Below are positions 1 through 64,000 of a stretch of 64,000 bases of DNA, one piece after another. The DNA is from Laetmonice hystrix. Lineage: Eukaryota. Every line of letters starts with the position of its first letter. Position 1 is the first letter of the stretch. A program made the position numbers and the translations under genes. The DNA is taken from the NCBI GenBank assembly GCA_965235115.1, contig OZ249436.1, positions 29,080,001-29,144,000 of the forward strand, given 5' to 3'. The notes under the pieces are model-generated. The model had not been told where the DNA came from. It made no database searches and saw only the letters and a program-made list of their open reading frames with translations.

Positions 1-1639
1 ATATACAATCGAAGTCCAGTCAAAGTCCAGTCATTCTTGTGTTTGCACTCTACCCGTCAGTGTTGACTATTCCTATTTCATGGTAATGCAGGGTGTACAA
101 TAATACTTCTCAGAAGTGGAACTTAGGAGGGAGCTGTAATAGTATTCCGATTACCGATTACCCAGTGCATACCGATAACCGGACATTGATCTATCACTGT
201 CGACGTTATACATGTATAGGCCATATTGTATGTGTATGTATAGCTTTCTTGGTGAAAAAAAAATTCCACTTGCATAACTTGTTTCACTTCATATAAAAAG
301 TAAACAGCCAGCAGGTTTATGTAAGTGGACAATTTGGAGAAAATTATGAAGTCTGGCGCAAGAAATATGACTACAGCAATAAGATGCGTAGGCTAAGTTT
401 GATCCTAAAAAACAAGTTTTATAAATTATGTCCATGCGCGTATATTATTGTGGACGCCAGATCTACATAAAGTGTAACGGTCAACTCGAAGTGTAGGCCT
501 ATGGGCAAAGTTTTCTTCTAGTGAATCGCCAGTGAATACTGTATATGACAATAAACATGAGAAAGAAAAAATGTGCGTTTAGACCTATTCCCCCCCCCCC
601 CCCCAATAATTCCTTGTTTAATCTGTATATATAGGCTTACACAGATCTTACACAGATAACTTACCTTTTCCCTCCAACAGGGAAAGCTGGCAGTAAGGAA
701 AAGGTAACTTTTTGTCAGGTACCATGAGAATGAAAAACTGACTCGAGAGGGCGCGCGGGTTGATCCTATGAGATCTCACAGAGTCCGTAAGATAGGCCTA
801 CCCTTAATCGATCTCTGTAAGTGTAGGTGTAACCATTGACCTGAAAACGGTTCACCCGCCGGATGATTATATCCCTGATCATGGCTGATGATAGATCTAA
901 TGACTATAGTATAGGGCTAGGCCTAATCAATTAAAGGACCTAATATTAATGTGTCCGTTTTTATTAAAATGCTGATTCTGGAGTTTATCTTTTTAGTGTC
1001 TGCAGCACTATCAACCTTGGGTCTAAGGTGGCATGGAGGCCACAGGCATACATTGACCGATAGGTGGCGCCATGAGACAGCAGTGCCTTCTTGCGGCGGA
1101 GAGTGGTGTGCTGAGACACGACTGGCCTGGAACGGGAGGCAAAGGGAAGCAGCACCTGAGCAAGGTCGTACAAGCCAGCAACGATCACCGTGATCGGTGA
1201 TCCATTTCGTAACAGACGGATATATCTGTGGTATCACTCACACTCAGGTATGATCCCTGAAACTTTCCAACAGAATTCATGATTGCCCCAGTAGATCTAT
1301 CTCTAACGTTCTGACCAACGATATCATAGTAAAGTCTCTAAATATCGCTCAGCGCGCATGCAGCCACACTCACTTGCAAAGTTGATCCAACTTGAAGTTG
1401 ATGGGGTTTGCAAGGGTTCCATGATCTATTTCTAGGGTCTCTATATTCAAGCCTCATGCAAGGGTGTGTGGGTGTGTGTGTGTGTGTGGGGGGGGGGGGT
1501 CCGTTGTAAAAAAGGGTGCCCCGGTACTTCTGGTTGTAAATATAACAGGCATTTTGGTTGTAAAAAGGGAACTTAGGGAAATTCTTCTTTTTTTTGGGGG
1601 GGGGGGGGGGGGGTCCGGACATCGCCGACCCTCCTTGAT

Positions 1640-2448
1640 GAATTATAGTCGATTCGCCCCAGGTCGGTTTCGACCCGGGACGGTTTCGCCCCACAACCTA
1701 GTCGATTCGCCCCACCCCTAGTCGTTTCGCCCCACTCTCGAAGTCGTTTCGCCCCATCTATGATCTCGAAGTTAATTTGCTTCAACCTAAGTTCTTTAAC
1801 CACACTGGAGCTTTTAATAGTTAATTGGTAGGCCATTACTAATACTGTCTCGTCTCGATGGGCCTTCGCCACCACCGGGCCTCGGAGGGGAGAAGCGGGC
1901 CGGGCGGGGACGGCTGGCACCCGTTCGAAGGGTCGGGCGTCAGTGTCGGAAGCGGGGACTGGGTGGACTGAGGCGGGCCGGTTGCCGGCGGGCGGGCGAG
2001 TGGCTGCGGCGGTTGCAGGCTCACGATCCCGTCTAGGGCACTAGGCCGATACGGCCTACGCGAACCCGCCTACAGACACAGCTCCGCCGGTCGTCAGCGG
2101 CTCGCTACCCGGCCGCCTGCCTGCCGGGCCGTGGAGGTGGGGAGCCCGGTACGGGCCGGCAAAAGCACGCGGTACAGAGCCGGTAGTTAGCAGCTCGCTC
2201 CGGGCCGGACGGTCGGCCTTAATTGGTTCACAAAACGACTTGTTTACTGGACTGGATAGTATCAAGACTCAAGAGACAATAAAAACGTAGACTGATAGAA
2301 TGATAGAGTCAGTTAGCGTCCAGTCTGGACTGGGGCGAAATGACATTCTGAGTGGGGCGAATCGTCTTCTACCAGTGGGGCGAATCGTCTTTTCGAGTGG
2401 GGCGAATCGACCGGGGCGAATCGGAAGTGGGGCGAATCGACTATTTAC
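1640..2448. mobile_element. Non-autonomous Mutator-like foldback element with subterminal repeats and a GC-rich interior
   Basis: 9-bp TSD CTCCTTGAT (1631-1639 and 2449-2457); G...C termini. Arrays of GTCG(A/T)TTCGCCCC on the left and GGGGCGAATCG on the right. Inserted in a MITE of the family also seen at 49576-49760. Confidence 0.75.
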
Positions 2449-2885
2449 CTCCTTGATCTGCCAGTGGCATTGGGCCTTACGACCTAACGGACGGTCCGAC
2501 ACGCTTATTGAAACACCCCCAGACTGGCCCATGCCATGGACGGATCCATGATGAGGTCCTCTCACTCAGTACCCCTATCCCTTTGTTTCTACCGGCAGTA
2601 GATAGGAGCAAATCTGGGATTTTTGAAGGGGGGAACAGCAGACCCAACTTTATGGAGAGAAATTTTGCAAAGGGAGAGCAGGGTCAAGTATGAAGAATAA
2701 AGAAAAAGTGGTCGTGCCTGCTGGCAGGGGGGGGGGTGGTGTAGTGTAACTTTTGGTACTTCTAGCAAGACAAAATTTCCCAGTCAAAAATTTCTTATCT
2801 GTTCTTTAGGTTTCATTGTTTACCAGTAAAATATATTTTCTGTCTGTAAAACTGTACTGTAGGCTGTACCTTGTGCCATTTCAGG

Positions 2886-3469
2886 ATGCCCAATCGCAGG
2901 CTGGCCATCCGACTGGCCCTCCATGGCTGTACAAACAGACCGTTCTTCCACATAGTAGTTATGCCAACATTCAAAGGACGAAACAGTCGTCCAGTGGAAC
3001 AAATTGGAACCTTTGACCCTCTTGTCAATGAAAACAATGAAAAGCTGGTTGGAATAAACTTTGACCGATTAAAGCATTGGACAGGAAAAGGAGCCATCAT
3101 TTCAAAACAGGTTGAAAACCTTTTAGGCAAGTATATTACAAATAGAAATTCTCAATTTACAGTTACGTAATCCATGGAGTAGTAACAAAAGTATTACCCA
3201 CATTAAATTTAGTGTAGGCCCATGAATAGGCCCTATTGTTGCTTCAGTCAGAATCATGTTGTTCTGAATTGTTCCCCTTTTGTCATATTTTGGAATGACT
3301 GACAATTCCATCTTGTTTTCTTTCTGTCAAAACAGGTCTAGCTGGTTTTTTCCCCTTACATCCAATGACATACATAACGGCAAAACGAAACCGAATGGCT
3401 GCAGCAGCGGCAGCTGAACAAAAAGAAACTGAGGAGCAACGTGAAGAACAGACATCATCATCACAATGA
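2886..3469 (+). CDS. MRPS16: Mitochondrial ribosomal protein S16 (bS16m); coding exons 2886-3126 and 3336-3469, possibly extended by upstream micro-exons
   Basis: Spliced translation MPNRRLAIRLALHGCTNRPFFHIVV...VEQIGTFDPL...EKLVGINFDRLKHW...LLG|LAGFFPLHPMTY matches the recalled bS16m motifs (IRLALGGCTNRPF; LLGLAGFFPLHP). Acceptor ttcag at 2884; phase-1 intron 3127-3335 with a GC donor; TGA at 3467-3469. Confidence 0.93.
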
Positions 3470-5504
3470 TGGTATCATCTTTATGTCCACGAATTTTGTG
3501 CCTCTGGACCTGGTGCCAGTGGTGTCATAGACGTTCGGTACAGAAAAGATCCAGGTGGATGTTTGCATAGGAACAGCTACGTCACTGGTTATGAATACTT
3601 CTTGTAGATCCCAGGATTTGGATATTTACTTGACGCTGAGCTGTTTTCTTTCATGGAATGACAGATTCAGCTGCAATAGGTTGAAATGTATAGCCACACT
3701 GATGTACATAATGGTTGTGTATAAAAAGACTTTTCAAGACCCTCAACTTCTAGTTATGTTCGAATTTTACACCAGAGTGGTGTGAAGGTCTGTCAATACC
3801 ATAGTACCAATATATCGTAGGTTAGGGAGGGGAGGTCCCTTGTAACATACAGTTTTCCACTTGACCCCTGACCTTTGTAGTCATCCTTCCCTACTGGACC
3901 TCCTCTTTTTGTCATATTTTCTCCTAGGACCCAGACCTCTCCTCCATTTTCCCCAAATCCTGGATCTTTTCCTGGAGGGTGTATATAGAGAGTATATAGA
4001 GAAATAAGAACTTGAAAACCTAAAGAGAAGTCGGTGATTAGTGAAAGGCTAATGTGACGTTTTATATTAAGTTGAGAAACTGCTGCCTTGTTTACTTAAC
4101 GCCAGGTAAAGGGCCAAACTTGTACAAAAATCCCCAATACATTTTCCTATAGGCTTCTGCCACCCTTGCTTACTGCTATCCGCCAGGCATTTCACTCTAC
4201 CAAATGTATTAAGATACATGTCATTTTCCTTTGTTATAAATACCTGCACCAATATCCTAACTGACCGGGTCATGTTATCAATGGCAGGATGTTCCTGATT
4301 ACGAACGATTACCATCAAGCATGCTAGACCACATGGCTCGGCAAACAGTTCAGAAGTTGGTTTGCTGGCCACCACTAGGTGGCGTTCCAGGTTTGTTAGG
4401 CTCAAATGGGAACCATGCAAGGCATTGGCATGCTGCTATGTAACTATGCTATACAAGCTGAATTTAGAATTTGAAGGCACAGATTTTGTTTTACAAATGT
4501 TTTTCCTCCTCAGTGGAAGAAAATATCTATTCTCAGGCAATATAAACAGGTAACGGTAGCTAATAAAGTGTTTATCTGCCATGCATAAAGTGTCAATTTT
4601 TGAAAAAAGTAACCTGGAATTTTTTTTCCTTACAACATCCCCTTCCAAGACAATTATCAATAACGTCGTACAGTAAATCTCAGTAGCAGCATTTAATTTC
4701 TTCATATTTCTATGGTACAGATTTCTATGTACACCCCAGACTGTACACCCAAACAAAATCCTGGCTACGGGTTCCTGGAAAATTGCTTTTCCCCCTGGAA
4801 AATTGGTGTGTAAATGTGTGGGAACCCTGCTGGAGGATTTTGCCTTTTGGGTGGAGTTGACTGCTTGGGGGTGGTAGAATAGGGGTAGATTCTCCCGCCA
4901 CCCCCCAAAAAAGGTCCAGCAAGTGAGAGGAGTGCTACTGCCCGCCAAAGCATGGACACACGATGTCAGCAGCAACAAATCTGTTTATTTCCTAATAATC
5001 AAGCGATGTCCCTTATTTTTGTTCAGTTAATTTTATTTTGTACATACCCGGTATTGCAGGTAAAACCCATAATATCATAAATTACAGAAGGGTCACAACA
5101 ATTCTTTGCATTTCTGAACTGTAAGAGAAATGCCGGTACATTTTTGTGCAAATCTTGGTATGTGCCAGACGATAAAGTGTTGTTACGGCATCACTGTTGT
5201 GGCTGACACAAGCCATGAATACTTCATTTCATATTTAATTTTTTATGGCAGCACTGCTGTCATGAAACAAAAAAGTGTCAAGAGATGAGAAAGTTTGAGA
5301 TGGCCAGCAACTCTGAAAAACGGTCAAATGAAAATGAATGTTGACTGGTACTTTTTTATATACAACATTAAAGATGACACTAACAAACATTCAAGTAATG
5401 AAAAATAACTTCCAGTCATGACTGCTTTCATGTGAACTTGTGTGTGTGTGTACTGGGAGCTTTCAAGCGGCCTGCACCAATGTTTTCTCCTAGTCTGTGG
5501 CTCC

Positions 5505-8500
5505 CTAAATTCTGATGTGGAACGTACTGAAAATAAAACAAGTATTTAACAGTCAGGATGGTCACAGATTTGTAGGAATGTATGTCTCATTCATTCATGC
5601 TACAATTACCGACTGATCAATAATACATGAACGCGGACATCACAACTGCTGTTGAGCAACACACACTTTGGGTGTTCTTATTTCTTTGATTAATTTTAAG
5701 TTCATACAAATGATTTGTTTGACACGACTATAGCTACCTCAGAAAATCTGTTGATCGCGAAATTACATGTTCAAATTCTGTGTACGATAACTTCCCATCA
5801 TCGTCAAGATCTGCCTCTTCAAGTACCTGCAAAAGGGAAAGAAAGCTTTCTTTAAATAATTCCTCACATGGGGTTTAATTAATTGTCCATTACAATAGTC
5901 TGCCCCCAAACTTAGAATATTATGTGCTTTTTGGCATGTACTTGAAATGTTTCGTGGTTATTCTTTACATATACATAACTCTCCATCACTAATTATAGAG
6001 TTTGTTCCGAGATGTCAGAAAATGCATATTTGAGATTTTTTTCTTAGGCTTCAGAAATAGTTTCTAGCAGTATTATTTGGGATATGACTTGCACATGTCT
6101 TACCTACCTTTTCACTGACAAACTCCACCTCCTCTGGTCCAAGCTCGTTTCTGGTTAAAAAGCTGACTGTCCTTGCCAGATCTTGCTTCCCAAGGAAATT
6201 GTCACCATCGAAATCTAGCAATGTAAATATCATAGTACATACATGTATACAATGTTTGATTATAGAAATTGTTTTTCATAGCATACCAATATTTTTATTA
6301 CAAACACAACGAATATGAGTGCTTATTATAATATGCACAAGTGAAAAGAACTGTTGTCAGCAGCAACCTAAAAACGCAGAGGTCTTCAAATGTCAAATTT
6401 GAAGAACTTGCATTCCAGCCCTGCTACAAGAAATAACTTGATAACTTGCATCTAAATTTTAACTTACCATATATTTTGAAAGCATAGATAGCCTTGATGT
6501 CTCTAGGTGCAGCCTCACTAAAGACTGAGAACATATCGAGGAAGTCGTCAAAGGTCATGTTGCCTCTTCCATCCTCAGAGAACACCTCACAGATACGGCG
6601 TTTGAAAGGGTTCTCCTAATTCAAAATAAAATCATCTGAATATTCATTTTAGATATACAAATAATATAATTTACCATCACTTTGACAGAGAAACCTCCAG
6701 TAATGTGCAGTATTATTTTTCACACAGAGAACAGAAAGAGTGGATACCGGTACTTCATTTAAATTCTGCTGGATAGATGATTTAATATACGTATACATGT
6801 AGTAAATTCCACTTGTCCAATTATAACTAGCCTACCTTGAACTCAGGCATTCGTTCAATTGCTGAATGCTGCACACGGACCACATGAGCTGCCCCCTGTG
6901 TCATGTCTTTCGGTATAAGCTGAGGGTTAAGCTCTCTGTACCTCTTGAAGATCCTAAACAAAATGGAACTGGGATCACTTCATGAATCACTTTTACTCAG
7001 TTTGAACCGATGTGAGCTTTTAGTCGGCCTTGTTTTTTACATTAACCTGAGATGTTGCTCATTGCACATTTGTCATGGGCTTGCTTTGTTTGAGAATTGT
7101 CTGCCACCTAATAATCTAATGAAATTTAAGGAGTAGCATTTGCAAATGTCTGCAAAATATAATAAGAAGCTATGTTGGACGTGCACAGCCTACTTGACCT
7201 TTTTTTTTCTTGGCAAGGGAGGGGAGGGGACACATAAAATTCTTGCAAAATTGATATTGTTATAATTGAAGGGGACTACCAAAGATTAAGTTTCAGAGGG
7301 TGGAGCATGCTTCTCCCGAAAACAAGCCTCTGGAAATCCTGATGCTAGGTTTCCATTAAAAAAAAGGAGAGATTGCTTTATCGGTATGAAATACACAGTG
7401 AAGTGACAACTTTGACTATTATTCCAAACTTTCCGGTTGGAATCTTGAACTTGGGTCAGATCTAAAATTAGTCACCCCCAAGATGACAATATAATTGTAA
7501 AGTTTAATGAACATGAAAAGTCATTGTGGCAAATTATAGAGGCCTTCTTGAAGTTTCCTCTCTAAAAAAAATTGGAATAAAAAAAAAATTCCCTGAAATT
7601 ATACATTTTCTAGGTTATAAAATTTACAGTACTCTCTGGCCTTCATTTGGAAAGCTGTTGTAGCATTATCACTCTTCCACTCTTGGACAGGAGTTTTTTC
7701 TCTATATTTTAACAACAAATCCTGGGCAACCATATTTTGTTGTTGGACAACTACTTTTGAACTTCTTGTTGCCCGCTGGGCAACCACATTTCTGAGAGAA
7801 TTGACAGTCCCTGTTATGTGCCCAACAGAATAGTCCTCATCATAAGGGAAAACATCGCGAAACATCCATTTCAGGAAATGGTGGCCAGCATGCCTCTCCA
7901 GTCAACTGTGTCTTGATCATGGCCTGGTGTTACCAGGAAATGATCGCGTGCTGCCGCAAAGGTCTAGTTCAGGTATAGTGTACCCACGCACTGATGCAGG
8001 CAGACCTAAGTGCCTCAGTACATTAGTGAAAAATCCCACCACATGCCATGTTATTGATTTTCACCTGGCTGGTACTGTATTTCTGCTGTCACATGATCAA
8101 ATTGACGGGGTGATTATAACAAATTGAACCAAGGCACCACGAGTGCATATGAATAATTTATAACTTGATGATTTCATCTGAAATGTTTACCTGGCAAAGT
8201 TTGATATGCCACAGTAATCACACATTCTAACAATTCAAGCAGTAGAATGGTATTGGCACTGCTAGTGGCATTCAATTTCCATTATCACCGAATCGCAGAA
8301 TTTCCTAGCTGAAACGGATTTGCCAGTGGGGAATGGAAAAATTAATGGCCAGGTAATATTGAAAAAAGTTTTAAAAATTTGGTATTGCAATAGAAAGATT
8401 TAAAGTTCTTGGTTAACTTTTCAGGCAATGTTCTACGGAAAGTAATTGTTAAACGTAACTACTGAAGCCTAAGATAACTAAGCCCAACCTGGCCTAGCTC

Positions 8501-11500
8501 TTTTAAAAAAGCTTAGGATCTTGCTTTAAATTAAGCATAAAGCCAGGTTCATACTTCTGACGCCTACCTACGCCGACTGACCAGCGCGCGTAGTCGCCTA
8601 CCGTGGGCGACTTTAATCACTGAGGTCGCCCGACGACTTCCCATCGTCGAAGTATGAACACTCCAACGACGTCGTCGCTGACAGGGTCAAGGGTCATGAG
8701 GCTGGATTCCCATTGGCCAGTTGCCCAGCGACTAGTCGCTAAAATGAACTCTGGCCATTTCAGAAAAATCAGTAGACTACTGGAAATTTATCGCTCAGTG
8801 ATCATTGACGCCGACCAATGCCTCCTGGTTGCCTACCAGTAGACGTACAGTCGGCATCAAATTTTCAGTCGCTGGTGAGTCAGCATAGGTAGGCGTAAAA
8901 AGTATGAACCGGCCTTAATGCTCCTGGGGGTTGTTTCAATAAACTTCACTTGTCCGACCTGGTTGGACCATCCGTCGCTTGAAAAGTCAGACATGCGACG
9001 GACAGTGCCCATCAGGTGTTGCAATAAACATGTCCGACGATGGTCCGACGGAGTCGGACTGTCCGACGCTGCCATGCCGACATGACAATAGACGAAGAGC
9101 GACGTCACAATACCACATCGAACAAACGTGCATTTCCCAAGCGTTCATCTATTTATATATTCTGGCAGTTTGTGACGTTCAAAAGATGTTTTGAGACATC
9201 TTCTCACTCGGCAATAGAACAAGTTATCACTGATTTTCATTGTGTGATCTTCCGTTATTAGCCTGTATGATGCAGATTTTATATATTTAATAGATATAAA
9301 ACCTGTCACTTTTCGGCTAAAGATACGTTGCTAACGTTGTCCTGATCCAAGGTCAATATTTTCCTTCCGGGTCATATATTGAGGTTTGAGAAGATTACGT
9401 CACAATCTAAGTGGATCAATCTGGCACAGCCACATGCTTGCAGAATATCGGTTCACTTGTAAACAATCCATGTCTGTGAATGCTATAATTATCAGATACA
9501 TCTGATAAGGGTAGGAATACAAATGGGTCATTCCGTGCGGAATCACCTGAAATCCAGAAATCTTCCCAGGTGACCATCTCAGATTTTTATGATTTTTTGT
9601 TTACAGGTACCTCCATATGTGTGATGAACACATGCAAAATCTTTTGCTCCAACTCCCAGTAGTTTTCCAGAAATTAATTTTAAAAATTTGTGTGTCGGTC
9701 GAAAAAAGCTCTCCATTCTAGGTCGGATTTCACCATGTAGGCAACTACTCAGACACTTCAAATTTTTATAAAAGGTAGAATGTCTATATGACATTTGTCA
9801 GTAGAATTCTTTTTATCTAACTCAAAAGGCTTCATGTTTAAAAAAAACCAGTTTAGACGGTATTAAACAGAATGTAGAAATCCATAATATCTTATTAAAA
9901 AATATCTAAAATGGATTTAGCATAGTTTATAACTACTAAATAACTACTGAACATACATCTGTTCATAATCATAATAATTCATAATTAAATGATTAAATTA
10001 GGTAATTAAATAATTAATTAATTTAATTAATTAATTAATTAATCTAAAATGGATTTAGCATAGTTTATGCCTACTAAATAACTACTGAACAATTATCTGT
10101 TCAAAATCATAATTAATTCATAATTAAATAATTAAATAAAATAATTAAATAAAATAATTAAATTAATTAAATTAATTAAGTTAATTAATTAATTAATCTA
10201 AAATGGATTTAGCATAGTTTATGCGTTAAAAACAAGCCAAAAACAATGCCCATCAAAGGAGTAGTTTTTGAGCTTTTGCTGCATGAAAATCGGTTATGTT
10301 TGAAAAATGTCGAAAAAAGCTCTCCATGTTTTTTTAACTAACTCACAAGGCTTCATGGTAAAATAAATTTATTAAATTATTTATTTAATTTATTTACTTA
10401 ATTATTTAATTTAGTTTATTTATTTACTTAATTATTTTATTTAATTAAATTAGGTAATCAAATTAGTTAATTAAATTAGTTAATTAAATTAGTTAATTAT
10501 TTAATTATGAATTAATTATGATTATGAACAGATGAATGTTCAGTAGTTATTTAGTAGGCATAAACTATGCTAAATCCATTTTAGATTAATTTATTAATTC
10601 AATTAATTTATTTAATTAATTATTTTATTTTATTATTTTATTTAATTATTTAATTATGAATTAATTATAATTATGAACAGATGTATGTTCAGTAGATATT
10701 TAGTAGGCATAAACTATGCTAAATACATTTCAGATATATTTAAATGAGATATAATGGATTTCTACATTCTGTTTAATACTGTCTAAACTGGTATTTTTTA
10801 AAACATGAAGCCTTCTGAGTTAGATAAAAAGATTTCTACTGACAAATGTCATATAGTTATTCTACCTTTTGAAAAAAATTGAAGTGTCTGAGTAGTTGCC
10901 TACATGGTGAAATCCTACCTAGAATGGAAAGCTTTTTTCGACGTTTTTCACACATGATCAGTTTTCATGCAGCTACAGCTCAAAAACTATTACTATGATG
11001 GGCATTGTTTTTGGTTAAACACAAGCTGGTAATCTACTGAGGTAAGCTTTGTAATATGAAGATGATCACTTAATACACATTTTGTGTAGAGCCCCCTAAA
11101 GTTTGAAAAAAATGTTCCGATATGAACAAAATGCCATTTTCAGTCAGCTATAAAAAATAAAAAATGCAATTTAGCACAACTTTGATGACTGGCCCTGAAT
11201 ACGTGGGTAGGGGACCTTGCACATACCAAATTTCAGCCTGATACATGCAACCAGTCCTGAGATATAACGCTTTGAAAATGGGAAAAAGCACAAAAATGAC
11301 TTTTGACATGCACAGTATGCACCGACACACATATTTTAAAAATTAATATCTGAAAAACTACTGGAAGTTGGAGCAAAAAACTTTGTATGCGTTCATTAAA
11401 CATGTGGAGGTACTTGTAAAAAAAAATTCATCAAAATCTGAGATGGTCACCTGGGAGGCTCTAGGTGAATCCGCGTGGAATGACCCAAATATGAAAATCT

Positions 11501-14342
11501 TCACTACAGGAGGAGTGCACTTTAAAAATTAGTAAGGACTTCGGAATTTCTCAAATTGGCAGCCAAATTTGACATGTCGAGAATCAAACAGTAGTGGGTC
11601 CGCCATGTTTTTTCGTCCGACCGCCGCCTAGGACAACTCCCGAGTAGTCCTAGAAAGTCGGACAGTCCGACCGGGTCGGACGCCAATCGAACGTTTATAG
11701 ATAGGCCTGTCTGACTGGGTCGGACATGGTCCGTCGCCCGGTCGGACAGTCCTACGCTTTCATTGAAACACCCCCCTGGTCTGATGTAAGTTAGTCAAGT
11801 TAATGGCTAAATGACTATTAAACCTCCAACAAATTATTTACCCACATTGAAAGAAAAATTGAAAAACAAACCTCAGGATATCCTTGCGCGTGAAGAAGGT
11901 ACAATCCTGAAAACAAAATATTTTACACTTGCTTAGGTGGTAAAACGTTACTCAATCCGTGTTAAAATTACCTCAACTAGTTGTACAATTATTGGGCGTC
12001 ATGTCATGAGAAATCTGTACAACAACAAGTATTAGTCTAAAGTGCTCCGAGAATCAATCATTGGTCATTTGGCCTGGCTATCAAATCGATCAGAAAATGA
12101 CCAATCAATGTTAAATACACAAATTCATTTTTGTTCGCATGTATTTCATTAAGATTAGGCGTTGCCTCAGTGTCATTAACGCATTTAAAAGGCCACACAG
12201 ACAGTAGTTGGACTAATCAAACTCATAAGAGTCATAGTCAGGGCTCCGCTTCACTGCTGATTAGGGGTTAATAAGGGACTTGAGACGCATGCGTAACGGC
12301 GCATTTCCAGTAATATCCATGTGGCGGCAGCACTGTCGCCCGGTCCTCTCGGCTACATATTAGTATAATGTTAGATAGGACGATGAAATGCTAATCTGTG
12401 GCAGGATCTGTTTAGACTATTTCAGTATTTGTTATGAAAAATAATAACTTGTTAGGCCTCACTATATTGAAGAACTCCTAAACGTACCATAATATTTCAT
12501 AACAAATAGCCAGGCCTCGAATTACACGACGGCATCGACGGCAATTGCCGTCGTGCCCCTTCCATTTGCCGTGTTGCCCTCCTATTTTTTGCCCCATCAA
12601 CGGCAGTCCAGTGCCGTGGTGCCCTTTTCCCTTACTGTGATGTGCCCTTCAGCTGTAATCCGCCATCCACGAATCATCCCTGACCTCGAGCCCCTAGTGA
12701 TCACGCACACTACTAACCTAAAGTGTTAAGATTCCTTGTTTTACTGTTAAGCCAGACATGCAAGGTTTGGTTTTGGAGAAGTAAATTTGCCGTGGTGCCC
12801 TTCCAAACTTGTTGAAAATGCTGTGGTGCCCTCCTTTAAACAAGGCCCTAGATGGCAATATTTGCCGTGCCCCTTTTAAGTTCTAATTCGAGGCCTGAAT
12901 AGCACTCCGGGGCACCCAGCGATAGATTAGCATTTCGTCGACCTATCTAACGTCATAATAATGTGGCCCAAGGGGATCGGGGTGATAGTGCTGCCGCCAC
13001 GCGGAAAAGACCGTAACGCAAGTCTCTCATTGGTTTACTGGTTTAAACTATGAAATTATCCAGAAGCAGAGGTTGTGGATATTTCTGGTGTCGCCAGTAT
13101 CATTCAGAGGTAGAGTCAGATTCAACAGGTTACGGCACTTCAGTATCAATTTTGGAGTGTATTTCAGGCAGGGCCGAGGTAAGGCCACATTTTTCTATCA
13201 TTTCGTTTACATCATTACAGGCCCGCCGACATAGGAAAACGCAAAAGTAGAACAGAAATAAGATTGCAAAATTCACTTTTTTTCAATTACTGCCAAACTT
13301 CCTGATGTGCCAGTCAGAAAAAAGGCCCAAGTTTTTTATTCAGTTGGCATAAATATCTGCATGTTAGACTTTACTTAGGCCAAATAAAAAAAGTTACTTG
13401 TTTAGCGCCCCCCCCCCCCCCACCTGTGAAATGCCCCCGACCTGGATTTAAAAAAAAAATTTATTTTATATAAAGTGTAAAAACTGTCAAAACAACGTCT
13501 TCCTGCCTAAGAACAGTGTATAATGCCCGATGAGGGCACCCTCTAGACATCAGACTAAAGGTGAACCAATGAGCCTGCGCATTAACATCGATGCCATTCG
13601 TTTTTCAGTCATGTCAGCTGCAAAAGTTTAACTTTCACTTGAACAAAGACTTAAATAGAATTTTCGAAGTTTTCATAGTCTTCTAGATCTATACCTTCCT
13701 AACTTGCCGTCTGACCATGAATACCATGGGTGTCTTCTTCCTACAGCGACACCGCCACTCCATTCATAGAATAAAAAATAAAAACCTCCCCCCCCCCCCG
13801 ACATGGAAAAATTTGACGAGGCGGACGCTAAACATTAAAACAAGTAACTTTTTTTATTTGGCCTTAAATTACTTTTTACAAATTGGAACTGGAAGTCGGA
13901 AAATAAAAAGTATTTTAAAGCGGGAGGAAGTTTTTATTTATTTATCGTTTGTCCTTCGTACTTTCTTTGGGCAACTTTGGCGGGTGCCTCTAGTCTAGGG
14001 CCTAAACCAAACAATAAAAAGAGTGTGGTCTAAAATGTCAATCTCGCTCCTGCCTGCCTGGAGCATAGGAATTATTAAAACAAATCCTAGGACTAGATAT
14101 ATATTACTATTATTAGCCCTAACGTACTTGGTTAAGTCAAGAGCAGGGTACCGTACCATTACGACCATGTAGCCTCTCACATAGGCCGACACTGGGACGA
14201 TACTCCGTCTACGTACATGGTACATCCCCTGATCAGTGAGTCATAAACTACACTACACCCCCCCCCCCCCTCCACACAAGTAAATACATACCTGATAAGC
14301 ATCCAACTGATCATCGGTGAAAGTTATTTGCTTATTACCCAT
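5505..14342 (-). CDS. CIB2: Calcium- and integrin-binding family protein (CIB2/CIB3-like EF-hand protein), 7 coding exons
   Basis: Exons 14292-14342, 11872-11906, 6836-6953, 6468-6615, 6108-6214, 5738-5826 and 5505-5526 are all GT-AG and phase-compatible. Product: [29 protein letters not shown]...[34 protein letters not shown]...[15 protein letters not shown]...[37 protein letters not shown]2 versus CIB3 cannot be resolved. Confidence 0.92.
8541..8915. mobile_element. PIF/Harbinger-type MITE
   Basis: TAA TSD; TIR AGCCAGGTTCATACTT / AAGTATGAACCGGCCT, with the inverted match extending about 45 bp. Confidence 0.8.
8927..11775. mobile_element. Harbinger-like non-autonomous element (CTG TSD) carrying a nested insertion
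   Basis: CTG|GGGGTTGTTTCA ... TGAAACACCCCC|CTG, with GTCCGAC/GTCGGAC subterminal motifs. A short relative lies at about 22156-22275. Confidence 0.7.
9525..11486. mobile_element. Foldback element with long TIRs and a 4-bp AAAT TSD (possibly Sola-like)
   Basis: AAAT|GGGTCATTCC...GGAATGACCC|AAAT; about 170-bp TIRs, internal inverted duplications and a TAATTAAAT-type simple repeat. Confidence 0.75.
12511..12897. mobile_element. hAT-like MITE with a 6-bp TSD, nested in an older inverted-repeat element (about 12282-13026)
   Basis: AATAGC|CAGGCCTCGAATT...AATTCGAGGCCTG|AATAGC; internal GCCGTGGTGCCC repeats. Confidence 0.7.
13180..14032. mobile_element. TA-flanked MITE (AGGCCACA.. termini) with a nested MITE at about 13376-13866; related copy at about 26904-27637
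   Basis: The internal sequence TTACAGGCCCGCCGACAT...CTGCATGTTAGACTTTACTTA is shared with 26904-27260. Nested TIR TAGGCCAAATAAAAAAAGTTACTTG / CAAGTAACTTTTTTTATTTGGCCT. Confidence 0.65.
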
Positions 14343-15014
14343 CCCGTACAGTTACAGCCTCTGTCGTAGTGGCTCCGATCTGCGATTTTACCTGCACCGC
14401 GGACCGTCGTCTGCACGGACACCCATAGGCCTACCGGAAAGTGGAGTGTCGTGAGGTTATCAGAGAGTGATTATGTCGATGTCGGAATTAATAAGTCTGG
14501 CTTTGTTTGAAATATATAGATCTAGTTTATATTGGCCTATAAGTATAAATAACGATTCATTTTTAGAAAAAGGAAATCCAATGTTTTACGACTTATCAAA
14601 AGTTGCCACAGAAACCATAATAAACAACATGGCGGCACGTGTTACTGTTTATTTGGCCATCTTATTTACTAATTTAGGAAAAAGTAGGAACAATTCCTTG
14701 ACTAATGTTACAATCTTTATATCAAAAGCCTATTTGGGGATTTACATGAACGGTAGATTTTATGAAAGAAGGAACTCGACAATGTCGACCGGAGTCTGAA
14801 ATTATAGTTACACAGAGCAGGTGCTTGCTGTTGACTGTTCCACGACCACGTCACTACGTGCCTGCCTGACCAGCTGGCGGTGCCTGTGCTGAGGCTGTGC
14901 CGTAGCCTCGGCCAAGGCTAGGATAAAAAATAGATCTGTACTGTGCTGATCTTAGTCTAAGCTAAGGCCAAAGTACCGTATAGACAACGTACCACGTACG
15001 TACCACTCGTGGCA
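14343..15014. promoter_or_regulatory. Probable bidirectional promoter between the CIB gene and LRRC61
   Basis: Divergent ATGs 672 bp apart; CpG-richer patches near both starts; YY1-like AACATGGCGG at 14626-14635. Confidence 0.6.
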
Positions 15015-18000
15015 ATGGCTTCAAGTTCAAGTTCAAGAGCCACAGGTAGGTGGTACTACTTACTACTAGTACTACTACTAGTTAGGTTACAGGTAGTATA
15101 GGACAGCGGCAGGTACACTTACATTACTACTAGATCTACAAGATCTACAAAAGTACTAGTCAGTGCATATCATCACCATGTCATGATATGGGCAAGCATT
15201 AATAGAAAAGATATTACTATAGGCCTATGTGATAAGCTATGATATTTTTGTAATTAAACTGGAAAGTAGGCCTACGAAAATATAGCTGGCAGTGAGTGAA
15301 GCAAAACTCACCAATAATACTAGAGTCAAAAACCTACTTTTCAGTTTGTTCGCCCCCAAAAAAACAATAAATAAGATACCATTTTAAAAAGTGAAATGGG
15401 AATAGAAGAAAAAACTAAAATGTGCACAATAATTGATGTGGATACTTCGTCTTTTGATGATGTTACATTTCAGAGGGGAAAATAACAAGACAGATCATGA
15501 AGACCCGAAGTGGGGAATTTGATATTGAGAGCATCCATTCCATGGTTCTCAGAAACCAAGGTAGATCTAATAGTACTACTTTAATCAATTACCCTGAAAT
15601 AGGTGCCACTTTATAAAAAATGTACTTAACAATATCCCAGTACTACGTGACTTATTTGTAGTCAGACCTCATTTATCTGAAAAGCTTGGTGCTCATTAAT
15701 ATGTGTTCAGACTGTGAAACGTACGGATTACTGAATCATTTTAAATAGAAAATGGTAGAAGAGGTTACCAGAAATTTTCAGATTGTGAGGTACACAGATT
15801 AAAGAAGCACGGATTAACAAGGTCTGATTGTATTTGTAATAAAAAAATGTGTCAAAAAATAAACCTTGGATAAAAAGAATATCACTTATTGGCCAATAAA
15901 TTTGCATGATTTGAGGATTCAGGACCAACTGGCTTAATTCTACCACTAGAATGGACTGTCATTACATTACATTTCATCAAACACTGGACAGGTATCGGTG
16001 ACTTGGGTTGTATTGGAGAGTGCCTGAGCATTGAACGTCTTGACCTCTCAAGAAATGATGTCACAAAACTCTACAACCTTGCAGGCTTGTCAAACCTTGC
16101 ATACCTTAATTTGTCTGCTAATAGGATCACATCCCTAGGTAGGTCGAAAAAATACAACACCACAATTTGATACCTGTAGTGTACTACCAGGGGCCCGTCT
16201 TACTAACGTAGATCCCGGGGATAATCCCCGGGATTGTCCCCAGTTTGGGGACATCCCCACTCTGAGGCGTCCTACTAAGAATGTCCCTCCCGGCGACATC
16301 CCCAAATCTGGGATTTTGGTGGGGACTGCTACTGAGTAGTTCCCGCCAAATCCTCCGATAAGAAAACGTTAATTAGAGGTATATCTCTAAGTAAATAAAA
16401 GCTAAAATGTGTCAAACCGTAAACTAGAGATCTTGCTTGCTCTCCCCAGTGCCACGAACACATCGTTTGTCATGACAGAGAGCGCTACGTGACGTCCAAA
16501 CAAACCATTGTCTGACATCAAAATAGACAGTGATTCTAGCTGACATAGTGAACGGGCATGGCGGACGTCTAAAATAACGTGTTTTGGAATGTTAGTTTAT
16601 CATAATCAAACAACGGAAGTCGAGCTCATGATTTTAGTTACATAGATTGTAAAAGGTAAGAAGGCAAAATGCACTACAAAAGGTGTTAAAACAGCATGTT
16701 TTAAGTTTCTCTGCTGGGCGAATTATCATCAGCATAAGCGACAATCGGCGACATGTTAGTAAGACAGTCATCGAGGGAGGTCGCCGGGATGTCCCCAGAT
16801 TGGGGATGTCGCCAGCTGGGGACAAAATTCTTAGTAAGACGGGCCCCAGTGTTCTGCACCGGAGGAAATGTCATACCGACGGTGAGCTGGGGGTATGGGG
16901 AAAATGGACACCGGCTGTCACTTTGGGCGCTCAGTACACCGGCGGGAGATAAAAGTACACCGGCGGGCCGCCTGTGTACTTTGTATGTGTGGAGAACACT
17001 GATTACAATTTTAATTACAAGTCACTGAACCTGAGTAGTGACACTGATGTCAAAAGCAGTGCACATCATGTATGTTGCATATCAAGTTTTCAAGTTAGAC
17101 AGAGAACAGGTATACCCATATGTATCAAAACCTGATGTAAATTATGGAGTAAAAACTCAGCCTATCTTTCATACCATGCATCCTTACATTGATCAGAGTC
17201 CACTTTTTATAAAGAATTTATTTCGTCTCAATGCAGAAGGTCTTCAGTCGCTGGAAAACCTAAAAACCTTAAATCTTGCCGGGAATCTCATCGGGAGGTG
17301 AGTGCTCATGAATACCTTGATTTACTGATGTAATTTCTTATTTTTAATATTATCCTAGGCCAGGTACCTGATTCATATTTTTCTAGTTTCAAGATGGTAA
17401 TAATTTTTTTTCAAAACAATGCAATTCTTGATGGAAAGGCTTAACTTTCAAAGAACACTCAATAGGATAGAATCAGTGCCTTGAAGTTAAAAACTCTAAT
17501 ACACAATCACACTTTTAGAGGACTCATAGTTACTGCTCATATTTACTGTTCTGCACTTGTACATTTACAATGGAACCATTCAGTGTTGACAGCTTACGTT
17601 GCCTCATGGGCCTTGAAAAGTTGGAAGACTTGAGATTGTGCGACATCATTAACAACTTGACCAACCCAGTGTGCATGAATAATATCTACAGGACGAATGT
17701 CTTAAATGTGCTTCCAAAATTAAGTGTACTTGATGGTAAGGATACATCTTATGCTATTGGAAATGTATTGGTGAATTCATCGTAAGGCTTTGAAACTTTG
17801 TTTCCTCAAAGATAGACCAAGTGGATTTTCCACCTTTACCAATCGAGATTATTAGATGACCTTAGCAGCCATTAGCCAGATGTAGATAACTTTTGGTTAC
17901 CTTGTACATCTTCAAGACATAAATCTGCAACAACCAGCATTGCATTCTTTAACATGCCAATGATTTATACAGGAGAACGTCTCTCAGGACCGGGCAGTGA

Positions 18001-19285
18001 GGTGTTCAAAATGTGTACAGAAATTGAAGCCGCTCTAAACTGTAAGTATGTCCTCGCTGTTGGCAATACAACAGGAAACTAGAGCTAAGACGGCGAAGCT
18101 GAGATGTACTCTTCAAGAGTACCATAGTTATATTGAAGTGTATCATATTTAGTGCATGATTATTTTGACAATTCTTTCTTTCAGCTTATGTAATATAAAT
18201 GTGCAAAGTGGTGGTGTTTGGTAATTATATCTGGATTTCATCACAGATAAATGACTTTAAAAAAGTTGTGGAAATTGCAATGCTCTGATAAGAACTCTAC
18301 TGGTTCAGATATTTAAGAGGTTAGAACTGGATTGAATTATCATATTTGTGTGTAAATATAAATAAGGATTTCCCGCCCCCCCCCCCCCCCCCCTTCCTCA
18401 AAATATGGGCTCTGAATTTTTACCGTGAGGTTTTACAGGGGCAGATCCAGGATTTCTTGAAAGGTGGAGCGTAGCCCACCATGTGAGCGCCAAAGCCTTT
18501 GGTGCCAAAGGTCCTCCCCCAGAAAAAGTTGAAAATTGAAGTGCCAAATATATGCGTTTTCCTGGCATCTGGGACACAAATCAGAGGTGTTGTAGTTAGC
18601 TGAAAAAGTTCTTTCCCAGGGGTCCCGAAATAAGGGGCGCCCCCCCCCCCTAAATCTGCCACTGAGCTATTCTGACATCAAACGTTTTATTCCTGCAGCT
18701 TTAGGGGCAAAAAGTGGAATAGCAGAGTTATCGCCTTCAGGACCGTGGATTAAACCAGAATTGTGGGAACCCTCCAAGACCTTTGAGAAAACGAGCCTGG
18801 CTGATACCGACAAACAATTACAAGGTTGGCATTTGAGGAGCAGTACTACAATGCCTAGGCCTAGCATAGGATTCTCCTTATGTGTTAGCATGGTGGTACT
18901 GCTACCACCACTATTCGGAATTCTGGTCATAACCCTACAAAATTCTACTCCCTTGGGAATCATTTTATAAAAAGAATGATGGAATGAATGGAAGATTTCT
19001 TTTATTATGATTTCAATCCTCGTCATATACAAACTATATCATTGAGCATGCTGATCCAAATATTTAACCCTTTCTTTTAAAGTTTAAAATGAATACAGCC
19101 ACACGGTTTTAACATAACAACTCTTCAACTGTGTTACAATCAACCATACCTCCTCACAACTTGTGAATACAGTTTTTATAACATCTGTTTCAGATCTGTT
19201 AGTCGACAGCAAACGTATCATCCATGAGGGAGATGTGAAAATTCAAAAATATTTTCAACAGCCATCTGAAGCAGGCGATAGCTAG
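15015..19285 (+). CDS. LRRC61: Leucine-rich repeat-containing protein 61, 8 coding exons
   Basis: Exons 15015-15045, 15474-15560, 15992-16138, 17237-17297, 17584-17735, 17973-18041, 18699-18824 and 19194-19285 are GT-AG and in phase. KITRQIMKTRSGEFDIESI, GIGDLGCIGECLSIERLDLSRN, LNLSANRITSL, LTNPVC, VLDGERLSGPGSE and PWIKPELWE match recalled human LRRC61. Confidence 0.9.
16191..16846. mobile_element. Harbinger-type MITE (CAG TSD), immediately followed by a CAGTGTTCT..AGAACACTG MITE (16847-17001)
   Basis: CAG|GGGCCCGTCTTACTAA...TTAGTAAGACGGGCCC|CAG. Confidence 0.8.
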
Positions 19286-20089
19286 TAGTGACGTCACTGG
19301 AATGTTTGTTTTTTTATCATCATCTCACAATATTGTTAAGTCAGTGTTTCATATTGTACGTAAAGAACAATTTATCCTGTACAGCCACAGCACATTCTAC
19401 TCAAAAATAAATATTGTGATAGACGCCCAGACTGAGTGTCCGAATTTTCTGTTTTGGCACCTGAGATAGTATGGCCATGCTAGTAAATTTAGGGAAAGAC
19501 ACCATGCAATACAATAAACATCGGTAAACCATCTGTTTTGTTCTGTCATGAAAGAGATTTGTATACATGTAATGGAAAGTCCTGCTTACCATCCAATTAT
19601 TTCAGTTTACTTTTCCTCAAGCTTTCCAACGTCAAGGCTGTCTTCAATATGTTTCACAATGGTTCCGGACATGTTTCATCATTTAAATTAGTGTCGACTT
19701 CTGGTCATTATATGGATGGGTTATTGCTCGTCAACTGGCTGCTCTGGATGATGACACAACTTTCATAATTTTATGAATTTGTGTTTTTGTTGTTGTTCAT
19801 GGAGTGCATTCTACAAGTACATGTACACAAATTTGTTGGTTCTGAGGGGGGGGGGGGGGAATGATAAAAAGGTGTTATTTTTAACGGGCAATTCTGTTTC
19901 AGATAGGAAATTCTATTATTCTTTCTGCAATTCCATGATTGCGGAAATTGACTGGCACTAGATAATGTTCTCATTTAGGCTGATATTTTCTCTATATGGT
20001 GAGATTTTGACCAAGAAAAGAGCTGCGATATTTTGGCCCACTTTTGCATTTTTTTTACCTACCATGCACATTAAAACCTGGCATTCGCT

Positions 20090-23000
20090 TCACCTTTCTG
20101 AAACTCTTCTTCTCTTGCCAGGCCGTCGGCCTATTGGGGACAAGGAGGCTGTTCTCCTGCTGCTGCTAGAGTTTGTTCTTTCCCAACATCCTACCGGCGT
20201 TTCCTGTATCAATTCTGCTTGCGAGTCACTTCTGCTTGCAATGGCAGCCGCACCAAACAAGTTCTGCGTATTTCCATAGCTTGAGAGAATATTTTTCTTT
20301 CTACTTTTGTCATCTTTTGAACATGGTTTTTTTTGTTTGGCCTCAACCATATTGCCATGAGCGATACCAGATGTATCTTCAAGTAAACCACCAATAACAA
20401 TATCTGGACTTGTTCGGCTATGTTCACCTCCCTGATCTCCCTCTCCACTAATGTCTGAGGTTGGGTTCGGTTCTCTTTGATGTTTCTCCACTGAGCGTAA
20501 GTTCTGACCTTGACGGACCTCGTGCTGCATTAGAAAGTTCAAAACAGATTTTTGACTAGCATGGCTCATGGTCTTACTCATGTAAAAGCACCATAAAATC
20601 GATTGTAACCCATAACAACCCGGGGTGACCTCGAAAAAGAACGTTGTCACATAAATAAGCATAAACATTTGTAATATTTCATACAAGTTCCCAATTATTT
20701 TATCTGCTAAAGCTACTCTGGTCTTAATCCAGAATGACAGAGTTCAATATTAAAGTCATGCAGGGGGGAAAATAACCTGTCCCTTCCCCCACCATATGGT
20801 ATATGAGTTATCATTTACAATTAACTCCTGCTTTGTAAAAGAAACACAGCACGTACCTTTTCCTTAAGGAGATCCTGGATATCCTCATCACCATTCCAAA
20901 GTTTAATAAATAGTTGACATAATGGCTCTTCACTGTCAGGCTTAAAGATATCCAGTGGATCTGTGTCATCATATTCTGGATTATTCATTTGGATGCACGT
21001 TGCCTGTAAAACAGAATCCTCATTTAAGTAAATGGCATGTGGCAAATTTATATATAAACAAAAATGCACAGTTACATGTGGGTTCCACTTGACATGAGGG
21101 TGCCACATGACATGTGCATACCTGCCAACATTTGGTCGACGGAATCCGGAATCATCCCAAATTGACTTTTGATATTCTCTCTCAATAACTTATATGGGCC
21201 CCTTTCTTTTATCCATCTCTATCTCTCTCTCTCTCTTCCTCTCCATTACTGACAGAAAGCACAACTCCGATTTAATAGAGATCTAGTTATATGGCAGGGC
21301 CCATAAACGATCTTTTTGCCAATGAAACTCTGCCATGAGCGAGAGATTTAACATGTATTTGGAGGGAATCTATACTTATTCTGTAAATGTTATGATTCCG
21401 TAATATTTAGACAGTAATGCGGAATGCGGAATACCTCATTCAAATGCGGAAAGATTCCGCAGAATGCGGAAGGGTTGGCAGGTATGCATGTGGGTGCCAC
21501 AGAACTAGATGCACCAAGCTTTTGTATGCATTTATCAAATGGTCATTTCTTGCTTCGGGTGGCAATATTTTTGTAATTTTCCTGTATGAAATTTAATTCC
21601 CCCATGAGACAGAAGCGGTATGTCACAACGGTGATCACAGAGCGTGACCATTACCCAGACACTCCTTACACTTGTGACAACAAAAGGCCACCCTAAAATG
21701 TCAGAAATCGTCAATAGGCACAATGCCACAGATGTCGCAAGTCATGAGTCGTCACGCAAATGGCAGGGCGATGCCCCCAGAGCTGTGCACAGGGTTTTTT
21801 GAGGAGGGGCAGGTCACACTTGGGCTGGAAAATTTTGAAATTTAAGATTTAAGGAAATTTTGGAGGGGTGTTACAGAGGCCCCCCGCCCCCACGGCCCTC
21901 CCTGCCCCTCCCCAACCACACACTTTCAAATTTGGGGGACCAAAGTATGGTCTCCTTCAAAAAGAATTCCAGGGAGGACTCCCAGACCCTCGCCGCATGC
22001 CCTCCCCCCTCCCCCGCCACATGCATGCCTCGAGCCTTTGGCACTTGCGGTATGGTCACATGATTTCCATTTGCCCCCTCCACACTTCTTTGGAGCTTCC
22101 AACATCACTGAAAGGGTGGACACACCAGAAGCTGACTCATGAAATTCGGACTCCTGGGGGGTGTTTCACTAATCGTGTTGTACCGGCGACGGACCAAAAT
22201 TGCAGGCCCTACAACCAAGCGACGGACTGTCCGTCGCCGGTCGGACAGTCCGACACGCTTAGTGAAACACCCCCCTGAGCCCCACTGTGTTCCAGACTGT
22301 CAATAATCACCAGCGGTCAATATCCTGAGCAAACTGTGCAAACTCTTATAACATATTGACCAATGAAATGTATACTGAAAGATTAATTTCATTATGTGCA
22401 TTATGGCAATTTAAAAAATGTTTACATTCTTCTTTTGTGCGTTTATTTTTTTTCTTTCCCATCTGCATTTTACATAAAATATTTTATCAAAATTTAATCT
22501 CTCTTTAAGAGTGAAGGGATTATCCCAGTACAGAATTATGGCCCACAAACCAAGATAATTTATTAATTAAAGTAACTTGCAGTATTCTTTACATGTAGCA
22601 TAACCAGATAACCTACAATCTCCCTCATCTTTTTAGCTCAAAAAAAAGGGTGTAAAACCAAACTAAAGCTGAATCTGTATTGTATTAGATGAGTAACCAA
22701 CTTGGCAGAACAGTGCCTGAGACTAAACTCACCTTCTGACCAGATTCTAGTAATTTTTGGGCATATAGATCCTTCCTTCCACAGTTTTCACATGGTTCAT
22801 CTGTCACAGACTGTTGAAACTTGAAAGGTCGAGTATCCATGTTGCACAAGACACACTTGAACTGCTTTTTTGTCTTGACACTGAGTAAATCTATAGAAAA
22901 TAGAGTAGCTCTATTCATTGATATTGTCCGATTGTCAATTACAAATGTAATTAAAGCACATATCTATTAACAGATCTGACAATTTTGAAAGTTAAGTTTT

Positions 23001-26000
23001 TATTTTTTCTCTCTCTCTCTCTCACCTGCACAATAGGTTGAATGTTCCCCTCGTGTTAGTTTCCTTGGTGTTGTCACTTCCTCTGGCGCATCATGGGCAT
23101 CGATCACAGAAACCTCCTTGAGCCACTTTTGGAGAATTTCTGGGGACAAGCTAAGATGTTTACTACCTGGCCCTCCACACCATGTTCTCTCATTGGACTG
23201 CTCTCCAACAAGGAACTGTTGTCTGAATACATCTCCTTTACTTGTCACCTGAACAACAGCATTTAATAAATATACATGTAAATGGAATTAAACATCGGGT
23301 TAAATTGCGAGTTTCATGTCTCAGCAACAGCCACATGATAGAGGTAGTCAGTTTGACAGGTAGGGAAACCAAAGTACATGAAGGAAAACCACGAAAGTTT
23401 GCAGCAAGTACATGACAAACATTCTGATATACAGGGTGGTCCAAAAAAAATTGACACTTTTTAAACCTTAAAAAAGAAACGACCACCCCCAATGTGTACT
23501 GGCCAGACACACAGGCCGTGAACTTCTAAGCAAGTCAAAAAAGATTTGAACACAATTGGTGCTCGAATAGTTAAGATATAAGCACTTTAGTGCCGGAGCC
23601 TGCTGAGAGCCTGCTCAGCTGGTGTATGCCGCCATAGCGTCTGCTCGTTGGGCTAATCTCAAATTGCACATGCTCGACCTAGGCCTGACCAATCACAACA
23701 CGACCGCTCTACAGTTTGGGAAGGACTAAAAATTGATGCACATGTTGCACTGACGATTCGGAAGGTAGCGAACGTTGACAGCTTACAGGCTATATTTGTT
23801 AGAACATAGACGGAAACCATCGATAGTGATGAGGAATGGCTGGGAATTAAGCCTACCGATATCAGGGTGTATAGATATATCAGGGTGGACACGGGTCTGG
23901 GCAGCTGGCTTTGGGCCACCTGCTTTGTCCCGCTCGGAGGTGTGACTGATGTTGACGGAGCTCAGCCCTGCTGCTGCTGGGCCCCCACTCTGACTACAAC
24001 CGGGCACTGAGATCCGGGCAGTGTCAGCACAGACCTGTTGCATTTAGTTGTGACTGTGACTGTGGGACTGACCCCCATCGATTCGCCCACCTGCCTCGGC
24101 TGCCTTTAGCCTAGTCTAGCCTAGCCCGACAACCCCGGCCTCAACTGATCAATTCAGCGCATGCTCAATAGATGCAAAGATGGGCACAAATGGCTGCGCT
24201 GCTGAAGCCAGTGATTTTGACACGGTTGTCATGTTCAACATATGACTTCTTGGAATGGGGGGACATTTATTTCCAACCCCTACTCTTAAAGGTGAGATAT
24301 AATAGAGGCCTTGCAGCTGTCCAAATGTGATATTTGACTGGACTTCTCCTTTAATTAAGTACTTTTACTATATTTGTTTGTTTAGTGCAGGGTCCCAGAC
24401 AACTTTGATAGGACATGCCCATAAACAACACTGGACGATCTTTAGGTTAATGATATCTTGTTCACGAGGCAGGGCTCAATTTTTCCTTGAAATACATCGT
24501 GGCTAAGAAGTGTCTCCCCACAGTTCGTACAGCTTTGGCTGGAAGAATTTCCATAACTTTTCCAAAACTTTCCAAAACACAAAATTCAAATTTCCATACC
24601 CTCTACCTTCAAACCCAAGTAATGATCAGTGCCCTAACTGCCTGGACTTAGGCTAATTCAGAGACGACAATGGCTAATTACTGAAACAAAAAACTACAGC
24701 TGAAACACTACTTCATTAAATTAACAGGTTTTAAGCAGGAATGTGATAAATTTCCATAATTTTTCTGTAGCCCATGACTTTCCAGGTCCTGGAAAACACA
24801 ATGATCACTTTCCAAACCTTTCCAAAACCCGTACGAACCCTGTGTCTCACAAAAAAGAAGGTGATGCAATGATATCATTCACCTCAGTCTTGTATTATTA
24901 AATGGAGATCTTGCTGCCCTTTCAAGCCATGTACGTACTGGGATACATGTAGCTTTCTACAGCAGTGATATGAGCAACAGATAAGTATCTTCTAACATAC
25001 AAGAGCTGCAACTTTTTTCACTTTGTTTAATTATTGAAAACATGCTTTATTTTACAAATTTTCTATTGTAAAATTTGCACGACATTTTACCTATGAACCA
25101 TGACCCACCACACTTGATGGATCAATTTGTTCAAAGTCAGTACCGGTATTTTACATTGTAACCATAATGATAAGGAAACCATACCTGAAAGGCGGTGAAG
25201 CCAGAGGTAGGGTTTTTATAAGCAGTTATTCCAGTTAAAGGGGCCAGCAAACGTTGGTCTACCACACACTGTTGGAGTCCAGGTGGGGGCTTCAGGCCAA
25301 GACCCATCAAGTCACTGTCCAAACAAGTAAAACACTCAACAGGCACTGCAAGCATGATAAACTTACTTTACAAATTTAACAACTGCCTGGCAGATATTCT
25401 TTAAATAAGTAATACAGAAATGAATAATACGTTTACACTTCAAACTTTAGTATAACTAGCACCCAATCTTTTAATTACAATCACTATAATTTTACAGTTA
25501 CCAGTAATACCATAATAGGCCTACATATTTTGAGCCGAGATGCACACTTAAGTTATGAGTGAAAGAATGCCCAATGTCCATATGGACACATCAGGAACCA
25601 AAGACATAGCCATGTTTACCCTGGTCTTCCGATCCTCCAGGGAGGCACGCTAGAGACTGGTGGTCGATCACTATGTGAAATATTGAACTGGTGACATATT
25701 GTTTCAGGGTGGCTCTGAGAGGCAAGCAGCACGACGTCATCGTAGCAGTCTCCGGCTGAGTTTGTTGTGTTGTTCCACTCCTTGACTACACCAGTCACCA
25801 CCTTCATGTACTGTGGAGGCGTCGCCAACAAATGATGCCACAGCAACACCTGTTTTATAATATTTAATTTTTTCATGTTATTGAATTCCAAACTATAGTA
25901 AATCTCTATAAACATAAACATACTTACTTAATCCAAAGAGCAGATAGTTAATACCAGTACTTACTTTTTTTCCTGTTCTAACATTTCAAATTGCTGCTAC

Positions 26001-29000
26001 AGGTTGACGGAGATCTATTATCGTGAGTGACAGCTGATTAGTGACTAAAAATGATATTATAATACAGGCCTGATCTTAAGTAAAATTTGCGCAACCCCAA
26101 AATTGGCTTGCATAACCCGTAGTTCGGTTATATGGAATTTGTTTGCATAAATGAAAAGTTACGCAAATCAGTTACCTAGAATGACTCATAATGAATGTCT
26201 CCTGTGTGTCACAGTGTGTTTTAATATTATAGTTTGATATGCGGGACGACTCTGACAAGGTTCGGCCACACAAGTTCGTCATTTGTTGCATGTTGGGAGA
26301 AAAACGCGAAAAAATGGCTAAATTTGCAGGTGAACGGATTTTCGTTCCCGCCCCCTTTTTATTTTAAGTAAACGACAGGTGAATGAAACGATTGTTGGCA
26401 TCGTAAAATCAGGCCTGATAATAATGTGCTTGTTTATTTCCTTACCGTTTTCTTTGGCATGCGTTGGTCAAGAATGAAGAGACAGTTATTGGTGGCGACA
26501 AGATGGTAGAAAGGGTTGGAGTCATGGGCCCTGCTGACCATGATTCTTTCACAGGGTTGCAGTTGGGGACTCGGCAAAACAAACATTTCCTCTTTCCGTG
26601 GTTCTGCCTGCAGCCAATGCAAACACTACATCAGATAAACATATAGCCTACAAAAGCATCTTCAACTAACTCGGCAATACAAATAAACCATTGAATCTCT
26701 TTGGCCACTTAATAGTCTTGTCTGCAAATCAGGTTATAATGGCCATTGGTTTTTGTTGTTTGCATTCTCAAGTGAGGGAAATGTGTAGTTTCACCTGCCC
26801 TCTCTATGTAAAGAGTTTGCATATAGTGAGAGTTAGTCTGTTCTCTCTCTCTCTCTGACTGAGTGCTAGGCTCTCTTCAGCTCCCTTGCTGGCAATCACT
26901 TCTAGGCCACATTTTTATTGTTTGGTTTACAGGCCCGCCGACATGGGAAATTGCAAAAGTATAAAAATAATCAAACTGGAAAAATCCCTTTTTTTTTAAT
27001 TTCCGCCGAACTTCCCAATGTGCTAGTCAGAAGACACAGAAAAAAAAAAACATTTTTTTTTAAATCTGCCCACATCGGCTGGTATACATATCTGCATGTT
27101 AGACTTTACTTACTTTTACTTTTTACAAATTGTTAATATACCGTAACTATCATAAAAGTTGGAAAAAAAGTAAACCAGGAGGAACTTTATTTTTATTTCA
27201 TCATTTGTACTTTAGGTAACTTTGCAGGGTGCCCGTAAACCAAACAATAACAAGCTTGTGAAGCTTATAGCCCCCAACAAGAGCTATGGATTCTTGAAGA
27301 AACGATGCACGACTTCAGGATCTTTCAAGGTCAATAAAGGTCAAATAAATACATGTAGTGACAAATTAAACTTGGAGATGTGACCCACTGATATCGTTAT
27401 CGGCACCTGTTTTGGAGATACAGGCCATTGCACCATTGACTTTGACTGACCTTTCGAGGTTACTCAAATTCATGGAAAAGGAATGTTCATCTATAATTTC
27501 CTATCCATCTTCTATAACGTCTATTGATGGGATCTTCCTTGCAACCTTGAATGACCTTTGACCTTCACTTGACCTACACATGGCTGGACAGACGGCAAAT
27601 TAGAAGCCCCCATTGGGGCCTAACAAAAGTGTGGCCATACCTATTGTAACTCAAAATTCTAGTGCAGAAATTACTACCATTTGCTATTGCCGATATTTGG
27701 TTTCATCATTACAGATCTAGTCTAATATAATAATTTCATTCAATGCAAATTTTTCACTTACCCTGACATCCCACACTGCCACCCCAGTTCTGTCAGTAAC
27801 CATCACCTGCCTAGGATGGGCACTAAACTGGGCACTGCACCATTTCTCAGGGGTGACAAACCGATGATTTCTCAGCTTACCAAGCAAATTGGTCTCCTGC
27901 TCAATGTGCCATAACTGTACTCGACCTCTGCTATCTGCTATTAGGCATTCACCACATATGAAGGGACTGCAACCATAAAATACATCAGTAAACACATTTT
28001 GACAACAAAAAACTGTGCAGAGCAAGAAAGAGTATAGGAACCGAGTGAGCGATTTGTCGATTTACATCCTGTTGACAACTATCTTCATGGCAAGAAAATA
28101 TTTTCTTAAACTGATCAGTCCATATACAGTGTTTGCGTTAACACAGTTTTCCTACATATTTACGCATAATTATATTGAACAGTGATGCAAAAGCTCCAAT
28201 TTTAGATGGGTAGACTATATCTCAAGGTATATACATCAGGGATGAAAGTGGCCAGCTGTAAAATTTCCTGAAATTCTGACCGGGGGGGGGGGGGGGGGGG
28301 GCGGCGGGGGCCAATGTCCATAATTAATATTTGTTCATGCGCACATCCAAGGCTTACCCCCCCCCCCTTAAAAAAAGTCAGGCTAGGAACAGCAGACAAT
28401 CATGATCCGATAAGGCCTCCTAGCTATTATATATTATAGGGCCTAGCCCTCAGTATTTAGTCGCCACCCCCCCCCCACCCCCCCACCCCCCTCAACCCCC
28501 CACCCCTGCAAATTTGCTGGATAGACTCCATCACTCATCAGTCCATGCCCCTGTTCAAGGCTGTTGCTTGCCTGTCACTCAGACTCAGTCACAGTCAGTG
28601 TCAACCTCTGCCTGGCTCTGCCGTCTCTCTCCAACATTGGAATCCAGTCGGCTTTTAGCGTCCAAAATGCAACCGATTACGTTGTCAAACAGCTTCCATG
28701 TGTTAGACTGACCACACAGGCTGTCCATCAGTCTTGACCCTCAGCAGTCACGACCCTCAGCGGCTCTCAGCCAAGCAACACAGACTTCGCTGAGTCGAGT
28801 GGTTCAGCCCGTGTGTCCATGTGCCACTCATGTTGTTGTGAAAATTGTCACTTCCGGTCTTATCAGGACACCTGCACTGATCGACAAATGTAATGAAAAG
28901 TCCTGACAACCCCAAAACTTCAGTGAAAACCACTTACGTAATGCCACTATCCTCAAATTTATATGCAAGAACACATTATGAGAACTTACTGACATATATA

Positions 29001-32000
29001 CTAGGCAGATTCATAGAACTAAATTGACCCAGTTTCCTGTGAAGAGTGACATTGTGATGGTGCGTAGTTCGTCAGCCTAATCACTATCACCGGGACTAGA
29101 CAGACCGGTCTGTCTATAGTCTCGTTGCTATCACTAAGTGAGCACTCAGGCAAAACTCGCGCATGGATATGGCATAATGGCAAGCCTGAATCAACGGGCT
29201 TCGCAGCTGCCTGACCATCAATTTTGCCTGAAGTCATTACCTGAGGTGAGTCGCTCTCACCACAGCGACACGGGGCCGTGCCTGCCAGACGGGACAGACG
29301 CCACCGCGTGCCGGTAGAAGTCAGCCCACGCGGGCCGGTCTATGTGAGCGATGTCACCACAGCTACAGGGACCAGGGCCCGGTTCACAAACAAAGTCAAG
29401 TCAATTTTAATTGACTTGAAGTCAATTTTACTTGAATCTGATTGGTTAAAATGGATTTCAAGTTAATTAAAATTGACTTGGCTTTGTTTGTGAACCGGGC
29501 CCAGCACCCCCGGCAGACCGGCCTATGGCTATGCACGGTGGCACCCGTGAGTCGTGACACTGGACGGGTTTGAGACACTCTAATATCCCCATCTATAAAC
29601 GAACTTTGGCAGGTAGAGATATATTGAGCTGCATGGTGTTAAAAAACGTCCTGGAAGGGGATATTGTTTCATTTGATATTAATTGCCCACCACACAGTCC
29701 AGGGCAATACTTAGCCTTGGCTTAGGCCTACCTCTTTTGCCTATAGATCTAGGCCTATTTCCTTTTTTGGGTGTTATTTCTTGGGGGGGGGGGGTTCAAA
29801 TTTCCTGATTTCAGGAAATTTCCTGAAAACTTTCATCCCTGATACATAGATTCACAACTTGTGGATCAGCAATAGATTCACACCTTGTGGATCAGTAATA
29901 GCTCACTTTGTGGCTCAGTAATAGCTCACTTTGTGGCTCAGTAATACCTCCTACCGACTGCCTCACAGAACAATCTATTGCTCACTTTATAATTTAATGG
30001 TGGGCGCCTTTGCTCTGATAGAGTGTTTGTTATAGGTCCTACTGAGGTGAGCTATTTTCTTATGTTAGGTGCGTCTTTTTTCATGCACCTCAAATGATTT
30101 TAGGCGCGTCATGGTGCATGTGCACTGTGTTTTCATCTCAAACTTGACTTAAGCTCAACAAAAAAAACGGGCCCAGATGTGGTCAAAATTCTACTTTCAT
30201 GCAACAACCTCCACTCTTTTACTTGTTGGCACTCATGAAATGAATAATCAATCTTGTGTAATGCAAGGAGTATCAAAAATTTTCTTCCCCATAATCAGTG
30301 ATTGCAGCGCAACAGGCCACTGCCATCCCCCTGCCCCACCCCCAGGTAGGAAGAGAAAAATATTCTTGAAAGCCTTCTGCTAGAGAACCTACCTTAAAGA
30401 TATACCCGTAGGGTTGCGCTTCTTGAAGGTTTTCTCTGAGAGTCTACATATTTTAATTTTTTCATTATCTTGCAATTCAAAAAGTCTGCAACATTTATCC
30501 ATTGTGCGTACGCTACAGAAGCCTGAAAAAAAACACATGAAAGATAATAACTTAGGCCACCCTTTATTTTACCCAAATAGGCCCGATACTAATATTGTTA
30601 CGGGATGAAGCTAATAGAATCTCGCTGGGCTCAATTGTTTCAAAGAATTGTAGAGTAATAGGAAGTATGTCACAAAATCATGCGCTAAGACTGAAAAAAC
30701 CCTTCTTAATCAGAATCTTTTCAAAACCTTCATTATTCTAAATACTGCAAGCTACATGTAACTTTGTACTGATTATAAAAGCAACGCCAAAATATTACTC
30801 ATGTTGGTAAAAAAAGGTTGACATTTTTAGTCTTGTTTTAAACCATCTAAGAATATACAATGTGTTTGTAGATCATAAAAACTGTGATAGAAATCTTTTC
30901 CTTACACTTTCCATTCACAACTACTGTATCAATTTCCAGGATCCGACTTCCAAAACTATGGGACTGTACAGTCTCTTTCCTTTGTCCATCTGTTGTAAAA
31001 ATGTGCCCACCTGTTTTGTCAAGGAGGCTAAATGAATACTCTCTAGGTTCTCACACATGGCAACTACATATTGTCCAGTAATAGATCTATGATTTATAAA
31101 AACAGATATATATTTTAATATACATAAGTCACAGATATATATTTTAATATACATAAGTCAACTCAGGACACTCTCTTAACTTATGAACCTGCAGGATTTG
31201 TGGGAAAGACTTTTGCTATCAACTGCTGTTAGACAGAAAACAAAGTTTACCTTTTGCCTTGAAAACTTTAAATGACAACTTTAAATGAATTTATGCAAAC
31301 TTGTTAATAGTAATGTAAGGATACTGAAGATGTCACTATCCATTCCTTGTGGATGGCAAAGAAGAACTTCATCTACACTTCTTGGGCTGGTGACAACACT
31401 CAGACAACCACCAGTATACGCAGAATTCACTTCCTGGAAAACATGACACCACCACAAGAAACTTCTTTATATTTCAGGATACCCATGCAGACAGATTTTA
31501 GTCTATTTACAAGCGATTTTAAGACTGCATAAAAAAAGTACCGGCATGTCTTTTCACCAAACTTTAGCGTTTATTAGAACAAAGATAAATTGCTGTATGA
31601 AATACCTAAATTCACAAAGAAAAATATCTTAAATTACTTATTTGAAAAGAATATCAGGTGACAGAAATTGCTACTCACTGGGACGAATGGGACATCTGAG
31701 AAAAAATCCTGGGTGTTTTTCCATGTTGCTAGTGGCTTTTTTAACCCATGGGGGGTTGGTGTGTTCTGAGATTTGTCAGCAATGCATTGGATCAGATGCT
31801 CCTTGTACTGGTTCAACTCGTCAAACTTTTTTTTTTGCTGCATACAGTAAAATTAAAATACTGCAAATTTATTGTATCGTATTTTGCAAGTTGGTTTCAT
31901 GGCACACTGTCACAAAAAGGTATTTCAGAGGTTTGTTTACACATTGCACTACTTATGGCTAGCAAGTGACAAACATGAACACAAGTTAGGCCAATTCTGG

Positions 32001-34422
32001 ACCACTCTCATTTTGTAAAATACTTTGGATTATTAAATTTACTCATACGTAAAATGTTACTTCTTTACATCTTAGCATGTTATTGAAACATCCATCTATT
32101 CATTTTACTTAGTCCATCTTCTTACTTCTCTTTCAAATCAAATTGGCAATTAACTTTTGTTTATAATACACACCTTTCTGAAATGTCCGCCCCTCACTGT
32201 CACATCATAGTTAATGACCTTCAGATTTTCTAACATCTTTTCTATTTGACTCATACATGGATCAGGTGTTGATGAAACTGCAATAATAACACACAGGTAA
32301 ATTTTCACATAGCATTCACAAATACAAAAAAAGATATATTGTGCAGAAATTAGTAATTACCGTAAATTATCGTGTATGGTACATGTATGGAGCTGGCTGC
32401 AGCAGTTCTGCCTAGGGTCCCAGCCACAATATGTGATGGTGTTAGTGGGCCTAATTTCTTTCTTCCTGGGTCTTGGCCAAAAAATCGCCTGCCTATTATA
32501 CACGAGTGGGTATTATACACGATAATTTACGGTAGGACAGGGTTGGACAAATCCACTAGCCCGAGGTCCGGGACCTGCCTATTATTGCTTCGGACTTGTG
32601 AAAATATATCTTTGGTAGTCCGACGGACTCTTGCCAAGTCGTGGTTAAACCTACTGTCCTTGACAGGTGGTATCTGTCAGGACCTGGTGCCAGGCATGTA
32701 GCAGGTCACAAACCTTCATCCTCCAAGGATGCTAGAGGTATGTGGCATGTAATGGCAATGATGATGGCAATCTTAACATTTCCCTAAACACTCCATGAAA
32801 TTGTGGAGTTTTGGACCAGTGGACCCAAGTGCAGGACCAGTAAATATTCTGAGTTACTGGTCCTGGACTAGTGACTCATAAAATAATTTGTCCAACCCTG
32901 TAGGAGCCATCCATAAATTTGTAAAGCTCAGGGGGGATGGAAGGGTGTATGTCAAGGCGTTATTCCAAAGTTTAGCGCCCTTGATTTCAGCATCGTCGCT
33001 CGCTGTGCTTCGAACACCGGCCTGCTCGCCACTTGGCCCGGTGTCGCTGGCACTGGCTCGGTCTCTCGGGCTCGGCCGTGCCCGTGGGTTAAATAATTAT
33101 AGGTCGGGATAGGTTATAGTTCTAGTGTGTGTTCTTGCAGCCCTGTCAACTCAAAGTTGTTCCTCCCACTGTCACTATAGTGTCAGGATTTAATGCCTAC
33201 CCGTTGCTGCTATCATTGGCTTTGCCATTGCTTCGACAACAATAACTTTACCGTGGGAACGTTCCTATTGGCTAACCAGAAAAGCACGCTAAGGCTGTGC
33301 TGTAAACTGATGGAGCCGCAGTCAACTGCAGCCAGGTCGAAAACAGATGGCGCTGCGAGCTGCGCGTTTCTGAGAACAGGCGGGAGGGGATGAATCACTG
33401 CAACTGCAAGCGGTTCAACCCCGAGCGGGGGAGGATGATGGGAACCGTGTAAAATGTAAATCTTTTTGTTATGACCAGGGGCTGTCTCACTTAAGGCCGG
33501 TTTATAGTCCGTCGGCCGACCATCGCTGAACGTTTATAGTCCAGTGATCCGGCCGTCGACCGACCGATCGCTGGGAGTTAAGCCTGCGTGAACTTTGACC
33601 TGATGTCGAGCGATGGTCGGCCGACAGACTTTAAACCGACCTTAAGACTGTATGAGCTTATCGATGGCCTTATAGCTCATAAACAAGAAAAAACATGTAC
33701 ATTTTGCTGTTATGATCTATAGAAAATATGAGCTCGTAAAATACAAGTGTTTAGTCTAGATAGTGAAATGGTCCCCTGGACCTTGATCTACAGACTGTTT
33801 ATCAGATGAGAACAAAAATGGTCTCAGAAGATACTTGCCATGCTCTATTCCGGTTCTGGTATCTCATCATTGTTTGTATCATTACAAGCAGGAGGAGGTC
33901 TGAACCAATAGCTAATTACACCAGACCCAATGTGCTATCAAATGGCCAAAATAGGGCGTACTCAGGAATTTCCAAGGTTGCTCTATGGCTTTGGCAATTG
34001 ATATATCTTGTGGAATTGTTTTTAATTCAAAGGGGGAGTCACATTTTGTTCATTGCATGTGGCTGAAGCAATTACACAACATGTACAATAAGGTATTAAA
34101 ACAATACCTACTAAGATATCATACATATTAACCTTCAACCAAAGTAAATGTATAGAAAATCTGCTTGCAGCTGACTTAAGGAATATTAAAGGAATGGTTT
34201 TCAATTACCTTTGTTTGGTCTTGACATGGGAAGGGCTGGGCCTGTTGCACACAGTACATGTTGATTCTTTGATAAAGGAGGCTTCTGAACTGTCATTTCT
34301 AACTGGCCATCCCTCATGTTGATGTCGACTCCTCCAACTGATCCATATTCTTCAAAAAAGTCTCTCTCAACAAGGCTGCGAGGCAAAGGAGGATCTGGGA
34401 AGTAAGCCTTAGAAGCTTCCAT
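20090..34422 (-). CDS. TAF1C: TATA-box binding protein-associated factor, RNA polymerase I subunit C (SL1/TIF-IB, Rrn6-like), 14 coding exons
   Basis: Exons 34209-34422, 32174-32277, 31679-31837, 31325-31433, 30906-31010, 30393-30522, 27762-27966, 26446-26607, 25620-25849, 25185-25314, 23026-23248, 22733-22890, 20857-21003 and 20090-20524 join in frame. YTGGCL, TGISLSPFICGE, FSAHPRQVMVTDRTGV, LFILDQRMP..LLWHHLL and FQVTSKGDVFRQQ match recalled TAF1C. Probable non-coding first exon has its donor at 37371-37375. Confidence 0.85.
21117..21486. mobile_element. hAT-like MITE, 6-bp TSD
   Basis: CATGTG|CATACCTGCCAAC...GTTGGCAGGTATG|CATGTG. Confidence 0.75.
26065..26417. mobile_element. hAT-like MITE, 6-bp TSD
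   Basis: ATAATA|CAGGCCTGAT...ATCAGGCCTG|ATAATA. Confidence 0.7.
28237..29841. mobile_element. hAT-like non-autonomous element (6-bp TSD) containing a Harbinger MITE at 29376-29501
   Basis: ATACAT|CAGGGATGAAAGT...ACTTTCATCCCTG|ATACAT. Nested CAG|GGCCCGGTTCACAAACAAAG...CTTTGTTTGTGAACCGGGCC|CAG. Confidence 0.75.
29848..29946. repeat. Short tandem repeat, about 23-25 bp unit, about 4 copies
   Basis: Units of AATAGCTCACTTTGTGGCTCAGT and variants. Confidence 0.7.
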
Positions 34423-34838
34423 CTTGCTGGATTATTTTTCTGGGAAAGGGATGAAAAATCACAGGTTGGACTTTACAGAACAGTGAAGTCTTATGTGCAT
34501 AATAGATAGGTGCCTTTTTGGAAACATGAAATCTATCAAATGAAGTGATGCAGCTATGCAGTGTAGAGTTAGTAGGCTCTTTGCTGTGGGCACTAATGGG
34601 GTGCTAAAGTCCTGACAAAACCAACATACTTGTAATCATTTTATTAGCAATGGTCTGTAATTTAGGAATACCTAAGGTGTATACTCCTCAAAAATTTATA
34701 ATTTCAGCAAAACAAATTTATGTGGTTCTTTTCTGAAAACTAGGACATTTGGCCACTAACGTTGATTTTCGTCAATATCACCAACTTTCGCCAACACGGT
34801 TGCCAATCTGGCAATCTAGGGCGGGTGGTAGCTATAGT

Positions 34839-37170
34839 ACTAAAATAACTGAAGGACATGGGGCCCTAACACCGAAACACAGTGGTGCTGAGTAAAATTC
34901 TGGGCATGTTAAAAGAAAACCTCTACTGCTACATTACGCTATCATAAAATTGCTTAAATGTACATCCTAACGTACATTAATGTCTGTTCGAACCGTCGCC
35001 GGCTAGCAATGTCACTCCGATTATTGTCAGCTGCCTGTACCCATACGCCATTACGTGTTGACCTGCTGACGTCACTGACAGCTCCGCAGCTCCAGGCTGA
35101 ATTCTTATTGGAGCTCTTCAGCAAAGAATATAAAGTTATACGAAGTACATGAAGTAGGGTGTTTAGGCCATTTTTTTAAAATGCATCTTTTCTAAACAAT
35201 TGATACATCAGCTGAAATTGAGTGCATTTCAAATCTGTTTAAATTCCTTCGATACCATGTCTCTATCCGAAGTTATGGACATTTTAAACGTGAAAAAATG
35301 GGGCTTTCGTGGGACAATTCTCCCATAGGGATGAGGTTGAGGTTAAGTCAGTAGTATAAGATAAGATGAAGAAAAAATTATGTCGGCCATATTGGACGCC
35401 ACTTTGAATTCAAAATGGCTACCAGTTTTGAGTGTTTTTGACATTTTAATTAAGAATAAAATGCTTAAAATTACATTTCTTGCGTCTTGCGATTTTCAAG
35501 GTAAAATGTACAAATACTAAGGTGGTTAATATGACGGCTCACTTCAGATTAAAAAAAAAACAATATGGCCGCCATATTGGAATCAATATGGTCGCCAAAT
35601 CAGAAAATTGTCATATATGGCCTGAATCCAGCAAATATCATACATTTACTTATTCCATTCTCTCCTATTTGTTGCACTCTTTACTGTAACATATATTTGA
35701 GTCCCATAACCAAGATGGCTGCCATATTAGACGCCATATTGGAATCAAGGTGGCCGACAAATCAAGAAAAATTAAAAATTAAAAAAAACCTATATTGCCT
35801 ACTAGTTTTTAATACTACTACCTAACTCCCTGCAGATCTGTATGACCCCCCCCCCCCCCCGATTTCCTGCAGACCTGTATGACCACCCCCCCGACCCCCC
35901 CCCCCCCCTTCCCGCACATAACAACCCAACCCCCACTCCAAGCTATGGCATGGCAACGGCTTTTCCGTTTCGTTTTCCGCTGAGATGTGAGCTGAGCAGC
36001 ATTTTACTGTTCATGTGAGCAGTGCTCACCGTGAGCAGTAGACTCTACATCGGCTGTGATGGGTTTTTTTTGTTTACCCTGAGCACACAAGCTCACATGA
36101 GCACTTGCTCACGATGAGCAAGACACCGTAACTATGGAGATATGACGGGACAGTTTATTGTCATCACTCAGATACGGTGACGTCACAATACGGAGAGCGG
36201 ACAGCCAGGCAGCCCGGCTACGCTCTGCACTGACTACAGCGGCGGCGGCTGTCAGCACCCCAAACTCAAATTTTTCAAATGCGATTTTCATTCAATGTTA
36301 CTAATCACACACTCCCTAAAGGACTACCTAATGAAAGAGAACACCCTACTCTACTAAGATCCATTTGTAACTAAATTTCAGCTATTATCAATATAGTGAC
36401 TATAATGAGAAGAACTACAAAAAATGGCATAAAACCGTTGTTTATTGACCTACCGTTTAGTTACAAACAGCTCTTGATAGCTGAAGTCATTTCCTATTGG
36501 CTGAAATAGGTCTCATGATCCCATTGTGCATAACATTGAATGAAAAATTGCGTCATAATACGGCCTATTTTCCGACAAGGCCAAAAACGTTCGGACGTTT
36601 TCACGGCTGAGAGCACGGCACGGTTTTTCATGCAGTCGGCCACTTCAACCAGCGCTCGGCCGCAACCCCTCACGGTACAGCATAGTGATTATAACCATCA
36701 GAATCCTCAGATTCTCCTCTTTCTGATGATGATAGATTTATAATAATTTGACCAGAATTAGACCTTATGCTGGGAAGATTTCTACAGCGCAACAGCCTGC
36801 GGCGGCTGTGACACCGTTTGTCCCACTGCATTGGAACGTCACATAAACTACATGAAGTTACGAATTACTCCATTGTAATTTACACACATTCAGCCCGGAG
36901 CTGCTGTCGTGACGTCAAGCCAACACGTAACGGCGTAGGGGTACACGCTGCTGACAATGCTAGTCGGCGACGGTACGGTCAGATATTAATGTTCTAAGGA
37001 ATTACATTTAATCGAGTTTATTGCTAGCGTACATGTACCAGTGGATGTTTTCTTCTACCATGGTCCATGCCCAGAATTTTAACTCAACAACCACGGGGTT
37101 CCGGTGTTAGAGACCGATGCCCACGACCGGGCCAGTAGACAAACTTGTTTCATTCCTTCAGTTATTAGTA
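34839..37170. mobile_element. Old long-TIR element (about 270-bp diverged inverted repeats) with nested insertions, in the first intron of TAF1C
   Basis: 34839-35103 is a diverged reverse complement of 36887-37170 (AATAACTGAAGGA / TCCTTCAGTTATT; AAAATTCTGGGCATG / CATGCCCAGAATTTT). Confidence 0.65.
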
Positions 37171-37375
37171 ATAGTATTACAACACAGCCAATAAATGTGT
37201 CTGCTCACACACAACTCTCAAATTCAATAACGTCACATTTAGATCTATTCCATTGATACTGAGAAATTCCCTTTTATCGCTCAGAAACGTGCAGTAGGTA
37301 CACAACATTACATAGTCATACCATCAATAAAATAAAATCCCATTCAAAAAATTGTTCTCAAAACAAATTACTTAC

Positions 37376-37822
37376 TATCGTAAGGCCAATGTCATCCCTG
37401 ACATGCGTGTAAATTTCGTGTGCCGTGAAATATTTATCAAAACACCACCACGACGACCATGTCCACCCGCTTCATTTATTGCCTCCCGTAGTAGACTCTA
37501 CAGACACTAGTCCTTTCAAATAGATTATTACAAAATTCATGATATTACCCCATAGTTATTATAATCAGTAATTAATCAATTAATTTGCTTATCAATATAT
37601 ATACGACTGTTCCCAAAAATAACTGGCAGGTAGGTTGTGTGGCTGGAGAAAAAGTAGATACCGGTAGGCAGTAGTAGTAGGCAAACAGTTTCCGGTTATC
37701 GTGCGGTAGGATAGTATGAACTTGTCCATGAATGAATCACAGACGAGTGTCAGTTTTCTGCACAAAATGAGCATTTTCACCAACACAAGCGTCAGTAATG
37801 AATGCCTGGCATAGTTTAGAAA
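37376..37822. promoter_or_regulatory. Probable bidirectional promoter and 5' UTRs of TAF1C and ANAPC11
   Basis: A minus-strand GTAAGT donor at 37370-37375 (TAF1C UTR exon) lies about 450 bp from the plus-strand ANAPC11 ATG. Confidence 0.5.
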
Positions 37823-40800
37823 ATGAAAGTGAAGATCAAAGGTAACTGCTATAAATAATTAATTAAGTATTGGGGCATTACCCATTAGCCTAGGGCAGGT
37901 ATGGTTCGCAGGTATAACGTTAGTCATTCTAGATCCAGGTAGATCTAGGTAGGTAGATCTACCCACTTTTATTTTGTTTTAATAAAAGTTTTATTAATTC
38001 TACAATATGATCTAGCTAGTCAATCTAACGTTAACGTTAGAGCTTATCGTATCGTATCCAAGATCCTATCCTCGTATAGCTTAGATGTGGCCACCCTAAT
38101 AATATCACGGGTTTCAATTAATAAATTGTTTTACATGGCCGGCCGCCTCAATATTTTGGCGCCGCCTCGATTTTTTTTATATTTTATATTTTTCAAAAAG
38201 TCCGTTTTTTTCATCCCCAAAACCGTCTCCCACAGTTCTGTCAGGGTGTTACAGTTAAAGTGACCCTCAAGGTATAGAAGGGCTGTACAAAATGTTGAGA
38301 AATTAAAAGTATTTTTCCAGTATTGGTGATCTCTGCTGTCCTTCTTGTCGAGGAAAAATATAAAATATAAAATGCCCTACTCACCAACATTTCAGAAGTT
38401 GGAGTCATGTAAAACAATTTATTAATTTTAAGTGGCCTAACATGTAGTACCCTGGCCTAGGCTAGGGCTAGGGCCTAGGCTCCTAACTTCGCGCACCTAG
38501 GCTAAAGGCTATGATGCACTGCGCTCCCCGACCCGATTGGTGACAATCGGTTTGGCGCCCGTTCGGGCCGGGAGGTGATCGGTGCCGATCAGATATCAAA
38601 TTTTTTTGATATTGAATCGGGGGGGTCGATCGGGAGTGCTTCGAGCCGAATGGGTCCCGACTGCCTATGACCCACTGGCGCCGATCACATCCCGAATTTG
38701 TGCAATCGGGAAGTGATCGGCCCCAAATTTTGTCCAGTGCATCATAGCCTTAAGGGTAAGGCCTCTCTAAGGCTAAAGGCTATGACGGACTGGACCAAAT
38801 CGGGGCTGATCACGTTCTGATTGCCTGAATTCGGGACGAGATCAGGCGTCAGTGGGTCATAGGTAGTCGGGACACAACCGGCACGAAGCACTCCCGATCG
38901 CCCGCCGATTCAATGTCAAAAAAGTTTGATATCTGATCGCGCCGATCGCCTCCCGGTCCGAATGGGCGCCGAACAGTGGGCAGTGCGTCATAGCCTTAAG
39001 CCTTGTTTTGCTGCACAATCATGTCGTCATCAGGGCTCTCCAAAGTGGCGGCTGCTTGGTGCGCAGCACATCCAAATCTACGCACCAGAACTATCAACCC
39101 CAGCAAATAAGAAGCCAGGCGTACGAGTCGGGAGGGGGAGGGGGCAGCCCCCCCCCCCCCCCCCCAATTTGGGCAAAACAGTGGGGACAATTGAGGCAAA
39201 GCAACCAGAACAAAAATTGGACAGAGAAATTTTGAGCAAATCAACCCCTCTGCCCCCCTTAACCAAAGAGTCCCCACTCGCCCATTTTAGCAGAGCTCTA
39301 TTTTACAAGAAAGGGGATGAGAGTAGGCGGCAGAGGTGTTGGGAAACAGACGGCCAAGTATAATCTTTTCAAATTAAAGTCAAATCTGCTAAACTTTGCC
39401 CCAAAAAGGTACTTTCTCCGTCACGCTTACTCCTGGGAGATTAAATGCATGGTTTACAGTGCTTTGACTTTTATGGGTCACTGGGGGACCACCAAATCAA
39501 ATGCGTCACCTAGGCCTGGTTCCCAAATCAATCTGTCGCTCAGTTTTCTCCTTGTCGCATTTGCCTTGTTGTCACTCCAATATGGGACATAGTGACAAAT
39601 GGACAGCCCTGATCATGCCAGCATAAATTTTCGTATCGCACTCAACCAAGTGCCATACATGTTATGTATTTTTATAATATTTCGGAAAAACTGACTAATC
39701 ACGTTTCAGTACTGTTCTGCTCAACCAAATCATAAAGGTACTGTCTACTGCTATGGCAGCCGTAATCTATTACGAACCCGCTAGCGCTATGACAGCGACT
39801 GAGCATGTGCAAATTTATAACCGTTTTGGTTTACGGCGGCAGTAAATGTATGTCACCGGCAATGCAAAAGTAGCAGCAAGCTGCGGCTCAGTGGGGTAAT
39901 GGTAGCATGTTCGACTTCCAAATAGAGACCCGGGATCGATACTCGCTCTGCCCAGGATGTAACCTATGGGTTATAGTTAAGGTTAGGGTTAGTTATATTT
40001 GGTTTTAGGCCAAAGTGGGCTGTCAGACTATTGGGCTGTCAGAATAACAGACCTAGGGCTCCCCTACCGAAGGAAGTGAGCTGAAATCACACATGTGCAG
40101 AAACAGTGCCAGAAACAGAAACTCAAGAAAATGGCTTTCAAATTACGGCTGCTGTAACACTATCCAGGGCTCGAAAAAAACCCACGTCCGGTAGTCCGGG
40201 ACAACTAGAATATGTCTCTGGGCAAGTAAAATTTAAGGTTTGTGTAGTATCATGTCTTGGTTACTACTTGCCCGAAGGGCAAGTTCGGGCAAGTAAAACC
40301 GGTAGGTCTTTTTCGAGCCCTGCTATCCTGTGCCAATAATAAAATCCATATTGTGGGCAGATGGACCAATCAAAAAGCAGTATTTTTACTGATAAAGTAA
40401 AAGTGAAGCAAGATTGTATTTAAAAAGAAAAAAGAAATGCCACTTATGATAGTAAATTTGCTGCTGTCAAAATTCCGTATTGGTGATTATTGTATCAGAT
40501 ACTTTTTCTAAGACCCATTATCTGGATTCACTTTGTTTCATGTTTGGTGCTGTATTGCTGTTCAAGGGTAAGTTTTAAGTTTTACCTGCTGTTTGCCAGT
40601 TTAATCTCAGTAATACTGAAGATACAATTTTCTTTTTTCATAGAATGAACACGCACTGTCACATATTTCTAGTATGCGGTTGTATTGTGATACATTAAAT
40701 ATGTAAATATCAGGACCTGAAGTGCATCATTGCAACATTTCCCAGCATTTCCCGAGAATTGAAAGAATGCATTCATCATGAAATTAACACTAATATGGAG

Positions 40801-42763
40801 CTTTCTTTTATTGTATCAAGATGGACAGCAGTTGCAACATGGCGTTGGGTTGCAAATGATGACAACTGTGGCATATGTAGAATGCCTTTTGATGGATGTT
40901 GTCCCGACTGCAAACTGCCCGGAGATGACTGCCCACTAGGTAAAGTGCTGTGCTACAGATTTGATTCCTTGAATGGAAGCCAGTCGAGGTTATGTGACGG
41001 CGCATCGGCCGTCCATCTGTCTGAGTTTACGAGAGCTACATTATGGGGCTTCTTGTCACTACGACTTTACACTCTGGGGTTGTTTTCACATTGTGGGGTG
41101 AGCCCTACAGTGAAGATAAGGGAATCTGTAGGAAAAGACATTATAAGGCTTTCTAAGCAGTGTGGGAGTAAAGCCTCACAATGCACTTTGCCTATGACCG
41201 GAAACTGCATGTCCGTATGAAAAAATGTTTGTGGTGGGGTACTTAGGAGAGGTACATTATGGGGCTTTTTTGATATTGTGGGTTGAACCCCACAATGACA
41301 ACGTACCTAATTTCAGTCCCACAAGGTACGGACAGAATGTTTTGCACAATGTAGCTGGCATAGTAGCTCCCGCCCCCTGTGAACTTTTATGATACAGTCC
41401 TCCCTCGCTATAGCGCCCCCCGTTTTACTGCCACCCTCGCATATAACGCCAAAATGTATTTGCACAGAAATCCCAATGTATTATCCCCATAGGTATCGCC
41501 AACCCTCGCTGCCAGGCCTCTTCCATGTCCAAATATATGAAAACCTATTAGATTCGCCCTCGTTATACCACCAGCATGTAGCGTCAATGCATATTATTAG
41601 GTCATTACGTGTTACGCAATGAACTTGGTGAGGCAGCAGTGTGGGCGGGAAGCAGGGTTTCAACACGTTTGAGGTCAGTTCAGTTCATAATCATGTCTGA
41701 GCATGGTCGGAGCGAATAATACCTAAACTTTAAAGCCAAAAACGGACTTTCTGATCAATTTTCTTTTATTAGACTTACAGAGATGAAGTAAACTTCGTTT
41801 GTAATGCACAAGGTGTACGCGGCAGGGTTGTAATTCAGGCTGGACCAAATTGACCAATTTTTTTTCAACAGCTGCCAAGCCCATGGCCATTAAAAAATGT
41901 GGGGAACGGTGGTTGGCTGGGTGTACTTAAGGCTCAAGATTGGCGTCCATGCACTTGTGTACATGCCTCTGTATATACCTTGCTATAACACCATCCTCGC
42001 TATACCGCCAACGGTGCCTATGTCCCAAGGCTGGCGCTATAGCAAGGGAGGACTGTAGTTACATTAACATGTCGTGGGGGGGGGGGGAGGACACCCCCCC
42101 CATTATTCAGCTACTTCCCCCCCCAAAAGATTTCCAGCGGGAAATATTTTGCATTACTCCCCCCCCCCCTCCAAACTCACACCATCCCCCCCCCCCACAA
42201 AAAGTCGAAAATCTCCAGGAAACCCTGAATCAGCAAAATCGGGTCAGTGTATGTAGGTCAACTAGCAACTGATTTGTGGAGCTTCTTGATTTCTTGATTG
42301 TGCTTAGGACTTGGTTTCGGCACTTTAACAAATAACGATGAATATCAATGAAATTTTTAACATGGGTTCGTATTGCCAATATCTCAGATCTCAATCTTTC
42401 AAATCCATGTGGCCTAAGTAGGTCAACTGCCCTCTCATTGGTCATGCTTGGGATTGGTTTTCATTTGGGTTCATGTGGCCAATATCTCAGACAAGTTCGA
42501 TTATCACATAACATCAGGGAAATGTTACCAATATCAAGGTTAAGCCAGTTCAGCCTCAGTCCCATGTCAGGCTTGTTTTGTTATTCTTTTACCAAACTAA
42601 TTTTCAAAATTGTGTTCATTATAATGATGTAATTCCTTCCATTTCAGTATGGGGACAGTGTTCACACTGTTTCCACATCCACTGTATCGTCAAGTGGCTG
42701 AACTCACAACAGGTGCACCAGCTCTGCCCCATGTGTCGACAGGAATGGAAGTTCAAGGAGTGA
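37823..42763 (+). CDS. ANAPC11: Anaphase-promoting complex subunit 11 (RING-H2); exons 37823-37841, 40567 (inferred 1-nt exon), 40821-40939, 42648-42763
   Basis: MKVKIK-G-WTAVATWRWVANDDNCGICRMPFDGCCPDCKLPGDDCPLVWGQCSHCFHIHCIVKWLNSQQVHQLCPMCRQEWKFKE*. Exon lengths 19+1+119+116 = 255 nt give 84 aa, close to recalled human APC11. Confidence 0.95.
38506..38996. mobile_element. Two adjacent, mutually inverted copies of a Harbinger-type MITE (38506-38750 and 38777-38996)
   Basis: Each copy is TAA|AGGCTATGA...TCATAGCCT|TAA; the interiors are reverse complements of each other. Confidence 0.8.
39885..39954 (+). pseudogene. Degenerate tRNA-Gly(TCC)-like sequence (SINE head or tRNA pseudogene)
   Basis: A-box-like TGGGGTAATGG, loop CTTCCAA, B-box-like GGATCGATAC; stems mispair. 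Followed by GGTTAGGGTTAG and duplicated GGGCTGTCAGA, suggesting a repeat context. Confidence 0.55.
40567..40567 (+). other. ANAPC11: Inferred single-nucleotide coding exon (G) of ANAPC11
   Basis: The upstream donor (37842) is phase 1 and the downstream acceptor (40820) is phase 2, so one base is missing. Context: U-rich tract ...tgtattgctgttcaag|G|gtaagt with a consensus donor. Confidence 0.75.
41395..42055. mobile_element. Tc1/mariner (pogo/Tigger-like) MITE
   Basis: TA|CAGTCCTCCCTCGCTATAGCGCC...GGCGCTATAGCAAGGGAGGACTG|TA. Confidence 0.8.
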
Positions 42764-44118
42764 AACCCTGTGCATTGGCAAAGAAAAGCAGTTTGACTTT
42801 GGGAGCACTTTGTAATGGCAGTTGGTTAGTCAAGTCTGAATTAAGATTTGCACTATAAGTGTATGTGACAGAAAGAATCATCAAAATGTAAAAATTGCAG
42901 CAAATCTTTCTTCAGACTTCAGGAAACATGGTCATGAAGCTCATATGTGCCGACCATCACAGAACATATAGTGCCATTACAAAGTGTGCCCTGTGAGTAC
43001 AACCAATTGGTGGAGATGGATAGAAGTCATACTTAAGGACTGAGGACCTATGGACCTAAGAACTGAGGGATATTGAAAACAAAGAGAACATTTATAAACC
43101 AATAACTTTTTAGTCTCTTAGAACTGAAGAATCAAGTGTGAAAGGAACAGAAAGGTCCAAGTTACCGAAAGTAGAAACTTATAACTGATTATACAGGCAG
43201 CTACGGATTATAGTGTTTATTACTGTTATTCAGGAAAACGTGTTTATTTGCTTGGCCTATGAAGGGATGCCCATTTGTTTCCATCCCATACGTACTTGGA
43301 ATTTGAGGTGTAAAAAAGAATTAATAAAGCATTCCACCCATTTAATTCTTATGCTTCATGTATTTGTTGAAATACTGGCCATATATTTCATGTCTTATAC
43401 CTCTCCCACTGATTTTGAATCCCCCTCAAGCCAGATGTGAGGTTTGTCAGTTACGTGTACTTGCTCTAAAGGCCCGGTCCCACTGCACTTACGGATGCAA
43501 AGAGTATGTAAAACCTAACAAAATCTTGCCATCCGTTGGAAAACGCTATGCATCTGTTGTGTACCCATTGCATACGTGTTTCATACGCTGTATCCATCGA
43601 GCATCCGTCCACTGTGATTTCATCCGCGCAAAAAGTTTTGAGCTGCACAAAACCTTTAAGGCCCGGTCCCACTGGCCAATGGACACAAAACGTATGCATA
43701 AAGGACACAGCGGACGAGCAAAATTTCGGGGGTGGCTCCATCCGTTTTCATCCGCTGCAGAAATGGACAAAATTGGCGAAAATTGGCGAAAACAGAATGG
43801 AAAAGAACGGACGTGGGTAGTATGTAGCGGGGATGTTAAACGGATGTTCATCGGAAGCCTAGTGGATGAAAGCGGATGGAAGTGGATGACAGCTCCGAAG
43901 GGGCTACCGGGGATAATTGTGTATATCACATGCAAACCGTTCACTGCGCATGCGGGGGGTATGAATTGCCTCCGCTCCGTGGATATAGGGATGCAGCACG
44001 CACGCAGTCAGCATAAAGCGGAAAGACGTGCTGGCGGCTACATCGATACATCTGTACTACATCTCGTTATTGAAGAAGGCTACATTGATACATCTCTACT
44101 ACATCTTGTATCAACACC

Positions 44119-45644
44119 ATGCGTCAGTCAGGCAAGAAAAGGAAGTCCGTGCCTACTCGTTCAAGCCCTGGCAAGGTGAAGAAGGCCAGAACCAGCACCC
44201 CACCCCCTGACACTGACTCTGATGGTGAAGCTGCTGCTGCTGCTGTGGTGGACCAGCCCCAAGGCCCTCAAGCCCCTCAAAGCTCTGCTGAAGGCCGTGA
44301 TGTTCAAGCCCCTGAAGGCCCTGATGCTCAAGCCCCTGAAGGCCCTGAACAAGCTCCTAAAGGCCCTGATGCTCAAGCTCATGAAGGCCCTGCTGAAGCC
44401 CCTGAAGGCCCTGAACAAGTTCCAGCCAGAGGGAGGAAGAGGCAAGGGAAGAAGAAGGGAGAGAGGAAGCAGTACACCGTTTCCGAGGAGCATTAGGATG
44501 ATTTGCTGGAATGGCTGAGGGAGAACGAGTACCTCTGGAGAAAGGGCCACAGACTGTATCGGGACAACAAGAAGAAGCAGGCAGCTTGGAGAGACAAGGC
44601 AGAGAGCCTGGGGTACACTGCAGAAGTAGGGGCTACTCCTTGGATGGTGGAAGCACATGCACTCCTGGTATGGGAAACTACACCTCAAGAAATCAGGGCA
44701 GGCCGCCGTCAAGCTCACCGACCGGGAGAAGTACGTCATGGCCAAGTGCAGTTTCCTGGAGGGTGAGACCCGCCACCGAGGAGCAGCCCCTCTGAGACCC
44801 CTCTCCCTCAGACAGCCCACAGACAGCCAGGCATCTTCAAGCCAGGAGCCACCTACCCTGTCCAGAGGGCCCCACAGCAGAGACCCCCTCGACAGCTACA
44901 CTCCCCATGGTGCCGAACTTGGAGGATCCCATGGAGGATGACGCCCTGCTGTCACAAATGGAGGAACAAGCGGCAGCCACCAGAGGCCAACCCACCCCCA
45001 CCTCCACCACCAGCTCCAGAGGACGCAGGCAGAGAGGCAGACTGGAGGGCCAGTACGACAGTGTGCTGTTGGAGATCAGGGACACAATGAAGACCAGCAC
45101 AGAACTTCTCTCTCAGCTGGTCGACTTGGACAGAGCATCCTCGGCCCGGAAGCCCTTCATCACCTACGTGAGCCAGACCCTGAGGGACCTGCCCGAGGCC
45201 AAGTACCAGGTGATGAAGCAGAAGATGACAGCACTTCTCCACAACCCTCAAGGCCCAGCTGAAGCTCGTCCTACCCAGTCCAGGTCTGCTCCTCCACCCC
45301 AGGCGACGTCACAGCCCTTCCCCGGCTTTCAACAGCACCTCACCTACCAAGGCTACGACTACCAGGACTTCCCACAGCAGAAGCAGAACTTCCCAGTCCA
45401 GGCCCAGGTTCATTGGACGCCACAGACGCCACTCCTCACCCAGCTGCAGACCAGACAGCCCCAGCACACTCATCCCAACCCTTCCTCTACCCCAGAGCCA
45501 AGGCCGTCAACGGACAATCTCTCAGCAGTATTGGGCTTGACATCTCAAGTCCTTGATGAAGGGTCTCTCAAACTCACGGGACTGAGTCAGCTCTCGGATA
45601 CCAACCTTGGCATCCTGGCCACACCACCACCTGCTGTACCCTAG
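44119..45644 (+). pseudogene. Harbinger Myb/SANT-like (MADF) DNA-binding protein with an in-frame stop and frameshifts
   Basis: LLEWLRENEYLWRKGHRLYRDNKKKQAAWRDKAESLG is MADF-like and follows a TAG at 44494-44496. N-terminal APEGP minisatellite at about 44260-44420. C-terminal PFITYVSQTLRDLP..YQVMKQKM resembles a BESS motif. Confidence 0.75.
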
Positions 45645-47104
45645 AGGCCAAGCACCCCAATGCCGCGTCAGACCAGCACACAAGCCACAGCCACAGTCAC
45701 TGCCTAACGCCTCACAGCTGAGACCATGGACATGACTCAGAGTGACTCAGAATAGTTTGAGAGACTGAGTTGTGATTGTGAACACTTGTGAGCAGCATTG
45801 TTTACTTATAAAAATGTTTTGTTTACTTAATAAAGTGTTGGTAAAGACTTTGAAAAAAATGGTTAAAACTTTGCATTTCTTTTTTAACTTAATAAAGTGT
45901 TGGTAAAAACTTTGAAACACTTGTTGTGAACACTTGTGAGCAGCATGTTTTTACTTATAAAAATGTTTAGTTTACTTAATAAAGTGTTGGTAAAAACTTT
46001 GAAAAAATGGTTAAACTATGTTGATGGACCAAGAAATGCCCGACTATGTTGATGGACCAAGAAATGCCCAACTTGGTTGCACTGGTAGTCCAAAATGCAA
46101 AGTCCCCTATCCCCATATAACTCCCTTTTCCCCGTATAAAATTTAAAGTCCCTCTCTCCTTTTGAAAGAGAAGTTCAAACACCCATCTACCATATTTAAC
46201 CCTGCCTAAAGGCCCTTTTTCAAACATATAAAATGTCCAAGGTGTTTTCCCATGCCCAACAATGTTGGTGGACCATAAAATGCAAAGAATGTTTCCATTA
46301 ATAGTCACCTGTCTCTGAGGTCAGTTATAAATATAATCATTGTTCCAAGATTAAATTTAATACAGTGACATTCATATTTAGAAGGAGACAATAACTTTGA
46401 TTTAACAATCAATTTACAAGAAATAAATTACATGGCCCATGTTTGGAGTCACATTTGGAATAAACGTTAACGCTAACGCTAATTTGAGTTAAACTTAACG
46501 TTACACACCCAAATTTAGAAAAAAAATCCCTGGTATTGTTATGTAGCCAAAAATTAAAATGGCTTTTTTGTTACCTTATTTATTAAAATAATTGAGTCAT
46601 ATACTATCTGTGAATAATTGGGCACAGAGAGTTCTGACTGACAGTGCAACCATAACAGCATGCTATGGTCCACCAACATAGTCTGGCCTGGAATCAGTTG
46701 GCCACAGTTTGGTCTTTATTTTTTATTGATGGGCAAAAAGGGCCCTTTCCACAAGGGATGTTGCACTTTATTATTATCTGGGAAAAAGGACTTTTGGACT
46801 TGGGGAAAGTTGTGGGATAGGGAAACCTCCGGACCTACGCTTGCAGTGCAACCATACTGGGACTGTATGTTTCACCATCCCAGCTGCCACACATATGAAC
46901 CTTTATTATCAATAACAATTTATTCAGTAATCAACACATTTTAAATCAAACAAAGCTGTTTATTAATGCCCTATTCAGTGTAGGACCCCACAACATACAT
47001 TTAATAACAATAAACAGCTACAAGTATACAACAGCATAGTAATGCAGTGTTCTTATGGCACAATCTCATCAGTCTTATGCAACAGTCTCAAGGAAGCATC
47101 CATT

Positions 47105-48343
47105 CTAATCATCTATCATCCTGTCTTGCCACTCCACTGATCCAGCTGGGCAGTTGCACCAGTGTCTCAGGAGGTTGCGCTTCTTCTTCCCTTCACGTGA
47201 AGCTCTGTTGGGGCCTTGTACATCCACAGTGTCCATAAGGTTACGTCCTTGCCTCCATTCACCAGGCCTCATGTCCCCATTCCCTTGTTGACGGTCGACA
47301 AGTCTGTTCTGCAACACTGGGAAGCGGGTGCGCATGAGATTGTGCAGGATGCAGCAAGCTTCCACGATGCTCCTCACAGTCTCTGGGTCATGCTGCATGG
47401 TGGTGAGAAGTATCTGAAACCTGTTGGCCAGGATGCCGAAGGCGTTCTCCACCACCCGTCTTGCCCTGGACAGCCTGTAGTTGAAGATCCTCTCTTCACG
47501 GGTGAGGGTGAACTGTACGGCTTCATGAGATAGGTTCTGAGGGAGAACGCGTCATCACCAATGATGAAGTAGGGCACATCTTGTGTGTCATTGGGAAGGG
47601 GGTCTGAACCTGGAAAGCCCATGATGAGGTTGCGTTCAAGTCCATCCATGAGGTCACTTGCGTTGTATATCTGGGCATCTGAAGCTGACCCGTTGCGTGA
47701 AGCATCGATGTAGATGAACTTGTAATCAGCATCAACCATGGCAAAGAGGATGATACTGAAGAAGCCCTTGTAGTAATAAGTGGACCCTGAGTTGGCTGGA
47801 GCTTTGTAGGCCACGTGCTTCCCATCTATGGCTCCAACGGTGTGGGGAAAGTTCCACCTCTGATACCAATCTTCTGCAAGTTGTCTCCAGCCTTGTTCAG
47901 TGGTGGGGCCTGAGGAGCTCGTCCACGTATTCTTCAACGATGGCCTCTACCACTTCTCTAACGACTTTGCTGATGCTGTTGTGTGGCACCCTCCATGCAT
48001 GTTTCTGTATGTGGTTCCAGAGGCCAGGTGCCACCTTCAGTCCAGGGTCCAGGTTGGGACGGAAGTTGGTGCTAGGCTTGGTCAACCTGGGTCTCAGACG
48101 CTCTACAAGTTCGTCAAACATGGCTGGTGGCATCCTCATGAAGTGACGGAATGCACGAGGGTCTTCATTCCTCAGCTCCACCATCAACTGGTCATACAGT
48201 CCAAACTCCATTCTTCTCACGATCCATCCTCGGACCCACACAGCTCTTGGACGTCCCCTTCTTCTCCTTCTTCTCCTTCTGTCTAAAACTTGATACAGTC
48301 TGAACAGGTTGTGGTTCTGCTGTTGAATGAGTGCAGCTATCAT
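47105..48343 (-). pseudogene. Harbinger transposase (HARBI1-like, DDE_Tnp_4), frameshifted
   Basis: Three overlapping ORF pieces: [96 protein letters not shown]. Confidence 0.9.
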
Positions 48344-50100
48344 ATGGAGGAGAACAATTGATGATGTTGATGATGTTGAAGACCAAGACCAAGGGTGATG
48401 AGGTCTCTACAGCATGGCTGCTTGACTTATACTGAGATCCAGATGATTTTCTCTCCCTTTTTATACAAAATATCGGTTATCCGCTAGGTGTCCTTCTACA
48501 TACTGTAGACATACTCCAGACATCCTAAATATACGATACATCCCAGATACAAGCGCTTTGTCCATTTTGAATACTTTATACGAGATGCATACGCTTACAT
48601 CCTTTCTATTTCCGTGCTACTAACGATGTATAGACGTTCCATGTACCTTATCTTTCCTCCCTCTTTCCGTTTTCAGCTGCAGTGGATGCGAGTTGCGAGG
48701 ATGCCCAGATGATGCAGAGAGGATACAGCAGACTTTTAACGGATGATAACGGACATAGAACGTTTGTTGCTTGTATATGTCGCGGATTTACATCGTACAC
48801 GGCGGAAAGTTCATCCGTTCTAAAAATTTTGTGCAGCTCAAAACTTTTTGCGCGGATGAAATCACAGTGGACGGATGCTCGATGGATAGAGCGTATGAAA
48901 CACGTATGCAATGGGTACACAACGGATGCATAGCGTTTTCCAACGGATGGCAAGATCTTTTCACGTTTTACATACTCTTTGCATCCGTAAGTGCAGTGGG
49001 ACCGGGCCTAGAACGAATGAACTTTCCGCTTAGTCAGATTCAGTATATATAAAGAATAAGAAACCATTGGCCGGATGCAAGGACATAGGGCAATTCCATG
49101 AGTAACGGACTGACATTTCAGAGAAAAATGATGTAGTTAGTTTCGAGAATAACCCAATCTGTGGATTTATGCGTATTTTCAGTTCCCAGGAAGTCAGAAT
49201 TTTCTAGCCTTTTCTCATTTTTGGAGACTGGCCTTTATTTCGCTGGTCAATCACAGAAGAATTCCATTAAACATGACTACCAAACGTACCCAACCTTAAA
49301 TCTAGGCTAGATATTAAGTTAAGCCATTCTTGGGATTAACTTCACAAAATGTTCTTGCATATGGCCACATGCGAGGCCACATGTGACCAGAGATCTGAGA
49401 CCCGCGACACCGGGACTACAAAAAATATTACGGACGACGACGATGATTTGAGGTTGGTGGGCTACTGTATTTTGGACATAAGAAGTATACATAACTCGTT
49501 TTAGCCATCTAACAGTCCACAAGTGTCACCATGTAGCAGTGCATACATAAGTCAGTGGGCAACATAATATGTGACCAGGGGCGGATCTAGGGTCTATATT
49601 CAGGGGGGGTCCGAGGGGGGTCCAGCATAAAAAGGGCAAATCGAGGGGGGGTCCGTTGTAAAACCAAAAGGCATTTTGGTTATAAAAAATTAAATTTGGC
49701 AAATTTGAGGGGGGGGGGGGGGTCCGGACGTCGCCGACACCCCCCCTGGATCCGCCACTGAATGTGGTGGAAGGGATCAACATTCCAGAGGAATAATTTT
49801 TCTAGAATAGCATTATACTGTCTTTTTCCATCATAAATAATAAATATAGAGTACAAAATGAATATGAACAAAATAATCATGAAAATGATTAGTACACTGA
49901 TAAAAATAGGGACAACCACTTTGATTTATAGTCAAGTCAACCACCACTTTAGAGAGTGGTTGTCCTTTCGTAACTGTTACATTAAAACTAGAAATATCCC
50001 ATGTCGGTACGTACCATACACACCAGGATAAATCCAGTCTTTCTTAACAATATGCATACAAAGAGCATGCATGCAACTGTCAGTAATTTTGTATAATGAC

Positions 50101-50955
50101 TTAATAACGGCCAGATCTACCACTTCTATAGTATCTCTCTCTGCTTCTGCTGCGGCTTCTTCGACGATTGTCTGTTCTTCTTTGCGAAGGGGAATAATCC
50201 CTCTGGCTTCGAGGTTTATATTGGTTCTGGCCTTTATCAATACTTCGGGTTGGACTTCTATATCGCCCACGTTTATCTGTCTCGTCTTCGGTGGTCCTAC
50301 CTTTATAATTTTCACAAAAGTTTCTTCTGTCCCTACTGCTGTTTCTTTCATATCTTACAGTAGGCCTATCCTGTTCTCTATCATCAGTGCGCCTAGAGTA
50401 ATTATCATCAGCAGGTCCTGACTGCCAAGTCCTTGTGCCAGTTTCCATAAGAATTGGTTTTCGAAATGGTCTGTCACGTCCACCAAATCTCAACTGGCCC
50501 GATTCTTTCTTTCCACCTAGTCCACCACCAAATCTCCTTGGGACCCATCCTTCTAGTATACGTTCCTGCTCGAAGTCCACAAAAATTTCCTGGCCATCAA
50601 CATCAATTCTGTAGGTTTCCCTGTGTGCCCTTATTGCACTTTTCCTTTCTTCATATTCAACAAAAGCATAACACTTGGAGAACCCAGTCACCATATCACG
50701 GACAAGTCTTACTCTTTTGAAGTCACCATATTTAGAAAAAGTGTCTCTAATTGTTTCTTCTGTTGTGTTTGGGTGGAGTCTAGACACAAAAAGTGTGCAC
50801 TGTGGATTGCCTACAACAGCTTTGTTTGGACGATACTTGGCACAAAGTGCCCGTATTATAGCACGGTCGTGAGCATCCTTGTCTGTGCCATCAATACTGC
50901 CAGCTTTTAATGGGGAATACCGTACTGCTATTGGAGACCATCCTTCAAATGACAT
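50101..50955 (-). CDS. SNRNP35: U11/U12 small nuclear ribonucleoprotein 35 kDa protein (RRM plus RS-like tail), single coding exon
   Basis: WSPIAVRYSPLKAGSIDGTD...HDRAIIRAL; RRM TLFVSRL...RVRLVRDMVTGFSKCYAFVEY; GWVPRRFGGGLGGKKESGQLRFGGRDRPFRKP; RSRSRSR tail. Acceptor ttttgtag at 50971, first ATG at 50955, so a 5' UTR exon lies further upstream. Confidence 0.95.
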   Translation of the reverse strand: MSFEGWSPIAVRYSPLKAGSIDGTDKDAHDRAIIRALCAKYRPNKAVVGNPQCTLFVSRLHPNTTEETIRDTFSKYGDFKRVRLVRDMVTGFSKCYAFVEYEERKSAIRAHRETYRIDVDGQEIFVDFEQERILEGWVPRRFGGGLGGKKESGQLRFGGRDRPFRKPILMETGTRTWQSGPADDNYSRRTDDREQDRPTVRYERNSSRDRRNFCENYKGRTTEDETDKRGRYRSPTRSIDKGQNQYKPRSQRDYSPSQRRTDNRRRSRSRSRERYYRSGRSGRY

Positions 50956-51068
50956 CTTTCTTGAATCCACCTACAAAACAGTAAAAGGTAAATATGAGAT
51001 CAAGCAAAAGTTCCTGAGCAAAGTTAAATTTTCATGAACTACATGTATTTACTGATAATGATAGGTAC

Positions 51069-52544
51069 AACTAGATACGTTGTGGAGTACCACAATGGAT
51101 CCCATCCCCGGGGTGTCCCATGTAACATGTTCTGAATAGGGATAACTATGGTACTATCTTGCACCCGTGACGACTTATGAGCCTTAGAAGATGGAAGTTA
51201 CGTCATTATGACCTTATGCTACGTCATAAATATTGATCTCAATGGACTTCCTATTCATGTTCAAAAATAACTATAGGTGTATCTAGCACCGTTTACTAGT
51301 TACAGGCTTCTACCAATCATTAGAAGGGCTCAGTTACGTCATAAGGATGTAATAGATCACACAACAGAATAAATCTTGGTGTCAATTGAAAGAACATAAT
51401 GAGGACTTCCTGTTTATATTCAATACTAACTATGGGTCTAACTCCTACCATTTACAAGTTAAAACCCTGAGAAAATATCGATGACATCGTTATGTCATGG
51501 GTCACGTGACCTAAGAAATAATGATGCCAAACGAAAGAGTATACATGACTTCCTATTCGTGTTCAATAGTAACTATGGGTCTAACTTCAAGCATTAACAA
51601 GTTATATCCCTTAGAAAATATCGATGACATCTTTACGACGTCACAGGTCACGTGACGATACCAAGTGATAGCAAGTTATAGCCCTCACAAAATATAGGTT
51701 CACTGGCTGTGGTAATCAGTACCAGTTCAATCCAGTATTAGCTTGTCAGATGGCGTAGCACTGGCGATAAGTGTCTTGACTCACATGCTATGGGTCGCCG
51801 GTTCAATCCCAGGCCGAGTCACCTATTTTTTTTGACTTCTACCGGAAGGGTCCCGCGTTCAATCCCAGGCCGAGTCACGTTTCTTTTTCTTTTTGTTTTT
51901 TCCCTCTAATTTTTAAAAATGGTCACGTGACCTGAAAAAAAAAATATCATAAAAGAGCATAATGACTTCTTATCTGTGTTTAATAGTAACCAATGCCAAA
52001 TCTGGCACCGTTTACAAGTTCTAGAAAATTGACAATTTTTCGAAATTTCAAAGTCACGTGATTCAGCGAATATTAGTCAAATCGCTTATCTTTTGATGAT
52101 TTGAGACAAGCTCATGTTAGAGAGTCCTTCTGCCTAATATTGTCGAATTTCACCGAAAAATGAAGAAGGAGTAGCGATTTAAGAGATTTGTGACTGAGGA
52201 CCCAGTTCTCCCAAAGTTCAAGGTCAAATGACAAATGAAGGGTCCATGTTAGACTAGACCCTTGCCTGATTAAAACGCCATGATGGGGTTTGGAAATTCC
52301 CAATATGAACGTCATGACGTGACGTCATACGTCACGTCACGTGATATGTCACAACTCATTGTCTCACCAGTCCTTGTCATGGTCAAGATGTGTGCCAAAT
52401 TTGATTGAGATATCTTGAAAACTGACTGAGATAGACGCCACTGTTTACTACTACTACTACTACTACTACGACGCAAAGAATAATAATAGGGAAGACGAAA
52501 CCGTACAATCTGAAGATCCCATCCCCCTGTAGGGGATGGGATAA
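51069..52544 (+). mobile_element. Helentron-associated non-autonomous element (HINE/DINE-like) with internal tandem repeats and a tRNA-like segment
   Basis: Starts AACTAGA; GATCCCATCCCC occurs near both ends; 3' hairpin ATCCCATCCCC-ctgta-GGGGATGGGAT. Repeated GACTTCCTATT..GTTCAATAGTAACTATGGGT units, a (CTA)n tract, and a tRNA-like A/B box at 51745-51821. Confidence 0.6.
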
Positions 52545-53139
52545 TGATTCAAATATACTACGGTATGTACAATATTTCAAACAAGTGAGGGGTAAAGAAT
52601 TATGTTTCTGATCTGGTAATATGAGGTATTTTTTCACTATCCCAAGAAATAAAGCACACGTTTTGTACACTGCCTTTAGACTGGAGGGCACTTTTTAACA
52701 GGCAGTCCATCACTGACCTCATTTGATAATACGGAAGGGGCGGGGTCCTTTTTCTATTTTTTTATTGTGAAAAAGAAAAAAATCGAAATTTTTTTGAATT
52801 CTATTTTACATGAGTAGAATCTAACAATAAGTGTGTCAAGTTGTTTAAGCAATTGTCTGGTGGCGCGTATACATGACTTGCAAATTATTATTTCGCAAAA
52901 ACACTCATGAAGGGCAAAGTTGGGAAAGGAAGGAAGAGGCGCTAACTGGAGTGGGGAAGATGATTTAATTTTAAATTCACATGATGGTTCTCAGGGTTGA
53001 GCATGCTATGGTAGCATACTCAAAATCAGGCCGTTGAGCACATGCTTAAGTATGCAAAAAAGTTTGGAGAAACACTTCCGTGCTCAATTTGAGGCTTGAG
53101 CGCCCCTCCCCTGGCCCAGTGCAGTGGCAGTGGTCAGCC

Positions 53140-54694
53140 TAAGCTGTTTCCCGGCTCACTCGCTAGATGGCTCTGGGGTCGACGCGAGTAGGAGCCGGTA
53201 ACGCCTGCCATCTTTGTACGTATTTCCAATTCCCAACGCTCCCGTGAGACCGCGATCACTGCATCGTGTGGGAGAAGTGAAGAGTCTCACGGCCAGCGGC
53301 AGCACAGCACCTTGACACTGGCAGGCATGGGTTGCTGTCACTCAGGCAGCTGCACAATCAATTTCAACTCAATTTTTCATACATATACAGTGTTCTCCAC
53401 AGGGTCGGGCCAAGGTCGGGCGGCCCGATGTGACGAGCACCGAAGGCGCGAGAGGCGAGCGCCGTTTGGTTGGGGGGGGTCTGGGGGTCCTCCCCCAGAA
53501 AATTTTGAACTGTAGAAGCCCGGAGATGCGATTTCCCGGCATCTGGGAGAGAAAATGACTGCTCTCGGAAGGCACCCCAATCGCCTATTTTTAACTGACC
53601 AAGTTCAGAAAACCATGGTTATAATCCTGAGCCAGAACAGTATGCCACAACGAAGAGCTAATTTTACTTAATTTTTATTACACTTTACGCCCAGGATGAT
53701 TCCAAATGCCCCCAGCTCGATAGATCAGCGGTAGAACACAGTGGCCGACCCGGTCGTTGCTACGGCTACGCTGCTCACCAACCCTTACAGCATAGAATGG
53801 GCTGTCCCCAGTCGCTGTGCGGTGGGCGATTCCACTTAACGTAGGGGGCCTGGGTTGGTCAGACGGCGAGTGTGACATAGTTGGGCTGTGTCAAATCGTT
53901 ATTTAAGTAATTTTAACTAGCTCTAAGACTAAGGCCCAGTAAGAGTATGATTCATTGCTACTGGGATAAGCGAGTTTAGACGATTGGAATGGATTTTAAG
54001 GGCGGGCGGTCGGCCGCCAAGGTCGGGCGGTCGTGACCAAGGTCGGGCGGCCCGCTGCCAAGGTCGGGCGGCCCGCCCGACCTTGGAGCCTTGTGGAGAA
54101 CACTGATATACACATGTGCTACGGATAGATACGTTACCAAACTTGGGAGCCACAGACAAAGATTCATATCATAGGTATGTTCTAAAACTAGGAACATGGT
54201 TTTTAATCTCTGGTACAATTTTAACAAACACAGGTGAGGTCTAGGCAATGTCCTAACACGTGTGTTCACGGGCGAAGGACCCGGAAGACCCCACTGGCAC
54301 TGGAGGACCCCGGCCATGTCCATGGCATGGAGCGCTACCGACGCCCGCTGCGAAGTCGAAGTCACACTCACAGTCAAGTAATTTATCATGCAGTTGAAAT
54401 CTTTACAATAGCTTCTTACGGCGAATTTCAAAGTTAAGTCGATTTACTTTTTCACCAAATGTCACTGTCCAGTGACAATGATAGAAGTTCTAAATTTGGT
54501 AGAAGAAATCGTGTGAGCGGGCAGCGCGGCCATCACAGAGGCACATCCTCAATGTATTTTTAGATAAGCCAATAATAAGTGAGCTATCAAAGACGGGAGT
54601 GTGACCAATGACAGCCAAGCTCTCAGTAGGCGTTACCGGCTCCTACTCGCGTCGACCCCAGAGCCATCTAGCGAGTGAGCCGGGAAACAGCTTA
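53140..54694. mobile_element. Young non-autonomous DNA transposon with perfect 67-bp TIRs and a 9-bp TSD; nested MITE at 53388-54105
   Basis: TGGTCAGCC|TAAGCTGTTTCCCGGCTC...GAGCCGGGAAACAGCTTA|TGGTCAGCC. 53140-53206 is the exact reverse complement of 54628-54694. Confidence 0.85.
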
Positions 54695-55421
54695 TGGTCA
54701 GCCTAGTAGTAGTACTACTACTACTAGTACTCCAACAAGCCAGAGTCTGATATCTGATATGTGGTCTGTATCAGACTCTGGCAGTTGAATCGAAAAAGCG
54801 CGTGGCAACCGCATTGCACGTTCGAGTGACCGGGGTTCGCGTCATTCGGCGACTGATAACTTCCTTTTGGGATCACTCCGGGTGGTAAAACTTGCCAAGT
54901 AGATACAAAAGATATTAATGTATGATTCACGGTGATGTGTTGCGTTGTGGTCTTTATAAAGCATACTTTTGTGCACGGTTTTGCCTGTTCTCTTTGCACA
55001 CACAACCGTCGAACGGAAGTATAGCCAAGTTGGATTGACCGATGGGTCAGGAACATATGAATTGTTATGTGGCCGCCAGGCGGAACGAACCACGCAGATT
55101 CCCAGCCACAGTGCTGCTATTCACATCCAATGGCGATTCGACTTTTACCAGAAACATACCCATGACGTCACCGCTAACTCAATTCGAATCAAGATGGCGA
55201 CAGATTCATCGACGATGTCAGAGAGGGTTGCAAACGACAGCCGCACACGAACTCGGTATTAATCAACATACCCCAATATGGTGTGAAGAGAGAGAAAAAG
55301 GTGTCTGCTGTCACCGGTAGAGTCAGTTAGTGTAATGAGTCAGTCGTAGTGAGTGAGTGAAGCCAGTGAAGTTTGCCACGGGGGTAGGCGTGGCAAGGTG
55401 CCACCGGATTTGAAAGCTTAA

Positions 55422-58400
55422 AGGGGCTCTGAAGTCCCATTCTATCAGCTACTTACCGATTATAATGATCATGTAATGACTGATCGAGTCATTTATCCTA
55501 CCCCCCGAAACCGCAGTTTGTAGAAATCGTATTTAATACATTTTCGATTATTTGTTTACCGTAAGCCATATCAAGGTCTGACAACAGTGAATTGATTTAT
55601 GGCCACCGGATGTGACGTAGTTTGGGTTCCGGTTTGCTCCGCCATCAGTGACCTTGAATGTTGTGTGATGTACATGCTGATCAACTGTCAACAAAATGCC
55701 CTACTGTGCAGCATTTAATTGTAATTCCCGGAAATATCCAGCAGCAGGTTTCAGCAACCAACCCCGAATAACGTTCTTCCAGTTCCCCAGAGACAACAAC
55801 CTGAGGAAACGATGGATTGCGGCGCTAAAACGAGATCAATTTTCGCCATCACGCAACAGCCGTGTGTGTGAAAAACATTTCAGACCAGATGATTTCGAGC
55901 CAGATGTAAGGGGTCAGTTAGGAAATTACAAAGTGTCAACTCTTCAACTTAAACCTGATGCTGTTCCGATGGGACCCACCATGACGGCGGCTGAAATTGA
56001 AAAGGCTAACGCACGATATGCACGGAGACAGGCCAGGACGGATAAACAGGTCAGTCATTTTCGTCTCCCACATCGTACTAGTAGTAGTAGTAGCTCGTTG
56101 TTTATGTCATGATACGGACAGGTGTTTGCTGGTTTTATGGGCATAAATATAGATACTATATTTAGGGCAGTACTTGAAGTCTAGGATGTGCTCAGCTGAA
56201 AGATTAGTCATTTTTCATTTTGTATTTTTACCGTTCAGCATACCTGTCAATGCCCGCTTATTGACGGGAGACAGAGCCGGGTGTCGACCGCTATGGCCCG
56301 GCCTGTATTTGGGTGATCTCAACTGGCGGCAGGCCAGCCTACCTCTGCTTGCCGTGATCTAAATACTGCACTTGCCCAAGTACACTGCTGTCCTCCTGAC
56401 CCCCCCCCCCCCCCCCCCGGGGATGGGTGGGGTGGGGGTATCAAGAGAACTCAGGCCAAATACGAACTCGGCCTTGGTGACACCTCCGCCCAGTTCGAGT
56501 TCTCCCTCAACTTTCAACTTCATCAGGATGGTGGGAAAATGTTTTCAGGTCGGCCTACTTATGATCAGTTGTTCTTAAAACTATTCATGACTACAGTACT
56601 TGGATAAATACCTACCAGCAGCAGAAATAAGGCACCATTCAGGACTAATGACACAAAAAGTATTTATGTGGAACATTTAATCTTGGTTTTCAGAATCTAT
56701 ATTCGGGATATATGTTCGGGCTTTTGGTAATAAAGCAAGCCAAGGAAGAAAACAGAAACATTGCAATGCTCTGTTAATTAAAAAATGCTCTGTTTGAAAA
56801 AAAAAATCATCAGAGCGGCCAGGCAGGTGTGGACCAAATACTGTACCTATAACAACATTTTAGGCCTGGTATATAAAAATATGAACTTAATTGCATGAAC
56901 ACTACCATTATATTTCATTTTCTCTGAGTCTAATTAATTAATTAATAACATAATAACTTAAACAACTTTTTAATTGTAGTCAGGACCAGGGTCAATTTTC
57001 TAATCAGGGACATTAATATACACTACTGGATGTTACCCTAAGAGTTAACACATCAAAGAGATGATATCGCCACCCTCGGAGGTCAGCCCCAGGTGAATCC
57101 ATTCACAATGAGGTGTGAACAACAAGGACTTCACACCTTCACCCCCTGATCACTGAGACAATTAGGAGCATTAAAGGGATACTGTAGCCAAAACTTCTAT
57201 CAAGGCAGCAGAAATATCTACCCATTTGGATAAAAATGATCCCAACCTCCTGAAAATCAAATGGTTCAAACGTTATGCACAGAAATCTAACAGTTTTCAA
57301 GCACATGGGGGAAGCCATCAGTTGAGGCCCTTCTCATAATGCTTCACACCTGCTGTCATAATGTGGTTCTTGTTGAAAATTTAACAATTTAGACGTGCTC
57401 ATTATGAGCTTTATCAAGTCATTTTAATCAGATTACTTAATGTATCTATCTAATTATAACATACCTTCAACTCTGTTCCTTTGTGATATTGGTTGTATGT
57501 TTATACAAGATTTTTCAAAATTTAAGTCATAAATCAAAACTGGATTACCATTCAGTACTTGTGGCTCACAAATCAGTTTGTCCAATTATTGCAAATGCTC
57601 TACTTGAATGATTCAAGAAAGAACTTTCTGATTCTCCCAAATGTAACTTTGGATTAGTGGTATCTAAGGATATGCCATTGTATTTTTGTTAGCTTCTATA
57701 AGTAGCTCAGTATTATGGCATTTACCCAATTAAAATATTTCAAAACATCTCGCTGAAAATTAACGTTCTGACTATATATAGACCTATAAAGCGAAAAGTT
57801 GCCCTCCATTTAATTTAAACATGTATGCTTAAAGTCTTAGGATACTTTCATGTCTCTTAAGTTGGTTTTATGTGAGAATTAAACCACATAAAAAACTTTA
57901 TTTATTTTTCCCTTAACCCTTAAAATGAATAAAAACTGTGAAAACAATTTTCCACCCAAAATCAGTGTAGAATCATGACCCACATAATCAACAGAATAAA
58001 ATTGACATTACAGATACTCAAGGGGATTTAAAAATGAAAAATGTAAAACCAAGCTAAGGACCTTGAGAGTTTAGTGATCTTCTGGAACTGCAGGCCTCGA
58101 AAAAAAATCTACCAACTTCACTTGCCCTTCGGGCAAGTACTAGCCAAGATATACTTGGCCAACATTATTTTTCACTTTCCCAGATTCAGAGGCAATGTGA
58201 TCGCCTCTGAATCTGTGTGGAAGGTTAACTTAGGCCTATTCCTTTCTATATTTGTTTCTCTCGTCTGATCGGACAACAAAAATTAAATTTTACTCGTCCA
58301 AAGACATATTTTTTGTCATCTCGGATGATCGGACATGGGTTTTTTCAAGGCCTGCTGTGGACACATGAAATCATGTTGTTGTTTTTTTGTTTTGTTTTTT

Positions 58401-60624
58401 GTTTTGTTTTTTTTAAATCAGGGCACAAAGGTCCAGCAGGGCTGACAGATTTTTTTGTCAGTCTACCCTGTTGGCTGACTAAAAAGTAAGGCTTGAACCC
58501 TGTACTTATCACTGTCTGTTTTGAAACTTACACGTTTGTCGATCTTTCCAGGTGGTGAGGAATCTTCTAAAACGTGTGGAGTGTGAAACCAGATTGGAAA
58601 CTCGGTCAAACAGTCAAGCACAAGATCCAGATGACAGCTGCCCAATGCCAGTCAGTCCAAGCCTACCCGACTTACCTTGCCCTCCCTCTCCAGAAGACGA
58701 TGAGCCTCTTGACCAGTGTTGCAGATGCCAAAAAGTTGAAAAATGTGATATTGGTATACAAACAGATATCCCAAAGATTCCATCTGTGGATATTGGAGTT
58801 CAAGCTGACCATGGCTTTTTTGAGTTACCGGTACCAACACTTCCAAATTCAAGCACGCCTAACAGTAAGAGACCATCACGTAGGGATGTTATACCATATT
58901 CCCCCATCAGACAATGCATGGATTCAACAAATGACCTCCTCACTGCAGATTTCTCCTCACCTTCTGACTGTGAACTTACAGTGTCTGACGCGGATGAGAC
59001 ATGGCCGTACAGCGAGGGACATGATTCAGAGGCAGGTACCTCAGGTGCATGTACTGACTCAATGGAAATATCTGGTGAAGAACATGATAATGAATGCAAG
59101 GATGTAGGACATGATTCCACTTACGTTCAGGAGGATGACAGTGATGTGTCATGTGAACAAGACTTAAATAAGTCATTGTTGATGCCACACAGTGAAAGGA
59201 AGTTCATTGTCTTTGAGTCTTGTCTGGATCAACTGTTCACAACCTGTCGACTTTGTGGAGGACCTGTTGCAGAAACTGACAAGTTCTTGCAGGGATGCAA
59301 TCTGAAGGTCAAGGTCACATGCATAAATCACTGCTTCTACACCTGGGCAGCACAGCCTTCCCTTAGAGGAATGGCAGCTGGAAACCTGTTAACAGCTGCA
59401 GCAACATTATTTACAGGCATGACTTTTGAACGTTACCAGCAGTGGTCCAAAGTGTTGAACCTCGTGTTTATGTCAGAGAGGACATTTCATCAGATATCAA
59501 AGGACTACCTCCAACCTGTAGTCCAAGAATCTTGGCTTCAACATGAACGTTCTCTACATGCAAGTATTCTCAAAGAAGAGTCCCCACTACAGTTGGCTGG
59601 GGATGGAAGGTGTGACTCTCCTGGCCACAATGCAAAGTACGGCACATATACTCTCCTGGACAGTCACACAAACAAGATTGTTGCATTTGAGCTGATCCAG
59701 AAGTCAGAGGTAAAGAACAGCAGCTGCATGGAAAAGGAAGGCCTTGTACGATGTCTGGGGAGGCTTCAGGATGCAGGCATAAGAGTTACACAGCTAGCCA
59801 CAGACCGCCACCCTCAGATACAGTGCTATATGAAGAGCACATCAATAGAGCACCAATTTGACATGTGGCACGTTTCAAAATCCATAGTGAAGAAGTTGAC
59901 TGCCAAAGCGAAAGGGAAGCACTGTGAGGATCTTCGCCCTTGGATTCGATCCATCACCAACCATCTATGGTGGGCAAGCGCAAGCTGCAATGGGGACGTG
60001 GAAGACTTGCGTGACAAGTGGACCTCAGTGTTACATCATATAACCAACACTCATGAGTGGGGGTTCTCTTTGAAGTTCACCAAGTGTGCCCATGCACCCT
60101 TATCTGAAGAAGACGCATCCTCCACTGCTTGGCTAGTCCCTGGCACACCAGCTCACAGTGCTTTGCAGGAAGTGGTTACGGAAAAAAAGCTTTTGAAAGA
60201 CTTGGCACTTTTGACTAATTTCACACATACAGGAGAACTGGAAGTGTATCACTCTTTGCTGACTAAGTACTGTCCAAAACGCCAGCACTTCTTCTATGAA
60301 AGCATGCTCACCAGAACCATGCTAGCTGCCTTGGACCACAACCACAATGTAGGTCGGAAGCAGGCCAAAACAGCAACTGAAGAGGAACGATACAAATACG
60401 AGTGGTCCAAGGTGTCGCAAAACTGGGTGGTGAAGCCCATCTATTGTGGGAAGGACTACTCATACTTGGATAGGATGATGGCAAGAGTGGTTGAAATTAG
60501 AGTGAAGAAAATTCAGTTGCCTGCAGTCACTAGACCATCTGGAGCACCTGTTAACATTGCCCCAGTACCACGTCCGAACAAGGAGGACCTTCTTCAGAGA
60601 CACCGCAGCAGATTTTCTGTATAG
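55422..60624 (+). mobile_element. Kolobok-like DNA transposon (putative left end plus transposase; right end not found in window)
   Basis: TTAA (55418-55421) then AGGGGCTCTGAAGTCCC, about 270 bp upstream of the THAP ATG. No matching inverted repeat seen downstream. Confidence 0.55.
55696..60624 (+). CDS. THAP-domain DDE transposase, Kolobok-type; exons 55696-56049 and 58552-60624 (about 808 aa, uninterrupted)
   Basis: Exon 1 is a THAP C2CH zinc finger (MPYCAAFNC...FFQFP...RKRW...RVCEKHF...LKPDAVP). Phase-0 intron CAG|gtcagt...ttccag|GTG. Exon 2 has GDGRCDSPGHNAKYGTY, LATDRH, HQFDMWH, WIRSITNHLWW and TGELEVYHS..KYCPKR, which I recall as Kolobok transposase motifs. A left-end-like TTAA|AGGGG lies at 55418-55426. 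Confidence 0.85.
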
Positions 60625-62999
60625 ATATCGGACGTAACTGCACCTTATTGTCATGTTATGAGACTTTCATATCAATCACATAACAGATCAGACAAATTGC
60701 CCTGCACTGTTCAAGCTTTGGATAAACTTGGTTTCCGTGAAATAATTCAAACAAATCGCAGTGGGTTTCACTGAAATTTGAAACATGGGTTCGTTTGGCC
60801 GTTATCTCGGATGAATTTGATGATGGACATAACTAGGTCAACATAAGTAGGTCAGCTGGCTAGAGCTTAGGATTTGGTTTCAGTACAATAATTAAAATAA
60901 ATCACAATGGATTTCAATGAAACTTGTAGTATGTGTTCATTTAGCCATTATCTCAGCCGAGTTTTAAAATGGAACTGAGATGGATTTCAATAAAACTTGG
61001 TTCATTTTTCCATTATCTTAGACGAATTTGATATTGAGCAAAACTAGGTCCAGGTAAATCGGTCAACTGCAACTGATTGGTTAATTCACCCCACAGTTCC
61101 TTCAACAAATATCGAGGGATTTTCATCAAATTTACTAAAGGACTGGCAGACCTGCCAACCCTCCTGATTTAATCGTAATCCATACGATTTCAGGACAGCA
61201 TCTATGACTGTACGATCAGACCAAAAATACTTATGATTTTGTGGAAAATCTTGAAATTTTTGCCGCTTTTCCTAAATCTGGCCATTCTTCCATCGTACAG
61301 TCAGTGCGATAGCGATAGGGCGGGGTTTTGGAAGCAGTTTTACTAACTTCTACATGGCAGTTTAAAATTTTCAGTGGCAGGTCATTTTTTTTGGGGGGGG
61401 GGCATGCCTGTGACCCAGCGAGCATGTCGTCGTGCCTTCGGCACTCGCCATTCCCAGCCACTATAAGATTTTTGTCCTTCACAGGTTGGCAGGTCTGGAC
61501 TCGCACCAAACCTGTTTTGGACACGGTCTGAAATGTATCTAAGTCGTGTAAGTAGGTCATGTGGTATCTGATCATCTGGTATTTGAAAACAAGCCAGCGT
61601 TGAGATTTGGCCCGTTGAGCGTTTTGGGGCTCATGTGAAATTTTATGAATTTTTAAATTTTCTTTTCTTTTTTATTCTACAATTTTCTTTCAAATTTCTT
61701 TTAAATTCTAAATTTCTTTTACAATTTATCTTTAATGATGTTGATTTTAGGATGTTCCTGTATTTTCTCCCTGATATAGGTCTTATCAGGATATGAGCTA
61801 TTAATTGACAGGTACTTTGCCTCCGTGCTAAAATGCAACTTGACTGGAAAATATATACATGAACCTTGTCTGTATCCATTAATACAGTATTTCATATCAG
61901 ATAATACTGAGGTATATGTTGATACGTAATTGTTCATGTCATATTGTTTTACCATCGTGGTAAGATTAGGGTATTTTGTGATACTATGTCCAATTTTGAA
62001 TAAAACTTATTTTCCCCTCAATTGGTTGTCAGAGCTTTTGTTCATTAGTGGAAGACAGAGAGGGCCCATAAAGGCATTATTTAGACAGTACAATTCTACC
62101 GTTGTCATGAAAGGCAATAAATTGAAACCAATCAGGAATATTTTATAACAAGATTATTCTTTGACTACTTAGATGCTTAAGACTTTCGACACGAGCGTGC
62201 AGTCTGATGTCCCCTATGCTTCCCTGCCTTTTTGTCAAATTGTAGTTAATTTATTGTGAATGGTGAAAGTAACAAAAGCGACTAAGAAGAACTTGGAGGT
62301 AGGATACAGAGTCCAGTAGAGCCATAGGTAGAGGACCAACATTCAGACATTAGTACACTATATGCAAGAAAAGAAATTTTTAAAAATTCTTGATTTGACA
62401 CCCCTGCAAAAATAGGAAGTTTTTACCCCGAAAAAAATATTGTTTAAAGTCCAGAGACCCCAGAATTTCCCCAAATGGACTTCCAAATGAAAATCATGAA
62501 AGTCATGGCCCAGGTAAGGAAAAATGAATGAAAGTCCTGAAAAAATGTAAAAATAAGTTTAGGAACAACTCATACACGTGTATAGCTGCCATTTTCGCCT
62601 TTTATTAACACCTAAATAAATTATTTTCCCCATTAAAATAAAGGAAAATAAATCGTGATAATGATTGATGTTCTTTATTTAAGTCACTTTGGTATACAGT
62701 ACCTGCCACAGTTTACATAGGATAACAAAATCATTGAGGCTTTACTCCAAAATTAGCCCTGTATACATATGGTCAGTAAACAGTTTTTGGTCTGAAACCT
62801 ATTTGTTCATCAGTATAAACCTGGTTATTTTCCAAATTGTATAGAAATAAACCTGGTTATCTCCCAAATCTCTAGGATTTCCAGATCTCTAAGAGTGATA
62901 GACTCACAATGAGGTTATTATATAATTCATTGGTCCCTGACATTTAGCACCATAGGTGGCAGTCACTACATGGTCCGTCCCACCTTTTTATTAATTCTT

Positions 63000-63985
63000 T
63001 AAAATGCGATAGTGATGAGGAGTTCTTGATTTCCATTGGCAGTTCGTTCCAAAGTTTATTATCCAAATACCTTATGCTTTTAAATCCATATTAAACAGTT
63101 TTGCACCTATTCTGTGTCAATCTATTCTTGTCTCTGAAAGTATAATATGTAATACGTATTTCAAACACACATTTATATATCTCAATGGATCACGTTTTAA
63201 TTATCTCTATTAGCAGTGTATTCTTATTAGTTTTACTTAATAAATCACTATAAGAAGACGAGAAGTAAGTCACAAATTTCAAGACAGCTTTTCAAGTTTT
63301 GACATTCTTCCTTTGCCACTGAGCATCCATACCCGAGGACAGTATGTGAAGTTTGACTGAATAAAAGAATCATATATGACCTGTTTTGTTCAAGAATTAA
63401 GATTTTGCAATATTCGAAAAAGTGCATTTAACAGATTTCCCGTCTTTCTACATATTCTGTCAATGTGTTTCTCAAAACTCAAATTCTTGTCAACATCAAT
63501 ACCTAGGATGTTTACATAGTCTTCACTATCGATTTCATAATTTGCTACTGTAAATTTAGATAAACCACGTGTGTATTTCCCAATAACAATAGAGTCAAAT
63601 TTTTCAGGATTTGCTTTCATACCATTTACATGGAACCATTAGAAAGTTTTTGTACATTAGTTTTCCAGTGTAGCTTTTATGTCATCAATAACTGAATGAC
63701 ACGACACGACTCATGATAAAAGTCGTTGATGAAGAGGTTAAACATCATGAGCCCAAGGACTGAGACTTCGGGCACACCTTTGGTGACAGATAACCATTTA
63801 CTGTGTGAGTCCTTGACCTTGTCACATTGTTTTCTGTCTTGGAGGTAGTTCCACATAAGAGAGTAAGCACTGTATTTCATACCATATGCCTGAAGTTTGG
63901 CAATTAGTAGACCATGTGGAGTTGCATAAAAAGCCTGAGAAAGGTCCCAGTGCCTGCCATATGAAATGAGCAGGGGAGCCATCAA
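63000..63985 (-). mobile_element. Degraded LINE reverse-transcriptase fragment (CR1/L2-like)
   Basis: DLSQAF..PHGLLIAKLQAYG..NYLQDRKQ..GVPEVSVLGLMMFNLFINDF; WFHVNGMKANPEKF; LGIDVDKNLSFEKHIDRICRK. Stops and frameshifts present. Confidence 0.85.
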
Positions 63986-64000
63986 TCGCTCCCGTATGTC

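Follow-up and report, generated by a model that had tools for sequence, protein, structure and literature searches.

Evidence for a one-base exon in the APC11 gene of Laetmonice hystrix, at the codon of the known plant exon

The closest described system is the one-nucleotide exon of land-plant APC11 (Arabidopsis A333; PMC4674806). That exon is constitutive, essential to the reading frame and missed by annotation, and it provides the middle base of a codon after a first exon of 19 nt. Its upstream branch point is set back by about 44 nt, and its upstream intron tends to persist longer. In Arabidopsis, the base has been mutated with cDNA as the readout (PMC4674806). According to PMC8831610, the exon was dated to early plants, and removal of the downstream intron first was the commoner order for plant microexons. 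The exon in our study lies in the same gene and appears to share the features of the plant exon, but its host is an animal. The base is G here and A in corals and plants, and the upstream intron is 2.7 kb long, compared with about 0.33 kb in the plant.

The introns of placozoan mitochondrial cox1 are self-splicing group I introns, not spliceosomal ones. Like the present exon, the single-base exon of cox1 occurs in an animal and a conserved residue depends on it, but the gene is mitochondrial (PMC5436844). Furthermore, the one-nucleotide exon of Fusarium CYP621A (PMC12940212) and the plant VPS55 one-nucleotide microexon (PMC8831610) possess the same phase-1/phase-2 mismatch and AG-G-GT bridge, and VPS55 also has a conserved GTRAGT donor. 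They differ in that the genes are unrelated, the introns are short and the exons are limited to one genus and to land plants, respectively. In addition, the SRRM3/4-dependent neural microexons (bioRxiv 10.1101/2024.09.17.613571) resemble this exon in the importance of a strong donor, in the UGC between pyrimidine tract and AG, and in the AG-exclusion zone, which is a scored feature there. Those microexons are alternatively spliced in particular tissues and mostly have lengths divisible by three, whereas the APC11 exon is required everywhere and its skipping frameshifts the sole APC11 copy. Neither an animal nuclear one-nucleotide exon nor this intron pair was found in the literature search, which covered the text of openly accessible papers; as far as this search showed, animals would have no earlier example of a nuclear exon of a single base spliced by the spliceosome.

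The window, that is, the whole 64,000-nt stretch of DNA analysed, contains the only copy of APC11 (ANAPC11) in the 627-Mb assembly. The predicted protein is an 84-aa RING-H2 protein, it matched PDB APC11 chains with an E value of 1e-19 (W8 aligned with residue 8 of human APC11), and Pfam PF12861 was present on the hits. Its nearest sequences were those of gastropods (0.99) and cephalopods (0.97), a similarity that does not discriminate between phyla in so conserved a protein; a search with an adjacent TAF1C exon gave no match. The features of the gene are given in Table 1. The recomputed coding sequence was 19 + 1 + 119 + 116 = 255 nt, and conceptual translation with the G omitted gave a frameshifted product of 45 residues. 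The result was in agreement with the sequence-only reading, which had placed a phase-1 first exon before a phase-2 exon at the correct coordinates, had stated that their direct joining shifts the frame, and had proposed an acceptor, one G and a donor at 40561-40573 restoring 84 residues. We consider it very probable that G40567 is a real exon of one base that is constitutively included in the single-copy APC11 gene. A spliced sequence carries exactly one additional G in frame, the assembly is right at the genomic junctions, other animal lineages have the same arrangement, and corals appear to use the donor directly behind the single base.

Table 1. Positions of the APC11 features in the window
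Feature	Position	Strand	Remarks
Exon 1	37741..37841	+	5' limit is the reach of spliced contig 25 of X4, not a transcription start
Exon 1, coding part	37823-37841	+	19 nt, ATG at 37823; six codons and base 1 of codon 7; ends in phase 1
Intron 1	37842..40566	+	2725 nt, GT..AG, phase 1; repeat-filled, inverted-repeat elements included
Rival site (AG, G, GTAAGG)	38755..38755	+	Weaker; between two repeat copies; would yield an identical mRNA; not favoured
AG-free zone	40513..40564	+	52 nt; pyrimidine tract set back from the AG, pentamers resembling branch points at 40527 and 40537, two TGC near the AG; putative function
Splice signals around G40567	AG 40565-40566, GTAAGT 40568-40573	+	
One-base exon (G)	40567..40567	+	Second base of codon 7 (Gly); additional G present in the spliced contig, same type of site in related loci
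Intron 2	40568..40820	+	253 nt, phase 2; runs from a consensus donor (GTAAGT) to an AG acceptor
Exon 3	40821..40939	+	119 nt; phase-2 start; last base of codon 7, residues 8-46, base 1 of codon 47
Intron 3	40940..42647	+	1708 nt, GT..AG, phase 1
Exon 4	42648..43329	+	Coding part 116 nt to the stop at 42763; 3' UTR; AATAAA at 43323

Four sequencing runs (X1-X4) were used, all from one sample of a single study, and the assembly itself may have been built from them. None of them was recorded as RNA, and X4 was treated as RNA-like solely for its spliced joints. The spliced contig of X4 had exactly one extra G between exon 1 (37841) and exon 3 (40821), as had been expected for the mature mRNA; its second joint was intron 3, and its length of 903 was that of the four-exon model. 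The joint 37841->40820 was found in X4 only, with none in X1-X3. Another first exon, a longer micro-exon and an acceptor at 40828, raised beforehand as possible contradictions, were ruled out by this contig. A donor placed 4 nt beyond the end of exon 1 was rejected because the window has no GT there, and a processed pseudogene because the joints were absent from the DNA-type runs and only one APC11 copy exists. Under canonical splicing, the base is contiguous with neither flanking exon, and G40567 is bounded by the AG and the GT of two complete introns. The joint was read as GT..AA with one ambiguous base, and a TA..AG junction fits equally well; since the extra G can be aligned to either intron end, the spliced contig alone cannot place it.

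A one-base assembly or allele error at either junction, a concern voiced earlier, could draw on nothing beyond this ambiguity. It is extremely improbable, as contigs of the three DNA-type runs matched both junctions without gaps (37825-38030 and 40483-41418) and the phase mismatch recurs in every related locus holding both exons. The summed depth in the DNA-type runs was high in intron 1. No intermediate containing base 40567 was found among the contigs of the four runs of this organism. Contig 27 of X4 (224 nt) covers 40605-40826, within intron 2; the unique bins 37891-38081, 40374-40564 and 40947-41328 had no cover in X4, which carries no weight for the splicing order. An in-frame ATG is also found inside intron 2, at 40795.

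Of 200 dinucleotide-shuffled versions of the 2979-nt intervening sequence, 5% contained the motif AG-N-GTRAGT, and the whole window contained two copies on the plus and two on the minus strand. By itself, the motif is moderately unlikely, and the case is carried by comparative data. The alignment across loci, proposed as a check together with the exon, was performed on 80 related loci; 41 had the phase-2 acceptor, and 16 of these also held exon 1 (an exon-1 match in L063 was judged spurious and left out). All 16 had GT directly after base 19 and the phase-1/phase-2 mismatch. With the window included, AG-N-GTRAGT was present in 14 of the 17 exon 1-exon 3 intervening sequences, with a shuffle frequency of 0-0.10 in each, and in six of seven independent animal lineages. 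It was absent from all 16 intron-3 controls (17.9 kb) and all 17 antisense strands, and occurred in one of 11 single-intron loci (L080), where it is not needed. The perfect donor was missing in three of the 17 (L006 GTAAGA, L072 GTACTT, L078 GTACTA), and L040 had two perfect candidate sites. Neither exon 1 nor the site was found in the 1.4-4.8 kb of upstream DNA of four phase-2 loci (L034, L035, L051 and L063).

These data bear on two other placements of the G. The first is a single intron of 2978 nt whose non-canonical end (GT..AA or TA..AG) lends the base, the site at 40567 having arisen by chance. It accords with the ambiguous joint and the shuffle frequency, but the site recurs across lineages and not in control introns, each lineage would require its own non-canonical junction, and corals and plants have an A, a base that neither of the splice sites could supply; this reading is very unlikely. 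The second is a real one-nucleotide exon at another G, most likely 38755, since the intervening sequence contains 12 AG-G-GT/GC sites, any of which gives the same mRNA, and 38755 has a GTAAGG donor. Only 40567 combines a full GTRAGT donor, the AG-free zone and upstream motifs shared across lineages, and 38755, lying between two repeat copies in multi-copy DNA, should be younger than the conserved layout, so that this placement is highly improbable as well. Judged from the related loci, the exon at 40567 would have counterparts in stony corals, an octocoral-like locus, a bivalve-like locus and three further bilaterian-like lineages, and sea urchins would be included by their gene-model signature. 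The sequence-only reading was supported in placing the exon in animals, and the distribution is wider than the "some animals" that it named.

The coral one-base exon is A, which cannot come from splice-site slippage, and the comparison of loci as a whole places the base where the contig cannot. Locus L028 was identical to L031 (330/330) minus exactly the 533-nt downstream intron, and L023 matched L026 in the same way, with intron 3 gone from L023 too. The donor directly behind the single base thus appears to be used in corals. L023 and L028 appear to represent an intermediate from which only the downstream intron of the codon-7 pair was removed, and they could instead be genomic copies without intron 2, not RNA intermediates. 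A reading of L028 as a single-intron gene was rejected for its exact match to L031, and the translated L028 form was the N-terminus of the public Orbicella model (50/50). For the octocoral-like L040, the one-base A predicts Lys at residue 7. The protein P0319, intact with 84 aa and with an exon-3 peptide identical to that of L040, has Lys at this residue, which speaks for a one-base A because slippage by one base at the donor or the acceptor would have produced Arg; P0319 and L040 may belong to different species. A fully spliced stony-coral sequence with Gln7 was not found among the stored proteins.

A ratchet point of recursive splicing keeps no base, and its upstream part must be removed first. 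Here, one coding base is kept, and corals appear to lose the downstream intron first. Accordingly, the sequential splicing proposed from the sequence gained support in corals, while its likeness to recursive splicing, in which an adjoining acceptor and donor in a long intervening sequence are used in turn (PMC4674806, discussion), holds as an analogy only, the coral order being the reverse.

The U-rich tract reported before the site is present but stands apart from the AG: about 21 nt separate the AG from the end of the best pyrimidine run, which falls inside the AG-free zone. The pyrimidine fraction at -26 to -50 was 0.77 before the micro-exon, 0.57 before exon 3 and 0.43 before exon 4. The fraction before the micro-exon was higher in all nine loci (p = 0.004, an optimistic value because the interval was chosen post hoc after the alignment had been viewed, two of the loci are related, L007 has no exon 1, and the tract itself was part of the reason for choosing the L040 site). 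Moreover, the AG-free zone was 52-123 nt at the micro-exon and 10-79 nt at the comparison acceptors. TGC close to the AG was inconsistent (6/9 loci and 4/9 controls).

The two introns would be ordinary GT-AG spliceosomal introns, one base apart in codon 7 and removed successively. The acceptor AG and the donor overlap the U1 and U2AF footprints, so both sites could probably not be bound together. Recognition may therefore proceed through the strong donor and a pyrimidine tract and branch point 25-50 nt upstream in the AG-free zone; together, these signals would give a "virtual" exon of workable length. Removal of intron 2 first would fuse the base to exon 3 and leave an ordinary acceptor, and the reverse order would also yield the correct product. 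The exon would survive because skipping frameshifts an essential gene, and it could be lost only through exact loss of intron 2, as in insect-type loci, or of both introns.

The Arabidopsis forward primer (primer table of PMC4674806) has the same 19 nt, ending in C, and the one-base exon of Arabidopsis is A. In the plant locus L078, the first exon is 19 nt long and is followed by a candidate A and by a phase-2 acceptor before W8, in the same codon and phases. All three intron positions, that of intron 3 included, are common to the window, L078 and the unplaced locus L072; L072 may alternatively be read with a GTATCCTT donor 4 nt into intron 1, giving a single intron and one extra residue. The earlier claim of an exon in codon 7 common to plants was supported by the spliced contig, the related loci, L078 and the primer. 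By this comparison, the exon corresponds to the one known from plants, both probably going back to a single ancestral exon, and the introns at coding positions 19/20, 20/21 and 139/140 would descend from the plant-animal ancestor. In plants, intron 1 possibly belongs to the minor (U12) class.

The ancestry part alone is contested by the possibility that the second intron was gained independently in plants, animals and other groups, for example when an ancient intron slid by one base on several occasions, each time with both sites retained, and so acquired its neighbour. Parallel gain may account for up to 20% of the intron positions that plants and animals have in common, sliding by one base does occur but is rare, and intron loss prevails in most lineages (PMC3488318). 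The dating to early plants in PMC8831610, the several lineages that keep intron 1 only or neither intron, and the differing base (G or A) fit such gain. Against it stand the dominance of loss, the three positions common to L078 and L072, a shifted-frame signature that reaches a charophyte alga and a lycophyte, the presence of the exon in both cnidarians and bilaterians, and base changes that are ordinary codon changes at residue 7; independent gain is rather unlikely. As for inheritance in its fullest form, we lean, with some reserve, towards an exon that predates the divergence of plants from animals and fungi and has been kept for more than one billion years in cnidarians, molluscs, echinoderms and plants. 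It would rely on a shared architecture (strong donor, pyrimidine tract and branch point 25-50 nt back, AG-free zone) that allows the spliceosome to cope with two splice sites separated by a single base, also where the animal intron next to them is several kilobases long. The origin of the APC11 exon would then move from early plants to deep eukaryote history, and differential loss, with insect-type genes keeping the first intron only, would be a living model of apparent one-base intron sliding.

The exon had been expected to be easily missed by annotation, and 16 of the 288 stored proteins with a readable N-terminus joined exon 1 to exon 3 in a shifted frame. Public models with this join included those of two Lytechinus species, Pocillopora damicornis, Closterium and flowering plants. 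Among the named models retrieved, the N-terminus was intact in 1 of 17 anthozoan, 5 of 15 mollusc, 0 of 4 echinoderm/hemichordate, 33 of 42 insect and 18 of 18 vertebrate models, counts that are biased because odd models are likelier to be cluster representatives. The one-base exon accounts for this cluster of wrong APC11 models, and its recurrence at the plant codon suggests that the smallest possible exon is very old and usually missed by gene predictors. A scan of viral contigs gave one locus and a scan of prokaryote contigs gave two; among these, L084 was a chance match, and L085 had no intron in codon 7 and kept intron 3.

The protein predicted from the window is APC11 on the basis of its sequence, and its closest relatives in protein comparison were molluscan. 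The assembly (627 Mb, 35 contigs) contained one APC11 copy; a second exon-4 match elsewhere was weak (48%). The exon ends, the AG/G/GTAAGT site and the coordinates described in the sequence-only reading were all confirmed on re-reading the window. In the gene model, inclusion of G40567 gave the claimed 255-nt coding sequence of 84 residues, and its omission gave a frameshifted 45-mer. Three upstream ATGs were present in the covered 5' region (37767-37815). The ATG at 37798 was out of frame in normal mRNA, but skipping of the 1-nt exon would bring the complete RING domain into its frame. In addition, an in-frame ATG lies within intron 2 at 40795, nine codons ahead of Trp-8, and is a likely start codon where a gene model is wrong or a transcript retains that intron.

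Features of the APC11 gene and its surroundings in the window
Feature	Position	Strand	Remark
TAF1C exon	27720-28061	-	upstream of APC11, opposite strand
Exon 1, coding part	37823-37841	+	19 bases
Two related inverted-repeat elements	38499-39004		inside intron 1; ~240 bp, opposite arrangement, terminal repeats in common
Further hairpin elements	38116-38427 and 39741-40322		
AG/G/GTAAGT	40565-40573	+	one base (G40567) between acceptor and donor
Exon 3 (next conserved exon)	starts 40821	+	one base ahead of Trp-8 codon
Harbinger-like element	43400-48400		just 3' of APC11
Its DDE_Tnp_4 frame	47377-47946	-	
Its low-complexity frames	within 43400-48400	+	
RRM frame	50104-50970	-	
THAP frame	55681-56109	+	
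699-codon frame	58525-60624	+	no Pfam match

The stretch was covered by four sequencing runs of one sample (X1-X4), all available as contigs. The DNA-type contigs (X1-X3) matched the window gap-free over 37825-38030 or 37700-37854, and over 40483-41418; thus the one-base assembly error against which the earlier reading had cautioned was absent from the junctions. The RNA-like run X4 gave a 903-nt contig in three pieces, equal in length to the four-exon model, with two joints seen in X4 only and not in X1-X3. One joint was intron 3 (GT..AG, 1708 nt). The other joined 37841 to 40820; its ends were given as GT..AA, one base being ambiguous, and it equals exon 1, one G and exon 3. As had been foreseen, this contig leaves the source of the extra G ambiguous, and no partly spliced contig crossing 40567 was found among X1-X4. 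At 42702, the spliced contig carried G, while the window and X1-X3 carried A (Asn65 to Ser); this may be a second allele or A-to-I editing, both of which fit the contig data.

The single base was A in the corals, which settle the choice between a real exon and slippage at a junction. The coral sequence L028 was L031 minus exactly the 533-nt downstream intron, with intron 1 retained (330/330 bases). L023 showed the same relation to L026, and intron 3 was absent too. Both are most simply partly spliced RNA, although they may be genomic copies that have lost the intron. The public Orbicella model started with the translation of the L028 form, and the wrong N-termini of the Pocillopora, Oculina and Acropora models finished in the same Glu-Trp. 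For the octocoral-like locus L040, a real exon predicted Lys at residue 7, whereas slippage would predict Arg; an intact 84-residue protein with an identical exon-3 peptide carried Lys. L040 also contained two perfect candidate exons, both A, 214 nt apart (L040:555 and L040:769), with a displaced pyrimidine tract at the second. Furthermore, exons 1 and 3 were joined in the shifted frame in 16 of 288 stored proteins, which is the expected behaviour of a predictor with one base missing; the public models concerned came from two sea urchins, Pocillopora damicornis, Closterium (an alga) and many plants. Two public models of 85 residues (P0129, Acropora digitifera; P0032, Glandiceps) had two residues in place of codon 7, as if three bases had been put in to bridge the gap.

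A metagenome-contig scan gave 238 relatives; the analysis covered the 80 best. Among these 80, a phase-2 acceptor before residue 8 was found in 41 and the phase-1 form in 20; the codon-7 intron was absent in 18 and unclear in one. Exon 1 was also present in 16 of the 41 phase-2 loci, all with GT right behind base 19, and therefore the frame mismatch of the window was common to all 16. AG-N-GTRAGT occurred between the exons in 14 of 17 sequences (these loci and the window), which are not independent and represent seven animal lineages, one plant and one further eukaryote. The motif appeared in 0-10% of trials per locus with shuffled sequences, and in 0/16 third introns, 0/17 antisense strands and 1/11 single-intron loci. 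The three loci without it had a weaker donor at a plausible site. A perfect site was present in six of the seven animal lineages (the window, L002, L004, bivalve-like L006, stony corals, octocoral-like L040 and a group of seven related loci). Exon 1 was not present in the other 25 phase-2 loci: a candidate site was found in 12 of them, upstream sequence was at most 710 bases in nine, and no site was found in four despite long upstream DNA. Three intronless, 3'-truncated copies related to L004 (L075, L079 and L081), with one codon at position 7, are probably processed pseudogenes. L085 is a eukaryotic APC11 gene within a contig filed under a bacterial genome, evidently a contamination.

The Arabidopsis 1-nt exon has been proven by substitution and deletion (Guo and Liu, PMC4674806), with a 19-nt forward primer ending in C; exon 1 of the window has the same length. 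In the plant locus L078, exon 1 likewise had 19 nt, Trp-8 was preceded by a phase-2 acceptor, and the position of intron 3 was that of the window, in agreement with the earlier reading, in which the plant exon splits the same codon 7. Its candidate exon was A, in an A-rich context resembling Arabidopsis, and residue 7 was Gln in 12 of 13 plant-type intact sequences. In the accessible part of Yu et al. (PMC8831610), the exon was found in most land plants and dated to early plants, with no animals mentioned for it. Moreover, L072, a eukaryote with introns of 35-42 nt, shared all three intron positions with the window. Intron 1 of L078 started with GTATCCTT (L078:699-706), the minor-spliceosome donor consensus, and a branch-like heptamer lay about 45 nt before the candidate exon. 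Wrong plant models (Gossypium, Juglans, Melastoma) had Arg/Ser-Ile-Leu/Phe behind residue 6, which is what translation across such a donor would give. The animal intron-1 donors were all major-type, and no paper on APC11 with a U12-type intron was found.

Insect-type loci had intron 1 only, and some other loci had lost both introns; human ANAPC11 is not known to have either. None of the 16 exon-1-bearing loci had intron 2 alone. Intron positions common to plants and animals mostly go back to their ancestor, and parallel gain accounts for at most 20% (accessible text of PMC3488318). Inheritance is favoured because three positions are common to plant and animal loci, and the intron pair probably came from the common plant-animal ancestor. 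One-base spliceosomal exons are known in plants (APC11, VPS55) and have been described in fungi (PMC12940212, in part), and placozoans have a one-base mitochondrial exon (PMC5436844, in part). Neither a nuclear one-base exon in an animal nor the APC11 intron pair outside plants was found in the literature, most subscription journals being outside the scope. The present case would extend the known exons to another kingdom and to long introns, with upstream architecture that is conserved and an origin that is much earlier.

The single base had canonical intron ends and a consensus donor right behind it, and in corals this donor was used while intron 1 was still present. Pyrimidine content 26-50 nt upstream was 0.77 for the micro-exon, 0.57 for exon 3 and 0.43 for exon 4, and was higher at the micro-exon than at exon 3 in 9/9 animal loci, which are not all independent; it had no part in picking seven of the nine sites, and the interval was set after viewing the alignment. 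The AG-free zone in these loci was 52-123 nt, compared with 10-79. The displaced tract and long AG-free zone upstream of the 1-nt exon are new here. U1 pairs with donor positions -3 to +6 (bioRxiv 10.1101/2024.09.17.613571, in part). Such a footprint would cover the acceptor AG at the micro-exon, so that acceptor and donor would not be engaged simultaneously. With the tract and branch point lying some way upstream of the AG, pairing with the donor across a workable distance would be possible, and stepwise removal of the two introns would follow. The suggested likeness to recursive splicing holds for the stepwise removal, but the defining feature of recursive splicing is lacking. The branch point of the Arabidopsis APC11 exon is likewise set back, by 44 nt, and the upstream intron of plant microexons tends to be retained longer, as in the coral forms.
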